NCBI RefSeq assembly: GCF_055900595.2
Contig: NZ_CM148325.1
Strand: one strand, 5' to 3'
Length of the DNA: 64,000 nt
Shown: one piece after another, positions 1 through 64,000 of the stretch
Layout: each line of letters begins with the position of its first letter
Position numbering within the stretch: the first letter of the stretch is position 1
Notes under the pieces: generated by a model
Databases searched by the model: none
The model's input: the letters and a program-made list of their open reading frames with translations, nothing else
What the model was told of the DNA's origin: nothing
Position numbers and translations under genes: made by a program

Positions 1-370
1 GTCCGTCAGCACGATAGATAAAATAAGGCTGTTTTTTGTCGCCTTCTTTTTTCCACTCAAACCAGCCATCGGCAAAACAGATTGCCCGACCATGTTGCCA
101 GAGCGGTTTAAACATACGACTGGTGGCCGCAGTTTCTACGCGGGCGTTAATCAGCGGCGGTTTATCCCACCATCCGGGAGCATATCCCCAGAAAACCGGA
201 TCCAGATGAAGGTGTTCATCACGTTCACTGAGCAGAAGAACTTTGGTTCCCGGCGCGACGTTGTATCTGCCAATGGGTTCGGGATCATAGGGAATATCGC
301 GTTCAATATCTTCCGCGAGAAGCGCAAGGTAATCTTCACGCGTTTGGGATTGGGCAAAGCGTCCACACAT
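1..370 (-). CDS. yedK: Abasic-site processing protein YedK (SRAP family), N-terminal ~123 codons; 3' end lies beyond window start
   Basis: Minus-strand translation from ATG (complement of 368-370) reads MCGRFAQSQTREDYLALLAEDIERD...; frame open to position 1; SRAP proteins begin MCGR; missing from ORF track because truncated. Confidence 0.8.
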   Translation of the reverse strand, partial: MCGRFAQSQTREDYLALLAEDIERDIPYDPEPIGRYNVAPGTKVLLLSERDEHLHLDPVFWGYAPGWWDKPPLINARVETAATSRMFKPLWQHGRAICFADGWFEWKKEGDKKQPYFIYRADG

Positions 371-478
371 AGCAACCTCCTGAGAGCACACTGAAAAGAA
401 TAGGAGAGGGGGCGGGTAAAATCTATGTGGTACAGAGGCAACGATATTCCCGCTGTTGGCCACAGCGGGAATGAGGGA

Positions 479-712
479 TTACTTCTGAATTAAATAACGA
501 ATGGTCGGCCCGTCTTGCTGAATATCCAGCACCGTATAGCCGTGATTACGAGCATCCAGTGGAATATTATTGATCGACTGCGGACAGTCGCTCACCACTT
601 CCAGGATCTCACCTTTTTTTAACTGCGGCATCGCCTCAAGGGTTGCGACTGCCGGATAAGGGCAGGGTTCACCCACCATATCAAGACGGTAATCAGGAAT
701 GATATTTTTCAT
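479..712 (-). CDS. yedF: TusA-like sulfur-carrier family protein YedF
   Basis: Track ORF 77 aa; matches K-12 YedF as recalled; CP-x-P motif (EPCPYP). Confidence 0.9.
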   Translation of the reverse strand: MKNIIPDYRLDMVGEPCPYPAVATLEAMPQLKKGEILEVVSDCPQSINNIPLDARNHGYTVLDIQQDGPTIRYLIQK

Positions 713-1914
713 GCGATCTCCTTAGCAGTCTGCGGTGCCGCACGGCGGAAGAAGCGTTTTTCCCAGCCGATAATCAACATCAGCGCAGTAAACAACAGCA
801 AATATGTCACCAGCAGGCCACCCATCGGGCCAAAGGTTTTCAGCAGGTTGATTTTGTCCCAGTCGGTGGCCAGCGCCGGAGCGAAATCATCCCAGTAATA
901 CGCCAGAATGGTTGAGCCGATCACATTGCCCAGACCGACCCACCAGTAGTGCACCTGACCTTCTACCGCGCGGTACATCCAACCGGTTTCGCAGCCGCCT
1001 GCCAGCACGATGCCAAAACCAAACAGTAAACCACCAATTACCGCGTTTGGTCCCGCCCACATGATTTTGGGTTCAACGCCTAACTGTACGTAACTGAAGA
1101 TCCCGATGGCACTCACCGCCATACCGATAATGATTGCTTTCGCCATATGGGTACGTCCGGTGATCCACATATCGCGGAACGCCGAAGTAAAGCAGATTTG
1201 CGCACGTTCAATCAGTAAACCAAAGCCGACGCCAAACAGCATTGCCAGCCCCAGTTTTGGTTGGTTCATCGCCGTGAGCAGCGCCCAGCCCAGCATACCG
1301 AAAAAGACCAGCATCCCGAGACGAAAACGACGCCGCGCCTGATCCGGTTTTTGCGTCAGCGGTGAGGCGGCAGAAACTTTCTGCATTTTCACGGGAATAC
1401 GGAAGATGGGCAGCAGGGTAAAGCGTGCGCCAAACCATGAACCAATGGCAGTGGCGATGGCAAAGAACCAGGCATGCAGCGAGAACTGAGGAATACCGGT
1501 AAAGAACGCCGCCAGGTTACAGCCCATTGCCAGACGCGCGCCAAAACCAGCGATAATACCGCCAATAATGGCCTGCATAATGCGGATACGGCTGCGTGGC
1601 ATGCGCAGTTTGACATTGTTGGCCCACAGCGCTGCGGCAAAGCAGCCGCCAAACATGCCGAGGATCATCATCCCGTCGATGCGGGTTAATGGCGATCCTT
1701 CCAGATGGATAATTTTAAAATAACCCCACTCTTCAGCATGGACGCCAAACAGCTGCAGGAGCTGGCCGCCCCAACGGGTAAATTCACCCGTGACAGCCCA
1801 AAAGGTGCCAGTAATGCCAAAATAGTAAGTGGAGAGAATACCCGCCGCGATGACCGCAGGGATGGGTGCCCAGAATTTAATCAACCAGGCGTGTTTGAAT
1901 TGCTGCCATGACAT
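709..1914 (-). CDS. yedE: YeeE/YedE family inner-membrane transporter (putative selenium/thiosulfate uptake)
   Basis: Track ORF 401 aa, highly hydrophobic; matches K-12 YedE length; 4-nt overlap with yedF. Confidence 0.88.
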   Translation of the reverse strand: MSWQQFKHAWLIKFWAPIPAVIAAGILSTYYFGITGTFWAVTGEFTRWGGQLLQLFGVHAEEWGYFKIIHLEGSPLTRIDGMMILGMFGGCFAAALWANNVKLRMPRSRIRIMQAIIGGIIAGFGARLAMGCNLAAFFTGIPQFSLHAWFFAIATAIGSWFGARFTLLPIFRIPVKMQKVSAASPLTQKPDQARRRFRLGMLVFFGMLGWALLTAMNQPKLGLAMLFGVGFGLLIERAQICFTSAFRDMWITGRTHMAKAIIIGMAVSAIGIFSYVQLGVEPKIMWAGPNAVIGGLLFGFGIVLAGGCETGWMYRAVEGQVHYWWVGLGNVIGSTILAYYWDDFAPALATDWDKINLLKTFGPMGGLLVTYLLLFTALMLIIGWEKRFFRRAAPQTAKEIA

Positions 1915-2100
1915 GAATGTAGCCTCTGAACTCAGAAGGTTTGAAACAAGAGTCGCGAATCATACATCATGCAAATTTATTTTCGGGGTAATAATTCACA
2001 AAAATAATAGTTAGATCAAATTTCTCTCTGAACCTGGAAAGGCTGGCGACATCAGGGCTTTAATGCCACAATCCTCTTTTCTTCTCATGCAGGACGAATG

Positions 2101-2514
2101 ATGAAAAAACTCGCAATTGCAGGCGCGCTCATGTTGCTGGCGGGCTGTGCCGAAGTCGAAAACTATAACAATGTCGTGAAAACCCCCGCGCCGGACTGGC
2201 TGGCGGGCTACTGGCAGACCAAAGGGCCGCAACGTGCGCTGGTCAGTCCGGAAGCGATAGGCAGCCTGATTGTCACTAAAGAGGGCGATACCCTGGATTG
2301 CCGTCAGTGGCAGCGGGTGATTGCCGTGCCGGGCAAGTTGACATTGATGTCAGATGATCTCACTAACGTTACCGTAAAACGTGAGCTGTACGAGGTTGAG
2401 CGTGACGGTAACACCATTGAGTACGATGGTATGACGATGGAGCGTGTGGATCGCCCGACGGCAGAGTGTGCCGCCGCGCTGGATAAAGCGCCGTTACCGA
2501 CGCCACTGCCGTAA
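2101..2514 (+). CDS. yedD: Lipoprotein YedD
   Basis: Track ORF 2098..2514; lipobox LLAGC after N-terminal signal; start moved to second ATG (2101) for better SD spacing. Confidence 0.85.
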   Translation: MKKLAIAGALMLLAGCAEVENYNNVVKTPAPDWLAGYWQTKGPQRALVSPEAIGSLIVTKEGDTLDCRQWQRVIAVPGKLTLMSDDLTNVTVKRELYEVERDGNTIEYDGMTMERVDRPTAECAAALDKAPLPTPLP

Positions 2515-2522
2515 TGAAATCT

Positions 2523-2541
2523 CCCCGGCTTGCCGCCGGGG
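2523..2541. terminator. Hairpin between convergent yedD and amyA
   Basis: 7-bp GC stem CCCCGGC/GCCGGGG with 5-nt loop; no strong U-tract. Confidence 0.4.
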
Positions 2542-2547
2542 ATGAAT

Positions 2548-4035
2548 TTAAATCACCTCTTCGATAACCCACACGCTGACGCTGCCGCCGTTGCAAAAGA
2601 AGGTCGCTTCGCCGTTTTCGTCGGTTACTACGCTCTCTTGCCGGTTCCCCAGAAAATCACGCCAGGTTTTATTGCCGTAATTCTCTCCCAGATGAATGGT
2701 TTTTTCGCCATCATCCCCGTTCGACATGACCACCACGCAGCCGGGATATTCGTCGGTGCCACTGCGGCTAAAGGCAATGCAGTTCGGATGGTCGAAAAAT
2801 AACGTCTGTACACCGTGGGCGAAACGCTGACGGGCGAGAATTAACTCATCAAGCTGTTCGATTATTGGCATATCTATTGGATAGGTTTGCCCGTCACCAC
2901 CGACATCTTCGTAATGCGCACCGTAGAGGTCCGGATAGAACACCGAAGGAACGCCATTTTCCCGCAACAAAATTAGAGCATACGCCAGCGGTTTAAACCA
3001 CGGTTCGACCGGCGCTTCGAGGGCTTGCAACGGTTGGGTGTCGTGATTGGCAACGAGCGTCACGGCGTGGAAAGGATCGGCTTCCACTAATGTACCCGTG
3101 AAAATCTGCGTCATGTCGTAGTCGCGCCCCATGCGCGATGCTTCATGGAATTTCATCTGCAGCGGCGCATCAAACAGCATGGTTTTGCCTTCCACCTGAT
3201 CAATATACGTTTGCAGCTTATCAACTTCATGCGACCAGTATTCCGCCACAATAAACAGCGGCTTTGGCGCAACTTCTTGTACGTGTTCGATCCACTCTTT
3301 ATAAAACCATGCCGGTATATGTTTGACCGCATCAAGACGAAAACCGTCGCATTGCGTTTGTTCCATCACCCAGCGCGCCCAGTATTTAATCTCTTCCGTC
3401 ACGGCATGATTGCGGAAATCGATATTCTCGCCCATCAGATAATCGAAATTACCTAATTCATCATCAACCTGATCGTTCCAGCCTTCGCCGGTGTAGTCGT
3501 TAACAATTTTAAATATGCCATCTTCATCAGGGTTTTCGATATGGTCGATACCGCTAAAACATTTGAAATCCCAGATAAACTGCGAGTATTGCCCGGCACG
3601 AGCGGGGAAGGTGTAACGCGTCCAGCCTTCACACTCAATGATTTCTTCGTCAATTTGCGTACGGTCATCAGCATTTACACGCTGCACGCGAATAGCTTCT
3701 TTTTCATCCGCGCCCATTTTGTGGTTGACTACCACGTCCAACAGCACCGCAATGTCATTACGTTTCAGGGCGTCAATGGCGGCCAGCAGTTGTGCTTTAT
3801 CGCCATATTTAGTAGGGATGCTGCCTTTCTGATCAAACTCACCTAAATCAAATAAATCATAGGAGTCGTAGCCGACCGAATACCCGCCCGATGCGCCTTT
3901 ATAGGCGGGCGGCAACCAGACCATATTGATACCAATATCATTAAAACCGTCGGCGCGCTCGGCCAGTTCAGGCCAGAGCTTACCGCCTTCCGGGTAATAC
4001 CAGTGAAAACATTGTAACAGCGTGGGATTACGCAT
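2548..4035 (-). CDS. amyA: Cytoplasmic alpha-amylase AmyA
   Basis: Track ORF 495 aa; matches K-12 AmyA length and sequence as recalled. Confidence 0.95.
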
Positions 4036-4112
4036 TCTTCGACTCCATTCAAGGGGAACATTAGAAGCGTAGCCGTAATCGGATTATTCGCGAGCCATCG
4101 ACTCATTCAGAT

Positions 4113-4478
4113 TCAAAAGAGGTTATCCTGCGGAGCCAGCACAAAGCCGCCCTGATCGCCATAGGCACTTAACACCGATTTTTGCACCGATGACTGACCG
4201 ACCAGTTTCGCCAGTTCATCCATCCGAATCTGTAATAACTGCTTTACCTTGCTTTCGTTGTCGAGAATCAGGCGCAGCATCGGGCGGAGCTGCTCCTGCA
4301 TCGTGGTGGACGGGTCAATCTCTTCAGTCAAATGTGCAATCTCCTGCACCGCATTAACATACGCCATTTCGCTGGCGATGAGTTCGTCCCATTGTTCTTC
4401 CGTTGCCAGGCGTAACATGAGCTGGCTTTTTTCGACGAGTTGTTGCCAGGCGAAATACAAATGCGGTGCGTGGTTCAT
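4113..4478 (-). CDS. fliT: Flagellar export chaperone / anti-FlhDC factor FliT
   Basis: Track ORF 121 aa; matches K-12 FliT; position downstream of fliS. Confidence 0.93.
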
Positions 4479-4888
4479 CAGACTGGGTCCTGAATCAAAG
4501 AAGGGGAGAGTAACGACTCTTTCCAGGCATCGGCAATATTGCGCATTAATGCTTCCACTTCTTCGACTGCGGAGACATCGTTGCGTAAATTGGCTTGCAG
4601 CAAGCGCCTGACCATATAGCTATAAAGAGCAATCAAGTTTTGGGTTAATTCGTCTTTGCTCTCTTCATCAAGACTCACCCGCAGTCCGTTCTCAATGATG
4701 TTGATCGCTTTTGACAAAGAGACGCCTTTGCCTTGCTGATTGTTGTCCTGCATAAACAGGCGCGCTCTAACCAGTGCGCTCAGCACTCCATCAAATAGCA
4801 TGGTGACCAGCTGCTGCTGGCTGGCGCTCATTACGGCGCTTTCGACGCCAATTTGTGCATAGGCTTTTGAGCCGCTCGCGGTATACAT
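4478..4888 (-). CDS. fliS: Flagellin-specific chaperone FliS
   Basis: Track ORF 136 aa; matches K-12 FliS; stop overlaps fliT start by 1 nt. Confidence 0.95.
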
Positions 4889-4902
4889 GCTGACCTCCGT
4901 GA

Positions 4903-6315
4903 TCAGGAATTACTCATTGCAGTAAATTGTTGGCTGAGATAGGTACTGGTGTTATTCAGTTTGCTCATCATGGTATCTAATTGCGTAAACTGTGCAGTGT
5001 AACGCGCCACGGTGTCATCAATGCTGGCACTGACGGATAGATACTGTTTGGTCAGTTTTTTCAGTGTGGCGTTAATACTGTCCTGTGCGCTATCAATAAT
5101 GCCATCATCGGCAAGGTAACCTTTTACCTCGGTGGCAATTTTGGTGGTAATTCCTGTTTCTTTACCATCGCCTACCAGCAATTCACGTACGGATGCTGTA
5201 TTTTCATTCAGGACTTTTTTGAGTTTATCATCATCAATTTTCAGCTTACCCGTCGTGCCGTCCTGCTTAATCCCGATCTCGTTTAATGTTTTGAAGGCAC
5301 CGTCGCTGGCACCGTTTGCAAATTGTGCGCGGATGCCGCTTTGAATTGTACGTACAACGCTGTCTCCGAGAAGTGCACCATTATTTTTATCTTGTGCTTC
5401 AGCACCTGGGTCTACTTCTTTATATTTTGTCAGGGTGTTAAAGGTGTCAATGAGGGAGTTATATGAATCCACCCAGCCTTTAATTGCTTCGGTTGCTTTA
5501 TCGTTGCTTTTTGTCACCGTGACCCGGACGTCAGTGACTTTTTTGGTCAAATCGAGAGTCACTCCCTGAGGAGCATCGGTAATTTTGTTACTTGAACGTT
5601 CAATATCGATACCGTTAACGTTTAGCTGTGCATTTTGCGCGTTAACCAGTTCCTTCATATTCCCGGTGTTGGTCTTGCTGTCATAAGCCAGCAGATCATT
5701 TAATTTACTGTCACCCTCAACAGATATGGTCATTTTATTGGCCAGACCTTCACTGGCGGTCAATACCAATTGATAGTTACCATCTTTGACTTTAACGATA
5801 CTAGCGGAAATTCCACTATCGGCATCGTTAATGGCTTTGCTGATCTCATCCAATGACGTCTGATCTTTATTGAGCTTGATTTCCAGCGGCTCTTTACGAC
5901 CGTCTTGGGTAATTTTTATTGTGCGTGTATCTGATGACTCATCACCCAGTGCATCTTTTGTTGATGCAATGATTGTCGGGGAATCAGTTCGTAAAGATTG
6001 CGCCTGCGCCAGTTGGGTTACGCTGATGGTATAGATACCGGGAGCAGCACCTGCTTCGGTGGAAACTTTAAGGTCTTCATTGCTACTGGTAACGGTAGTG
6101 CTTTTGAACAGATCGGCTTTATTTAACGCAGTATTTGCAGTCTGGAATTTTTCTAATGCACTTTTTAATGTGCCATAGGCTGTCAGACGTGCGGTATTGT
6201 CACTCTGTTGCTGAGTAATTGGGTTTAAGCGTTTTTTTTCAGCGATGGTCAGGTTGTTTAGCAATGTATCCAGCGGCAGATTCGAACCAACGCCAAGAGA
6301 TGTAAATGAAGCCAT
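4903..6315 (-). CDS. fliD: Flagellar filament cap protein FliD (non-K-12 allele, 470 aa)
   Basis: Track ORF 4903..6393 (496 aa) trimmed to internal ATG at 6315 (MASFTSLGVGS...) with AGGA SD; the longer start would place the sigma28 promoter inside the CDS; conserved FliD termini with divergent centre. Confidence 0.9.
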   Translation of the reverse strand: MASFTSLGVGSNLPLDTLLNNLTIAEKKRLNPITQQQSDNTARLTAYGTLKSALEKFQTANTALNKADLFKSTTVTSSNEDLKVSTEAGAAPGIYTISVTQLAQAQSLRTDSPTIIASTKDALGDESSDTRTIKITQDGRKEPLEIKLNKDQTSLDEISKAINDADSGISASIVKVKDGNYQLVLTASEGLANKMTISVEGDSKLNDLLAYDSKTNTGNMKELVNAQNAQLNVNGIDIERSSNKITDAPQGVTLDLTKKVTDVRVTVTKSNDKATEAIKGWVDSYNSLIDTFNTLTKYKEVDPGAEAQDKNNGALLGDSVVRTIQSGIRAQFANGASDGAFKTLNEIGIKQDGTTGKLKIDDDKLKKVLNENTASVRELLVGDGKETGITTKIATEVKGYLADDGIIDSAQDSINATLKKLTKQYLSVSASIDDTVARYTAQFTQLDTMMSKLNNTSTYLSQQFTAMSNS

Positions 6316-6353
6316 ACCTAATTCCTTTTGATTGCAAACAGTAGATAAGCGGG

Positions 6354-6380
6354 TTATCGGCAATTTGTGCGCAAAGTTTA
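6354..6380 (-). promoter_or_regulatory. sigma28 (FliA) class-3 promoter of fliDST
   Basis: Minus strand reads TAAACTTT-N11-GCCGATAA (consensus TAAAGTTT-N11-GCCGATAA), about 40 nt upstream of the fliD ATG. Confidence 0.8.
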
Positions 6381-6473
6381 ATAGTTGATTCACGAAGATG
6401 ATGCGCAGAGTAGAGTTGTATATTACGGATATTTCAGCCGTTAAGAAAAAACAGGAGAGAAACTAAAATTTTC

Positions 6474-6500
6474 TAAAGTTCGAAATTCAGGTGCCGATAC
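6474..6500 (+). promoter_or_regulatory. sigma28 (FliA) class-3 promoter of fliC
   Basis: TAAAGTTC-N11-GCCGATAC, about 70 nt upstream of the fliC ATG. Confidence 0.8.
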
Positions 6501-6569
6501 AAGGGGTACGGTGAGAAACCGTGGGCAACAGCCCAATAACATCAAGTTGTAATTGATAAGGAAAAGATC

Positions 6570-8144
6570 ATGGCACAAGTCATTAATACAAACAGCCTGT
6601 CGCTGTTGACCCAGAATAACCTGAACAAATCTCAGTCTTCTCTGAGCTCCGCCATTGAACGTCTCTCTTCTGGCCTGCGTATTAACAGTGCTAAAGATGA
6701 CGCAGCAGGTCAGGCGATTGCTAACCGTTTTACAGCAAATATTAAAGGTCTGACTCAGGCTTCCCGTAACGCGAATGATGGTATTTCTGTTGCGCAGACC
6801 ACTGAAGGTGCGCTTTCTGAAATCAACAATAACTTACAGCGTATTCGTGAATTGTCAGTACAGGCCACTAATGGTACAAACTCTGACTCCGACCTGAATT
6901 CAATTCAGGATGAAATTACACAACGCCTTAGTGAAATTGATCGTGTTTCTAACCAGACACAATTTAATGGTGTAAAAGTTCTGGCTTCTGATCAGACTAT
7001 GAAAATTCAAGTAGGTGCGAACGATGGTGAAACCATTGAGATTGCCCTTGATAAAATTGATGCTAAAACCTTGGGGCTTGATAACTTTAGCGTAGCACCA
7101 GGAAAAGTTCCAATGTCCTCTGCGGTTGCACTTAAGAGCGAAGCCGCTCCTGACTTAACTAAGGTAAATGCAACTGATGGTAGTGTGGGAGGTGCTAAAG
7201 CATTCGGTAGCAATTATAAAAATGCTGATGTTGAAACTTATTTTGGTACCGGTAATGTACAAGATACAAAGGATACAACTGATGCGACCGGTACTGCAGG
7301 AACAAAAGTTTATCAAGTACAGGTGGAAGGGCAGACTTATTTTGTTGGTCAAGATAATAATACCAACACGAACGGTTTTACATTATTGAAACAAAACTCT
7401 ACAGGTTATGAAAAAGTTCAGGTGGGTGGTAAGGATGTTCAGTTAGCAAACTTTGGTGGTCGTATAACTGCATTTGTTGAAGATAATGGTTCTGCCACAT
7501 CAGTTGATTTAGCTGCGGGTAAAATGGGTAAAGCATTAGCTTATAATGATGCACCAATGTCTGTTTATTTTGGGGGAAAAAACCTAGATGTCCACCAAGT
7601 ACAAGATACCCAAGGGAATCCTGTACCTAATTCATTTGCTGCTAAAACATCAGACGGCACCTACATTGCAGTAAATGTAGATGCCGCTACAGGTAACACG
7701 TCTGTTATTACTGATCCTAATGGTAAGGCAGTTGAATGGGCAGTAAAAAATGATGGTTCTGCACAGGCAATTATGCGTGAAGATGATAAGGTTTATACAG
7801 CCAATATCACGAATAAGACGGCAACCAAAGGTGCTGAACTCAGTGCCTCAGATTTGAAAGCCTTAGCAACCACAAATCCATTATCCAAATTAGACGAAGC
7901 TTTGGCAAAAGTTGATAAGTTGCGCAGTTCTTTGGGTGCAGTACAAAACCGTTTCGACTCTGCCATCACCAACCTTGGCAACACCGTAAACAACCTGTCT
8001 TCTGCCCGTAGCCGTATAGAAGATGCTGACTACGCAACCGAAGTGTCTAACATGTCTCGTGCGCAGATCCTGCAACAAGCGGGTACCTCTGTTCTGGCAC
8101 AGGCTAACCAGACCACGCAGAACGTACTGTCTCTGCTGCGTTAA
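6570..8144 (+). CDS. fliC: Flagellin FliC (H-antigen; 524 aa, not the K-12 H48 allele)
   Basis: Track ORF; conserved N-terminus [12 protein letters not shown]... and C-terminus ...QNVLSLLR; AT-rich hypervariable centre. Confidence 0.95.
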
Positions 8145-8163
8145 TTTACACTTATCGCTCAAA

Positions 8164-8186
8164 CCCCGCCACCGGCGGGGTTTTTT
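8164..8186 (+). terminator. Rho-independent terminator of fliC
   Basis: CCCCGCC-ACC-GGCGGGG hairpin followed by TTTTTT. Confidence 0.85.
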
Positions 8187-8275
8187 CTGCATGGAATTTA
8201 CCGGTAACCCCCAAATAACCCCTCATTTCACCCACTAATCGTCCGATTAAAAACCCTGCAGAAACGGATAATCAT

Positions 8276-8283
8276 GCCGATAA
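8276..8283 (+). promoter_or_regulatory. sigma28 -10 element (GCCGATAA) of the autoregulated fliA promoter
   Basis: Perfect -10 GCCGATAA 26 nt upstream of the fliA GTG; -35 at correct spacing is a poor match (TGCAGAAA), so only the -10 is called. Confidence 0.55.
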
Positions 8284-8308
8284 CTCATATAACGCAGGGC
8301 TGTTTATC

Positions 8309-9028
8309 GTGAATTCACTCTATACCGCTGAAGGTGTAATGGATAAACACTCGCTGTGGCAGCGTTATGTCCCGCTGGTGCGTCACGAAGCATTGCGCCT
8401 GCAGGTTCGACTGCCCGCGAGCGTGGAACTTGACGATCTGCTACAGGCGGGCGGCATTGGGTTACTTAATGCCGTCGAACGCTATGACGCCCTACAAGGA
8501 ACGGCATTTACAACTTACGCAGTGCAGCGTATCCGTGGCGCTATGCTGGATGAACTTCGCAGCCGTGACTGGGTGCCGCGCAGCGTGCGACGCAACGCGC
8601 GTGAAGTGGCACAGGCAATAGGGCAACTGGAGCAGGAACTTGGCCGCAACGCCACGGAAACTGAGGTAGCGGAACGTTTAGGGATCGATATTGCCGATTA
8701 TCGCCAAATGTTGCTCGACACCAATAACAGCCAGCTCTTCTCCTACGATGAGTGGCGCGAAGAGCACGGCGATAGCATCGAACTGGTTACTGATGATCAT
8801 CAGCGAGAAAACCCGCTACAACAACTGCTGGACAGTAATCTGCGCCAGCGAGTGATGGAAGCTATCGAAACGTTGCCGGAGCGCGAAAAACTGGTATTAA
8901 CCCTCTATTACCAGGAAGAGCTGAATCTCAAAGAGATTGGCGCGGTGCTGGAGGTCGGGGAATCGCGGGTCAGTCAGTTACACAGCCAGGCCATTAAACG
9001 GTTACGCACTAAACTGGGTAAGTTATAA
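8309..9028 (+). CDS. fliA: Flagellar sigma factor sigma28 (FliA/RpoF)
   Basis: Track ORF 239 aa, GTG start; full-length match to K-12 FliA as recalled. Confidence 0.95.
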   Translation: MNSLYTAEGVMDKHSLWQRYVPLVRHEALRLQVRLPASVELDDLLQAGGIGLLNAVERYDALQGTAFTTYAVQRIRGAMLDELRSRDWVPRSVRRNAREVAQAIGQLEQELGRNATETEVAERLGIDIADYRQMLLDTNNSQLFSYDEWREEHGDSIELVTDDHQRENPLQQLLDSNLRQRVMEAIETLPEREKLVLTLYYQEELNLKEIGAVLEVGESRVSQLHSQAIKRLRTKLGKL

Positions 9029-9073
9029 CGTCAGTAAATGCCGCACTTTAATTTTGACTACCAGGAGTTCTTA

Positions 9074-9625
9074 ATGATGGTGCAGCACCTGAAAAGACGG
9101 CCATTAAGCCGCTATCTTAAAGACTTTAAACACAGCCAGACCCATTGCGCGCATTGCCGTAAATTACTCGATCGCATTACCTTAGTTCGCGACGGCAAAA
9201 TAGTGAATAAAATCGAGATTTCCCGCCTGGACACGCTGCTTGATGAAAATGGCTGGCAAGTGGAACAACAATCATGGGCGGCATTGTGCCGATTTTGCGG
9301 TGATTTACATTGCAAAACGCAGAGTGATTTTTTCGATATTATCGGCTTTAAGCAATTTCTTTTTGAGCAAACTGAAATGAGCCCAGGTACGGTGCGTGAA
9401 TATGTCGTTCGTCTGCGCCGTTTGGGGAATCATCTACACGAGCAAAATATTTCCCTCGATCAGCTGCAGGACGGTTTCCTTGATGAAATCCTCGCCCCGT
9501 GGCTGCCCACCACCAGCACCAACAATTACCGCATCGCATTACGGAAGTATCAACACTATCAGCGTCAAACGTGTACCGGACTTGTGCAGAAATCCTCCAG
9601 CCTGCCTGCTTCTGATATATATTAA
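9074..9625 (+). CDS. fliZ: Regulator FliZ
   Basis: Track ORF 9038..9625 trimmed to ATG at 9074 (MMVQHLKRRP...) preceded by CAGGAG SD; matches K-12 FliZ. Confidence 0.9.
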   Translation: MMVQHLKRRPLSRYLKDFKHSQTHCAHCRKLLDRITLVRDGKIVNKIEISRLDTLLDENGWQVEQQSWAALCRFCGDLHCKTQSDFFDIIGFKQFLFEQTEMSPGTVREYVVRLRRLGNHLHEQNISLDQLQDGFLDEILAPWLPTTSTNNYRIALRKYQHYQRQTCTGLVQKSSSLPASDIY

Positions 9626-9712
9626 ATAAGAATAAGATGTAGCGGAGTTGTTTTTGTGTTTACAAACAATGGCTCTACACTGCAAACAGACATAACAACA
9701 TTCGGGGTGAAT

Positions 9713-11604
<1,892 letters not shown>

Positions 11605-11618
11605 CTCCGGAAACGCTC

Positions 11619-12287
11619 ATGCAAGAAAGTATACAACTGGTTATTGATTCCTTGCCGTTCCTGCTGAAAGGGGCTGGGTATACCCTGCAACTCAGTATCG
11701 GCGGCATGTTTTTTGGCTTACTACTCGGGTTTATTCTCGCGCTGATGCGCCTGTCGCCAATCTGGCCCGTGCGCTGGCTGGCGCGTTTTTATATCTCTAT
11801 TTTTCGTGGTACGCCGCTCATCGCACAACTGTTTATGATCTATTACGGCCTGCCGCAGTTTGGTATCGAATTAGATCCCATTCCGTCAGCAATGATTGGT
11901 CTGTCGCTGAACACTGCCGCCTATGCCGCCGAAACGCTGCGCGCCGCCATTTCTTCTATTGATAAAGGTCAGTGGGAAGCCGCTGCCAGTATTGGTATGA
12001 CGCCGTGGCAGACCATGCGTCGCGCGATTTTGCCACAGGCGGCGCGGGTGGCGTTGCCGCCGCTGTCGAACAGCTTTATCAGTCTGGTAAAAGATACGTC
12101 GCTGGCCGCGACAATCCAGGTGCCGGAGCTGTTCCGTCAGGCGCAGTTGATTACCTCGCGCACGCTGGAGGTGTTCACCATGTACCTGGCGGCTTCGCTC
12201 ATCTACTGGATCATGGCGACAGTGTTATCGACGTTGCAGAACCATTTTGAGAATCAACTTAATCGCCAGGAGAGAGAACCAAAATGA
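11619..12287 (+). CDS. tcyL: Cystine ABC transporter permease TcyL (YecS)
   Basis: Track ORF 222 aa; hydrophobic; matches K-12 TcyL. Confidence 0.93.
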   Translation: MQESIQLVIDSLPFLLKGAGYTLQLSIGGMFFGLLLGFILALMRLSPIWPVRWLARFYISIFRGTPLIAQLFMIYYGLPQFGIELDPIPSAMIGLSLNTAAYAAETLRAAISSIDKGQWEAAASIGMTPWQTMRRAILPQAARVALPPLSNSFISLVKDTSLAATIQVPELFRQAQLITSRTLEVFTMYLAASLIYWIMATVLSTLQNHFENQLNRQEREPK

Positions 12288-13036
12288 GTGCCATTGAAGT
12301 TAAGAACCTGGTGAAAAAATTTCACGGTCAGACGGTGCTGCACGGTATCGACCTCGAGGTAAAGCCTGGCGAAGTGGTGGCAATTATCGGTCCGAGTGGT
12401 TCCGGCAAAACCACGTTGCTACGCAGCATAAATCTGCTGGAACAACCGGAAGCGGGAACGATCACCGTTGGCGATATCACTATTGATACTGCACGTTCAT
12501 TAAGTCAGCAAAAATCGCTGATTCGCCAGTTGCGTCAGCACGTCGGGTTTGTCTTCCAGAACTATAATTTGTTTCCGCATCGTACGGTGCTGGAAAACAT
12601 TATTGAAGGGCCGGTGATCGTCAAAGGCGAACCGAAAGAAGAGGCCACGGCGCGCGCTCGCGAGCTGCTGGCGAAAGTTGGGCTGGCCGGTAAAGAAACC
12701 AGCTATCCACGTCGTTTGTCTGGCGGTCAACAGCAGCGTGTTGCGATTGCGCGAGCGCTGGCAATGCGTCCTGAGGTGATTTTGTTTGACGAGCCAACGT
12801 CGGCGCTGGATCCAGAGCTGGTGGGCGAGGTCCTGAACACCATCCGCCAGCTGGCGCAGGAAAAGCGCACGATGGTGATTGTGACGCACGAAATGAGCTT
12901 TGCCCGGGATGTTGCGGACCGGGCGATCTTTATGGACCAGGGGCGGATAGTCGAGCAGGGGGCCGCAAAAGCGTTATTTGCCGATCCCCAGCAGCCTCGC
13001 ACCCGCCAGTTCCTCGAGAAGTTTCTGCTGCAATAA
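12284..13036 (+). CDS. tcyN: Cystine ABC transporter ATP-binding protein TcyN (YecC)
   Basis: Track ORF 250 aa; Walker A GPSGSGKTT and ABC signature LSGGQQQRV; 4-nt overlap with tcyL. Confidence 0.93.
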   Translation: MSAIEVKNLVKKFHGQTVLHGIDLEVKPGEVVAIIGPSGSGKTTLLRSINLLEQPEAGTITVGDITIDTARSLSQQKSLIRQLRQHVGFVFQNYNLFPHRTVLENIIEGPVIVKGEPKEEATARARELLAKVGLAGKETSYPRRLSGGQQQRVAIARALAMRPEVILFDEPTSALDPELVGEVLNTIRQLAQEKRTMVIVTHEMSFARDVADRAIFMDQGRIVEQGAAKALFADPQQPRTRQFLEKFLLQ

Positions 13037-13265
13037 TAAGAAAAAATCAGCCCCGACGATTCACCTGTCGGGGCGGGACGCCATTTCAAACGTGATAAAA
13101 CTGCTTAACAAATCAGCATAACTCATTAATAACATAAGAGAATGCGATGGCTTGCAAAAGTAATTCATTGCCTGAATAATATAAATTATATATAAATCTT
13201 ATTTATGTGATAGTTTGAATTATCATTATAAATGATACTCACTCTCAGGGGCGTTGCGGTTTACT

Positions 13266-13988
13266 ATGCAGGATACGGATTTTTTCAGCTGGCGTCGCAC
13301 GATGCTGTTGCGTTTTCAGAGGATGGAGGCCGCAGAAGAGGTCTACCATGAAATAGAGCTTCAGGCTCAGCAGCTGGAGTACGATTACTATTCGTTATGT
13401 GTTCGCCACCCGGTACCATTCACGCGACCTAAAGTGGCTTTCTACACCAATTACCCTGAGGCGTGGGTTAGTTATTATCAGGCAAAAAACTTTCTCGCAA
13501 TTGATCCGGTGCTGAACCCTGAAAACTTTAGTCAGGGCCATTTAATGTGGAATGATGACTTATTCAGCGAAGCACAGCCGTTATGGGAAGCCGCGCGCGC
13601 ACATGGTTTACGCCGCGGTGTCACTCAGTATTTAATGCTGCCAAACCGGGCGTTGGGCTTTTTGTCCTTTTCCCGTAGCAGCGCGCGCGAAATACCCATT
13701 CTTAGTGATGAACTGCAATTAAAAATGCAGTTACTGGTGCGCGAAAGTCTGATGGCTCTGATGCGTTTAAATGATGAAATAGTGATGACGCCAGAGATGA
13801 ATTTCAGCAAGCGCGAAAAAGAAATTTTGAAATGGACGGCGGAAGGGAAGACATCAGCAGAGATAGCGATGATTTTGTCAATCTCTGAGAATACGGTCAA
13901 TTTTCATCAGAAAAACATGCAGAAAAAAATCAATGCACCGAATAAGACCCAGGTTGCCTGTTACGCGGCCGCTACTGGCTTAATTTGA
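13266..13988 (+). CDS. sdiA: LuxR-family AHL-responsive regulator SdiA
   Basis: Track ORF 13254..13988 trimmed to ATG 13266 (MQDTDFFSWRR...); matches K-12 SdiA (240 aa). Confidence 0.93.
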   Translation: MQDTDFFSWRRTMLLRFQRMEAAEEVYHEIELQAQQLEYDYYSLCVRHPVPFTRPKVAFYTNYPEAWVSYYQAKNFLAIDPVLNPENFSQGHLMWNDDLFSEAQPLWEAARAHGLRRGVTQYLMLPNRALGFLSFSRSSAREIPILSDELQLKMQLLVRESLMALMRLNDEIVMTPEMNFSKREKEILKWTAEGKTSAEIAMILSISENTVNFHQKNMQKKINAPNKTQVACYAAATGLI

Positions 13989-14016
13989 TCTCTTTTCTCT
14001 GTTACGTGCCAGATGC

Positions 14017-14052
14017 AAAAACCGGCTGAAAGGCACGCTCTCAGCCGGTTTT
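14017..14052. terminator. Bidirectional terminator between convergent sdiA and yecF
   Basis: AAAACCGGCTGA...TCAGCCGGTTTT hairpin with A-run upstream and T-run downstream. Confidence 0.8.
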
Positions 14053-14055
14053 ATA

Positions 14056-14280
14056 TTACTGACGGTAGGCTTGTTTAATTTGCTTAACCGTTTTGGAAAA
14101 TACTGCAGCCTGGGTTTCGTCTTCGATCAGCGCAAGCTGTTTTTCCATCTTTAACATCACGCGGCCCGCGTCAGCTTGTCCCATCGCCTGCAGCATCAGC
14201 GTCAGCATCGCTTTCAGGCAGGAGACTTCATTTGCCAGTTCTTGATTATTCTCGGCAGTAGAAAAATCAGGCGTACTCAT
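14056..14280 (-). CDS. yecF: Uncharacterised small protein YecF
   Basis: Track ORF 74 aa; matches K-12 YecF as recalled. Confidence 0.85.
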
Positions 14281-14738
14281 TTATTTTCCTCGTCATGTTG
14301 CAATGAAAATTTGCGGTGAAAAATGTTAAGGCGGCGGAGTATACCATAAGCTTTGCTAAAAATAGCAGTGGTTGTTTTTTGAGCGTGCCGTCAACGGTGC
14401 TATTAAATGTGTTAATATAATGACCAATAAATATTTTTATCATGAATGTTTTTTGCCCGTATTGTTCGGGTTAATTAATGTTACATATTCAGCGGGCTGA
14501 TTTTCATTTTTGCTGAATAAAGGTAATTTTTGTCACATTTCGTCGCAGGGCTTACTGTGAAACGATCCGGTAAGCCGTTGGTGACGGGCGTGACCATAAC
14601 TGTGGACAATCGAATTGACAAAAACGAGAGAAAAATCGAATACCCACCATTTTTAACGTTTCAAAGTTGCAATAAAAACCGCTAATATACGAATGACTAA
14701 CTATCAGTAGCGTTATCCCTATTTCTGGAGATATTCCT

Positions 14739-15395
14739 TTGATCAACGTTCTACTTGTTGATGACCACGAACTGGTGCGCGCAGGGATACGACGCATTCT
14801 GGAAGATATAAAGGGTATAAAAGTCGTCGGCGAGGCATCGTGCGGTGAAGACGCCGTTAAGTGGTGCCGGACAAATTCCGTTGACGTGGTGCTAATGGAC
14901 ATGAGTATGCCGGGCATTGGCGGCCTTGAGGCGACGCGCAAAATCGCGCGTTCCACAGCTGATGTCAAAATCATCATGCTTACGGTCCATACAGAAAACC
15001 CTTTACCAGCGAAAGTCATGCAGGCCGGTGCTGCGGGCTACCTCAGCAAAGGTGCGGCTCCGCAGGAAGTCGTGAGTGCGATCCGTTCTGTCTATTCAGG
15101 GCAGCGTTACATTGCTTCTGACATCGCTCAACAAATGGCATTAAGCCAGATCGAACCAGAAAAAACAGAAAGCCCATTTGCCAGTTTGTCTGAACGTGAA
15201 TTGCAGATTATGCTGATGATCACCAAGGGCCAGAAGGTCAATGAGATCTCAGAACAGCTCAATCTCAGTCCGAAAACGGTGAACAGCTACCGCTATCGTA
15301 TGTTCAGTAAACTAAACATTCATGGCGATGTTGAGCTGACTCACCTGGCAATTCGCCATGGTCTGTGTAATGCGGAGACATTATCAAGTCAGTGA
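14739..15395 (+). CDS. uvrY: Response regulator UvrY (BarA/UvrY two-component system)
   Basis: Track ORF 218 aa with TTG start; receiver domain plus LuxR-type HTH; matches K-12 UvrY. Confidence 0.95.
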
Positions 15396-17224
15396 GTGAT
15401 CAGTTTGACGCAAAAGCGTTTTTAAAAACCGTAACCAGCCAGCCAGGCGTTTATCGCATGTACGATGCTGGTGGTACGGTTATCTATGTCGGCAAAGCGA
15501 AAGACCTGAAAAAACGGCTTTCCAGCTATTTCCGCAGCAACCTCGCTTCGCGCAAAACCGAAGCGCTGGTCGCCCAGATCCAGCAAATTGATGTAACGGT
15601 TACTCACACAGAAACCGAAGCGCTGTTGCTGGAACACAACTACATCAAACTCTATCAGCCGCGTTACAACGTTTTGCTACGCGATGATAAATCTTATCCT
15701 TTTATCTTCCTGAGTGGCGATACCCACCCGCGTCTGGCGATGCATCGTGGTGCGAAGCATGCCAAAGGTGAATATTTCGGCCCGTTCCCGAATGGCTATG
15801 CCGTACGTGAAACACTGGCGCTACTGCAAAAGATATTCCCCATTCGCCAGTGCGAAAATAGTGTTTATCGTAATCGCTCGCGTCCGTGTCTGCAATATCA
15901 GATAGGGCGCTGTCTGGGACCGTGCGTTGAAGGACTGGTGAGTGAAGAAGAATACGCTCAGCAGGTCGAGTATGTGCGCCTGTTTTTGTCTGGCAAAGAT
16001 GATCAGGTGCTTACGCAACTGATTAGCCGTATGGAAACTGCCAGCCAGAATCTGGAGTTTGAAGAAGCGGCACGTATTCGCGACCAAATTCAGGCGGTGC
16101 GACGCGTCACCGAAAAACAGTTTGTTTCCAATACCGGCGACGACCTCGACGTTATTGGTGTGGCGTTCGATGCGGGCATGGCTTGTGTCCACGTATTGTT
16201 CATTCGTCAGGGCAAAGTGCTCGGCAGCCGCAGCTATTTCCCGAAAGTGCCTGGCGGTACGGAACTGAGCGAGGTGGTAGAAACCTTCGTAGGCCAGTTC
16301 TATTTACAAGGCAGCCAGATGCGCACCTTACCGGGTGAGATCCTGCTCGATTTTAATCTTAGCGATAAAACGCTGCTCGCCGATTCCCTTTCAGAACTGG
16401 CGGGACGCAAGATTAATGTTCAAACCAAACCTCGCGGCGATAGGGCGCGTTATCTGAAACTCGCGCGCACCAATGCGGCGACGGCCTTAACCAGCAAACT
16501 TTCGCAGCAATCTACCGTTCACCAGCGACTGACCGCGCTTGCCAGCGTGTTGAAATTGCCGGAAGTGAAGCGGATGGAGTGCTTTGACATCAGCCATACC
16601 ATGGGCGAACAAACCGTCGCTTCCTGTGTGGTGTTTGATGCTAACGGCCCGCTGCGTGCGGAGTATCGGCGCTATAACATTACAGGCATCACGCCGGGCG
16701 ATGATTATGCGGCGATGAATCAGGTGCTGCGTCGGCGTTATGGTAAAGCCATTGACGACAGTAAGATCCCGGATGTGATCCTTATCGACGGCGGCAAAGG
16801 CCAGCTTGCGCAGGCGAAAAATGTCTTCGCCGAACTGGATGTCTCATGGGATAAAAATCATCCACTGCTACTTGGCGTTGCCAAAGGAGCAGATCGTAAG
16901 GCTGGGCTGGAAACACTGTTCTTTGAGCCGGAAGGTGAGGGATTCAGTTTGCCGCCAGATTCTCCCGCGCTGCATGTTATCCAGCATATTCGCGATGAAT
17001 CACACGATCACGCGATTGGCGGGCACCGTAAAAAACGGGCGAAGGTCAAAAATACCAGCTCCCTGGAAACCATTGAAGGCGTCGGGCCAAAACGTCGGCA
17101 AATGTTGTTGAAATATATGGGCGGTTTGCAAGGTTTACGTAACGCCAGCGTCGAGGAAATTGCAAAAGTGCCGGGTATTTCGCAAGGTCTGGCAGAAAAG
17201 ATCTTCTGGTCGTTGAAACATTGA
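15392..17224 (+). CDS. uvrC: Excinuclease ABC subunit C (UvrC)
   Basis: Track ORF 610 aa, GTG start overlapping uvrY stop; matches K-12 UvrC. Confidence 0.95.
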
Positions 17225-17280
17225 TGTCTCTGTAGCAACATAGGGGTAATCTTACTGACAACAGATAGTTACCCGTCATT

Positions 17281-17829
17281 ATGCAATTTAATATCCCTAC
17301 GTTGCTTACACTGTTCCGTGTCATCCTTATCCCATTCTTTGTATTGGTCTTTTATCTGCCTGTCACCTGGTCGCCGTTTGCCGCCGCGCTCATTTTCTGC
17401 GTCGCGGCGGTGACTGACTGGTTCGATGGTTTTCTGGCACGCCGCTGGAACCAGAGTACCCGGTTTGGTGCTTTCCTTGACCCTGTAGCAGATAAAGTTC
17501 TCGTGGCTATCGCCATGGTGCTGGTAACCGAGCATTATCACAGCTGGTGGGTGACCCTACCGGCGGCAACGATGATCGCCCGTGAAATTATTATTTCTGC
17601 GCTACGCGAATGGATGGCGGAGTTGGGTAAACGCAGTAGCGTGGCTGTCTCCTGGATTGGGAAAGTGAAAACCACTGCCCAGATGGTGGCGTTGGCCTGG
17701 CTGCTGTGGCGTCCGAACATTTGGGTTGAGTACGCCGGTATTGCACTTTTCTTTGTGGCTGCGGTACTGACTCTGTGGTCAATGTTGCAATATTTGAGCG
17801 CTGCGCGTGCAGATTTGCTTGATCAGTGA
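17281..17829 (+). CDS. pgsA: CDP-diacylglycerol--glycerol-3-phosphate 3-phosphatidyltransferase PgsA
   Basis: Track ORF 182 aa; matches K-12 PgsA. Confidence 0.95.
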
Positions 17830-17879
17830 TCGTTTCGGCGTAATTTTCAGCAAACGATCAAAAGTGGTGAAAAATATCG

Positions 17880-17907
17880 TTGACTCATCGCGCCAGGTAA
17901 GTAGAAT
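17880..17907 (+). promoter_or_regulatory. sigma70 promoter of the glyW-cysT-leuZ tRNA operon
   Basis: TTGACT-N16-TAGAAT about 70 nt upstream of tRNA-Gly. Confidence 0.7.
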
Positions 17908-17980
17908 GCAACGCATCGAACGGCGGCACTGATTGCCAGACGATAATAAAATCAAGTGATTAACTGATTGCTTGATGAAT

Positions 17981-18056
<76 letters not shown>

Positions 18057-18110
18057 GTTTAAAAGACATCGGCCTCAAGCGGATGTCTGGCTGAAAGGCC
18101 TGAAGAATTT

Positions 18111-18184
18111 GGCGCGTTAACAAAGCGGTTATGTAGCGGATTGCAAATCCGTCTAGTCCGGTTCGACTCCGGAACGCGCCTCCA
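18111..18184 (+). tRNA. cysT: tRNA-Cys (anticodon GCA)
   Basis: 74 nt GGCGCGTTAACAAAGCGGTTATGTAGCGGATTGCAAATCCG...CGCGCCTCCA. Confidence 0.97.
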
Positions 18185-18196
18185 CTTTCTTCCCGA

Positions 18197-18283
18197 GCCC
18201 GGATGGTGGAATCGGTAGACACAAGGGATTTAAAATCCCTCGGCGTTCGCGCTGTGCGGGTTCAAGTCCCGCTCCGGGTACCA
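18197..18283 (+). tRNA. leuZ: tRNA-Leu (anticodon UAA), long variable arm
   Basis: 87 nt GCCCGGATGGTGGAATCGGTAGACACAAGGGATTTAAAATCCC...GGGTACCA. Confidence 0.97.
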
Positions 18284-18326
18284 TGGGAAAGATAAGAATA
18301 AAATCAAAGCAATAAGCAGTGTCGTG

Positions 18327-18350
18327 AAACCACCTTCGGGTGGTTTTTTT
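18327..18350 (+). terminator. Rho-independent terminator of the tRNA operon
   Basis: AAACCACC-TTCG-GGTGGTTT hairpin followed by T-run. Confidence 0.85.
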
Positions 18351-18478
18351 GTGCCTGCAACTTGTCGTTACACCCTCCTTAATTTTTAATCACCAGCAAA
18401 GCCACTCAAAAAGTATCTCTGATACGGACCGGCATGTAAGATAGGTGCTGGCGAGTTGAGATCCACAAGGAAAAGCGT

Positions 18479-19144
18479 ATGAAAACGGGACCGTTAAACG
18501 AAAGTGAGTTGGAATGGCTGGACGATATTCTGACCAAATACAACACTGACCACGCCATCCTTGATGTGGCGGAGCTGGACGGTTTATTGACGGCGGTGTT
18601 GAGTTCTCCGCAAGAGATTGAACCGGCACAGTGGCTGGTTGCCGTGTGGGGTGGGGCTGACTATGTGCCGCGCTGGGCGTCAGAGAAAGAGATGACGCGC
18701 TTTATGAATCTGGCTTTTCAACATATGGCCGATACCGCAGAGCGTCTGAACGAATTCCCGGAGCAGTTTGAGCCGTTATTCGGCTTGCGAGAAGTTGATG
18801 GCAGCGAGCTGACGATTGTTGAGGAGTGGTGCTTTGGCTATATGCGGGGCGTGGCACTTTCTGACTGGTCAACGTTGCCCGATTCGTTAAAACCAGCGCT
18901 GGAGGCGATTGCGCTGCACGGTACTGAGGAAAACTTCGAGCGGGTAGAGAAAATGTCGCCAGAAGCGTTTGAAGAGAGCGTAGATGCCATTCGACTGGCG
19001 GCGCTTGATCTACATGCGTACTGGATGGCGCATCCGCAGGAAAAAGCTGTTCAGCAACCGATCAAAGCAGAAGAGAAACCGGGGCGTAACGATCCTTGCC
19101 CGTGCGGTAGTGGTAAGAAATTTAAGCAGTGCTGCCTGCATTAA
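18479..19144 (+). CDS. yecA: UPF0149 family protein YecA with C-terminal SEC-C zinc motif
   Basis: Track ORF 221 aa; C-terminal [13 protein letters not shown]; matches K-12 YecA. Confidence 0.9.
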
Positions 19145-19152
19145 GAGGTCAA

Positions 19153-19184
19153 ATTGGGTGTCAGCGTTAATTCTGGCACCCAAT
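19153..19184. terminator. Hairpin between convergent yecA and tyrP
   Basis: 8-bp stem ATTGGGTG/CACCCAAT with 16-nt loop. Confidence 0.55.
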
Positions 19185-19205
19185 AAGGAATTTGAGGCTA
19201 TCTGA

Positions 19206-20417
19206 TCACCCCACTTCTGGTAACAACCCTGCCGCAATCAAAAATTGCACGCCAATCACAGCAATACCACAGAGAAACACCACCACCAGCGCCGGACGAC
19301 CACCTTTCACCCGGTAACCCGCCTGAGGATTGTGCTTTCTGCTTTGCCAGGTCAACAGCGAAGGGATAATCAATGCCAGTACCGCCAGCGCCACACCGGC
19401 GTAACCCAGCGCCATCACAAATCCTCGTGGATAAAACAGTGCAAACGCCAACGGCGGCAGAAAGGTAATTGCACCAGTTTGCAACCGTCCACCAACGGTA
19501 TTTGAACGCTGAAATAAATCAGCCAGATAATCAAATAAGCCTAACGCAACGCCGAGAAATGACGTGGCGAGGGCTAAATCAGCAAATAAATGCACTGCCA
19601 GCTCAACATGCGGAGAGGCCACCATTTCGCGTAACGCCTGTAACAGCCCGTTTAATCCAGCATGATTAGCCAGCAATCCCATAAAGGTTGTTGAATCAAT
19701 GCTGCCAAGCGTTGCCACCTGCCAGAAAATATATGCCACCAGGGGGATCGCACTACCGGTTATAAACACCCAGCGTAGCTTACGAACGTTGCCATCCATA
19801 TAGCTGACAATACTCGGCACGCTACCGTGAAAACCAAATGAGGTAAAAATCACCGGGATTGCTGACAGAGCCAGCCCCTGTTGCAACGGCAGGGTTAAAA
19901 GATTCACTTTGTGAATATGCGGTAGTAGCAATACCAGCATCACCACCAGAAAAATAATTTTGGCGCTGAACAGAAAACGGTTAAATAAATCGACCAGCGA
20001 TGTTCCAACACAAACCACGCCACCGGCAACAAAAGTGAACAACAGCACGCCAGCGGTTGCCGACATTGAAATACCTGTCCAGTCGCTGATGCTGGAGGCC
20101 AACAATTCACCGGCACCGCTGATGTATGCCGCAGTCAGAGCATACATTAAGAACATCATACTGAAGCCCGTCAGCCATTGACCGTAGCGTCCCAGATAGC
20201 GTTTTGCCAGCGTGCCTAGACCGGTATCTGCCGGAACATGCTGGTACACCTCCAGCAGTAATAGCGCCGTGTAGCACATCAACGCCCAAAGCCCAATCAA
20301 CAAGATTAACGTAACGCTAAAACCAACACCGGCCGCAGCCAGCGGCATTGCCAGCATGCCTGCGCCAATTGTGGTTCCCGCCACGATAAAAACACTTCCC
20401 AGGGTTCTGTTTTTCAC
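19206..20417 (-). CDS. tyrP: Tyrosine-specific transporter TyrP
   Basis: Track ORF 403 aa; matches K-12 TyrP. Confidence 0.93.
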
Positions 20418-20508
20418 GCTTTCTTCTGTCCTGACGATCTTTATGAGTGATATCTGCGGCGCAGGTTAAGGCATAACGGCTGCTTCGTCAAACCGACGTT
20501 ACATATGG

Positions 20509-20526
20509 TGTAAATATAAATGTACA
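20509..20526 (-). promoter_or_regulatory. TyrR box in the tyrP promoter
   Basis: TGTAAA-TATAAA-TGTACA matches TyrR consensus TGTAAA-N6-TTTACA; weaker adjacent box CGTCAA-N6-GTTACA at 20486-20503. Confidence 0.7.
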
Positions 20527-20607
20527 ATAAAAAGCATTCAGTCCTGCGCTGGCGCAAAGTCTTCATAAGCGGCAATCGCTACGCTAGGCTTTTTTTGAGG
20601 AGGGACG

Positions 20608-20847
20608 ATGGACTCTATTCACGGTCATGAAGTGTTAAATATGATGATTGAATCAGGCGAGCAATATACGCATGCCAGTCTGGAAGCTGCGATTAAAGCG
20701 CGTTTTGGTGAACAGGCACGTTTTCACACCTGCTCGGCAGAAGGGATGACAGCGGGAGAGCTGGTAGCGTTTCTGGCAGCAAAAGGCAAATTTATACCTT
20801 CGAAAGACGGTTTTTCGACCGATCAGAGTAAGATTTGCCGTCACTGA
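20608..20847 (+). CDS. yecH: Uncharacterised protein YecH
   Basis: Track ORF 79 aa; matches K-12 YecH as recalled. Confidence 0.85.
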   Translation: MDSIHGHEVLNMMIESGEQYTHASLEAAIKARFGEQARFHTCSAEGMTAGELVAFLAAKGKFIPSKDGFSTDQSKICRH

Positions 20848-20854
20848 TTTGAAA

Positions 20855-20877
20855 CGGCGGCAGTAAACCTGCCGCCG
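20855..20877. terminator. Hairpin between convergent yecH and ftnA
   Basis: CGGCGGCAG-TAAAC-CTGCCGCCG, 9-bp GC-rich stem. Confidence 0.6.
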
Positions 20878-20884
20878 GAGAGCA

Positions 20885-21382
20885 TTAGTTTTGTGTGTCG
20901 AGGGTAGAGAGTTCTTTGTCGATAAAATACAGACCTTCGCCGCTTTTGCCTGCCAGGCTTAATTTATCAATAATCGATTTGAACAGTTTCTCTTCTTCAT
21001 GCTGCTCAGAAACATACCATTGCAGGAAATTAAATGTTGGGTAGTCCTGATTGGTCATTGCAGCATGAGCCAGTTCGTTAATTTTCTGGGTGATTAATTG
21101 TTCGTGTTTATAGGTTTCCTGGAATAATTCATCAAGTGAGGAATATTCAGCAAACGGAGATTCAACGGTATTAATACGCGGTAAATTGCCGGTATCAGTC
21201 AGGTAATCAAACAGACGCTGCATATGCGTCATCTCTTCCTGGGCGTGACGGCGCAGGAACGCGGCAGCACCTTCGAAGGTATGATAGCTGCACCAGGCGC
21301 TCATTTGCTGATAAAGCAGTGAAGAGTACAGTTCCAGGTTCATCTGCTCATTAAGTTTTTCAATCATTTCTGGTTTCAGCAT
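20885..21382 (-). CDS. ftnA: Ferritin FtnA
   Basis: Track ORF 20885..21397 trimmed to ATG 21382 ([13 protein letters not shown]...); matches K-12 FtnA (165 aa). Confidence 0.93.
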
Positions 21383-21552
21383 GATAGTGCTCCACAAAGG
21401 TTATATTTGTTGCTGTGGCGTCACTATAATTTGTTATTTTATTATTTGCAAAAGGTAAAATATAAACTTCAATTATTAAAAATACGAATGGGAATAAAAC
21501 GCATTACCGCTATTTCTTTAATCAGCGAAGATCCCCTCGCTGATTAAAATAT

Positions 21553-21876
21553 TTAGAGAAAGACAGGGAAGGCGGAATGATGGCACTGATATGACAAAGT
21601 GAATTCCGTATTCAAACATAAGGAACCCGCAAAAAGGCTACAGTTGCCTACTGGCTGACCAAAGGGGACCGCGTGGGTATAGCCTTCCTGCTGGCATGCG
21701 CGATCGGCGATCCCGCGACTGACATAACGATCGGTATGGGCATGCTGCAAAAAAGCCTGGTCATAAACCAACCGTACAATACCTGTTGCCGCGTCAACTT
21801 CGCTCACATGGGCCTGGCGAGTAACCGTACACCCCGCCAGCGTTATTAATGAAAGAGTCAGAATCAGAAGTCTCAT
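21553..21876 (-). CDS. yecR: Lipoprotein YecR
   Basis: Track ORF 107 aa; lipobox LAGC; matches K-12 YecR. Confidence 0.85.
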   Translation of the reverse strand: MRLLILTLSLITLAGCTVTRQAHVSEVDAATGIVRLVYDQAFLQHAHTDRYVSRGIADRACQQEGYTHAVPFGQPVGNCSLFAGSLCLNTEFTLSYQCHHSAFPVFL

Positions 21877-22040
21877 GGTCCAGCCAGAAGAGTAAGAGAA
21901 AGCACTATTTTACGCGTTACAGCGCTGCGACAATGGCCGGAAAAGACGCCTGGCAGGCGCTATTTCTTGCCATCTGTAGGTGTCAGAAATAGGGGGGCTG
22001 TTTTTTGATTATCATTTTTATAACATTAAAGGAGTATTTA

Positions 22041-22056
22041 TGTGATTTGTATCACA
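22041..22056 (+). promoter_or_regulatory. CRP binding site upstream of azuC
   Basis: TGTGA-TTTGTA-TCACA, perfect match to both CRP half-sites; about 85 nt upstream of the azuC ATG. Confidence 0.7.
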
Positions 22057-22138
22057 TAAAGATTGATTTTTGTGATGGTTGTCATATTATAAGCGCAAAG
22101 ACAATAACACCTGTATAACAAATGGTCGGAGTGCCGCG

Positions 22139-22225
22139 ATGAAACTGCGCAAAATCCTGAAAAGTATGTTCAATAACTATTGCAAGACGTTCAAAGACGT
22201 ACCGCCAGGCAATATGTTCCGATAA
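22139..22225 (+). CDS. azuC: Small membrane-associated protein AzuC (28 aa); mRNA also acts as the dual-function sRNA AzuCR
   Basis: ATG at 22139 translates MKLRKILKSMFNNYCKTFKDVPPGNMFR then TAA; below the ORF-track size cutoff; followed by an intrinsic terminator. Confidence 0.8.
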   Translation: MKLRKILKSMFNNYCKTFKDVPPGNMFR

Positions 22226-22226
22226 T

Positions 22227-22253
22227 AAAAAACCTGCTCCGGCAGGTTTTTTT
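22227..22253 (+). terminator. Rho-independent terminator of azuC
   Basis: CCTGC-TCCG-GCAGG hairpin followed by TTTTTTT. Confidence 0.8.
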
Positions 22254-22339
22254 GTGTCCTGATGACGGTGGATGTGACTATCGCTGAAGATGTGAAGCCG
22301 CTACTATAACGGCTTTCAAAATGCTATCAGGAGTTTACG

Positions 22340-22591
22340 ATGTCCCAGCCGCTGAATGCCGATCAGGAACTGGTTTCTGATGTGGTTGCTTGCCAGTTGG
22401 TTATCAAACAAATTCTGGATGTTCTCGATGTAATCGCGCCCGTTGAAGTTCGTGAAAAAATGTCCAGTCAGCTGAAGAATATCGACTTTACTAACCATCC
22501 CGCCGCCGCAGACCCGGTCACCATGCGGGCAATCCAAAAAGCCATCGCGCTTATTGAACTCAAGTTTACCCCACAGGGTGAATCCCATTAA
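22340..22591 (+). CDS. yecJ: Uncharacterised protein YecJ
   Basis: Track ORF 83 aa; matches K-12 YecJ as recalled. Confidence 0.85.
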
Positions 22592-22595
22592 AAAA

Positions 22596-22625
22596 ACCGC
22601 TGCTTCAAACAGATGAGGCAGCGGT
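22596..22625. terminator. Bidirectional terminator between convergent yecJ and ftnB
   Basis: ACCGCTGC...GCAGCGGT hairpin with A-run upstream and T-rich downstream. Confidence 0.7.
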
Positions 22626-22669
22626 TTCTCAAAACCTTCATCGGCGCAATGCATTAGCGCCGATGATGA

Positions 22670-23173
22670 TCAATGCAGCTGGTGTGACACGACATTCAGA
22701 ACATGTTGGTCGGTCTGCACAGGGCACATACCCGCAAGTTTCGCACTGCGCACTTCATCAAGAATGGTTTGCAGCAACAGACCATCATGCTGCTGTTCTT
22801 TTTCCAGATCGCGCAGGAAATTGACGGTTGAATCATCATTCAGTTCTTTCGCTTCATCGGCTAACTGTGCCAACGTACTAGAACGTTGCTCGTATTCTTC
22901 CATCGTTTTTTGGAACAGTTCTTCCAGAGAGTTCAGTTTTTCACCGGGAACATCAATGGCTTTAACGATGGGGGTAGCGCCGACACTCTTCATAAAGTTA
23001 AACATGCGCATCATTTGGGTCACATTACTCTGTGCCTGGGCGCGAAGGAAAGTGGCGGTGCCGTTCAGACTCTGTTCAGAACACCAGTTACTCAGGTGAA
23101 GGTAGAGATTGGATGCGTAAAACTCGCGGTTCATTTGAGAGTTGAGTTTGAGAAGCATTCCAGCGGTTGCCAT
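22670..23173 (-). CDS. ftnB: Ferritin-like protein FtnB (YecI)
   Basis: Track ORF 167 aa; ferritin-like fold, paralogue of ftnA; matches K-12 FtnB. Confidence 0.9.
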
Positions 23174-23969
23174 ACCTAATATCCTTATATCCAGAAGTGG
23201 AGAGGTGCAAGATAAATCAAAACACCATAATTACTGTTTGCAGAATAATTCCTTTCTGCCGGTCCGAAATGTGATCGTGGAGTCAATTCTGACGATGATC
23301 TGAAATAAGAATAACGTCTGAACGGGTATAAGAAAATGCTTAAATCATCAAGTTTATATATTTTTACATTTCATTGATGAAATCAATGTAACTGCAATGA
23401 ATTTTAATGATAGCGCTTTTTGTATCTTGTTGATATTAATCAATGAATTTGAATTCATGATGAAGTGATGATTTTATAAAACGTTTTTTCATTTTTGCGA
23501 GATGGCTCTCATTATACGTGTTCTGTTAATTAATGAGCACAGTGATAATTAATGGCGAAATGAATGACGTACATTTTCCACATCTTTGAGTTGCGGTTAT
23601 TACACCATTTCAAAAACTCAACGCCAGGTAATGCGGCCTATTGACTGGTTAAAAAGAAGACATCCCGCATGGGTACCAAAGACAACAAGGATTTCCAGGC
23701 TAATCTTATGGATTAATCTGCTGTGCATTCGACAATTTGTCTGACAAATTGGCTTTCCCTTATGTCTTTTCCCGCTAAATTTATGCACGTTCTCACTGTA
23801 ATTCTGCGATGTGATATTGCTCTCCTATGGAGAATTAATTTCTCGCTAAAACTATGTCAACACGGTCACTTATCTTTTAGTTAAAAGGTAATGCTTTGTT
23901 TTCCGATTAATTTAACGAATGTCATTCGTTTTTGCCCTACACAAAACGACACTAAAGCTGGAGAGAACC

Positions 23970-24959
23970 ATGCACAAATTTACTAAAGCCCTGGCAGCCA
24001 TTGGTCTGGCAGCCGTTATGTCACAATCCGCTATGGCGGAGAACCTGAAGCTCGGTTTTCTGGTGAAGCAACCGGAAGAGCCGTGGTTCCAGACCGAATG
24101 GAAGTTTGCCGATAAAGCCGGGAAGGATTTAGGGTTTGAGGTTATTAAGATTGCCGTGCCGGATGGCGAAAAAACATTGAACGCGATCGACAGCCTGGCT
24201 GCCAGTGGCGCAAAAGGTTTCGTTATTTGTACTCCGGACCCCAAACTCGGCTCTGCCATCGTCGCGAAAGCGCGTGGCTACGATATGAAAGTCATTGCCG
24301 TGGATGACCAGTTTGTTAACGCCAAAGGTAAGCCAATGGATACCGTTCCGCTGGTGATGATGGCGGCGACTAAAATTGGCGAACGTCAGGGCCAGGAACT
24401 GTATAAAGAGATGCAGAAACGTGGCTGGGATGTCAAAGAAAGCGCGGTGATGGCGATTACCGCCAACGAACTGGATACCGCCCGCCGCCGTACTACGGGA
24501 TCTATGGATGCGCTGAAAGCGGCCGGATTCCCGGAAAAACAAATTTATCAGGTACCTACCAAATCTAACGACATCCCGGGGGCATTTGACGCTGCCAACT
24601 CAATGCTGGTTCAACATCCGGAAGTTAAACATTGGCTGATCGTCGGTATGAACGACAGCACCGTGCTGGGCGGCGTACGCGCGACGGAAGGTCAGGGCTT
24701 TAAAGCGGCCGATATCATCGGCATTGGCATTAACGGTGTGGATGCGGTGAGCGAACTGTCTAAAGCACAGGCAACCGGCTTCTACGGTTCCCTGCTGCCA
24801 AGCCCGGACGTACATGGCTATAAATCCAGCGAAATGCTTTACAACTGGGTAGCAAAAGACGTTGAACCGCCAAAATTTACCGAAGTTACCGACGTGGTAC
24901 TGATCACGCGTGACAACTTTAAAGAAGAACTGGAGAAAAAAGGTTTAGGCGGTAAGTAA
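23970..24959 (+). CDS. araF: L-arabinose ABC transporter periplasmic binding protein AraF
   Basis: Track ORF 23919..24959 trimmed to ATG 23970 (MHKFTKALAAIGLAAVMSQSAMA signal peptide) with GGAGAG SD; matches K-12 AraF (329 aa). Confidence 0.95.
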   Translation: MHKFTKALAAIGLAAVMSQSAMAENLKLGFLVKQPEEPWFQTEWKFADKAGKDLGFEVIKIAVPDGEKTLNAIDSLAASGAKGFVICTPDPKLGSAIVAKARGYDMKVIAVDDQFVNAKGKPMDTVPLVMMAATKIGERQGQELYKEMQKRGWDVKESAVMAITANELDTARRRTTGSMDALKAAGFPEKQIYQVPTKSNDIPGAFDAANSMLVQHPEVKHWLIVGMNDSTVLGGVRATEGQGFKAADIIGIGINGVDAVSELSKAQATGFYGSLLPSPDVHGYKSSEMLYNWVAKDVEPPKFTEVTDVVLITRDNFKEELEKKGLGGK

Positions 24960-25028
24960 TTTGCCGGAAAAATTCCCCTCTGCATGATGCAGAGGGGGTG
25001 TGAACGACCAGTGATTCACGGAGACGTT

Positions 25029-26543
25029 ATGCAACAGTCTACCCCGTATCTCTCATTTCGCGGCATCGGTAAAACGTTTCCCGGCGTTAAGGCGCTGACG
25101 GATATTAGTTTTGACTGCTATGCCGGTCAGGTTCATGCGTTGATGGGTGAAAATGGCGCAGGAAAATCAACTCTCTTAAAAATCCTCAGCGGCAACTATG
25201 CGCCAACCACGGGTTCTGTAGTGATTAATGGGCAGGAAATGTCCTTTTCCGACACGACCGCAGCACTTAACGCGGGCGTGGCGATTATTTACCAGGAACT
25301 GCATCTCGTGCCGGAAATGACCGTCGCGGAAAACATCTATCTCGGCCAGCTGCCGCATAAAGGCGGCATTGTGAATCGCTCATTGCTGAATTATGAGGCG
25401 GGTTTACAACTTAAACATCTTGGTATGGATATTGACCCGGACACGCCGCTGAAATATCTCTCCATTGGTCAGTGGCAGATGGTTGAAATCGCCAAAGCGC
25501 TGGCGCGTAACGCCAAAATTATCGCCTTTGATGAGCCAACCAGCTCCCTCTCTGCCCGTGAAATCGACAATCTTTTCCGCGTTATTCGTGAACTGCGAAA
25601 AGAGGGGCGGGTGATCTTATACGTTTCTCACCGTATGGAAGAAATATTTGCCCTCAGCGATGCCATTACTGTCTTTAAAGATGGACGTTATGTCAAAACC
25701 TTTACCGATATGCAGCAGGTTGACCACGACGCGCTGGTGCAGGCGATGGTCGGGCGCGACATTGGCGATATCTACGGCTGGCAACCGCGTAGTTATGGCG
25801 AGGAGCGCCTACGTCTTGATGCTGTGAAAGCACCAGGCGTGCGTACGCCAATAAGTCTGGCGGTTCGCAGTGGTGAAATTGTTGGGCTGTTTGGTCTGGT
25901 AGGGGCGGGGCGTAGCGAATTAATGAAAGGCATGTTTGGCGGGACGCAAATCACCGCCGGTCAGGTTTATATCGACCAACAGCCGATCGATATTCGTAAA
26001 CCGAGCCACGCCATTGCCGCAGGCATGATGCTCTGCCCGGAAGATCGCAAAGCGGAAGGCATTATTCCCGTGCACTCCGTTCGCGACAATATCAACATCA
26101 GTGCCAGACGTAAACATGTGCTCGGCGGTTGTGTAATCAACAACGGTTGGGAAGAAAACAATGCCGATCACCACATTCGTTCGCTCAACATCAAAACGCC
26201 GGGCGCGGAGCAACTGATCATGAATCTCTCAGGCGGAAATCAGCAAAAAGCCATTCTGGGCCGCTGGTTATCGGAAGAGATGAAGGTCATTTTGCTGGAT
26301 GAACCTACGCGCGGCATTGATGTTGGCGCTAAGCACGAAATATATAACGTAATTTATGCGCTGGCGGCGCAGGGCGTGGCGGTGCTGTTTGCCTCCAGCG
26401 ACTTACCTGAAGTCCTCGGCGTTGCCGACCGGATTGTGGTGATGCGGGAAGGTGAAATCGCCGGTGAATTGTTACACGAGCAGGCAGATGAGCGTCAGGC
26501 ACTGAGCCTTGCGATGCCTAAAGTCAGCCAGGCTGTTGCCTGA
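25029..26543 (+). CDS. araG: L-arabinose ABC transporter ATP-binding protein AraG
   Basis: Track ORF 24984..26543 trimmed to ATG 25029 ([10 protein letters not shown]...); two ABC cassettes; matches K-12 AraG (504 aa). Confidence 0.95.
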
Positions 26544-26557
26544 GTAAGGAGAGTATG

Positions 26558-29910
<3,353 letters not shown>

Positions 29911-29916
29911 GAGCGG

Positions 29917-30345
29917 TTAATCACCCGTAAGTGGAACTAACAGCACATCGACCTCACTTGAGGCAATCACTCTTTTCGCCGAGCAGGATGCTCGCGAAAA
30001 GAAACTGTGATTGTGATTACCGCAAATCACCAAATCGAAATGATGTTTGTGACATACTTCCAGAATATGTTCGCTTAACTCACCGTAGGCAATAAACGTC
30101 TTGTCAACGGGATACCCCGCATCCTGAATTAACTTATCAAGAAAGCTTTGCGTTTCTTCTTGCATCACGCTGCGTAAATCTTCAAGCATCGGCGCGGCTA
30201 ATTGATTGTACATTTCCGGGTCGGAAGCGAGAGTAATTAAACTGATGTGTCCCTTTACTGGCCTGGCGATAGATACCGCTTTTGCCAGCAGTTGCTGACT
30301 TTCCGGTGTAACCGCAACAGCGACAAGAATATTGCTATAGCTCAT
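29917..30345 (-). CDS. uspC: Universal stress protein C (UspC/YecG)
   Basis: Track ORF 142 aa; matches K-12 UspC. Confidence 0.9.
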   Translation of the reverse strand: MSYSNILVAVAVTPESQQLLAKAVSIARPVKGHISLITLASDPEMYNQLAAPMLEDLRSVMQEETQSFLDKLIQDAGYPVDKTFIAYGELSEHILEVCHKHHFDLVICGNHNHSFFSRASCSAKRVIASSEVDVLLVPLTGD

Positions 30346-30848
30346 AACCTGTTCCTTATTCTGTGAACTTCAGGTGACATTAAAGCTTTACTCCTAATGG
30401 AGAAACGACGCAATCCCAACTCGGTCAAACAGGTAAATATTAGTCTGATTATTAGTAAAGACAATTAATCAATCACTCCCGGTGATCATATAATTTCAAA
30501 TGTAATTATAAGAAAATAGTGTACTGATTCTCCGCATTAAACAAGTGGTTAATATATGTAAAACATTTCATTTAACATTATGTTGATTGTTGCCTTTCTT
30601 TGTATTTAATTAGTTTGTTGTGCGGTAAGTGTCTGTTTAAAAATAGCTTATCTGGTATTGCATGAAAGTGATTATTTATAGCAGATGATTATTTACGGTG
30701 AGTTATTTTAACTGTGCGCAACATCCCATTTCGATTATTCCTGTTTCATTTTTGCTTGCTAGCGTAGCGAAAAACTTTTTAACAGATTGAAATACACCCA
30801 AAACAAAAGTATGACTTATACATTTATGTTAAGTAATTGAGTGTTTTG

Positions 30849-30864
30849 TGTGATCTGCATCACA
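30849..30864 (+). promoter_or_regulatory. CRP binding site of the flhDC class-1 promoter
   Basis: TGTGA-TCTGCA-TCACA, perfect CRP half-sites about 270 nt upstream of the flhD ATG; the surrounding 780-bp AT-rich region 30346..31124 is the flhDC regulatory region. Confidence 0.8.
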
Positions 30865-31124
30865 CATTATTGAAAATCGCAGCCCCCCTCCGTTGTATGT
30901 GCGTGTAGTGACGAGTACAGTTGCGTCGATTTAGGAAAAATCTTAGATAAGTGTAAAGACCCCCTTCTATTTGTAAGGACTTATTAAACCAAAAAGGTGG
31001 CTCTGCTTATTGCAGCTTATCGCAACTATTCTAATGCTAATTATTTTTACCGGGGCTTCCCGGCGACATCACAGGGTGCGGTGAAACCGCATAAAAATAA
31101 AGTTGGTTATTCTGGGTGGGAATA

Positions 31125-31475
31125 ATGCATACCTCCGAGTTGCTGAAACACATTTATGACATCAACTTGTCATATTTACTACTTGCACAGCGTCTGATTG
31201 TTCAGGACAAAGCGTCCGCTATGTTTCGTCTCGGCATAAATGAAGAAATGGCGACAACATTAGCGGCACTGACTCTTCCGCAAATGGTTAAGCTGGCAGA
31301 AACCAATCAGCTGGTTTGTCACTTCCGTTTTGACAGCCACCAGACGATTACTCAGTTGACGCAAGATTCCCGCGTTGACGATCTCCAGCAAATTCATACC
31401 GGCATCATGCTCTCAACACGCTTGCTGAATGATGTTAATCAGCCTGAAGAAGCGCTGCGCAAGAAAAGGGCCTGA
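31125..31475 (+). CDS. flhD: Flagellar master regulator subunit FlhD
   Basis: Track ORF 31116..31475 trimmed to ATG 31125 ([20 protein letters not shown]...); matches K-12 FlhD (116 aa). Confidence 0.95.
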
Positions 31476-31477
31476 TC

Positions 31478-32056
31478 ATGAGTGAAAAAAGCATTGTTCA
31501 GGAAGCGCGGGATATTCAGCTGGCAATGGAATTGATCACCCTGGGCGCTCGTTTGCAGATGCTGGAAAGCGAAACACAGTTAAGTCGCGGACGCCTGATA
31601 AAACTTTATAAAGAACTGCGCGGAAGCCCACCGCCGAAAGGCATGCTGCCATTCTCAACCGACTGGTTTATGACCTGGGAACAAAACGTTCATGCTTCGA
31701 TGTTCTGTAATGCATGGCAGTTTTTACTGAAAACCGGTTTGTGTAATGGCGTCGATGCGGTGATCAAAGCCTACCGTTTATACCTTGAACAGTGCCCACA
31801 AGCAGAAGAAGGACCACTGCTGGCATTAACTCGTGCCTGGACATTGGTGCGGTTTGTTGAAAGTGGATTACTGCAACTTTCCAGCTGCAACTGCTGCGGC
31901 GGCAATTTTATTACCCACGCTCACCAGCCTGTTGGCAGCTTTGCCTGCAGCTTATGTCAACCGCCATCCAGGGCAGTAAAAAGACGTAAACTTTCCCAGA
32001 ATCCTGCCGATATTATCCCACAACTGCTGGATGAACAGAGAGTACAGGCTGTTTAA
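31478..32056 (+). CDS. flhC: Flagellar master regulator subunit FlhC
   Basis: Track ORF 192 aa; zinc-binding cysteines (CNCCGG...CSLC); matches K-12 FlhC. Confidence 0.95.
31987..32013 (+). promoter_or_regulatory. sigma28 promoter of motAB-cheAW, located inside the flhC 3' coding region
   Basis: TAAACTTT-N11-GCCGATAT, about 170 nt upstream of the motA GTG and 43 nt before the flhC stop. Confidence 0.75.
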
Positions 32057-32114
32057 CTGATACGGTGAGGCGCAACATTCCAGCAGCGGTAACGACGTAC
32101 CGCTGCTTTTTTTT
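32020..32114 (+). ncRNA. Candidate MotR-like sRNA from the motA 5' UTR (sigma28 promoter to intrinsic terminator)
   Basis: Promoter at 31987-32013 is followed about 70 nt later by AGCAGCGG...CCGCTGCT hairpin plus TTTTTTTT (32082..32114), which also terminates flhDC; ends are approximate and rest on published MotR descriptions as recalled. Confidence 0.4.
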
Positions 32115-32182
32115 GCCCCAATCGCGCGTTAACGCCTGACGACTGAACATCCTGTCATGGTCAACAGTGGAAGGATGATGTC

Positions 32183-33066
32183 GTGCTTATCTTATTAGGT
32201 TACCTGGTTGTTCTCGGTACAGTTTTCGGCGGTTATTTGATGACCGGTGGAAGCCTTGGAGCACTCTATCAACCCGCTGAACTGGTGATTATTGCCGGTG
32301 CAGGGATTGGGTCGTTTATCGTCGGCAATAATGGCAAAGCGATTAAAGGCACGCTGAAGGCGCTGCCGTTGCTGTTTCGTCGCTCCAAATACACCAAAGC
32401 AATGTATATGGATCTGCTGGCTCTGCTTTATCGGTTGATGGCAAAATCGCGGCAGATGGGGATGTTTTCGCTGGAACGTGATATTGAAAATCCCCGTGAG
32501 AGCGAGATCTTCGCCAGCTACCCACGCATCCTCGCGGATAGCGTCATGCTTGATTTTATCGTCGATTATCTGCGCCTGATTATCAGCGGTCACATGAACA
32601 CCTTCGAAATCGAAGCCCTGATGGATGAAGAGATTGAGACGCACGAAAGCGAGGCAGAAGTCCCGGCGAACAGTCTGGCGCTGGTCGGGGACTCACTTCC
32701 GGCGTTTGGTATTGTTGCGGCTGTAATGGGGGTCGTTCACGCGTTAGGTTCAGCCGATCGTCCTGCCGCCGAGCTGGGTGCGCTTATCGCACATGCGATG
32801 GTGGGGACTTTCCTCGGCATTTTATTGGCTTACGGATTTATTTCCCCATTAGCGACTGTTTTACGTCAGAAAAGCGCCGAAACCAGCAAAATGATGCAGT
32901 GCGTCAAAGTCACTCTGCTTTCTAATCTGAACGGTTACGCACCGCCTATCGCCGTTGAGTTTGGTCGCAAAACGCTCTATTCCAGCGAACGTCCGTCGTT
33001 TATTGAACTGGAAGAGCATGTGCGTGCGGTGAAAAATCCGCAACAACAGACGACAACCGAGGAAGC

Positions 33067-33070
<4 letters not shown>
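32183..33070 (+). CDS. motA: Flagellar motor stator protein MotA
   Basis: Track ORF 295 aa, GTG start; matches K-12 MotA. Confidence 0.95.
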
Positions 33071-35962
<2,892 letters not shown>

Positions 35963-35982
35963 ATGAGTAAAAAGGTAACAAT

Positions 35983-36486
35983 ATGACCGGTATGACGAAT
36001 GTAACAAAGCTGGCCAGCGAGCCGTCAGGCCAGGAATTTCTGGTATTTACCCTTGGTGATGAAGAGTACGGTATTGATATCCTGAAAGTGCAGGAGATCC
36101 GTGGCTACGATCAGGTAACACGGATTGCGAACACGCCAGCGTTTATCAAAGGCGTCACGAATCTGCGCGGCGTTATTGTGCCGATTGTTGACTTACGAAT
36201 TAAGTTCAGCCAGGTGGATGTGGACTATAACGACAACACGGTAGTTATCGTCCTGAATCTCGGACAGCGGGTGGTCGGCATCGTGGTTGACGGCGTCTCA
36301 GACGTGCTTTCATTGACGGCGGAGCAAATTCGTCCGGCACCGGAATTTGCCGTGACGCTTTCAACAGAATATCTCACTGGACTGGGCGCACTGGGCGACC
36401 GGATGTTGATTCTGGTGAACATCGAAAAACTGCTGAACAGCGAAGAGATGGCGCTGTTAGATAGCGCGGCGTCAGAAGTGGCGTAA
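35983..36486 (+). CDS. cheW: Chemotaxis coupling protein CheW
   Basis: Track ORF 167 aa; matches K-12 CheW. Confidence 0.95.
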
Positions 36487-36513
36487 TTCTCCCGATTTCC
36501 TCAATTGAAATGA

Positions 36514-36542
36514 ACCCGATGATCTGCGCATCGGGTTTTTTA
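36514..36542 (+). terminator. Rho-independent terminator of motAB-cheAW
   Basis: ACCCGATG...CATCGGGT hairpin followed by TTTTTT. Confidence 0.85.
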
Positions 36543-36572
36543 TTTCAATTTCGCGGCGGGTGGCATCAGCAA

Positions 36573-36599
36573 TAAAGTTTCCCCCCTCCTTGCCGATAA
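36573..36599 (+). promoter_or_regulatory. sigma28 promoter of tar-tap-cheRBYZ
   Basis: TAAAGTTT-N11-GCCGATAA, an exact match to the sigma28 consensus, about 30 nt upstream of the tar ATG. Confidence 0.9.
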
Positions 36600-36630
36600 C
36601 GAGATCAACTTGTTTTCAGGAAGGTGCCTT

Positions 36631-38292
36631 ATGATTAACCGTATCCGCGTAGTCACGCTGTTGGTAATGGTGCTGGGGGTATTCGCACTGTTACAGCTTA
36701 TTTCCGGCAGTCTGTTTTTTTCTTCCCTTCACCATAGCCAGAAGAGCTTTGTGGTTTCCAATCAATTACGGGAACAGCAGGGCGAGCTGACGTCAACCTG
36801 GGATTTAATGCTGCAAACGCGCATTAACCTGAGTCGTTCAGCGGTACGGATGATGATGGATTCCTCCAATCAACAAAGTAACGCCAAAGTTGAATTGCTC
36901 GATAGCGCCAGGAAAACATTGGCGCAGGCAGCGACGCATTATAAAAAATTCAAAAGCATGGCACCGTTACCTGAAATGGTCGCTACCAGTCGTAATATTG
37001 ATGAAAAATATAAAAACTATTACACAGCGTTAACTGAACTGATTGATTATCTAGATTATGGCAATACTGGAGCTTATTTCGCTCAGCCAACCCAGGGAAT
37101 GCAAAATGCAATGGGCGAAGCGTTTGCTCAGTACGCCCTCAGCAGTGAAAAACTGTATCGCGATATCGTCACTGACAACGCAGATGATTACCGATTTGCC
37201 CAGTGGCAACTGGCGGTTATCGCGCTGGTGGTGGTATTGATTCTGCTGGTGGCGTGGTACGGCATTCGCCGTATGTTGCTTACTCCGCTGGCAAAAATTA
37301 TTGCTCACATTCGCGAAATCGCCGGTGGTAACCTGGCGAATACCCTGACCATTGACGGGCGCAGTGAAATGGGCGACCTGGCGCAGAGCGTTTCACATAT
37401 GCAACGCTCTTTGACTGACACCGTCACTCATGTCCGCGAAGGTTCAGATGCCATCTATGCCGGTACCCGTGAAATTGCGGCGGGCAACACCGATCTTTCC
37501 TCCCGTACTGAACAGCAGGCATCCGCGCTGGAAGAAACTGCCGCCAGCATGGAGCAGCTCACCGCGACAGTGAAGCAAAACGCCGATAACGCCCGCCAGG
37601 CCTCGCAACTGGCGCAAAGTGCCTCCGACACCGCCCAGCACGGCGGCAAAGTGGTGGATGGCGTAGTGAAAACGATGCATGAGATCGCCGATAGTTCGAA
37701 GAAAATTGCCGACATTATCAGCGTTATCGACGGTATTGCCTTCCAGACTAATATCCTCGCGCTGAATGCCGCGGTTGAAGCCGCGCGTGCGGGTGAACAG
37801 GGCCGTGGTTTTGCCGTGGTGGCGGGTGAAGTGCGTAATCTTGCCAGTCGCAGCGCCCAGGCGGCAAAAGAGATCAAAGCCCTCATTGAAGACTCCGTCT
37901 CACGCGTTGATACCGGTTCGGTGCTGGTCGAAAGCGCCGGGGAAACAATGAACAATATCGTCAATGCTGTCACTCGCGTGACTGACATTATGGGCGAGAT
38001 TGCATCGGCATCGGATGAACAGAGCCGTGGCATCGATCAAGTCGCATTGGCGGTTTCGGAAATGGATCGCGTCACGCAACAGAACGCATCGCTGGTGCAG
38101 GAATCAGCTGCCGCCGCCGCTGCGCTGGAAGAACAGGCGAGTCGTTTAACGCAAGCGGTTTCCGCGTTCCGTCTGGCAGCCAGCCCACTCACCAATAAAC
38201 CGCAAACACCATCCCGTCCTGCCAGTGAGCAACCACCGGCACAGCCACGACTGCGAATTGCTGAACAAGATCCAAACTGGGAAACATTTTGA
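36631..38292 (+). CDS. tar: Methyl-accepting chemotaxis protein II (Tar, aspartate/maltose)
   Basis: Track ORF 36610..38292 trimmed to ATG 36631 ([11 protein letters not shown]...); C-terminal NWETF pentapeptide; matches K-12 Tar (553 aa). Confidence 0.95.
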
Positions 38293-38337
38293 CGAGTATT
38301 TACTAACGCGGTCATTGCCGCCTGATGGGGAGCGTTG

Positions 38338-39939
38338 ATGTTTAATCGTATTCGAATTTCGACCACGCTGTTTTTAATTTTGATTCTCTGCGGGATCTTG
38401 CAGATTGGCAGTAACGGCATGTCTTTTTGGGCATTTCGCGACGATTTGCAACGACTGAATCAGGTCGAGCAGAGCAATCAGCAACGTGCGGCATTAGCGC
38501 AAACTCGGGCGGTAATGTTACAGGCCAGTACCGCGCTGAACAAAGCGGGCACTCTGACGGCACTTAGCTATCCGGCGGATGACATTAAAACGTTGATGAC
38601 GACGGCGCGCGCCAGTCTGACGCAATCCACCACGCTGTTTAAAAGTTTTATGGCGATGACTGCGGGCAACGAGCACGTCAGGGCATTGCAAAAAGAGACG
38701 GAGAAAAGTTTTGCCCGCTGGCACAACGATCTCGAACATCAGGCGACCTGGCTTGAAAGTAATCAACTTTCGGATTTCCTCACTGCGCCGGTGCAGGGAT
38801 CACAGAATGCGTTTGACGTTAACTTTGAGGCCTGGCAGCTGGAGATCAACCATGTGCTGGAAGCCGCCAGTGCGCAAAGCCAGCGTAACTATCAGATTTC
38901 GGCACTGGTGTTTATCAGCATGATTATTGTTGCGGCGATCTACATCAGCAGTGCGCTGTGGTGGACGCGCAAGATGATTGTTCAACCACTGGCCATTATC
39001 GGTAGCCATTTTGACAGCATTGCTGCGGGTAATCTGGCGCGTCCGATTGCGGTATATGGTCGTAATGAGATCACCGCCATTTTTGCCAGTCTGAAGACCA
39101 TGCAGCAGGCTTTGCGTGGGACGGTAAGTGATGTGCGTAAGGGAAGCCAGGAGATGCACATTGGTATCGCGGAGATTGTCGCAGGCAATAACGATCTCTC
39201 AAGTCGTACCGAACAGCAGGCGGCATCGCTGGCACAAACGGCCGCCAGTATGGAGCAATTAACCGCCACGGTAGGGCAAAACGCCGATAACGCACGACAG
39301 GCGTCGGAACTGGCAAAAAATGCCGCGACAACGGCGCAGGCGGGCGGTGTTCAGGTCAGTACCATGACTCACACCATGCAGGAGATCGCCACCAGCTCGC
39401 AAAAAATTGGCGACATTATCAGCGTTATCGACGGAATTGCTTTCCAGACCAATATTCTGGCCCTGAATGCAGCAGTGGAAGCGGCTCGCGCCGGAGAGCA
39501 GGGGCGTGGTTTTGCGGTAGTGGCAGGTGAAGTGCGCAATCTTGCCAGCCGTAGCGCGCAGGCAGCAAAAGAGATCAAAGGGCTGATCGAAGAGTCAGTC
39601 AATCGTGTCCAGCAGGGTTCGAAACTGGTGAATAACGCCGCCGCGACCATGATCGATATTGTCAGTTCGGTGACCCGCGTGAACGACATTATGGGAGAAA
39701 TTGCCTCTGCGTCGGAAGAACAACAGCGGGGGATTGAGCAGGTTGCACAGGCTGTCAGCCAGATGGATCAGGTGACTCAGCAGAACGCCTCGCTGGTAGA
39801 AGAAGCGGCGGTGGCAACGGAACAACTGGCGAATCAGGCCGACCATCTTTCGTCGCGTGTGGCGGTATTTACCCTTGAAGAATATGAAGTAGCACGACAT
39901 GAGTCGGTGCAGTTACAAATTGCGCCAGTGGTATCCTGA
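38338..39939 (+). CDS. tap: Methyl-accepting chemotaxis protein IV (Tap, dipeptide/pyrimidine)
   Basis: Track ORF 38335..39939; matches K-12 Tap (533 aa); paralogue of tar. Confidence 0.93.
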   Translation: MFNRIRISTTLFLILILCGILQIGSNGMSFWAFRDDLQRLNQVEQSNQQRAALAQTRAVMLQASTALNKAGTLTALSYPADDIKTLMTTARASLTQSTTLFKSFMAMTAGNEHVRALQKETEKSFARWHNDLEHQATWLESNQLSDFLTAPVQGSQNAFDVNFEAWQLEINHVLEAASAQSQRNYQISALVFISMIIVAAIYISSALWWTRKMIVQPLAIIGSHFDSIAAGNLARPIAVYGRNEITAIFASLKTMQQALRGTVSDVRKGSQEMHIGIAEIVAGNNDLSSRTEQQAASLAQTAASMEQLTATVGQNADNARQASELAKNAATTAQAGGVQVSTMTHTMQEIATSSQKIGDIISVIDGIAFQTNILALNAAVEAARAGEQGRGFAVVAGEVRNLASRSAQAAKEIKGLIEESVNRVQQGSKLVNNAAATMIDIVSSVTRVNDIMGEIASASEEQQRGIEQVAQAVSQMDQVTQQNASLVEEAAVATEQLANQADHLSSRVAVFTLEEYEVARHESVQLQIAPVVS

Positions 39940-39957
39940 AGTGATTGAGAAGGCGCT

Positions 39958-40818
39958 ATGACTTCATCTCTGCCCTGTGGGCAAACGTCTTTATTGTTAC
40001 AGATGACCGAGCGCCTGGCGCTTTCCGACGCGCATTTTCGGCGGATAAGTCAATTGATCTATCAACGAGCCGGGATCGTTCTGGCTGACCATAAACGCGA
40101 CATGGTTTACAACCGACTGGTTCGTCGTTTGCGTTCGCTGGGACTGACGGATTTCGGTCATTATCTGAACTTGCTGGAATCTAATCAGCACAGCGGTGAG
40201 TGGCAGGCGTTTATCAATTCGCTGACCACGAATCTGACGGCATTTTTCCGTGAGGCACACCATTTCCCTCTGCTCGCGGATCACGCACGTCGCCGTTCTG
40301 GCGAGTATCGCGTATGGAGCGCGGCGGCTTCGACCGGCGAAGAGCCGTACAGCATTGCGATGACGCTGGCTGACACATTGGGCACCGCGCCCGGACGCTG
40401 GAAAGTGTTTGCCAGTGATATCGACACCAAAGTGCTGGAAAAAGCCAGAAGCGGTATTTATCGCCATGAAGAGTTGAAAAACCTGACGCCGCAGCAACTG
40501 CAACGGTATTTCATGCGAGGGACGGGACCGCATGAAGGGCTGGTACGCGTGCGTCAGGAGCTGGCGAACTATGTTGATTTTGCCCCGCTGAATCTACTGG
40601 CGAAACAGTACACCGTGCCGGGGCCGTTTGATGCGATCTTCTGTCGTAACGTCATGATCTACTTCGATCAAAATACCCAGCAGGAGATTTTGCGCCGCTT
40701 TGTTCCGCTCCTTAAACCCGACGGATTGCTGTTTGCGGGTCACTCTGAAAACTTTAGCCACCTTGAGCGCCGCTTCACGCTGCGTGGTCAGACGGTGTAT
40801 GCGCTAAGTAAGGATTAA
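39958..40818 (+). CDS. cheR: Chemotaxis methyltransferase CheR
   Basis: Track ORF 286 aa; matches K-12 CheR. Confidence 0.95.
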
Positions 40819-40820
40819 CG

Positions 40821-42274
<1,454 letters not shown>

Positions 42275-42284
42275 GGATGCGACT

Positions 42285-42929
42285 ATGATGCAACCATCAA
42301 TCAAACCTGCTGACGAGCATTCAGCTGGCGATATCATTGCGCGCATCGGCAGCCTGACGCGTATGCTGCGCGACAGTTTGCGGGAACTGGGGCTGGATCA
42401 GGCCATTGCCGAAGCGGCGGAAGCCATCCCCGATGCGCGCGATCGTTTGTACTATGTTGTGCAGATGACCGCCCAGGCTGCGGAGCGGGCGCTGAACAGT
42501 GTTGAGGCGTCACAACCGCATCAGGATCAAATGGAGAAATCAGCAAAAGCGTTAACCCAACGTTGGGATGACTGGTTTGCCGATCCGATTGACCTTGCCG
42601 ACGCCCGTGAACTGGTAACAGATACACGACAATTTCTGGCAGATGTACCCGCGCATACCAGCTTTACTAACGCGCAACTGCTGGAAATCATGATGGCGCA
42701 GGATTTTCAGGATCTCACCGGGCAGGTCATTAAGCGGATGATGGATGTCATTCAGGAGATCGAACGCCAGTTGCTGATGGTGCTGTTGGAAAACATCCCG
42801 GAACAGGAGTCGCGTCCAAAACGTGAAAACCAGAGTTTGCTTAATGGACCTCAGGTCGATACCAGCAAAGCCGGTGTGGTAGCCAGTCAGGATCAGGTGG
42901 ACGATTTGTTGGATAGTCTTGGATTTTGA
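42285..42929 (+). CDS. cheZ: CheY-P phosphatase CheZ
   Basis: Track ORF 42255..42929 trimmed to ATG 42285 ([12 protein letters not shown]...); matches K-12 CheZ (214 aa). Confidence 0.95.
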
Positions 42930-42937
42930 TTTGTATT

Positions 42938-43001
42938 GCCTGATGTGGCGTGACCACGTCATATCAGGCGGTCTGATAAGGCGATGACGCCGCATCCGAC
43001 A
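42938..43001. repeat. BIME: two inverted REP elements between cheZ and flhB
   Basis: GCCTGATGTGGCGTGACCACGTCATATCAGGC (42938-42969) and GGTCTGATAAGGCGATGACGCCGCATCCGACA (42970-43001) resemble Z- and Y-type REP palindromes. Confidence 0.7.
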
Positions 43002-43130
43002 AACGCACACTATGCTTGATGTGTGGCAGCAAAAGCCCTAAATCCCGCCTGTTTTGCCCCTTACTCAAACCATTGAACGCTTTGCGCTCTGGCATCATTC
43101 ACGCTTAATACTCTTTCCAGGATTGGCGAC

Positions 43131-44279
43131 GTGTCTGACGAGAGCGACGACAAAACAGAAGCCCCCACACCTCACCGACTAGAAAAAGCGCGGGAAGAGG
43201 GGCAAATCCCGCGTTCCCGTGAACTGACCTCACTGCTGATTTTGCTGGTGGGCGTTAGTGTTATCTGGTTTGGCGGTGTGTCGCTGGCCCGTCGATTGTC
43301 GGGCATGCTCTCCGCTGGGCTGCATTTTGATCACAGTATTATCAAAGACCCGAATCTGATCCTCGGGCAGATTATTCTGCTGATCAGAGAAGCCATGCTG
43401 GCGCTGCTGCCACTGATTAGCGGCGTGGTACTGGTGGCGCTCATTTCTCCGGTCATGCTGGGAGGGCTGGTATTTAGCGGCAAATCCTTGCAGCCGAAGT
43501 TTTCCAAACTCAACCCGCTACCGGGCATTAAACGGATGTTCTCGGCTCAGACTGGCGCGGAGTTGCTTAAAGCAATTTTGAAAACCATCCTGGTTGGCAG
43601 CGTGACGGGGTTTTTTCTCTGGCATCACTGGCCGCAGATGATGCGCTTAATGGCCGAGTCTCCGATTACCGCCATGGGTAATGCGATGGATTTGGTAGGG
43701 CTATGCGCACTGCTGGTGGTGCTTGGTGTCATTCCAATGGTGGGATTTGACGTCTTTTTCCAAATCTTCAGCCACCTGAAAAAGCTGCGAATGTCGCGGC
43801 AGGATATTCGTGATGAGTTCAAACAAAGCGAAGGCGACCCCCATGTTAAAGGACGGATCCGTCAGATGCAGCGAGCTGCCGCACGGCGTCGGATGATGGC
43901 CGATGTGCCGAAAGCGGATGTCATTGTCAATAACCCGACCCACTATTCGGTAGCGTTGCAGTATGACGAAAACAAAATGAGCGCACCGAAAGTGGTCGCT
44001 AAAGGTGCAGGGCTGGTCGCGCTGCGCATTCGTGAAATTGGCGCTGAAAATAACGTCCCGACGCTTGAAGCGCCGCCGCTGGCGCGAGCGCTGTATCGAC
44101 ATGCGGAGATTGGTCAACAAATCCCGGGTCAACTGTACGCCGCGGTGGCGGAAGTGCTGGCCTGGGTCTGGCAACTGAAACGCTGGCGTCTGGCTGGTGG
44201 ACAGCGCCCTGTACAACCTACTCATCTTCCGGTGCCGGAAGCCCTGGATTTTATTAACGAGAAACCGACCCATGAGTAA
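43131..44279 (+). CDS. flhB: Flagellar type III export protein FlhB
   Basis: Track ORF 382 aa, GTG start; NPTH autocleavage motif; matches K-12 FlhB. Confidence 0.95.
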   Translation: MSDESDDKTEAPTPHRLEKAREEGQIPRSRELTSLLILLVGVSVIWFGGVSLARRLSGMLSAGLHFDHSIIKDPNLILGQIILLIREAMLALLPLISGVVLVALISPVMLGGLVFSGKSLQPKFSKLNPLPGIKRMFSAQTGAELLKAILKTILVGSVTGFFLWHHWPQMMRLMAESPITAMGNAMDLVGLCALLVVLGVIPMVGFDVFFQIFSHLKKLRMSRQDIRDEFKQSEGDPHVKGRIRQMQRAAARRRMMADVPKADVIVNNPTHYSVALQYDENKMSAPKVVAKGAGLVALRIREIGAENNVPTLEAPPLARALYRHAEIGQQIPGQLYAAVAEVLAWVWQLKRWRLAGGQRPVQPTHLPVPEALDFINEKPTHE

Positions 44280-46350
44280 TCTGGCCGCGATGCTGCGCCT
44301 GCCCGCAAACCTGAAATCGACACAATGGCAGATCCTTGCCGGACCGATTTTGATCCTGTTGATCTTGTCGATGATGGTGCTGCCACTGCCCGCATTCATA
44401 CTCGACCTGTTGTTTACCTTCAATATTGCCTTGTCGATCATGGTGTTGCTGGTGGCGATGTTTACCCAGCGCACGCTTGAGTTTGCTGCGTTTCCGACCA
44501 TTCTGTTGTTTACCACGCTGTTGCGTCTGGCACTTAACGTGGCTTCAACCCGTATCATTTTAATGGAAGGGCATACCGGCGCGGCGGCGGCAGGGAAGGT
44601 GGTCGAAGCGTTCGGTCACTTCCTCGTTGGTGGCAATTTCGCTATCGGTATCGTGGTGTTTGTCATTCTCGTGATCATCAACTTTATGGTCATTACCAAA
44701 GGTGCCGGGCGTATCGCAGAAGTGGGTGCGCGCTTTGTTCTCGATGGTATGCCGGGTAAGCAGATGGCGATTGACGCCGACCTTAACGCCGGATTGATTG
44801 GTGAAGATGAGGCGAAAAAACGCCGCTCCGAAGTGACTCAGGAAGCCGATTTTTACGGCTCAATGGACGGGGCAAGTAAGTTTGTTCGCGGCGATGCCAT
44901 CGCCGGGATCCTCATCATGGTCATTAACGTTGTCGGCGGGTTGCTGGTCGGCGTGCTGCAACATGGCATGAGCATGGGACACGCGGCGGAAAGTTATACG
45001 CTATTGACCATTGGCGACGGTCTGGTGGCACAAATTCCGGCGCTGGTGATTTCTACCGCCGCGGGGGTCATCGTTACGCGTGTCAGCACCGATCAGGATG
45101 TTGGCGAGCAGATGGTGAATCAGCTTTTCAGTAACCCAAGCGTTATGTTGTTAAGCGCCGCCGTGCTCGGTTTACTCGGCCTGGTGCCTGGAATGCCGAA
45201 CCTGGTATTTTTGCTGTTCACTGCCGGATTGCTCGGGCTGGCCTGGTGGATACGCGGACGCGAACAAAAAGCGCCTGCCGAACCCAAACCGGTAAAAATG
45301 GCAGAGAATAATACCGTTGTCGAAGCGACGTGGAACGATGTACAACTGGAAGATTCTCTGGGAATGGAAGTGGGTTATCGACTGATCCCGATGGTCGATT
45401 TCCAGCAGGATGGTGAGTTGTTGGGCCGTATACGCAGTATCCGCAAGAAATTTGCCCAGGAGATGGGATTTCTGCCGCCAGTGGTGCACATTCGCGACAA
45501 TATGGATCTGCAACCTGCCCGCTATCGCATTTTGATGAAAGGCGTGGAGATTGGCAGTGGTGATGCTTATCCGGGGCGCTGGCTGGCGATTAACCCTGGA
45601 ACCGCTGCCGGGACGTTACCTGGTGAGGCGACCGTCGATCCGGCATTTGGCCTGAATGCTATCTGGATTGAAAGTGCGCTAAAAGAACAGGCGCAGATTC
45701 AGGGGTACACAGTGGTTGAGGCCAGCACGGTGGTAGCAACGCATCTTAACCACCTCATTAGCCAGCATGCCGCAGAGCTGTTTGGTCGTCAGGAGGCGCA
45801 ACAGCTGTTGGATCGCGTCGCCCAGGAGATGCCAAAGCTGACGGAAGATCTCGTTCCTGGCGTCGTCACGCTCACCACACTGCATAAAGTGCTGCAAAAT
45901 CTCCTCGATGAAAAAGTACCGATTCGCGATATGCGCACCATTCTCGAAACGCTGGCGGAACATGCGCCCATCCAAAGCGATCCACATGAATTAACCGCCG
46001 TCGTGCGCGTGGCGTTGGGACGGGCGATTACCCAGCAGTGGTTTCCTGGCAAAGATGAAGTCCATGTTATTGGCCTCGATACACCGCTGGAACGTTTGTT
46101 ACTACAGGCGCTGCAGGGCGGGGGAGGACTGGAGCCAGGGCTGGCGGATCGTTTACTGGCGCAAACTCAGGAAGCGCTATCCCGTCAGGAGATGCTGGGT
46201 GCGCCGCCAGTATTGTTGGTGAACCACGCGCTGCGACCATTATTGTCTCGCTTCCTGCGCCGCAGCTTGCCGCAGTTAGTGGTCCTGTCGAATCTGGAAC
46301 TGTCTGATAACCGACATATCCGCATGACGGCGATAATTGGCGGCAAATAA
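44272..46350 (+). CDS. flhA: Flagellar type III export gate protein FlhA
   Basis: Track ORF 44197..46350 trimmed to ATG 44272 (MSNLAAMLRLPANLK...); overlaps flhB stop by 8 nt; matches K-12 FlhA (692 aa). Confidence 0.95.
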   Translation: MSNLAAMLRLPANLKSTQWQILAGPILILLILSMMVLPLPAFILDLLFTFNIALSIMVLLVAMFTQRTLEFAAFPTILLFTTLLRLALNVASTRIILMEGHTGAAAAGKVVEAFGHFLVGGNFAIGIVVFVILVIINFMVITKGAGRIAEVGARFVLDGMPGKQMAIDADLNAGLIGEDEAKKRRSEVTQEADFYGSMDGASKFVRGDAIAGILIMVINVVGGLLVGVLQHGMSMGHAAESYTLLTIGDGLVAQIPALVISTAAGVIVTRVSTDQDVGEQMVNQLFSNPSVMLLSAAVLGLLGLVPGMPNLVFLLFTAGLLGLAWWIRGREQKAPAEPKPVKMAENNTVVEATWNDVQLEDSLGMEVGYRLIPMVDFQQDGELLGRIRSIRKKFAQEMGFLPPVVHIRDNMDLQPARYRILMKGVEIGSGDAYPGRWLAINPGTAAGTLPGEATVDPAFGLNAIWIESALKEQAQIQGYTVVEASTVVATHLNHLISQHAAELFGRQEAQQLLDRVAQEMPKLTEDLVPGVVTLTTLHKVLQNLLDEKVPIRDMRTILETLAEHAPIQSDPHELTAVVRVALGRAITQQWFPGKDEVHVIGLDTPLERLLLQALQGGGGLEPGLADRLLAQTQEALSRQEMLGAPPVLLVNHALRPLLSRFLRRSLPQLVVLSNLELSDNRHIRMTAIIGGK

Positions 46351-46742
46351 TGAGAACCTTATTAGCAATATTATTGTTTCCGCTGCTGGTGCAAGCCGCC
46401 GGGGAGGGGATGTGGCAGGCAAGTAGTGTAGGAATTACGCTAAATCATCGCGGTGAGTCGATGTCGTCTGCGCCTCTTTCTACGCGACAACCTGCTTCAG
46501 GATTGATGACGCTGGTAGCGTGGCGTTATCAGCTTATCGGCCCGACACCTTCAGGACTGCGGGTTCGCTTGTGTTCGCAATCTCGTTGTGTCGAATTAGA
46601 GGGGCAGAGCGGAACCACCGTGGCCTTTTCCGGTATAGCGGCAGCAGAACCGTTGCGCTTTATCTGGGAAGTGCCTGGCGGTGGGCGGTTAATTCCGCCG
46701 CTGAAAGTACAACGTAATGAAGTGATTGTGAATTATCGCTGA
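46350..46742 (+). CDS. flhE: Flagellar protein FlhE
   Basis: Track ORF 130 aa with signal peptide; ATG overlaps flhA stop by 1 nt. Confidence 0.9.
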   Translation: MRTLLAILLFPLLVQAAGEGMWQASSVGITLNHRGESMSSAPLSTRQPASGLMTLVAWRYQLIGPTPSGLRVRLCSQSRCVELEGQSGTTVAFSGIAAAEPLRFIWEVPGGGRLIPPLKVQRNEVIVNYR

Positions 46743-46801
46743 AGGACAAAAAAATTACGCGCTCGCGAGTATGTTTAATAACTCAGTGAAAAAGGCTCGA
46801 T

Positions 46802-46843
46802 GTTTTGTTGCAATTATTTATCAGGAATAGCTTGCAACAAAAC
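46802..46843. terminator. Long hairpin between convergent flhE and yecT
   Basis: Perfect 12-bp inverted repeat GTTTTGTTGCAA / TTGCAACAAAAC around an 18-nt loop. Confidence 0.55.
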
Positions 46844-46861
46844 ATGCCAAAAATATGTGAA

Positions 46862-47371
46862 TTATCCTCTTGTCAAAGGGCTTGGATAAAAATCTTCAGA
46901 GTTACGGTATAGCTGCAACTGGCGAGTTCGCGTATTGGTCTGTATGATCATACATGAGAGCCATTCTGATTCAGAATAAGGGTCACTTAAATCCTGAACG
47001 TCCTCATTTGAAAGGATTAATTCACATTCTTTGTCCCTAAAATCCAGCCAGGCTCGCTGTGATTTTTTAAGCAAGTTAAGTTGTTCGGTATCAGGTTTTT
47101 TTACACCTGTGCGTGGCACTTGTTCTATATAACGATAAGCTTCACCATAGGCTTTATTTAATTGCGCATCGACGAGATTGTATTCTTGTCGCAGGCATGA
47201 TTTGATCACGTTAATGTCACTATCATCATCTGAATTTTTTTGCCAACAATCTTTGATGGCTGAAATGTCATGGTCGTTTACTATAAGCGTATCTTCTGCG
47301 TAAACCTGGCAAGAGATAATGCCTAATGTTAATACAAGAAATTTAAACACTGCGGTATTCCTTAAATTCAA
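46862..47371 (-). CDS. yecT: Secreted DUF1311/LprI-like protein YecT
   Basis: Track ORF 169 aa; N-terminal signal peptide; position between flhE and argS as in K-12; gene name from synteny. Confidence 0.75.
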   Translation of the reverse strand: MNLRNTAVFKFLVLTLGIISCQVYAEDTLIVNDHDISAIKDCWQKNSDDDSDINVIKSCLRQEYNLVDAQLNKAYGEAYRYIEQVPRTGVKKPDTEQLNLLKKSQRAWLDFRDKECELILSNEDVQDLSDPYSESEWLSCMIIQTNTRTRQLQLYRNSEDFYPSPLTRG

Positions 47372-47472
47372 CCGTTATCGTTTCCCTGGGGCCGGATATT
47401 ACGCTTCTGACTTCTTACCCAACAGTGAGAAAACGATGGCATGTCCATTTTCAGAATACATTTAGATGGCAA

Positions 47473-47506
47473 TAAAAAAGCCTGATCAGGTAACCCTGAT
47501 CAGGCT
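47473..47506 (-). terminator. Rho-independent terminator of argS
   Basis: AGCCTGATCAGG-TAAC-CCTGATCAGGCT hairpin; plus-strand A-run 47474-47479 gives the U-tract on the minus strand. Confidence 0.85.
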
Positions 47507-47526
47507 TCACTCTCACGAAAAATCGA

Positions 47527-49260
47527 TTACATACGCTCTACAGTCTCAATACCCAGCGTATCCAGACCCAGCTTCAGCGTCTTCGCCGTCAGTTGTGCCA
47601 GTTTCAGACGGCTGTTACGCACTTCTTCGTTTTCTGCGCTGAGGATCGGGCAGTGCTCGTAGAAGCCAGAGAACAGACCGGCCAGATCGTACAGGTAAGC
47701 ACACATCACATGCGGCGTACCTTCACGGGCAACCACGGTGAGGGTTTCTTCAAACTGCAGCAGGCGAGCTGCCAGTTGCGCTTCACGATCTTCACGGATG
47801 ATTACCGGAGCTGCAGCCAGTTGCTCTTCGTCAATTTCTGCTTTACGGAACACGGACAATACACGCGTGTATGCATACTGCATGTATGGCGCGGTATTAC
47901 CCTCAAACGCCAGCATGTTGTCCCAGTCGAAGATGTAGTCCGTGGTGCGGTTTTTGGAGAGATCCGCATATTTCACCGCACCAATACCAACCGCGTTAGC
48001 CAGTTTTTCCAGCTCGTCGGCTGGCATATCCGGGTTCTTTTCTGCCACCAGACGGCGTGCACGTTCCAGGGCTTCATCCAGCAGATCGGCCAGTTTCACT
48101 GTACCACCCGCGCGGGTTTTGAACGGTTTGCCGTCTTTACCCAGCATCATGCCGAACATGTGGTGTTCCAGCGGTACGGATTCCGGTACATAGCCTGCTT
48201 TACGGACGATCGCCCATGCCTGCATCAGGTGTTGATGCTGACGGGAGTCGATGTAATACAGCACGCGATCGGCATGCAGTGTTTCATAACGATATTTCGC
48301 ACAGGCGATATCAGTGGTGGTGTAGAGATAGCCGCCATCTTTCTTCTGAATGATCACGCCCATCGGTTCGCCTTCCTTGTTTTTAAACTCATCAAGGAAT
48401 ACAACGGTCGCCCCTTCGCTTTCTACTGCCAGACCTTTGGCTTTGAGATCCGCCACAATTCCTGGCAGCATTGGGTTGTAGAGGCTTTCGCCCATCACGT
48501 CATCACGGGTCAGCGTCACGTTGAGACGATCGTAAGTGATCTGGTTCTGCGTCATGGTGATGTCGACCAGTTTGCGCCACATCTCGCGGAAATATTCGTC
48601 ACCGCTTTGCAGTTTTACCACGTAGTTACGTGCACGCTCGGCAAACTCTTCATCTTCGTCGTAATGCTTTTTCGCATCGCGGTAGAAACCTTCAAGGTCA
48701 GCCAGCTCCATTTCACCGGCGTTTTCCTGCTGCTGCTTTTCCAGCCATGCAATCAGCATACCGAACTGAGTGCCCCAGTCGCCGACGTGGTTTGCGCGAA
48801 TCACTTTGTGACCGAGGAACTCCAGAGTACGCACTGCTGCGTCACCAATAATGGTAGAGCGCAGGTGACCGACGTGCATCTCTTTCGCCACGTTTGGCGC
48901 AGAGTAGTCAACCACAATGGTCTGTTTTTCTGGCGTAGCAACACCGAGACGATCGGACGCCAGCGCCTGCTGAACATGTTCAGCCAGGAATGCCGGATCA
49001 AGGAAAATGTTGATAAAGCCTGGACCGGCGATCTCAACTTTGCTGGCGATACCGTTAAGATCCAGATGAGTCAGCACCTGCTCTGCTAATTGTCGCGGTG
49101 CCATACCCAGTTTTTTAGCAACTGCCATCATGCCGTTAGCCTGATAGTCGCCGAACTGAACTTTTGCTGACTGACGAACCTGCGGTTCGCAATCCGCAGG
49201 CGCGCCTGCCGCAATCATGGCCTGACGGACTTTTTCTGAGAGAAGAGCCTGAATATTCAC
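47527..49260 (-). CDS. argS: Arginine--tRNA ligase ArgS
   Basis: Track ORF 577 aa; class I HVGH motif (MHVGHLRST); matches K-12 ArgS. Confidence 0.96.
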
Positions 49261-49475
49261 CGGAATACCTTACATTGATGAAGCGAGCAAAAATTGCCCG
49301 CACCAGTTAAAGAAATTAGGGCGGGAGTATACTGCAAATGGCTGTTTTCGTCAGCAACGTGCGCGTGGCGTATTGCCGTTTTCACTATTGCATCAGAAGC
49401 GGCGTGAAATCAGCGGTTGGTTGGCACAGGGCAACAGGGTAAATTAACGCTTTTACTGAAAGACGAAGAGTGATT

Positions 49476-50042
49476 ATGGCGAACTGGCAATCTATCGACG
49501 AGCTGCAGGATATTGCATCGGATTTACCGCGATTTACCCACGCATTAGATGAACTTTCCCGCTGTCTGGGGTTGAATATCACTCCGCTGACTGCCGATCA
49601 CATTTCTTTGCGTTGCCATCAAAACGCCACTGCTGAACGCTGGCGTCGCGGGTTTGAACAGTGTGGCGAGCTTTTGTCAGAAAATATGATCAATGGCAGA
49701 CCGATTTGTCTGTTTAAATTGCATGAACCGGTACAGGTTGCGCACTGGCAGTTTTCTATTGTGGAGCTACCGTGGCCCGGGGAAAAACGTTACCCACACG
49801 AAGGTTGGGAACATATTGAAATCGTTCTGCCGGGTGATCCAGAAACGCTGAATGCCCGTGCGCTGGCATTGCTTTCTGATGAAGGACTCAGCCTACCGGG
49901 GATCTCAGTGAAAACCAGTTCGCCAAAAGGTGAGCATGAGCGATTACCGAATCCGACGCTGGCGGTCACCGATGGCAAAACAACTATTAAGTTTCATCCG
50001 TGGTCCATTGAAGAGATCGTTGCCAGCGAGCAGTCGGCGTAA
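49476..50042 (+). CDS. yecM: Uncharacterised protein YecM
   Basis: Track ORF 49470..50042 trimmed to ATG 49476 (MANWQSIDEL...); matches K-12 YecM as recalled. Confidence 0.88.
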   Translation: MANWQSIDELQDIASDLPRFTHALDELSRCLGLNITPLTADHISLRCHQNATAERWRRGFEQCGELLSENMINGRPICLFKLHEPVQVAHWQFSIVELPWPGEKRYPHEGWEHIEIVLPGDPETLNARALALLSDEGLSLPGISVKTSSPKGEHERLPNPTLAVTDGKTTIKFHPWSIEEIVASEQSA

Positions 50043-50046
50043 TTAA

Positions 50047-50802
<756 letters not shown>

Positions 50803-50847
50803 TTTTTACCGTTGCATCATGTCGCCCAATATGATGCTTGCTCGTAC

Positions 50848-50881
50848 CAGGCCCCTGCAATTTCAACAGGGGCCTTTTTTT
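50848..50881 (+). terminator. Rho-independent terminator of yecM-cutC
   Basis: AGGCCCCTG...CAGGGGCCT hairpin followed by TTTTTTT. Confidence 0.85.
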
Positions 50882-51189
50882 ATCCCTGAGCAGTATAAAA
50901 AACGAACGATAACCGTGATCTGTTGAGCGGGTGACAGTGCGCATAGCGTTGTGCTAAAAATATTTTTTATATTCACATTGATTATGGGATTTAAATTGCT
51001 AAAACTGATAAATATATATTCTAAATAGCAACTGGGTTATTCCTTAGCAATTAATGATTACATTGTAATAAATCATATTCTTTATCGATTATTTCAGGCA
51101 GTGTTGTGCCGAGTTATGCAAGCGGTTAATTCGTTGTGTATTTAATTATACAATGATTTCGGTGTTCTGGAATTTATTTAGAGGAATCT

Positions 51190-52290
51190 ATGCGAGGGAA
51201 AAAACGCATTGGGTTATTGTTTTTGCTGATAGCGGTTGTGGTTGGTGGCGGCGGGTTATTGCTGGCGCAAAAAGCCTTACATAAAACGTCGGATACAGCA
51301 TTTTGCCTTTCCTGCCACTCGATGAGTAAACCTTTTGAGGAATATCAGGGAACTGTCCACTTTTCGAACCAGAAAGGGATACGTGCGGAATGTGCCGATT
51401 GCCATATTCCAAAGTCAGGGATGGATTATTTATTTGCTAAATTAAAAGCTTCCAAAGATATTTATCATGAATTTGTTAGCGGCAAAATAGACAGTGACGA
51501 TAAGTTCGAAACTCATCGCCAGGAAATGGCCGAAACAGTATGGAAAGAATTAAAAGCAACTGACTCTGCAACGTGCCGTAGTTGCCATTCTTTTGATGCC
51601 ATGGATATTGCCTCGCAAAGTGAATCTGCGCAGAAAATGCATAACAAAGCACAAAAGGGCGGCGAAACCTGTATCGATTGTCATAAAGGCATTGCCCATT
51701 TTCCGCCAGAAATAAAAATGGATGACAACGCGGCGCATGAGCTGGAAAGTCAGACCGCTACTTCAGTGACTAATGGCGCACATATTTATCCTTTCAAAAC
51801 TTCTCGCATAGGCGAGCTGGCTACCGTGAATCCTGGTACCGATCTCACCGTCGTTGATGCCAGTGGCAAACAGCCGATCGTTCTGTTGCAGGGTTATCAA
51901 ATGCAGGGCAGTGAAAACACGCTCTACCTGGCGGCAGGTCAACGGCTGGCGCTAGCCACATTAAGTGAAGAAGGTATCAAGGCGCTCACGGTAAACGGGG
52001 AATGGCAGGCTGACGAATACGGCAATCAATGGCGTCAGGCGTCTTTACAGGGTGCGCTTACCGATCCCGCATTAGCGGACCGTAAACCGCTATGGCAATA
52101 CGCTGAAAAACTTGACGATACCTATTGCGCTGGTTGTCATGCCCCTATTGCCGCCGACCATTACACCGTCAATGCGTGGCCGTCCATTGCCAAAGGAATG
52201 GGGGCACGAACCAGCATGAGCGAAAACGAACTGGACATTTTAACGCGGTATTTCCAGTACAACGCCAAAGATATTACCGAGAAACAGTGA
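51190..52290 (+). CDS. torY: Membrane-anchored pentahaem c-type cytochrome TorY (NapC/NirT family)
   Basis: Track ORF 366 aa; multiple CxxCH haem motifs; matches K-12 TorY. Confidence 0.93.
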
Positions 52291-52314
52291 TCCTCGTTGA
52301 TCAGGGAGGAAGTT

Positions 52315-54744
52315 ATGACATTAACAAGACGTGAATTTATTAAACACAGCGGTATTGCCGCTGGGGCGCTGGTGGTGACATCGGCTGCACCGCTACCCGC
52401 ATGGGCAGAAGAGAAGGGGGGCAAAATCCTCACCGCGGGCCGTTGGGGAGCGATGAACGTAGAAGTGAAGGACGGGAAGATTGTTTCTTCGACAGGCGCG
52501 CTGGCGAAAACCATACCGAACTCCTTACAGTCTACGGCGGCGGATCAGGTACATACAACGGCGCGTATTCAGCATCCGATGGTGAGAAAAAGCTATCTCG
52601 ATAATCCACTGCAACCGGCGAAAGGTCGTGGCGAAGATACCTATGTACAGGTGAGCTGGGAACAAGCATTAAAACTTATTCATGAGCAACACGATCGCAT
52701 TCGCAAAGCTAACGGACCATCGGCCATTTTTGCCGGATCTTACGGCTGGCGCTCTTCTGGCGTGTTACATAAAGCGCAAACCTTACTGCAACGTTATATG
52801 AATCTTGCGGGCGGTTATTCAGGGCATAGCGGCGATTATTCAACCGGGGCGGCACAGGTAATCATGCCGCACGTGGTGGGTTCCGTGGAGGTGTATGAAC
52901 AGCAGACCTCCTGGCCACTGATTCTGGAAAACAGTCAGGTGGTGGTGTTGTGGGGGATGAACCCGCTGAATACCTTAAAAATTGCCTGGAGCAGTACCGA
53001 TGAGCAAGGTCTGGAATACTTCCATCAGCTGAAAAAATCTGGCAAACCAGTGATTGCCATTGATCCTATCCGCTCCGAAACCATCGAATTCTTTGGCAAT
53101 AATGCCACCTGGATCGCGCCGAATATGGGCACCGACGTGGCACTGATGTTAGGGATTGCACATACCCTGATGACACAAGGCAAACACGACAAAGTGTTCC
53201 TTGAAAAATACACCACCGGATATCCGCAATTTGAAGAGTACCTCGCAGGTAAGAGCGATAATACGCCGAAGAACGCGGCCTGGGCGGCGGAAATTACTGG
53301 CGTAGCGGAAGCGCAGATAGTCAAACTCGCCGAACTGATGGCGGCGAATCGCACAATGCTGATGGCAGGCTGGGGAATTCAACGCCAGCAATATGGTGAA
53401 CAGAAACACTGGATGCTGGTGACGCTGGCGGCGATGTTAGGGCAGATTGGTACACCGGGCGGCGGGTTTGGTTTCTCTTATCATTACTCAAACGGTGGCA
53501 ACCCGACGCGTGTTGGCGGCGTGCTGCCGGAAATGTCTGCGGCGATTGCCGGACAGGCCAGCGAGGAAGCTGATGATGGCGGAATGACGGCGATTCCTGT
53601 CGCCCGTATTGTTGATGCGCTGGAAAATCCTGGCGGCAAATATCAGCATAACGGTAAAGAACAAACGTATCCGAATATCAAAATGATCTGGTGGGCGGGT
53701 GGCGGTAACTTTACCCATCACCAGGATACCAATCGTCTGATTAAAGCATGGCAGAAACCGGAGATGATCGTCGTTTCTGAATGCTACTGGACCGCAGCTG
53801 CTAAACATGCAGATATCGTATTACCGATCACTACATCGTTTGAGCGCAATGACTTGACGATGACCGGTGATTACAGCAACCAGCATATTGTACCGATGAA
53901 GCAGGCTGTCGCTCCGCAATTTGAAGCGCGTAACGATTTTGATGTGTTTGCCGATCTTGCTGAATTACTCAAACCTGGCGGAAAAGAGATCTATACCGAA
54001 GGTAGAGATGAAATGGCGTGGCTGAAATTTTTCTATGATGCCGCTCAGAAAGGTGCGCGTGCGCAACGCGTGACTATGCCGATGTTTAATGCTTTCTGGC
54101 AGCAAAATAAACTGATCGAAATGCGCCGCAGCGAGAAGAACGAACAGTACGTTCGTTATGCTGATTTCCGCGCCGATCCGGTGAAAAATGCGCTGGGTAC
54201 GCCAAGCGGCAAAATTGAGATCTACTCTAAAACGCTGGAAAAATTTGGCTATAAGGATTGTCCGGCACACCCAACCTGGCTTGCGCCTGATGAGTGGAAG
54301 GGTGCCGCCGACGAGAAACAGTTGCAGCTTCTGACCGCGCATCCGGCACACCGTTTACACAGTCAGCTTAACTATGCTGAGTTGCGTAAAAAATATGCGG
54401 TTGCCGATCGTGAGCCGATCACTATTCACACCGAAGATGCTGCTCGCTTTGGTATTGCGAATGGCGATCTGGTGCGTGTCTGGAACAAACGTGGTCAAAT
54501 CCTGACAGGCGCGGTGGTGACTGACGGGATTAAAAAAGGCGTGGTATGCGTGCATGAAGGTGCATGGCCGGATCTGGAAAATGGCCTGTGTAAAAACGGC
54601 AGTGCGAACGTGTTAACGGCGGATATTCCCAGCTCGCAGCTGGCGAATGCCTGTGCCGGTAACTCTGCGCTGGTGTATATCGAAAAATATACGGGCAATG
54701 CACCGAAGTTAACGGCGTTTGATCAGCCAGCTGTTCAGGCATAA
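52315..54744 (+). CDS. torZ: TMAO/N-oxide reductase catalytic subunit TorZ (BisZ)
   Basis: Track ORF 52297..54744 trimmed to ATG 52315 ([21 protein letters not shown]..., Tat signal RREFIK) after AGGGAGGA SD; matches K-12 TorZ (809 aa). Confidence 0.93.
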
Positions 54745-54753
54745 GACGTGAAA

Positions 54754-54773
54754 AGCGCCCGGAAACGGGCGCT
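54754..54773. repeat. 20-nt palindrome AGCGCCCGGAAACGGGCGCT downstream of torZ
   Basis: Perfect hairpin 10 nt after the torZ stop; near-identical copy at 54926-54945. Confidence 0.6.
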
Positions 54774-54802
54774 AAATTGCTGAGAAAGTGTGCTTTGTTC
54801 AT

Positions 54803-54900
54803 GCCGGATGCGACGTGAACGCCTTATCCGGCCTACAAAATTGTGCAAATTCAATATATTGCAGGAGATGAGTAGGCCTGATAAGCGTAGCGCATCAGGC
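54803..54900. repeat. REP pair (BIME) between torZ and cmoB
   Basis: GCCGGATGCGACGTGAACGCCTTATCCGGCCTAC (54803-54836) and inverted GTAGGCCTGATAAGCGTAGCGCATCAGGC (54872-54900). Confidence 0.75.
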
Positions 54901-54925
54901 AGTTTTTGCGTTTGTCATCTATCTC

Positions 54926-54945
54926 AGCGCCCGGAAATGGGCGCT
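54926..54945. repeat. 20-nt palindrome AGCGCCCGGAAATGGGCGCT, second copy, just downstream of cmoB
   Basis: Differs from the 54754 copy at one loop base; followed by AAATTTTT. Confidence 0.6.
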
Positions 54946-54951
54946 AAATTT

Positions 54952-57099
<2,148 letters not shown>

Positions 57100-57151
57100 A
57101 CAAACTCCCTTTAAAATGGCCGATGGCACCTGTCTATGATAGGTGGCAAAT

Positions 57152-57970
57152 TCAGAAAAGAGAAGATTGCTGTGGAATAGCCGGAACTGCTCCGATCTCT
57201 GGAAGCGTTTTACGTAAGTCTTCCCACAGGGTATGTACCAGTTCCGGTGCCTGGGCAATATCTGGCGTATGTAAAAAAAGATAAGGCGTAGTGGTCTGAT
57301 GCCACTGCGCTAATTTTTGTAACCAAACCTGAAACAACTCTCGGTTTTGCGTCATATCATCACTACCGATAAAACGGATCAGCGGATTTGTCGCCGTCAG
57401 CACAGCATGTACGGGAACTTTAGGTTTTTTCCGTTGAGCGTCGCGAATAGCTTCACTGTGTGGGCGTGCTGCATGAACCGGGCGGCTGTCTAAAATCACC
57501 CGATTAACGCCGCGCTGATGTAAACCGCGATTAAGTGTTTGTTCCTCTTCCCCTTTGGCGAAAAACTGTGGATGTCGGACTTCCACACCATAATTAAACT
57601 CGCCGGGAAGAGAGTCGAGAAAATGCCAAAGCGCAGGCAGATCCCGTGGGCCAAATGTGGCAGGCAGTTGCAGCCAGTATTGCCCAATGCGCGGCGCTAA
57701 CGGTGACAAGCGAGTCAAAAATCCAGTTACTAAATCATCGCAATGCCGTAATGCTGCCTGATGCGAAATGGTCGCCGGAAACTTAAAACAGAAGCGAAAA
57801 TTATCTGTGGTCTGCTCACGCCAGCGCAGGACAACCTCGGGTTTCGGCAGAGCGTATAGCGTGGTGTTGCCCTCCACACAGTTAAAATGGCGGGCATACT
57901 CTTCCAGGCTGGTTATCCCCAGACGGATCCATTTAGGATGCGACCATTGCGGCAGACCGATGTAAATCAT
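57152..57970 (-). CDS. yecE: DUF72 family protein YecE
   Basis: Track ORF 272 aa; matches K-12 YecE. Confidence 0.88.
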
Positions 57971-58533
57971 AATGCGTTGAGGATCTCTTCCACACTGCGC
58001 ACACGGGCGATGCGTGGGTAGATATGGTTGATGCTGTTATTGTGCTGCTCGGCGCTGGCGGCGCTGCAGGCGTCTTCGGCAATCACCAGATTAAAACCAA
58101 GTTCCCAGGCATTGCGGGCGGTGGATTCAACACCGATATTGGTCGAGATCCCACATAATACTATTGTATCGATACCCCGGCGGCGTAATTGCAACTCCAG
58201 ATCCGTACCGTAAAACGCACCCCATTGACGTTTGATGATTTCGATATCGCTGTCGGTTGCACCTAATGCAGCAGGATGTTGCCACCAGTTTTCGGGTAAC
58301 ACTTTAGCGGGGGAGGGGGCATCAACCGGCTGTTTTAATGCTTCGGCATAATCGGCAGACCAGCCAACGCGCACCAGAAACACGGGCTGACTGCTCGCGC
58401 GAAATTTCGCCGCCAGCTTCCCGGCGCGATTAACCACCTCATCGGCAGTATGCGGGCCACCGGCAAAAGGTAAGATGCCTTCTTGTAAATCAATCACCAC
58501 CAGCGCAGTGGTTTTAGCATTCAGTTCAAGCAT
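57967..58533 (-). CDS. yecD: Isochorismatase-family hydrolase YecD
   Basis: Track ORF 188 aa; matches K-12 YecD; 4-nt overlap with yecE. Confidence 0.9.
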
Positions 58534-58842
58534 GTTGTCTCCTGATAAAACGAAATCGTGCCTTTCACCTTAATGCGATTAGCTGATGGCGGAACGACAA
58601 ATTTTGTTAATTTTTATGAGTTCGGGCAACACCTTTATAGCAAACTGGCGTAGAGTCTGATTTCAGGCCCGATATAAAGTGGTAACGAGGCGTTCCAGCG
58701 CGGGCCAGGCTCTTACGGTGCGGCAGAATTTCCAGTATAATAGCCGCCTTTTTTCATTCAGTTGTGACATACAGCTAACGCTGCGACTTGGTCACCTGCG
58801 CAGCAGGGGGCATCCGCCGGCAGCTAAGTTAAGGGATATCTC

Positions 58843-60615
58843 ATGCGTACAGAATATTGTGGACAGCTCCGTTTGTCCCACGTGGGGCAGCAGGTGACTC
58901 TGTGTGGTTGGGTCAACCGTCGTCGTGATCTTGGTAGCCTGATCTTCATCGATATGCGCGACCGCGAAGGTATCGTGCAGGTATTTTTCGATCCGGATCG
59001 TGCGGACGCGTTAAAGCTGGCCTCTGAACTGCGTAATGAGTTCTGCATTCAGGTCACGGGCACCGTACGTGCGCGTGACGAAAAAAATATCAACCGCGAT
59101 ATGGCGACCGGCGAAATCGAAGTGCTGGCCTCCTCGCTGACCATCATCAACCGCGCAGACGTTCTGCCGCTTGACTCTAACCACGTCAACACCGAAGAAG
59201 CGCGACTGAAATACCGCTACCTCGACCTGCGTCGTCCGGAAATGGCTCAGCGCCTGAAAACCCGCGCTAAAATCACCAGCCTGGTGCGCCGTTTTATGGA
59301 TGACCACGGCTTCCTCGACATCGAAACTCCGATGCTGACCAAAGCCACGCCGGAAGGCGCGCGTGACTACCTGGTGCCTTCTCGTGTGCACAAAGGGAAA
59401 TTCTACGCACTGCCGCAGTCTCCGCAGCTGTTCAAACAGCTGCTGATGATGTCTGGTTTTGACCGCTACTATCAGATTGTAAAATGCTTCCGTGACGAAG
59501 ACCTGCGTGCTGATCGTCAGCCTGAATTCACCCAGATCGATGTGGAAACCTCTTTCATGACCGCGCCGCAAGTGCGTGAAGTGATGGAAGCGCTGGTACG
59601 CCATTTGTGGCTGGAAGTGAAGGGCGTGGATCTCGGTGATTTCCCTGTAATGACCTTTGCGGAAGCAGAACGCCGTTATGGTTCTGATAAACCGGATCTG
59701 CGTAACCCGATGGAACTGACTGACGTTGCTGATCTGCTGAAATCCGTTGAGTTCGCGGTATTCGCAGGTCCGGCGAACGATCCGAAAGGCCGCGTTGCCG
59801 CTCTGCGTGTTCCGGGTGGCGCATCGCTGACCCGTAAGCAGATCGACGAATACGGTAACTTCGTTAAAATCTACGGCGCGAAAGGTCTGGCGTACATCAA
59901 AGTTAACGAACGTGCGAAAGGTCTGGAAGGTATCAACAGCCCGGTAGCGAAGTTCCTCAACGCTGAAATCATCGAAGCCATCCTGGATCGTACTGCCGCG
60001 CAAGATGGCGATATGATTTTCTTCGGTGCTGATAACAAGAAAATTGTTGCCGACGCGATGGGCGCATTGCGTCTGAAAGTGGGTAAAGACCTTGGTCTGA
60101 CCGACGAAAGCAAATGGGCACCGCTGTGGGTTATCGACTTCCCGATGTTTGAAGACGACGGTGAAGGCGGCCTGACGGCAATGCACCATCCGTTCACCTC
60201 ACCGAAAGACATGACGGCGGCAGAGTTGAAAGCTGCACCGGAAAATGCGGTGGCGAACGCTTACGATATGGTCATCAATGGTTACGAAGTGGGCGGTGGT
60301 TCTGTGCGTATCCATAATGGGGATATGCAGCAGACGGTGTTTGGTATTCTGGGGATCAACGAAGAGGAACAGCGCGAGAAATTCGGCTTCCTGCTCGACG
60401 CCCTGAAATACGGTACTCCGCCGCACGCAGGTCTGGCATTCGGTCTTGACCGTCTGACCATGCTGCTGACCGGTACCGACAACATCCGTGACGTTATCGC
60501 CTTCCCGAAAACCACGGCGGCAGCGTGTCTGATGACCGAAGCGCCAAGCTTTGCTAACCCGACTGCTCTGTCCGAGCTGAGCATTCAGGTTGTGAAGAAG
60601 GCAGAGAATAATTGA
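58843..60615 (+). CDS. aspS: Aspartate--tRNA ligase AspS
   Basis: Track ORF 590 aa; class II aaRS motifs; matches K-12 AspS. Confidence 0.96.
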
Positions 60616-60616
60616 T

Positions 60617-61060
60617 ATGACTTATAAGCGTCCCGTTTCTATTCTGGTGGTTATTTATGCGCAAGATACGAAACGGGTGCTGATGTTACAGCGGCGTGAT
60701 GATCCCGATTTCTGGCAGTCAGTAACCGGCAGTGTGGAAGAGGGGGAAACCGCGCCGCAAGCCGCCATGCGCGAAGTAAAGGAAGAGGTCACCATTGATG
60801 TTGTCGCTGAACAACTGGCCTTAATTGACTGTCAGCGCACGGTGGAGTTTGAAATTTTTTCACATTTACGTCATCGCTATGCGCCGGGCGTAACGCGTAA
60901 TACGGAATCTTGGTTCTGTCTTGCACTCCCGCACGAGCGCCAGATCGTTTTCACTGAACATCTGGCCTACAAGTGGCTTGATGCGCATGCTGCGGCGGCG
61001 CTCACAAAGTCATGGAGCAACCGGCAGGCGATTGAACAGTTTGTAATTAACGCTGCCTGA
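60617..61060 (+). CDS. nudB: Dihydroneopterin triphosphate diphosphatase NudB
   Basis: Track ORF 147 aa; Nudix box [21 protein letters not shown]; ATG 1 nt after aspS stop. Confidence 0.9.
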
Positions 61061-61088
61061 ACAGGCAGGGCTACCTGGAGATATTTTT

Positions 61089-61829
61089 ATGGCAGGTCAT
61101 AGTAAATGGGCCAACACCAGACATCGTAAAGCTGCGCAGGATGCTAAGCGCGGTAAAATCTTCACTAAAATCATTCGTGAACTGGTAACCGCGGCGAAGC
61201 TGGGCGGTGGAGATCCGGATGCTAACCCGCGTCTGCGAGCAGCCATTGACAAAGCACTGTCTAACAACATGACCCGTGACACCCTGAACCGCGCAATTGC
61301 CCGTGGTGTGGGTGGTGATGATGATGCAAACATGGAAACCATCATCTACGAAGGTTACGGTCCTGGCGGCACGGCAATCATGATTGAATGTCTGTCTGAT
61401 AACCGCAACCGTACCGTTGCTGAAGTGCGTCACGCATTCAGCAAATGTGGCGGTAACCTCGGTACTGATGGTTCCGTAGCCTATCTGTTCAGCAAAAAAG
61501 GCGTGATCTCCTTCGAGAAAGGCGATGAAGACACCATCATGGAAGCAGCTCTGGAAGCTGGTGCTGAAGATGTTGTGACCTATGATGATGGCGCGATTGA
61601 CGTCTACACTGCATGGGAGGAAATGGGCAAAGTACGCGACGCTCTGGAAGCGGCAGGTCTGAAAGCAGACAGCGCGGAAGTTTCCATGATCCCGTCCACC
61701 AAAGCTGATATGGATGCAGAAACCGCACCGAAACTGATGCGTCTGATCGATATGCTGGAAGATTGCGACGACGTGCAGGAAGTCTACCATAACGGTGAAA
61801 TCTCTGATGAGGTTGCAGCGACTCTCTGA
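61089..61829 (+). CDS. yebC: YebC/PmpR family transcriptional regulator
   Basis: Track ORF 246 aa; matches K-12 YebC. Confidence 0.95.
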
Positions 61830-61863
61830 TGAGGCCTGCTAAACAGCAAAACGGAGACGCGTG

Positions 61864-62385
61864 ATGGCTATTATTCTCGGCATTGACCCGGGTTCGCGCG
61901 TGACCGGCTATGGCGTCATCCGCCAGGTAGGCAGGCAGCTGTCCTACCTGGGTAGCGGATGTATACGCACCAAAGTGGATGATTTACCGTCTCGTCTTAA
62001 GCTCATCTATGCGGGCGTGACGGAAATCATCACCCAGTTCCAGCCTGATTATTTCGCCATTGAACAAGTCTTTATGGCTAAAAATGCCGACTCGGCCCTG
62101 AAGCTGGGGCAGGCGCGTGGCGTGGCGATTGTGGCGGCGGTGAATCAGGAATTACCGGTATTTGAATACGCGGCACGTCAGGTAAAGCAAACGGTGGTAG
62201 GTATTGGTAGTGCCGAAAAAAGCCAGGTGCAGCATATGGTTCGCACCTTGCTGAAACTCCCCGCTAATCCTCAGGCGGATGCCGCTGATGCGCTGGCAAT
62301 TGCCATCACCCACTGCCACGTTAGTCAGAATGCGATGCAGATGAGCGAATCGCGGCTGAACCTGGCTCGCGGGAGACTGCGTTAA
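61864..62385 (+). CDS. ruvC: Holliday junction resolvase RuvC
   Basis: Track ORF 61861..62385 trimmed to ATG 61864 ([18 protein letters not shown]...); matches K-12 RuvC (173 aa). Confidence 0.95.
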
Positions 62386-62443
62386 TAAGATTCAGGGAAT
62401 ATTCATTGCCGACTGGCAATTACTAGGGCAGGGAGTGCCTCTG

Positions 62444-63952
62444 ATGACAATGTTAAAAACAGTAAGATTCTGGCTCGTCGAATTAATACTGCTGGCAGTT
62501 GTGTTGCCCGTATTAGCGATAATTTTTTACTCCTGTACTCTATTTTTTCCTTTTTACGCCGAAGGCGGTATCTTGGAGTTTAGCGCCACACTAATAGTGA
62601 CTGCTTTAAGTGGTCTGGCGTTAGGAAGGGTAAGAAGTGCCTTTGTCCCGCTAAATTTATCATTCATTTCCCTGATCCTCCCGGAAACCCTGCTACTTTT
62701 TTATACACTTGTTGTCTGGCTAACATTACTTATTATTACGGATAGTGAGTTTAATAGTGGACTATTTTATACCGGGCAGGATTGGTTGGGCATTTTCAGC
62801 CTATTAACTGAGGCTGCGACGGAAGACGAATTTTTTACGCCATCGTTAATGCAGGTGGCTACGCCTGCGATACCGGCTGTGGGTATTCTGGTCTATATTG
62901 TCTCACTGACGCATGCTGCAAGAGGGCGAAACCGGCTGACGAACATTGTAGGATGGCGTTATATCGTAATCCCGGTTTTAATGGCGGTTATAAGCATTGC
63001 GGGATTACTCGCATGGCAAATCCATGACAGAAGTGAAAGAAAAGTGGTCAGTGTGCCAGAAACGCAGCTTTCTGAGCGCTTGGCATTAAAAGATTATTCT
63101 CCCTTTACCGCCAATAATAAATTAACACACCTCAATGAACAGGCCACGCTGGCGATAGCGAGTAACTGGCCGCAACTGAATGGCGCGACAGCGCTCTATC
63201 CACTGTATGCCTCGATGGCGCAAATGGTTTATCGCAATCTGAATGAGGAAAGTGCCGAGGATTATATAAAGTGCTGGAAAACCCAGGGAGCCTACACAGC
63301 TTTGATAGAAGGGCGCGCGGATCTTATTTTTGTCGCCGAACCCTCTGATGAGCAACGAGAGCAGGCGCGTAACAGTGGCGTTGGTTTGCATTTTTATCCT
63401 CTGGCGCGAGAGGCTTTTGTTTTTGTCACTCATAAAGATAATCCGGTTACAGCGTTGAGTGATAAACAGATCCGCCAAATCTATTCTGGCGACATCAATA
63501 ACTGGCAGGATGTTGGCGGGCGCGACGCACGGATCATGCCTTTTCAGCGACCGGAAGGCTCAGGTAGCCAGACAATTATGTTAGCGGCTGTGATGAAGCA
63601 GGAAAAAATGCGCAAACCGCTGGAAACGGAACGGATAAGCGAAATGCAGGGGTTGATACGTAATGTTGCCAGCTATCAGAACAGTACAAATGCTTTGGGG
63701 TATACGTTCCGGTACTACTCAACACAAATGCACCACAGCGATAATCTCCGCTTGCTAGCGGTAAATGGTATTGCGCCAACGGCAGAAAATATTCGCAGCG
63801 GGAAGTACCCCTATACGGTAACGGTTTATATGGTTAGCGCGGGAAGACCTGACGCGCAGGTGCAAAAAATAATCGACTGGTTTTTGAGTGCGCAGGGGCA
63901 GAAAATGGTCGCTGAAACCGGATATATCCCGTTGGGAAAATCAACCAGGTGA
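62444..63952 (+). CDS. Hypothetical polytopic membrane protein with C-terminal PstS-like (phosphate/anion-binding) domain
   Basis: Track ORF 62435..63952; ATG 62444 preceded by GGGAG SD; N-terminal ~190 aa contain at least 5 hydrophobic helices; C-terminal ~300 aa carry PstS-like motifs (IYSGDINNWQDVGG, RPEGSGSQT, NALGYTFRYY); not recognised as a K-12 gene at this locus. Confidence 0.6.
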   Translation: MTMLKTVRFWLVELILLAVVLPVLAIIFYSCTLFFPFYAEGGILEFSATLIVTALSGLALGRVRSAFVPLNLSFISLILPETLLLFYTLVVWLTLLIITDSEFNSGLFYTGQDWLGIFSLLTEAATEDEFFTPSLMQVATPAIPAVGILVYIVSLTHAARGRNRLTNIVGWRYIVIPVLMAVISIAGLLAWQIHDRSERKVVSVPETQLSERLALKDYSPFTANNKLTHLNEQATLAIASNWPQLNGATALYPLYASMAQMVYRNLNEESAEDYIKCWKTQGAYTALIEGRADLIFVAEPSDEQREQARNSGVGLHFYPLAREAFVFVTHKDNPVTALSDKQIRQIYSGDINNWQDVGGRDARIMPFQRPEGSGSQTIMLAAVMKQEKMRKPLETERISEMQGLIRNVASYQNSTNALGYTFRYYSTQMHHSDNLRLLAVNGIAPTAENIRSGKYPYTVTVYMVSAGRPDAQVQKIIDWFLSAQGQKMVAETGYIPLGKSTR

Positions 63953-64000
63953 ACATACGTAAATGGCAAAAACCATCACCAATGGTTTTTGCCATGATAT

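Follow-up and report, generated by a model that had tools for sequence, protein, structure and literature searches.

Identity of the element between cheZ and flhB

The gap between the end of the tar-tap-cheRBYZ operon and the start of flhBAE raises two questions, namely what kind of element occupies it and whether that element helps to hold the two flagellar operons apart. In the window (the whole 64-kb stretch of DNA that was analyzed), cheZ and flhB are both on the plus strand and leave a gap of 201 nt. An earlier note on this DNA had proposed that two imperfect REP-type palindromes lie here in inverted orientation at 42938-43001, and a repeat finder, RNA folding, the Rfam model naRNA4 and the EcoCyc entry REP140 all agreed with this proposal. 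The coordinates given at that time proved right to within 1-2 nt, and a truncated third unit at 43013-43029 had been missed. The features of the locus are listed below, each with the evidence on which its assignment is based (PU, palindromic unit).

42285 to 42929, plus strand: cheZ, the last gene of the tar-tap-cheRBYZ operon (open reading frame with a full CheZ translation; TGA stop at 42927-42929)
42930 to 42937, plus strand: 8-nt spacer TTTGTATT from the cheZ stop to the first hairpin base (sequence)
42937 to 42999, no strand assigned: EcoCyc REP140 (Supplementary Table 15 coordinates, mapped from MG1655 1966323-1966385)
42938 to 42969, plus strand: PU1, a probable diverged Z2-like palindromic unit in forward orientation (inverted repeat I1, fold, Rfam naRNA4)
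42971 to 43000, minus strand: PU2, a Y-type palindromic unit in inverted orientation (fold, identity to REP325 Y, Rfam naRNA4, copy number)
43001 to 43012, plus strand: 12-nt head-to-head linker AAACGCACACTA, colinear with the REP325 Y-to-Z2 linker AACGGTGCCGAC (alignment)
43013 to 43029, plus strand: truncated third unit, the 5' arm of a Z2-type palindromic unit alone, TGCTTGATGTGTGGCAG (direct repeat D1 with the start of PU1; alignment)
43020 to 43135, plus strand: C-rich, G-poor stretch, a candidate Rho utilization site (in vitro Rho-binding peak and composition)
43030 to 43130, plus strand: flhB class 2 promoter region with an FlhDC binding site (near-invariant among Escherichia; FlhDC ChIP-seq peak centered at about 43067)
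43131 to 44279, plus strand: flhB, with a GTG start, the first gene of flhBAE (open reading frame; MG1655 annotation)

The REP pair is already known, as it is the catalogued E. coli element REP140 (EcoCyc), which is listed between the tandem genes cheZ and flhB at MG1655 1966323-1966385 (Supplementary Table 15, bioRxiv 10.64898/2026.03.23.713779). Window positions were mapped to MG1655 using the relation K-12 coordinate = 2009322 - window coordinate, obtained from the open reading frame ends and the MG1655 annotation, in which cheZ (645 nt) covers 1966393-1967037 on the minus strand, with its stop at 1966393, and flhB starts at 1966191. REP140 and the window element are the same object, the cheZ-flhB gap being 100% identical to that of K-12-type strains. 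A 301-nt stretch around the element had a match in 5385 of 5426 genomes; in many complete genomes, one of them an MG1655 derivative, the match was 100% identical.

The element is wholly extragenic: it lies past the cheZ stop (42929) and short of the flhB start (43131), and belongs to the 3' untranslated region of the tar-tap-cheRBYZ operon. E. coli K-12 has about 355 catalogued REP elements, and their occurrence at the ends of operons is textbook knowledge. As such the element is ordinary, and its significance extends little beyond correct annotation. The copy of the MG1655 RefSeq record that was used contains zero repeat_region features, and even the RIP1/REP site known from near 5.6 kb is blank in it, so the blank annotation of the cheZ-flhB gap is uninformative. 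Two features are added here to the EcoCyc annotation of REP140, the truncated third unit at 43013-43029 and the missing GTAG/CTAC motifs. Overall, the element is an old, partly decayed and atypical BIME-2-like cluster in which a Z2-like unit is followed by an inverted Y unit and, across a linker, by a truncated Z2 arm.

Folding and REP identity of the two units

When 91 nt around the element were folded as RNA, two adjacent hairpins were obtained at -36.9 kcal/mol (z = -4.0), a stability that no shuffle out of 200 reached. A REPIN-like arrangement as a single long hairpin was also considered and rejected, since its -28.5 kcal/mol falls short of the stability of the two-hairpin fold. None of the Rfam families is a REP family in the strict sense, and naRNA4 (RF02564), derived from the Y and Z2 units of REP325, is the only model built from REP units. 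A 241-nt search restricted to the gap returned three naRNA4 matches (E = 2.6e-4, 3e-3 and 0.1), all of which scored below the gathering score (21-32 bits vs 59.5). Similarity to REP models, which the earlier note had named beforehand as the check on its proposal, was thus found in these three matches at the site and in PU2, whose minus strand is identical to the REP325 Y unit at 29 of 36 positions, exceeding all 500 shuffles. A search with a fixed-spacing REP pattern gave zero matches, the element itself included, which was missed because its loop length differs.

PU2 (42971-43000) is a clear Y-type REP. Its stem consists of 10 pairs with internal mismatches and, when folded alone, reaches -11.2 kcal/mol on the sense strand (z -3.4) and -12.7 kcal/mol on the antisense strand; the Y half of naRNA4 aligns to it. 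An AA/GC internal mismatch is formed by A42978 and A42979 opposite G42992 and C42993, and such an AA/GC stem bulge is conserved in E. coli REPs (PMC8266576). BLAST against 5417 E. coli records located PU2 at at least 40 places per genome, and it is through PU2 only, not PU1, that the element qualifies as having a high dispersed copy number.

For PU1 (42938-42969), the repeat finder reported arms at 42938-42952 and 42955-42969 that are 87% complementary, and the RNA folds into an uninterrupted 14-bp stem with a GACC loop. By BLAST with this unit alone, the median was 1 place per genome, which makes PU1 essentially single-copy. Its ends are of REP type (TGCCTGATG...TATCAGGC) and its inner stem is different from REP: the canonical internal mismatch (AA/GC) has been replaced by standard pairs and, compared with the Z2 unit of REP325, the stem has become perfect by repair of the usual C-T mismatch. 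Identity to the REP325 Z2 unit is 26 of 37 positions, which is not above the best shuffle, and the Z2 half of naRNA4 matches PU1 at 20.7 bits (E 0.1). In E. coli SCPM-O-B-8794 (L010) the PU1 position is occupied by TGCCTGATGCGATGCTGACGCATCTTATCAGGCCTAC, a near-canonical Z2 including the CTAC tail (33 of 37 positions identical to Z2 by manual count). Based on its end motifs, the weak covariance-model match and the near-canonical Z2 of L010, PU1 is probably a diverged Z2-like REP. The pair has the arrangement of a BIME, as it was labeled in the earlier note: the forward Z2-like unit and the inverted Y unit alternate in orientation and are colinear with the Z2-linker-Y unit of REP325.

The stability of PU1 depends on the strand. 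Folded alone, the sense strand reaches -23.7 kcal/mol (z -5.9) and the antisense strand -15.6 kcal/mol, the latter being weaker because two G-U pairs turn into A-C mismatches. This stability on the mRNA strand points to selection at the RNA level and to a role in the cheZ transcript. Each of the seven Escherichia sequences in the comparison retains the PU1 stem (94.7% of cells paired vs 18-49% in slid-partner controls), and two of its pairs displayed compensatory double changes; with seven related sequences, which are few, this conservation of pairing is supportive and not decisive.

The same asymmetry bears on a possible role at the DNA level, in which the element would be a site for DNA gyrase or a nucleoid protein and would organize supercoiling between two flagellar operons that are both highly transcribed. 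BIME-2 is an established binding target of gyrase, and a gyrase or nucleoid role has been proposed for BIME-2 and REP325. The Y/Z2 composition of the element does resemble BIME-2; however, the canonical linker motifs are missing, PU1 is optimized on the RNA strand and not symmetric as DNA, and one preprint found neither a chromosome-compaction role nor REP-REP contacts for REPs (bioRxiv 10.64898/2026.03.23.713779), all of which leaves a DNA-level role extremely unlikely.

Linkers, truncated third unit and missing transposase signals

PU1 and PU2 abut (...ATCAGGC followed directly by GGTCTGATAAGG...), which leaves a tail-to-tail linker of 0-1 nt; elsewhere in Escherichia this linker is 6-8 nt long. 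The GTAG/CTAC motif is absent at both units, with GGTC found after PU1 and CGCC after PU2 (in canonical orientation), and CTAC is retained after PU1 in the L010 copy. GTAG (CTAC) beside the palindrome is required for binding and cleavage by TnpA-REP, and no change in it is tolerated by the E. coli REP transposase (PMC8266576). With both units lacking the motif, the copy in the window is probably immobile and no longer a substrate of the REP transposase. The element is thus probably a fixed relic of the REP family and not a mobile member of it.

Downstream of PU2, the 12-nt head-to-head linker is present and can be aligned to REP325. It is followed by TGCTTGATGTG, for which B2 strains, E. whittamii and L010 have exactly TGCCTGATGTG. 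This third unit consists of the 5' arm of a Z2-type unit; its 3' arm is absent, no hairpin is formed, and the fold of the region is no better than that of shuffles (z -0.08). The best naRNA4 match (42970-43037) spans exactly the Y unit, the linker and the partial Z2. With up to one mismatch, the motif TGCCTGATGYG occurs eight times in the window (both strands) vs 3.3 expected, four of the eight being chance sites; with so few copies in the window, one at the expected offset is unlikely to arise by chance (roughly 2e-4, as an estimate). Judged by this alignment and spacing, the element reaches about 43029, past both the EcoCyc end and the end given in the earlier note. Other candidates were examined and rejected. 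Matches of TGCCKGATGCG at 11190, 28003, 54338 and 57755 were not accepted as REPs, having no matching 3' arm downstream, and 43030-43052 (AAAGCCCTAAATCCCGCCTG) was not accepted as the 3' arm of the third unit, as it is conserved in Citrobacter, which is without units 2 and 3, and coincides with the FlhDC site.

Comparison with named REP systems places these features in context. REP325 (naRNA4) is a BIME-2 between yjdM and yjdN that contains six Y-Z2 pairs, laid out as six repeats of GTAG, inverted Y, a 12-nt linker, Z2, CTAC and a 17-nt linker. REP140 has in common with it the unit types, the alternating orientation, the 12-nt head-to-head linker followed by TGCCTGATG, and the location in a 3' untranslated region between tandem genes. 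In contrast, REP325 has twelve full units where REP140 has two, and CTAC, 17 nt and GTAG stand between its tails vs 0-1 nt in REP140. A BIME-1 (Y, an L motif with an IHF site, and Z1), as found for example at 54797-54905 of the window, is likewise made of two inverted tail-to-tail REP units in an intergenic region, but it has a long AT-rich L linker, intact CTAC/GTAG tails and a Z1 partner, none of which is present in REP140. REPINs (two inverted REPs mobilized by a RAYT transposase) also bring two inverted REP units side by side, whereas the units of REP140 are of different types, are more stable as two hairpins, and are without the GTAG needed by the E. coli enzyme.

Transcription termination and separation of the operons

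The earlier note had also suggested that the element acts as a terminator or mRNA stabilizer and separates the two flagellar operons. Published RT-PCR, an in vitro Rho-binding peak and the general behavior of REPs are consistent with that suggestion. An intrinsic (Rho-independent) terminator of the tar-cheZ operon might be expected from the stable GC-rich hairpins immediately 3' of the last gene, and a canonical hairpin plus T-run does occupy the same slot in some other genera (see below). However, no U-tract follows either hairpin in the window, the respective tails being GGTCTGAT and AAACGCAC, and an intrinsic terminator scan of the plus strand from 42700 to 43300 found none. The missing U-tract argues that the element is not an intrinsic terminator, and hairpins without uridines are a hallmark of Rho-dependent 3' ends (PMC6061677), so we consider this explanation very unlikely.

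Rho-dependent transcripts are trimmed by PNPase and RNase II to stable hairpins without uridines, with the rut site just downstream (Dar and Sorek 2018, PMC6061677). The locus is similar to such 3' ends in having a stable stem-loop without a U-tract directly 3' of the gene and an excess of C over G just downstream. Within 43036-43113 (78 nt), C minus G is +18, which falls in the top 0.13% of 78-nt windows in the 64-kb window, and the fold of the candidate rut region is no more stable than that of its shuffles. In vitro, a peak of Rho binding was obtained with or without NusG at 1966187-1966302 (minus strand), equivalent to 43020-43135 of the window (Delaleau 2022, as tabulated in bioRxiv 10.64898/2026.03.23.713779). 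According to the same tabulation, the peak is on the sense strand, begins 21 nt downstream of REP140, and is not flagged as overlapping a bicyclomycin-sensitive transcript.

Because the FlhDC site and promoter coincide with this C-rich stretch, neither its composition nor its conservation need be due to Rho. The FlhDC ChIP-seq peak is centered at 1964280 in older coordinates (Fitzgerald et al. 2014, PMC4183435 Table 1); adding 1975 converts this to current coordinates and to about 43067 of the window, an offset that was checked on flgA/flgB. The peak at this position places the class 2 promoter apparatus directly 3' of the REP cluster. A consensus scan of the region for flhB promoter hexamers gave none.

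Transcript data for the two operons show near separation. RT-PCR across cheZ-flhB yielded very little product, RNA-seq gave no evidence of co-transcription (Fitzgerald et al. 2014, PMC4183435), and slight read-through from cheZ to flhB was observed only under FliA overexpression (PMC4183435). REPs in general have been documented to block 3' exonucleases and to act as partly Rho-dependent attenuators (PMC6061677; bioRxiv 10.64898/2026.03.23.713779), and the preprint describes REP325 as a partly Rho-dependent attenuator or terminator that also stabilizes upstream mRNA. Stabilization by REPs is not uniform, as reporter insertions failed to produce it and terminal REPs were unlinked to longer half-lives (same preprint). 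The Adams 2021 supplements, which have no cheZ or flhB entry, list no sense-strand cheZ 3' end or Rho-dependent region; the SMRT-Cappable-seq supplements contain no cheZ 3' end, and a literature search for published Term-seq data on cheZ was without result. As a separate observation, the Adams 2021 supplement does list an antisense-strand Rho region at position 42988 of the window.

The reading that we prefer, and hold to be somewhat probable, is a Rho-assisted operon end at which the REP hairpin, chiefly PU1, would serve as a 3' exonuclease block and operon boundary. RNA polymerase would run beyond the cheZ stop codon, whereupon the strong PU1 hairpin (42938-42969), and usually also the weaker PU2, would form in the mRNA. 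Rho would then load on the untranslated C-rich RNA (about 43020-43135) and release the transcript before or within the flhB start, and 3'-to-5' exonucleases would trim the released RNA to the base of the REP hairpin, which would be left as the stable 3' terminus of the chemotaxis mRNA. In sum, the sigma-28-driven late operon would be insulated from the FlhDC-driven flhBAE operon. Direct observations are the hairpins and their REP identity, the lack of a U-tract, the C-rich composition and a hairpin that is conserved at this position; the papers contribute in vitro Rho binding, the near-absent cheZ-flhB co-transcript and the general behavior of REPs. From these lines of evidence together, we infer that REP140 itself may be the cause of the 3' end and of the insulation.

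Hairpins after cheZ in other Enterobacteriaceae

A degenerate pattern derived from the flhB start identified 76 loci in species-representative genomes, and cheZ was found within 1.5 kb upstream in 41 of them. At all 41 of these Enterobacteriaceae loci a stable hairpin (-15 to -39 kcal/mol) follows the cheZ stop, starting 0-39 nt from it and within 15 nt in 38 cases. In Silvania, Leclercia, Kosakonia, Phytobacter, Franconibacter and Cedecea the post-cheZ hairpins have T-runs and look like canonical intrinsic terminators. Those of Citrobacter and Salmonella have REP-type ends (GCCGGATG…CATCCGGCTTAC and GACCTGATG…TTATCGGGTCTGA) and align with PU1, GTATT spacer included; this GTATT of the 8-nt spacer is present at the same place in Citrobacter. 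The gap typically measures ~145-180 nt in Enterobacter and Citrobacter vs 201-214 nt in Escherichia, and the difference is about the size of units 2 and 3.

With a hairpin at 41 of 41 loci, the slot after cheZ appears to be functional and, in Escherichia, to be filled by a REP. What is conserved is a hairpin slot right after cheZ, the occupant of which turns over. Some genera have an intrinsic terminator in this slot, and Escherichia, Citrobacter and Salmonella have a REP there; the comparative value of the slot lies in showing how REPs can take over a 3'-end role across Enterobacteriaceae.

The short distance between hairpin and stop codon raises a further possibility, namely that PU1, 8 nt past the stop, stalls the terminating ribosome and lowers the output of CheZ, an effect that could add to a role in 3'-end formation. 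REPs less than 16 nt from a stop codon (within 15 nt) cause ribosome stalling and down-regulate translation (Liang, Rudd and Deutscher 2015, as summarized in PMC12306157). The distance in the window is inside the range of this rule as given there, PU1 forms a very stable hairpin in the mRNA (-23.7 kcal/mol), and the hairpin also starts no more than 15 nt from the stop in 38 of the 41 related species. However, terminator hairpins are commonly found close to stop codons anyway, so the proximity of PU1 is not diagnostic, and our search for published data on CheZ tagging or ribosome stalling found none; translational tuning of CheZ is thus decidedly doubtful. If true, it would have a bearing on chemotaxis protein stoichiometry.

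A broader proposal would join this tuning to the Rho-assisted operon end. PU1 would be an ancient RNA-strand-optimized hairpin that predates the split of Escherichia, Citrobacter and Salmonella, would act as a Rho-dependent insulator together with the C-rich FlhDC-box region, and would set CheZ vs CheY output by ribosome stalling, making it a domesticated-repeat regulatory module of chemotaxis stoichiometry. We put this forward as a speculative and doubtful combination.

Variation of the element within Escherichia

In Escherichia alignments, polymorphism of the gap is concentrated in 42948-43029, and 43030-43130 is nearly invariant. ST131-type strains have lost the 5' arm of PU2 through a 13-nt deletion between two AGGCG repeats, and substitutions abolish the PU2 fold in MRSN346647. 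In strain AHM8C160RI, a 2.4-kb cassette on the opposite strand is found in place of 42945-43037, and this cassette is present in 107-109 of 5426 genomes. Such replacement of the whole element in about 2% of E. coli genomes indicates that the element as such is dispensable.

This variation would also be expected if the element were a neutral relic, that is, a selfish or hitch-hiking REP pair decaying in a tolerant gap, with the operons separated otherwise, for example by hairpin-independent action of Rho on the C-rich RNA. Such decay would account for two units without GTAG/CTAC and a deleted tail linker, for a REP zone that is the sole strongly polymorphic part of the gap beside an invariant promoter zone, for a Y unit broken in ST131-type strains and MRSN346647 without obvious consequence, and for the cassette that stands instead of the element in those 107-109 genomes; the effects of REPs are, moreover, described as context-dependent and often absent (bioRxiv 10.64898/2026.03.23.713779). 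Less easily reconciled with neutrality are the presence of the PU1 hairpin in all seven Escherichia sequences with compensatory changes, the strand asymmetry of PU1 in favor of the mRNA, and the stable hairpin in the same slot in 41 of 41 related species, which together leave a neutral origin of the whole element possible, if on the unlikely side. This counter-evidence covers PU1 only, and it is quite plausible that PU2 and the truncated third unit are neutral relics. The Rho-assisted operon end, as preferred above, assigns its boundary function chiefly to PU1.

Within E. coli, the post-cheZ site is a hot spot of polymorphism, subject to decay, deletion and replacement by a defense-type cassette. 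Beside a 250-aa protein for which no family match was found, this cassette encodes a defense-type dGTPase (PADLOC PDLC02374, E 1e-70).

A reported antisense Rho region at REP140

For the antisense strand of cheZ and flhB, Supplementary file 2 of Adams et al. 2021 gives a Rho termination region whose centre falls within the Y unit of REP140, the REP element between these two genes:

42988 (centre), minus strand (K-12 1966334, + strand): antisense Rho region inside the REP140 Y unit (Adams et al. 2021)

Its Rho score was 5.7 (p = 1.2e-5) and coverage was low (Adams et al. 2021). The presence of this region suggests that a weak antisense transcript comes from the flhB side and is stopped by Rho near REP140.

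Variation of the cheZ-flhB gap among genomes

Of 5426 complete E. coli genomes, 107-109 have a two-gene cassette of 2.4 kb instead of REP140 in the cheZ-flhB gap. The cassette is represented here by locus L005 from E. coli AHM8C160RI:

L005 556-3000, opposite strand: cassette, in place of window 42945-43037

Its junctions in L005 read TGCCTGA/ACTTCGG and AAACGTC/CTAAATCCCGCC. One of the genes encodes a defence-type dGTPase (PADLOC PDLC02374, E 1e-70; Pfam HD), while the second product (250 aa) had no match in either Pfam or PADLOC.

Extra DNA of varied content was also observed in the gap of several other genera (loci L031, L049, L033, L037, L064, L056 and L074), with gap lengths between 358 and 1314 nt. 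The Kosakonia and Phytobacter gaps encode a membrane protein of 219 aa that contains the motif EEVIFRG and, judged by eye, resembles CPBP/CAAX proteases, the Leclercia gap holds one ORF of 214 aa, and that of Buttiauxella holds two short ORFs. Overall, the cheZ-flhB gap seems to be a site of recurrent insertion.

In Citrobacter sp. MGH106 (locus L040), the first 60 nt past cheZ contain a REP that is nearly canonical and has a CTAC tail. After it comes GTAGGCCGGAGC, with which an inverted unit begins. Relatives of this strain carry a hairpin without the tail at the same position. This case illustrates the turnover of REPs at a single conserved position.

Other repeat and RNA features in the window

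A canonical BIME-1 was identified elsewhere in the window, at 54797-54905, where a Y unit with CTAC is followed by an AT-rich L linker and then by GTAG and an inverted Z1 unit. Its Y unit was matched by Rfam naRNA4, a model built from REP325, and the L linker and Z1 start by Rfam ES036 (CssrF; 54837-54879). Additional RNA features were as follows:

50574-50881, + strand: MicL sRNA (Rfam match, gathering level)
36506-36583, - strand: C0465 RNA (Rfam match, gathering level)
17981-18280: three tRNAs

All of these RNA features are expected in K-12 and bear no relation to the REP140 finding.

Follow-up and report, generated by a model that had tools for sequence, protein, structure and literature searches.

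Rho-independent terminators of Escherichia coli place a stable hairpin soon after the stop codon, close its base with G-C pairs and follow it with a run of U; they act on one strand, their stems are under purifying selection, and their loops usually span 3–8 nt. Bidirectional terminators, which the SEnd-seq data of Ju et al. 2019 reportedly describe between convergent genes, consist of a single hairpin in a short spacer between such genes, with an A-tract upstream and a U-tract downstream, so that either strand shows the hairpin followed by a U-tract. Transcripts ended by Rho can carry protective 3′ stem-loops, which lie as hairpins without a U-tract upstream of the Rho-dependent region (Dar and Sorek 2018, as cited by Adams et al.), and REP/BIME elements are extragenic palindromes of 3′ untranslated regions, also found between convergent genes, which are GC-rich, measure ~35 nt, and number in the hundreds. 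The palindrome analyzed here lies between flhE and yecT in a 64-kb window (the whole stretch of 64,000 nt under analysis) and resembles each of these elements in part. It has the stable hairpin soon after a stop codon and the G-C-closed base of Rho-independent terminators, and probably also their U run, one-strand action, and selected stem, but differs from intrinsic terminators such as that of argS in its AU-rich stem, its 18-nt loop, a 3-nt bulge before the clamp, and a run of five U. It is a single hairpin between convergent genes like the bidirectional terminators, but is flanked by A5 on both sides on the plus strand. Like the protective stem-loops it lies, on the flhE strand, upstream of a Rho-dependent region, whereas no 3′ end is mapped at it in the Term-seq tables of Adams et al. 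2021, RNA continues beyond it, and natural variants weaken the flhE-strand fold. With the REP elements it shares its extragenic, palindromic nature and its place in a 3′ untranslated region, but it is AT-rich and present once per genome. Our preferred reading, to which we assign a probability of roughly 0.55, is that the palindrome serves as a weak, atypical, one-way intrinsic terminator or as a protective 3′ stem-loop of yecT. It would thus belong to a known kind of element, and we found no description of it in the searchable literature. The basis of this reading is the structure, the strand asymmetry, the conservation pattern, the co-occurrence with yecT, and published read densities, from which we infer termination at the hairpin itself.

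The first-pass annotation had recorded a perfect 12-bp inverted repeat with an 18-nt AT-rich loop at this place. The two 12-nt arms (GTTTTGTTGCAA, 46802–46813, and TTGCAACAAAAC, 46832–46843) are confirmed in the sequence, as is the loop (46814–46831; 67% AT), but the perfect arms extend by two more bases on each side and are in fact 14 nt long (ATGTTTTGTTGCAA, 46800–46813, and TTGCAACAAAACAT, 46832–46845). According to the annotation of matching RefSeq genomes, the palindrome is located in the 119-nt spacer between flhE (46350–46742, plus strand), the last gene of flhBAE as identified from its open reading frame and the annotation in matching genomes, and the convergent yecT (46862–47350, minus strand), annotated as a gene for an LprI/DUF1311 family protein. 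In 100 first-order Markov simulations of the 64-kb window, perfect inverted repeats with arms of 14 nt or more and loops of up to 40 nt were expected 0.02 times per 64 kb, as against two observed in the window, and the palindrome is therefore not a product of chance. Folding of the 119-nt intergenic RNA also beats that of shuffled sequences on both strands (z = −3.5 on plus and −2.2 on minus). The arms, which had been described as unusually long, turned out to be ordinary for the region: perfect arms measure 13 nt in the argS terminator, ~630 bp from the palindrome, and 14 nt in a hairpin at 63963. What is unusual in the palindrome is that its loop spans 18 nt and that it is poor in GC (28% for the hairpin core and 38% for the element, with four G-C among the 14 pairs), not the length of the arms. 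Besides the palindrome, the window contains a single inverted repeat with perfect 14-bp arms, the hairpin at 63963–63995 (ATGGCAAAAACCAT, a 5-nt loop, and ATGGTTTTTGCCAT), which lies at the very end and is not bordered by a U-tract. The whole flhE–yecT spacer is moreover bracketed by a perfect 11-bp direct repeat TGTGAATTATC (46727–46737 and 46856–46866), one copy of which extends over the final codons of flhE and the other over the yecT stop codon; the repeat is kept in E. whittamii, and its significance is marginal.

The two strands of the palindrome are not equivalent. On the minus strand, which is sense for yecT, the hairpin starts 13 nt past the yecT stop codon, and the RNA reads GGC-AUGUUUUGUUGCAA-18-nt loop-UUGCAACAAAACAU-CGA-GCC-UUUUUCAC, the right arm forming the 5′ arm and the left arm the 3′ arm. 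The stem is prolonged by an outer GC helix (GGC at 46846–46848 and GCC at 46794–46796, both on minus) across a 3-nt bulge (46797–46799; CGA on minus, with the variants CCA, GAA, and GGA), and UUUUU follows at once. In the minimum-free-energy fold, GGC pairs with GCC across the bulge, so that a G-C clamp abuts the five U of the U-tract (UUUUUCAC, 46786–46793; A5 on plus), and an inner 4-bp helix forms within the loop of the yecT-sense RNA. The plus strand reads AAAAA-GGC-TCG-palindrome-GCC-AAAAA, with A5 on both flanks and no U-tract; the minus strand consequently has U5 on both sides of the hairpin. The earlier statement that neither side has a clean U-tract thus holds for the plus strand but not for the minus strand, on which UUUUUCAC directly follows the GCC clamp. 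The free energies of the window allele are −19.7 kcal/mol for the yecT-sense and −22.5 kcal/mol for the flhE-sense hairpin.

As a relative scale of terminator quality, we used the d'Aubenton-Carafa discriminant, which gave d = −12.5 for the yecT-sense hairpin, −75 for the flhE-sense hairpin, and +28.9 for the argS terminator (47478–47507, minus strand), a canonical intrinsic terminator with a 13-bp GC-rich stem, a 4-nt loop, and a U-tract that served as the internal comparison. A simple terminator scan with loops of up to 8 nt misses the palindrome. The geometry and the positive score that are typical of intrinsic terminators, and not strictly defining for them, were not found (38% GC, an 18-nt loop, and d = −12.5). 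The palindrome therefore has the form of a terminator on one strand only, and is weak and atypical there. For yecT, a stable sense-strand hairpin is present just after the stop codon, as expected of an intrinsic terminator; the U-tract consists of only five U, is brought next to the stem only by a helix of 3 bp formed across the 3-nt bulge, and has not been retained in E. whittamii. Some alleles, moreover, do not form the outer GGC/GCC helix in the minimum-free-energy fold.

These strand differences bear directly on whether the palindrome could be a true bidirectional intrinsic terminator for both convergent genes. That a single strong hairpin lies between the two genes, and that either strand of the window allele folds stably, would agree with such a function. 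However, the plus strand lacks the layout of an A-tract upstream and a U-tract downstream, reading AAAAA at either end with d = −75; in K-12, the flhE-sense hairpin carries a C·A mismatch, the density of flhE-strand reads is not reduced past the hairpin in published data of low read counts, and a Rho-dependent region lies downstream. A bidirectional terminator is, consequently, very improbable. Of the proposal that the palindrome terminates both genes, the terminator-type role is what is best supported, for yecT only, while the flhE side of the proposal is contradicted by the lack of a U-tract, the mismatch, the undiminished RNA-seq reads, and the Rho-dependent region. Within the same spacer, a small GC palindrome CGCGCTCGCG (46758–46767) is followed by U7 on the minus strand and preceded by A7 on the plus strand. 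It scores too low for a terminator (d = −54) and may represent a weak second stop signal of yecT. In Escherichia sp. E1V33 it is replaced by CGTGAGCACG (CGTG..CACG), a compensatory double change from C-G to U-A.

The comparative analysis drew on 13 different spacer alleles, found in chosen E. coli genomes, in E. whittamii and Escherichia sp. E1V33, and in metagenomes scanned with an anchor outside the hairpin. Among these 13 alleles, variable sites are found at 1 of 34 paired as against 15 of 39 unpaired positions (Fisher p = 1.8e-4), and the difference persists when the loop and bulge alone are taken as unpaired (1/34 versus 5/21; p = 0.026). The 5′ arm of the yecT-sense hairpin and the GGC/GCC clamp show no variation in any allele. 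In the 3′ arm a single site differs: the K-12-type allele, the commonest of all, has G instead of A in the yecT-sense RNA (C instead of T at 46804). The remaining variable sites are located in the loop (three), the bulge (two), and the flanks (many). We then counted pairs on explicit folds of both strands, on which three variable positions are paired, one in the arm and two in the inner 4-bp helix of the loop. All three change U-A to U·G on the yecT-sense fold (99.2% of cells still paired), whereas on the flhE-sense fold each of them abolishes the pair, the K-12 arm change being the C·A mismatch mentioned above. The K-12 change accordingly costs nothing on the yecT-sense strand (−19.8 versus −19.7 kcal/mol), as against 3.7 kcal/mol on the flhE-sense strand (−18.8 versus −22.5 kcal/mol). 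Across the alleles, the stability of the yecT-sense fold stays between −19.3 and −20.2 kcal/mol, save for one allele with a 16-bp stem, while that of the flhE-sense fold ranges from −18.6 to −24.8 kcal/mol. The strand signal comprises three one-sided substitutions and zero double compensatory changes (sign test p = 0.125), so that the comparative evidence for the strand appears consistent with a yecT-sense element but thin. The palindrome provides a worked example of how wobble-compatible substitutions assign a palindrome to one strand. Every E. coli allele and E1V33 keep the U-tract, but it has decayed to GUUUAACC in E. whittamii, in which the arms are retained. The arms without a U-tract in E. 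whittamii count against the preferred reading, and conserved arms around a variable spacer would fit a palindrome acting at the DNA level as well.

The same alleles bear on the alternative that the palindrome is a functionless relic at the edge of an acquired islet, with its symmetry maintained by intrastrand templated repair (quasipalindrome correction) and not by selection. Two substitutions in the loop give strains A29 and 361 a perfect palindrome of 16 instead of 14 bp, which is the pattern that would be expected of quasipalindrome template-switch correction, and a relic would also agree with the poor terminator score, with the silencing of yecT in laboratory conditions, and with a position only 57 nt inside the islet boundary. 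On the other hand, the arms are invariant across three species, apart from the K-12 change in the 3′ arm, while nearby non-coding positions vary at 15 of 39 sites; the derived K-12 change reduces the symmetry of the DNA and yet forms the commonest allele, which argues against efficient correction; and the conserved GGC/GCC clamp and the U-tract are outside the palindrome and left unexplained by templated repair. We therefore regard a relic as unlikely, though as the least unlikely of the alternatives.

Published transcript data come from K-12, which has the G·U allele. The Term-seq tables of Adams et al. 2021 (Supplementary file 1) contain no 3′ end at K-12 1,9624xx–1,9625xx on either strand, and the TERMITe supplements have no entry at the hairpin. 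The missing 3′ ends in the tables of Adams et al. 2021 are probably explained by the silencing of yecT in the laboratory; yecT in K-12 is repressed by H-NS/StpA and activated by BglJ-RcsB (PMC3950696). Supplementary file 2 of Adams et al. 2021 lists a Rho-dependent region at K-12 1,962,401 on the minus strand, which is the flhE strand and antisense to yecT (Rho score, 4.16; p = 1.8e-5), with low counts and 800-nt windows and hence a coarse resolution. Converted from the K-12 coordinate, the region lies approximately at 46921 on the plus strand of the window, ~75 nt past the hairpin. In Table S1c of Huang et al. 2020, the sense/antisense reads per million (RPM) in wild-type total RNA are 3.36/16.63 for yecT and 7.14/1.09 for flhE, numbers which are supportive and not decisive, as the table assigns strands inconsistently for several genes including yecT. 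With the same qualification, the yecT-strand density falls across the intergenic region from ~6.9 to ~2.8 RPM/kb, a 60% drop in the wild type (91% in rnc-14 and 64% in rnc-38), while the flhE-strand density goes from ~18 RPM/kb in flhE to ~34 RPM/kb over yecT antisense, showing no loss (Huang et al. 2020). Huang et al. 2020 also reported a cluster of p19-captured double-stranded RNA inside flhE, classed as a 3′ overlap and strong in one dataset only, which shows that some read-through occurs on the yecT strand. In the K-12 RNA-seq data, the antisense signal over yecT exceeds the sense signal, and its density exceeds that of flhE itself, suggesting an antisense promoter near the 3′ end of yecT, or a stable antisense RNA extending toward yecV.

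Based on the preferred reading, the following course of events can be proposed. RNA polymerase exiting yecT would transcribe GGC, the arms with the loop between them, CGA, GCC, and UUUUUCAC in the order given above, upon which the 14-bp AU-rich helix and the three G-C clamp pairs (about −20 kcal/mol) would form directly upstream of the five U. A large share of the yecT transcripts would be released at the hairpin, which would limit antisense transcription into the flagellar flhBAE operon, and the hairpin would probably also block 3′ exonucleases. On the plus strand, the hairpin has no U-tract, and flhBAE transcription would accordingly be expected to pass it and to be stopped later by Rho, antisense to yecT. 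K-12-like flhBAE is thereby indicated to be without an intrinsic terminator of its own and to depend on Rho inside the neighboring gene. An extension of this scheme, in which the palindrome would act as a strand-selective gate at the islet edge that blocks outflow from yecT and lets flhBAE antisense RNA pass over yecT to yecV, coupling flagella to yecT silencing and yecV expression, is distinctly doubtful. The practical outcome, a probable 3′ end signal for yecT, has little significance beyond annotation.

The Rho-dependent region raises a further alternative, in which the palindrome plays a post-transcriptional role on the flhE strand: Rho would stop flhBAE downstream, exonucleases would trim the RNA back, and the hairpin would guard the mature 3′ end, possibly in addition to its role for yecT. 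The position of that region downstream on the flhE strand and the high stability of the flhE-sense hairpin of the window allele (−22.5 kcal/mol; z = −3.5) are in favor of this role, as is the remark of Adams et al. 2021 that Rho-terminated transcripts are typically trimmed by 3′-to-5′ exonucleases. However, no flhE 3′ end is found in the Term-seq tables of Adams et al. 2021, the flhE-strand reads beyond the hairpin are at least as dense as those inside flhE, each natural substitution at a paired position weakens the flhE-sense fold, and strains without yecT manage without the hairpin. We regard protection of the flhBAE 3′ end as improbable.

A role at the DNA level, as a binding site for a dimeric protein or another DNA-acting factor, takes up the protein-binding palindrome that the first-pass annotation had suggested along with a terminator. 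Its attraction lies in the long, perfect, and conserved arms with a variable spacer, in the use of the loop as an IS1 insertion site, and in the resemblance of TGGCAT-N6-TTGCA on the yecT-sense strand to a sigma-54 promoter. The palindrome is nevertheless placed downstream of both genes, with no promoter there to regulate; it is single-copy in the genome, with no further copies in the window, and one arm is asymmetric in most strains, in which the symmetry is broken in a way tolerable for RNA only. To our knowledge, 14-bp arms that are 32 bp apart from center to center are unlike known operators. The sole motif resemblance also fails, since the GG..GC spacing of the candidate sigma-54 promoter (TGGCATGTTTTGTTGCA on the yecT-sense strand) is 11 instead of exactly 10 (TGGCAC-N5-TTGCA), the ChIP-seq study of Bonocora et al. 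2015 has no site here, and the RpoN gSELEX study lists neither yecT nor flhE. The nearest site of Bonocora et al. 2015 is the intragenic IS24 (TCGGTATGCTGATTGCA) inside argS (argS lying within 47527–49260), which points toward yecT from 1,397 bp upstream. No sigma-70 promoter was found inside the palindrome. A DNA-level site is thus the least probable of all the functions considered, and the suggestion of a protein-binding palindrome is not borne out. Among known RNA families, Rfam gave matches at chance level only (E > 1, with scores far under the gathering thresholds). A dispersed or REP-like repeat was likewise rejected, as the palindrome occurs once per genome and, among 134 loci, only at the yecT locus, the window holding only the two arms; the idea that the same palindrome might recur elsewhere in the genome gave a median of one place per genome in 3,613 genomes.

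The preferred assignment of the hairpin to yecT is in line with the distribution of the two. Of 5,426 complete E. coli genomes, ~3,561 carry the hairpin, never without yecT, and ~1,726 of 5,339 genomes match the flhE end but are without the hairpin. Both yecT-less genomes inspected (H105 and PCP07014) proceed from flhE through 52 nt to argS, with no yecT, yecV, or hairpin, from which it follows that 46743–47526 is an insertion/deletion islet, which roughly one in three complete E. coli genomes lacks. This AT-rich, H-NS-silenced islet, which replaces the 52-nt flhE–argS spacer, comprises the flhE-proximal spacer, the hairpin (57 nt inside the boundary), yecT, yecV, and the argS terminator, and has a length of 785 bp and a GC content of 0.36–0.40 as compared with 0.51–0.60 in its flanks. 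In the preferred reading, the yecT islet, hairpin included, was acquired horizontally and is gained or lost as a unit. That the hairpin is gained or lost with yecT is what would be expected if it belongs to the yecT transcription unit. The 52-nt spacer of yecT-less genomes carries a different, GC-rich hairpin. A homology of the left arm with this hairpin (AAAAAGGCTCGATGTCTTGTTGCAAT versus AAAAAAGCCGATGTCTGCAAT) was rejected because the spacer aligns best elsewhere, namely with the argS-terminator end of the islet (best local alignment score, 23; shuffle p = 0.04). The arms are not terminal repeats of a mobile element either, no partner copy of an arm being present at the other edge of the islet.

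The surroundings may be of somewhat wider interest than the hairpin itself, with a polymorphic yecT/yecV islet, recurrent IS1 events, and an flhBAE operon without an apparent intrinsic terminator. The gene yecV, annotated as encoding a small protein of 14 residues (47441–47485, plus strand), lies on the strand opposite to argS and has its stop codon within the stem of the argS terminator. An IS1 element is found in the hairpin loop (at the equivalent of 46814–46825) together with a deletion of yecT, at a junction common to ~55 genomes, and in other strains IS1 is inserted inside yecT. Two laboratory-evolution papers likewise describe IS1-mediated deletions of the flagellar region with an end point in yecT or close to flhE. 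Outside Escherichia, the closest relatives of YecT (~60% identity, LprI/DUF1311) are encoded in type VI secretion clusters (at 3001–3486 in each of the loci L131 and L132), in which no comparable structure lies downstream of these homologs, so that the hairpin does not travel with them. The genes neighboring these relatives encode VgrG, a pesticin-like or CHAP-domain protein, PAAR, and IcmF/TssM. This type VI secretion context suggests a role for the uncharacterized yecT, and by analogy with its relatives E. coli yecT may be an orphan immunity-type gene.

Follow-up and report, generated by a model that had tools for sequence, protein, structure and literature searches.

We analyzed a 64-kb stretch of DNA (hereafter, the window) in which the convergent genes torZ and cmoB, named by homology to annotated E. 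coli loci, are separated by a spacer that holds two copies of a short palindrome, one on each side of a pair of REP sequences (Table 1). The original prediction had described this arrangement, and the sequences of the two palindromes, their coordinates, their direct orientation and the AAATT that trails both copies all proved exact, as did the Y-type and Z-type REP pair, in inverted orientation, inside the bracket and the convergent flanks, with the torZ stop codon on the + strand and that of cmoB (54952-54954) on the - strand. The direct repeat as a whole is 25 nt long, with 24 of 25 positions identical and a start-to-start distance of 172 nt. A search for the 20-mer at up to three mismatches recovered these two sites alone in the 64-kb window (0.01 expected by chance), and two matches were obtained in 0 of 100 shuffled sequences.

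The two copies had been called near-identical perfect hairpins. Their near-identity holds, and so does the perfect stem of copy 1 (H1), which has 8 bp, a GAAA loop and fold energies of -16.7 kcal/mol on the + strand and -15.2 kcal/mol on the - strand. The stem of copy 2 (H2) is not perfect: a C-to-T change leaves a G-U wobble on the + strand and, the loss being greater there, an A-C mismatch on the - strand (-14.2 and -13.5 kcal/mol, respectively). It had also been proposed that the idea of a special element would fall if the 20-mer were common in standard BIMEs. An exact search of one genome per species across 100,044 species returned 28 loci, and the Escherichia hits came from four non-redundant genomes with one locus each, always torZ-cmoB. 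The prediction survived this search: occurrence at torZ-cmoB alone in Escherichia, together with only two occurrences in the window, rules out the 20-mer as a standard BIME part.

Table 1. Features of the torZ-cmoB spacer and its flanks, in window coordinates.
Feature	Position	Strand	Basis
torZ CDS, stop codon TAA at 54742-54744	52315..54744	+	ORF list; start from the 2430-nt RefSeq torZ of homologous E. coli loci
A-tract just 5' of H1; on the - strand a UUUU(C) tail, putative cmoB terminator tail	54751..54753		Sequence; - strand tail score -3.68; also in the empty allele
Direct-repeat copy 1: H1 AGCGCCCGGAAACGGGCGCT (54754-54773; 8-bp stem, GAAA loop) and AAATT	54754..54778		Same as the single hairpin of the empty alleles L001 and L009
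BIME-1 left terminal motif AAATTGCTGAGAAAGTGTGCTTTGTTCA; first 5 nt lie within the direct repeat	54774..54801	+	Fits the left-end consensus CAGATTGyTGACAAAGTGCGCTTTGTTCA from 21 loci among the matches listed
Y-type REP (palindromic unit)	54802..54836	+	Sequence; alignment with other BIME-1 copies
L linker, with IHF-consensus-like site ATTCAATATATTG at 54849-54861	54837..54871	+	One mismatch to WATCAANNNNTTR; Rfam RF02751 (ES036/CssrF) at 54837-54879, 68.4 bits
Z1-type REP, inverted relative to the Y REP	54872..54901	+	Sequence; alignment with other BIME-1 copies
BIME-1 right terminal motif GTTTTTGCGTTTGTCATCTATCTC, inverted repeat of the left motif	54902..54925	+	Consensus of 21 loci among the matches listed
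Local inverted repeat GCTGAGA / TCTCAGC	54779-54785 / 54922-54928		Sequence; arms pair in the RNA fold
Direct-repeat copy 2: H2 AGCGCCCGGAAATGGGCGCT (54926-54945; one C-to-T change) and AAATT	54926..54950		Terminator-like on the + strand in the consensus scan
T-run 3' of copy 2, putative torZ terminator tail, overlapping the cmoB stop codon	54949..54953	+	Sequence and scan; also in the empty allele
cmoB CDS	54952..55923	-	ORF list; RefSeq annotation of homologous loci; Pfam Methyltransf_9 on the identical protein

Our analysis identified the 147-152 nt between the hairpins as a complete BIME-1, composed of a Y REP, an L linker, a Z1 REP and terminal motifs. BIME-1 has been defined in the literature as one copy of y and z1 with a long L linker bearing an IHF site. 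In the window, the Y and Z1 REPs (heads GTAG/CTAC) are inverted, the 35-nt L linker shares the scan pattern of at least 120 BIME-1 hits and carries a putative IHF site, and conserved outer motifs occupy both ends, as judged by a consensus of 21 loci among the matches listed. The element is single-copy and extragenic, being the sole REP pair in the spacer and the sole BIME in the 64-kb window, and lying between two stop codons. Positions 54776-54929 are 88.5% identical over 154 nt to the BIME-1 of the E. coli pitA-uspB spacer, and 24 other BIME-1 copies match its core at 83-96% identity. The left-end consensus precedes the Y REP, while the right end, read as the reverse complement, has the consensus GAGACTGATGACAAACGCAAAAy followed by the Z1 REP; the terminal inverted repeats of approximately 18 nt thus defined share sAGAyTGnTGACAAAsGC.

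No promoter was found between the hairpins, and the record of MG1655 has no REP or RIP features annotated at the torZ-cmoB locus. An Rfam search of the spacer returned ES036/CssrF only, plus sub-threshold naRNA4 matches on the REPs. The RF02751 match (68 bits) lies on the + strand and is far above the gathering score; as it covers nothing but the BIME-1 L linker, what is listed as an "sRNA" family apparently models a dispersed repeat.

Comparison of the window with E. coli L73 showed 99.8-100% identity from 36 kb to approximately 52.2 kb, at the torY/torZ boundary, with 100% identity in the 20-24 kb segment. From approximately 52,200 to at least 62,385, identity falls to 95-97% through torZ, cmoBA, yecN, yecE, yecD, aspS, nudB, yebC and ruvC. 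The torZ-cmoB locus itself is 92-96% identical to E. coli, a value from which the window could be taken for a non-coli Escherichia; this is ruled out by its 99.8-100% identity to L73 up to approximately 52.2 kb. The two-hairpin allele sits on this divergent block of at least 10 kb, whose probable source is recombination with a distant Escherichia lineage, and none of the complete E. coli genomes in RefSeq has the torZ-cmoB spacer of the block.

Alleles of the torZ-cmoB spacer

The torZ-cmoB spacer occurs in at least four allelic forms. In the empty allele, represented by E. coli 2016C-3878 (L001) and E69 (L009), the two genes are separated by a 35-bp spacer, gaaaAGCGCCCGGAAACGGGCGCTAAATTTTTAcgg, which consists of an A-tract, one hairpin and a T-tract. 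The locus spans 527 bp in this allele vs. 699 bp in the window, and the difference of 172 bp corresponds to one BIME-1 plus the second hairpin copy. Spacers of the empty length were present in approximately 9 of 39 evenly spaced rows of a ranking of 5426 E. coli genomes. The window-type allele, in which BIME-1 is bracketed by two hairpins, is identical in several NCBI assemblies and is also found in E. whittamii (L017), where the second copy reads AACGCCCGGAAACGGGCGCT; it is absent from the 5426 RefSeq complete E. coli genomes.

The two remaining forms combine BIME-1 with a single hairpin. In the K-12-type allele, BIME-1 is reversed relative to the window and its right-end motif lies against the hairpin, while the L007-type allele has BIME-1 oriented as in the window and only the torZ-side hairpin. 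The BIME-1 core of the K-12 type is 91% identical to that of the window, within the range of 86-94% obtained with copies from unrelated loci, and the E. whittamii core is 96% identical. Because the K-12 core is no closer than unrelated copies, the same hairpin was seemingly hit independently, and from these comparisons of sequence the torZ-cmoB hairpin seems to have been a target at least twice, in both BIME-1 orientations. An origin of the K-12 allele by inversion of the window allele through recombination between the palindromes is unsupported for the same reason, and further against it are the missing left terminal motif and a different cmoB-side junction.

Two other observations were made at this locus. 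The K-12-type (L002, L003 and L018) and L007 alleles, in spite of their opposite BIME-1 orientations, have a common cmoB-side junction, GTAATACC(A/T)GA(C/A)C-TTTA (GTAATACCwGAmC), which is absent from the empty and window alleles and could not be derived from either. Separately, in contig L034 (GCA_017058015.1, positions 2854-3972) the spacer and the last ~66 nt of torZ match the window, and beyond this point a resolvase/invertase gene (HTH_7) and a gene for a phage tail-fibre assembly protein are found where other assemblies have torZ, which suggests that torZ was disrupted there by a prophage or an invertible segment.

Repeated hairpins at other BIME-1 loci

To place the bracket in context, BIME-1 copies were collected with an L/Z1 pattern scan, which yielded at least 120 contigs clustering into 21 distinct genomic sites among the matches listed. 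At each site, the 154 nt 5' of the Y REP were aligned to the 154 nt 3' of the Z1 REP, and 420 mismatched flank pairs across sites served as control. A flank repeat score of 23 or more was reached at 8 of the 21 sites among the matches listed, vs. 1.2% of controls (a fraction of 0.012; P = 7e-11), and a score of 26 or more at 7 of these 21 sites, vs. 0.24% of controls. Recognizable decayed duplicates were present at two further sites among the matches listed, and the doubling is thus seen at about half of the sites in this sample. The repeated segment is in each case a locus-specific, GC-rich stem-loop located 0-3 nt outside the element ends, so that on either strand the order from 5' to 3' is flank, hairpin, 0-3 nt (often T) and element terminus. 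About half of the sampled BIME-1 loci, among the matches listed, have a hairpin flush with one end only; such one-sided loci could be either decayed two-sided ones or insertions without duplication.

Empty and filled alleles were compared at four further BIME-1 loci, and at each of them the filled allele equals the empty one plus one BIME-1 and one extra hairpin. The BIME-1 of pitA-uspB is bracketed by two copies of a hairpin different from that of torZ-cmoB, CGAGCGGGTCAGCTGGCCCGCTT and CGAGCGGGTCAGTTTACTGGCCCGCTT; the filled allele is found in 1941 of 5426 genomes, including K-12 derivatives, and the remainder have an empty allele that is 174 bp shorter (for example caccaaaaCGAGCGGGTCAGTTTACTGGCCCGCTTtttttat in O103:H2). 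At ysgA-metE, the filled allele is limited to a metagenome locus (L061), and all E. coli genome rows inspected have the empty form, gagaaaagACCGGGTGGTATTACCACCCGGTttgg, which is 171 bp shorter. On the 3' side of fbaA, 3716 genomes are filled, and the empty allele (as in APEC O1), 167 bp shorter, has a single copy of a 35-nt segment of which filled genomes have two. The mscK-rsmS locus, filled in 3880 genomes, is less clean: the empty allele of O157:H7 is 170 bp shorter and contains one related hairpin, with flanks that are more diverged. At katE-chbG no clean empty allele was found. At four loci the duplicated segment is 20-27 bp long and exceeds the hairpin by no more than a few nucleotides; at fbaA it measures 35 bp and reaches 16 nt past the hairpin, which indicates that breakage need not occur at the foot of the hairpin.

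Three further sites deserve mention for their own features. At the cluster 8 locus (probably mgtA-ridA, from the encoded C-termini only), contig L146 was considered as an empty site and rejected, as it proved to carry a deletion. At positions 10281-10520 of this contig, the left hairpin is missing together with the left terminal motif, most of the Y REP and the terminal part of the upstream gene, and the remnant consists of the L linker, Z1, the right motif and the right hairpin, an example of a two-sided site turned one-sided. In cluster 11 (L057, L078 and L091), the flanking duplication covers at least 55 nt, and possibly ~120 nt, at ~78% identity, and includes the hairpin and, apparently, the beginning of a small ORF (ATGAATGA...). 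The target duplication that accompanies a BIME-1 may therefore sometimes extend far beyond the hairpin. Finally, on the 3' side of fbaA, a comparison of L053 with L161 showed that the duplicate terminator hairpins differ at both partners of one stem pair (CCCCGC...GCGGGG vs. ACCCGC...GCGGGC), the new copy having a better stem than the resident one, whether through conversion, selection or chance.

Origin of the paired hairpins and predicted transcript ends

The two hairpins of the window do not have equivalent surroundings. The upstream A-tract has remained with the left copy alone and the downstream T-tract with the right copy alone, and the tail scores are -1.85 for H1 and -2.17 for H2 on the + strand, and -1.61 for H2 and -3.68 for H1 on the - strand; the same asymmetry of tail scores is seen at pitA-uspB and ysgA-metE. 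In a consensus terminator scan, H2 on the + strand passed and was the sole call. H1 on the - strand has a UUUUC tail and fails the requirement of five Ts in eight, while H1 on the + strand and H2 on the - strand have no U-tract. Both U-tracts are short, with four Us on the - strand and five Us after an AAA spacer on the + strand. The spacer RNA folds with -88.4 and -77.6 kcal/mol on the two strands (z approximately -6 vs. shuffled sequence on both); in this fold, H1 and H2 form local hairpins (only the inner stem of H2 on the + strand), and the two REPs, Y and Z1, are paired with one another, as are the terminal motifs.

On its own strand, each gene is thus followed first by a hairpin that lacks a U-tract and then by a more distant one with the original tail, from which we infer that both mRNAs would cross BIME-1. 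The torZ mRNA likely reads through H1 and BIME-1 and would end at H2 followed by AAAUUUUU, and the cmoB mRNA likely reads through H2 and BIME-1 and would end at H1 followed by UUUUC. This would produce two 3'UTRs of ~190 nt that are mutually complementary, each holding the REP pair. REPs have been reported to attenuate transcription and to block decay.

We consider it likely that the two palindromes are a long target duplication, created when BIME-1 inserted at a single bidirectional intrinsic terminator common to the convergent torZ and cmoB genes. In the mechanism that we propose, BIME-1, a mobile REP pair of ~150 bp, would insert at the terminator hairpin and double it whole. Each strand would be broken immediately 3' of the hairpin in its own reading direction, the insert would be joined between the breaks, and repair synthesis would copy the hairpin on both sides; with staggered breaks flanking the hairpin, the duplication would therefore be as long as the structure (20-35 bp). 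The obvious candidate enzyme would be the HUH transposase TnpA-REP, an enzyme that recognizes GC-rich hairpins. Transposition of the IS200/IS605 type, to which the only transposase family linked to REPs belongs, has been reported to proceed without target duplication, and a review describes REPs as lacking MITE signatures. Either a different enzyme or mode of transposition, or host repair that makes the second copy after a one-sided insertion, would thus have to be involved. The direction of the event, insertion as opposed to deletion between direct repeats, is suggested by the architecture, and the empty alleles could be secondary excisions.

The original prediction had read the arrangement as a composite insulator or terminator, kept as a unit that isolates the convergent torYZ and cmoAB transcripts better than a single terminator would. 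This view has several points to recommend it: the arrangement is kept in two lineages ~9% apart (the window haplotype and E. whittamii), with an identical H1 and one change in each H2; the spacer folds far better than shuffled sequence on both strands; and in the literature roles as terminators, mRNA stabilizers and topological insulators have been suggested for REPs and BIMEs, and convergent gene pairs that contain REPs have higher expression. Selection of the whole as a unit is nonetheless not supported by the alleles. Empty one-hairpin alleles are common in E. coli (about one quarter of the evenly spaced rows), further alleles hold BIME-1 with one hairpin, and these forms are the rule in the 5426 E. 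coli genomes, none of which has the two-hairpin allele. Moreover, the bracket recurs at many BIME-1 insertions in unrelated loci, built each time from other local hairpins, and the empty/filled allele pairs indicate that it arises together with the insertion, as a by-product of it; several other loci show one of the two copies in evident decay. The hairpin nearer to each gene lacks a U-tract on that gene's own strand, and therefore the arrangement displaces two terminators instead of stacking them. We regard the composite as quite unlikely: the insulator reading is mostly wrong, and we read the double palindrome as the scar of an insertion and not as a dedicated insulator. The same prediction had denied that the hairpins are two independent terminators, and in this it was right, as both are copies of one ancestral hairpin. 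Apart from the fact that both are GC-rich stem-loops, nothing speaks for two terminators alike by chance or convergence, to which we assign a negligible probability: the identity of 24 of 25 positions extends to the loop and the unpaired AAATT tail, against a chance expectation of 0.01 in the window, and already refutes it.

Two other histories would also make the hairpins related. Palindromes are substrates for template switching, and BIME-1 could have inserted on one side of the hairpin without duplication, after which a host event (template switching or palindrome-primed repair) copied the hairpin to the other side. The absence of target duplications in the IS200/IS605 family and the hairpin at one terminus only in about half of the sampled BIME-1 loci, among the matches listed, fit such a sequence of events. 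It would require, however, that the same rare second event took place at eight or more loci and put a full hairpin copy exactly at the other terminus each time. No intermediate with BIME-1 and one hairpin at the same junctions was present at pitA-uspB, fbaA and ysgA-metE in the rows inspected, and the second copies range by degrees from perfect to decayed, which is better explained by loss than by gain, so that we judge this history unlikely. Alternatively, the hairpin may have been in tandem before BIME-1 arrived and landed between two terminators that were already in place. Terminators are known to occur close together in bacteria, and the event is not directly datable, but no two-hairpin allele without BIME-1 appeared among the spacer lengths sampled from the 5426 genomes, and the difference between filled and empty alleles is always the element plus one hairpin. 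That 8 of 21 unrelated sites, among the matches listed, had tandem copies beforehand is itself improbable, and we hold the prior tandem to be very improbable indeed.

A target duplication at the torZ-cmoB terminator, as preferred here, is the core of a broader model in which BIME-1 would be a terminator-homing, MITE-like element that duplicates whole hairpins (20-35 bp) through an integration unlike the peel-and-paste of IS200/RAYT, leaves two displaced half-terminators and complementary REP-bearing 3'UTRs, and can be reversed without a scar. We put this model forward tentatively, finding it as a whole slightly easier to doubt than to believe. As to its reversal, the 25-bp direct repeats would offer a route to precise loss of the element, which would restore the single terminator; the possibility of such precise loss would explain why BIME-1 is cleanly present or absent among strains.

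Novelty and comparison with known systems

Several elements of this picture are known already, namely BIME-1 itself, its IHF site, its documented presence/absence polymorphism among strains, and bidirectional terminators and their association with REPs. No description of hairpin duplication at BIME-1 ends was found in the accessible literature, which excluded Bachellier 1997 (PMC1207841) and Gilson 1991 (PMC333889). Since these two papers, outside the search, are the likeliest to mention such a duplication, we provisionally regard BIME-1 ends flush with terminator hairpins that are doubled on both sides as apparently undescribed.

The question of how REP and BIME repeats spread dates back to the 1980s and is still open, and their insertion has almost never been captured. 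In the model now current, the spread is due to an IS200-like HUH transposase, and duplication of the target is not predicted. The footprint reported here, with element ends flush with a doubled hairpin and with matching empty sites, would place a testable constraint on both mechanism and target choice. If our reading is true, a shared terminator has been pulled apart and complementary REP-bearing 3'UTRs have been created, which could add to the differences in expression between strains that are attributed to REPs. For the torZ-cmoB locus itself, the practical implications are limited.

Bacterial class C group II introns, which are retroelements with a ribozyme and a reverse transcriptase, insert preferentially right beside GC-rich terminator hairpins. 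A preference for such sites would be common to these introns and to BIME-1; the two differ in the kind of element involved. To our knowledge, there is no report of elements homing to terminator or attC-like stem-loops that duplicate the hairpin.

With MITEs, BIME-1 has in common a small size, the lack of coding capacity, terminal inverted repeats (~18 nt), flanking target repeats, and empty and filled sites. In MITEs, however, the target duplication is short and fixed by the transposase, whereas here it is 20-35 bp long and follows the length of the hairpin. The REPIN/RAYT system, in which REP doublets are mobilized by TnpA-REP, an IS200/IS605-like HUH tyrosine transposase, likewise features an inverted REP doublet with a spacer, and the REPs of the insert belong to the E. 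coli family that is bound and cleaved by this enzyme in vitro. No target duplication is expected in that system, whereas the hairpin is doubled at five loci with empty alleles. BIME-1 as already described (RIP/RIB) shares with the insert of the window the inverted Y and Z1 REPs, the 35-nt L linker with an IHF-like site, the outer motifs, the single copy and the extragenic location. Its definition is silent on the flanks, where here and at seven or more other loci the element lies between two copies of a resident hairpin foreign to the repeat family.

Finally, a catalogue of bidirectional terminators contains 306 entries, 78 of which are associated with REPs. The empty alleles have the same architecture as such terminators, with an A-tract, a GC-rich hairpin and a T-tract within the 35-70 bp between two stop codons; in the window, this architecture is split into two hairpins 172 bp apart, each with one of the two tracts.
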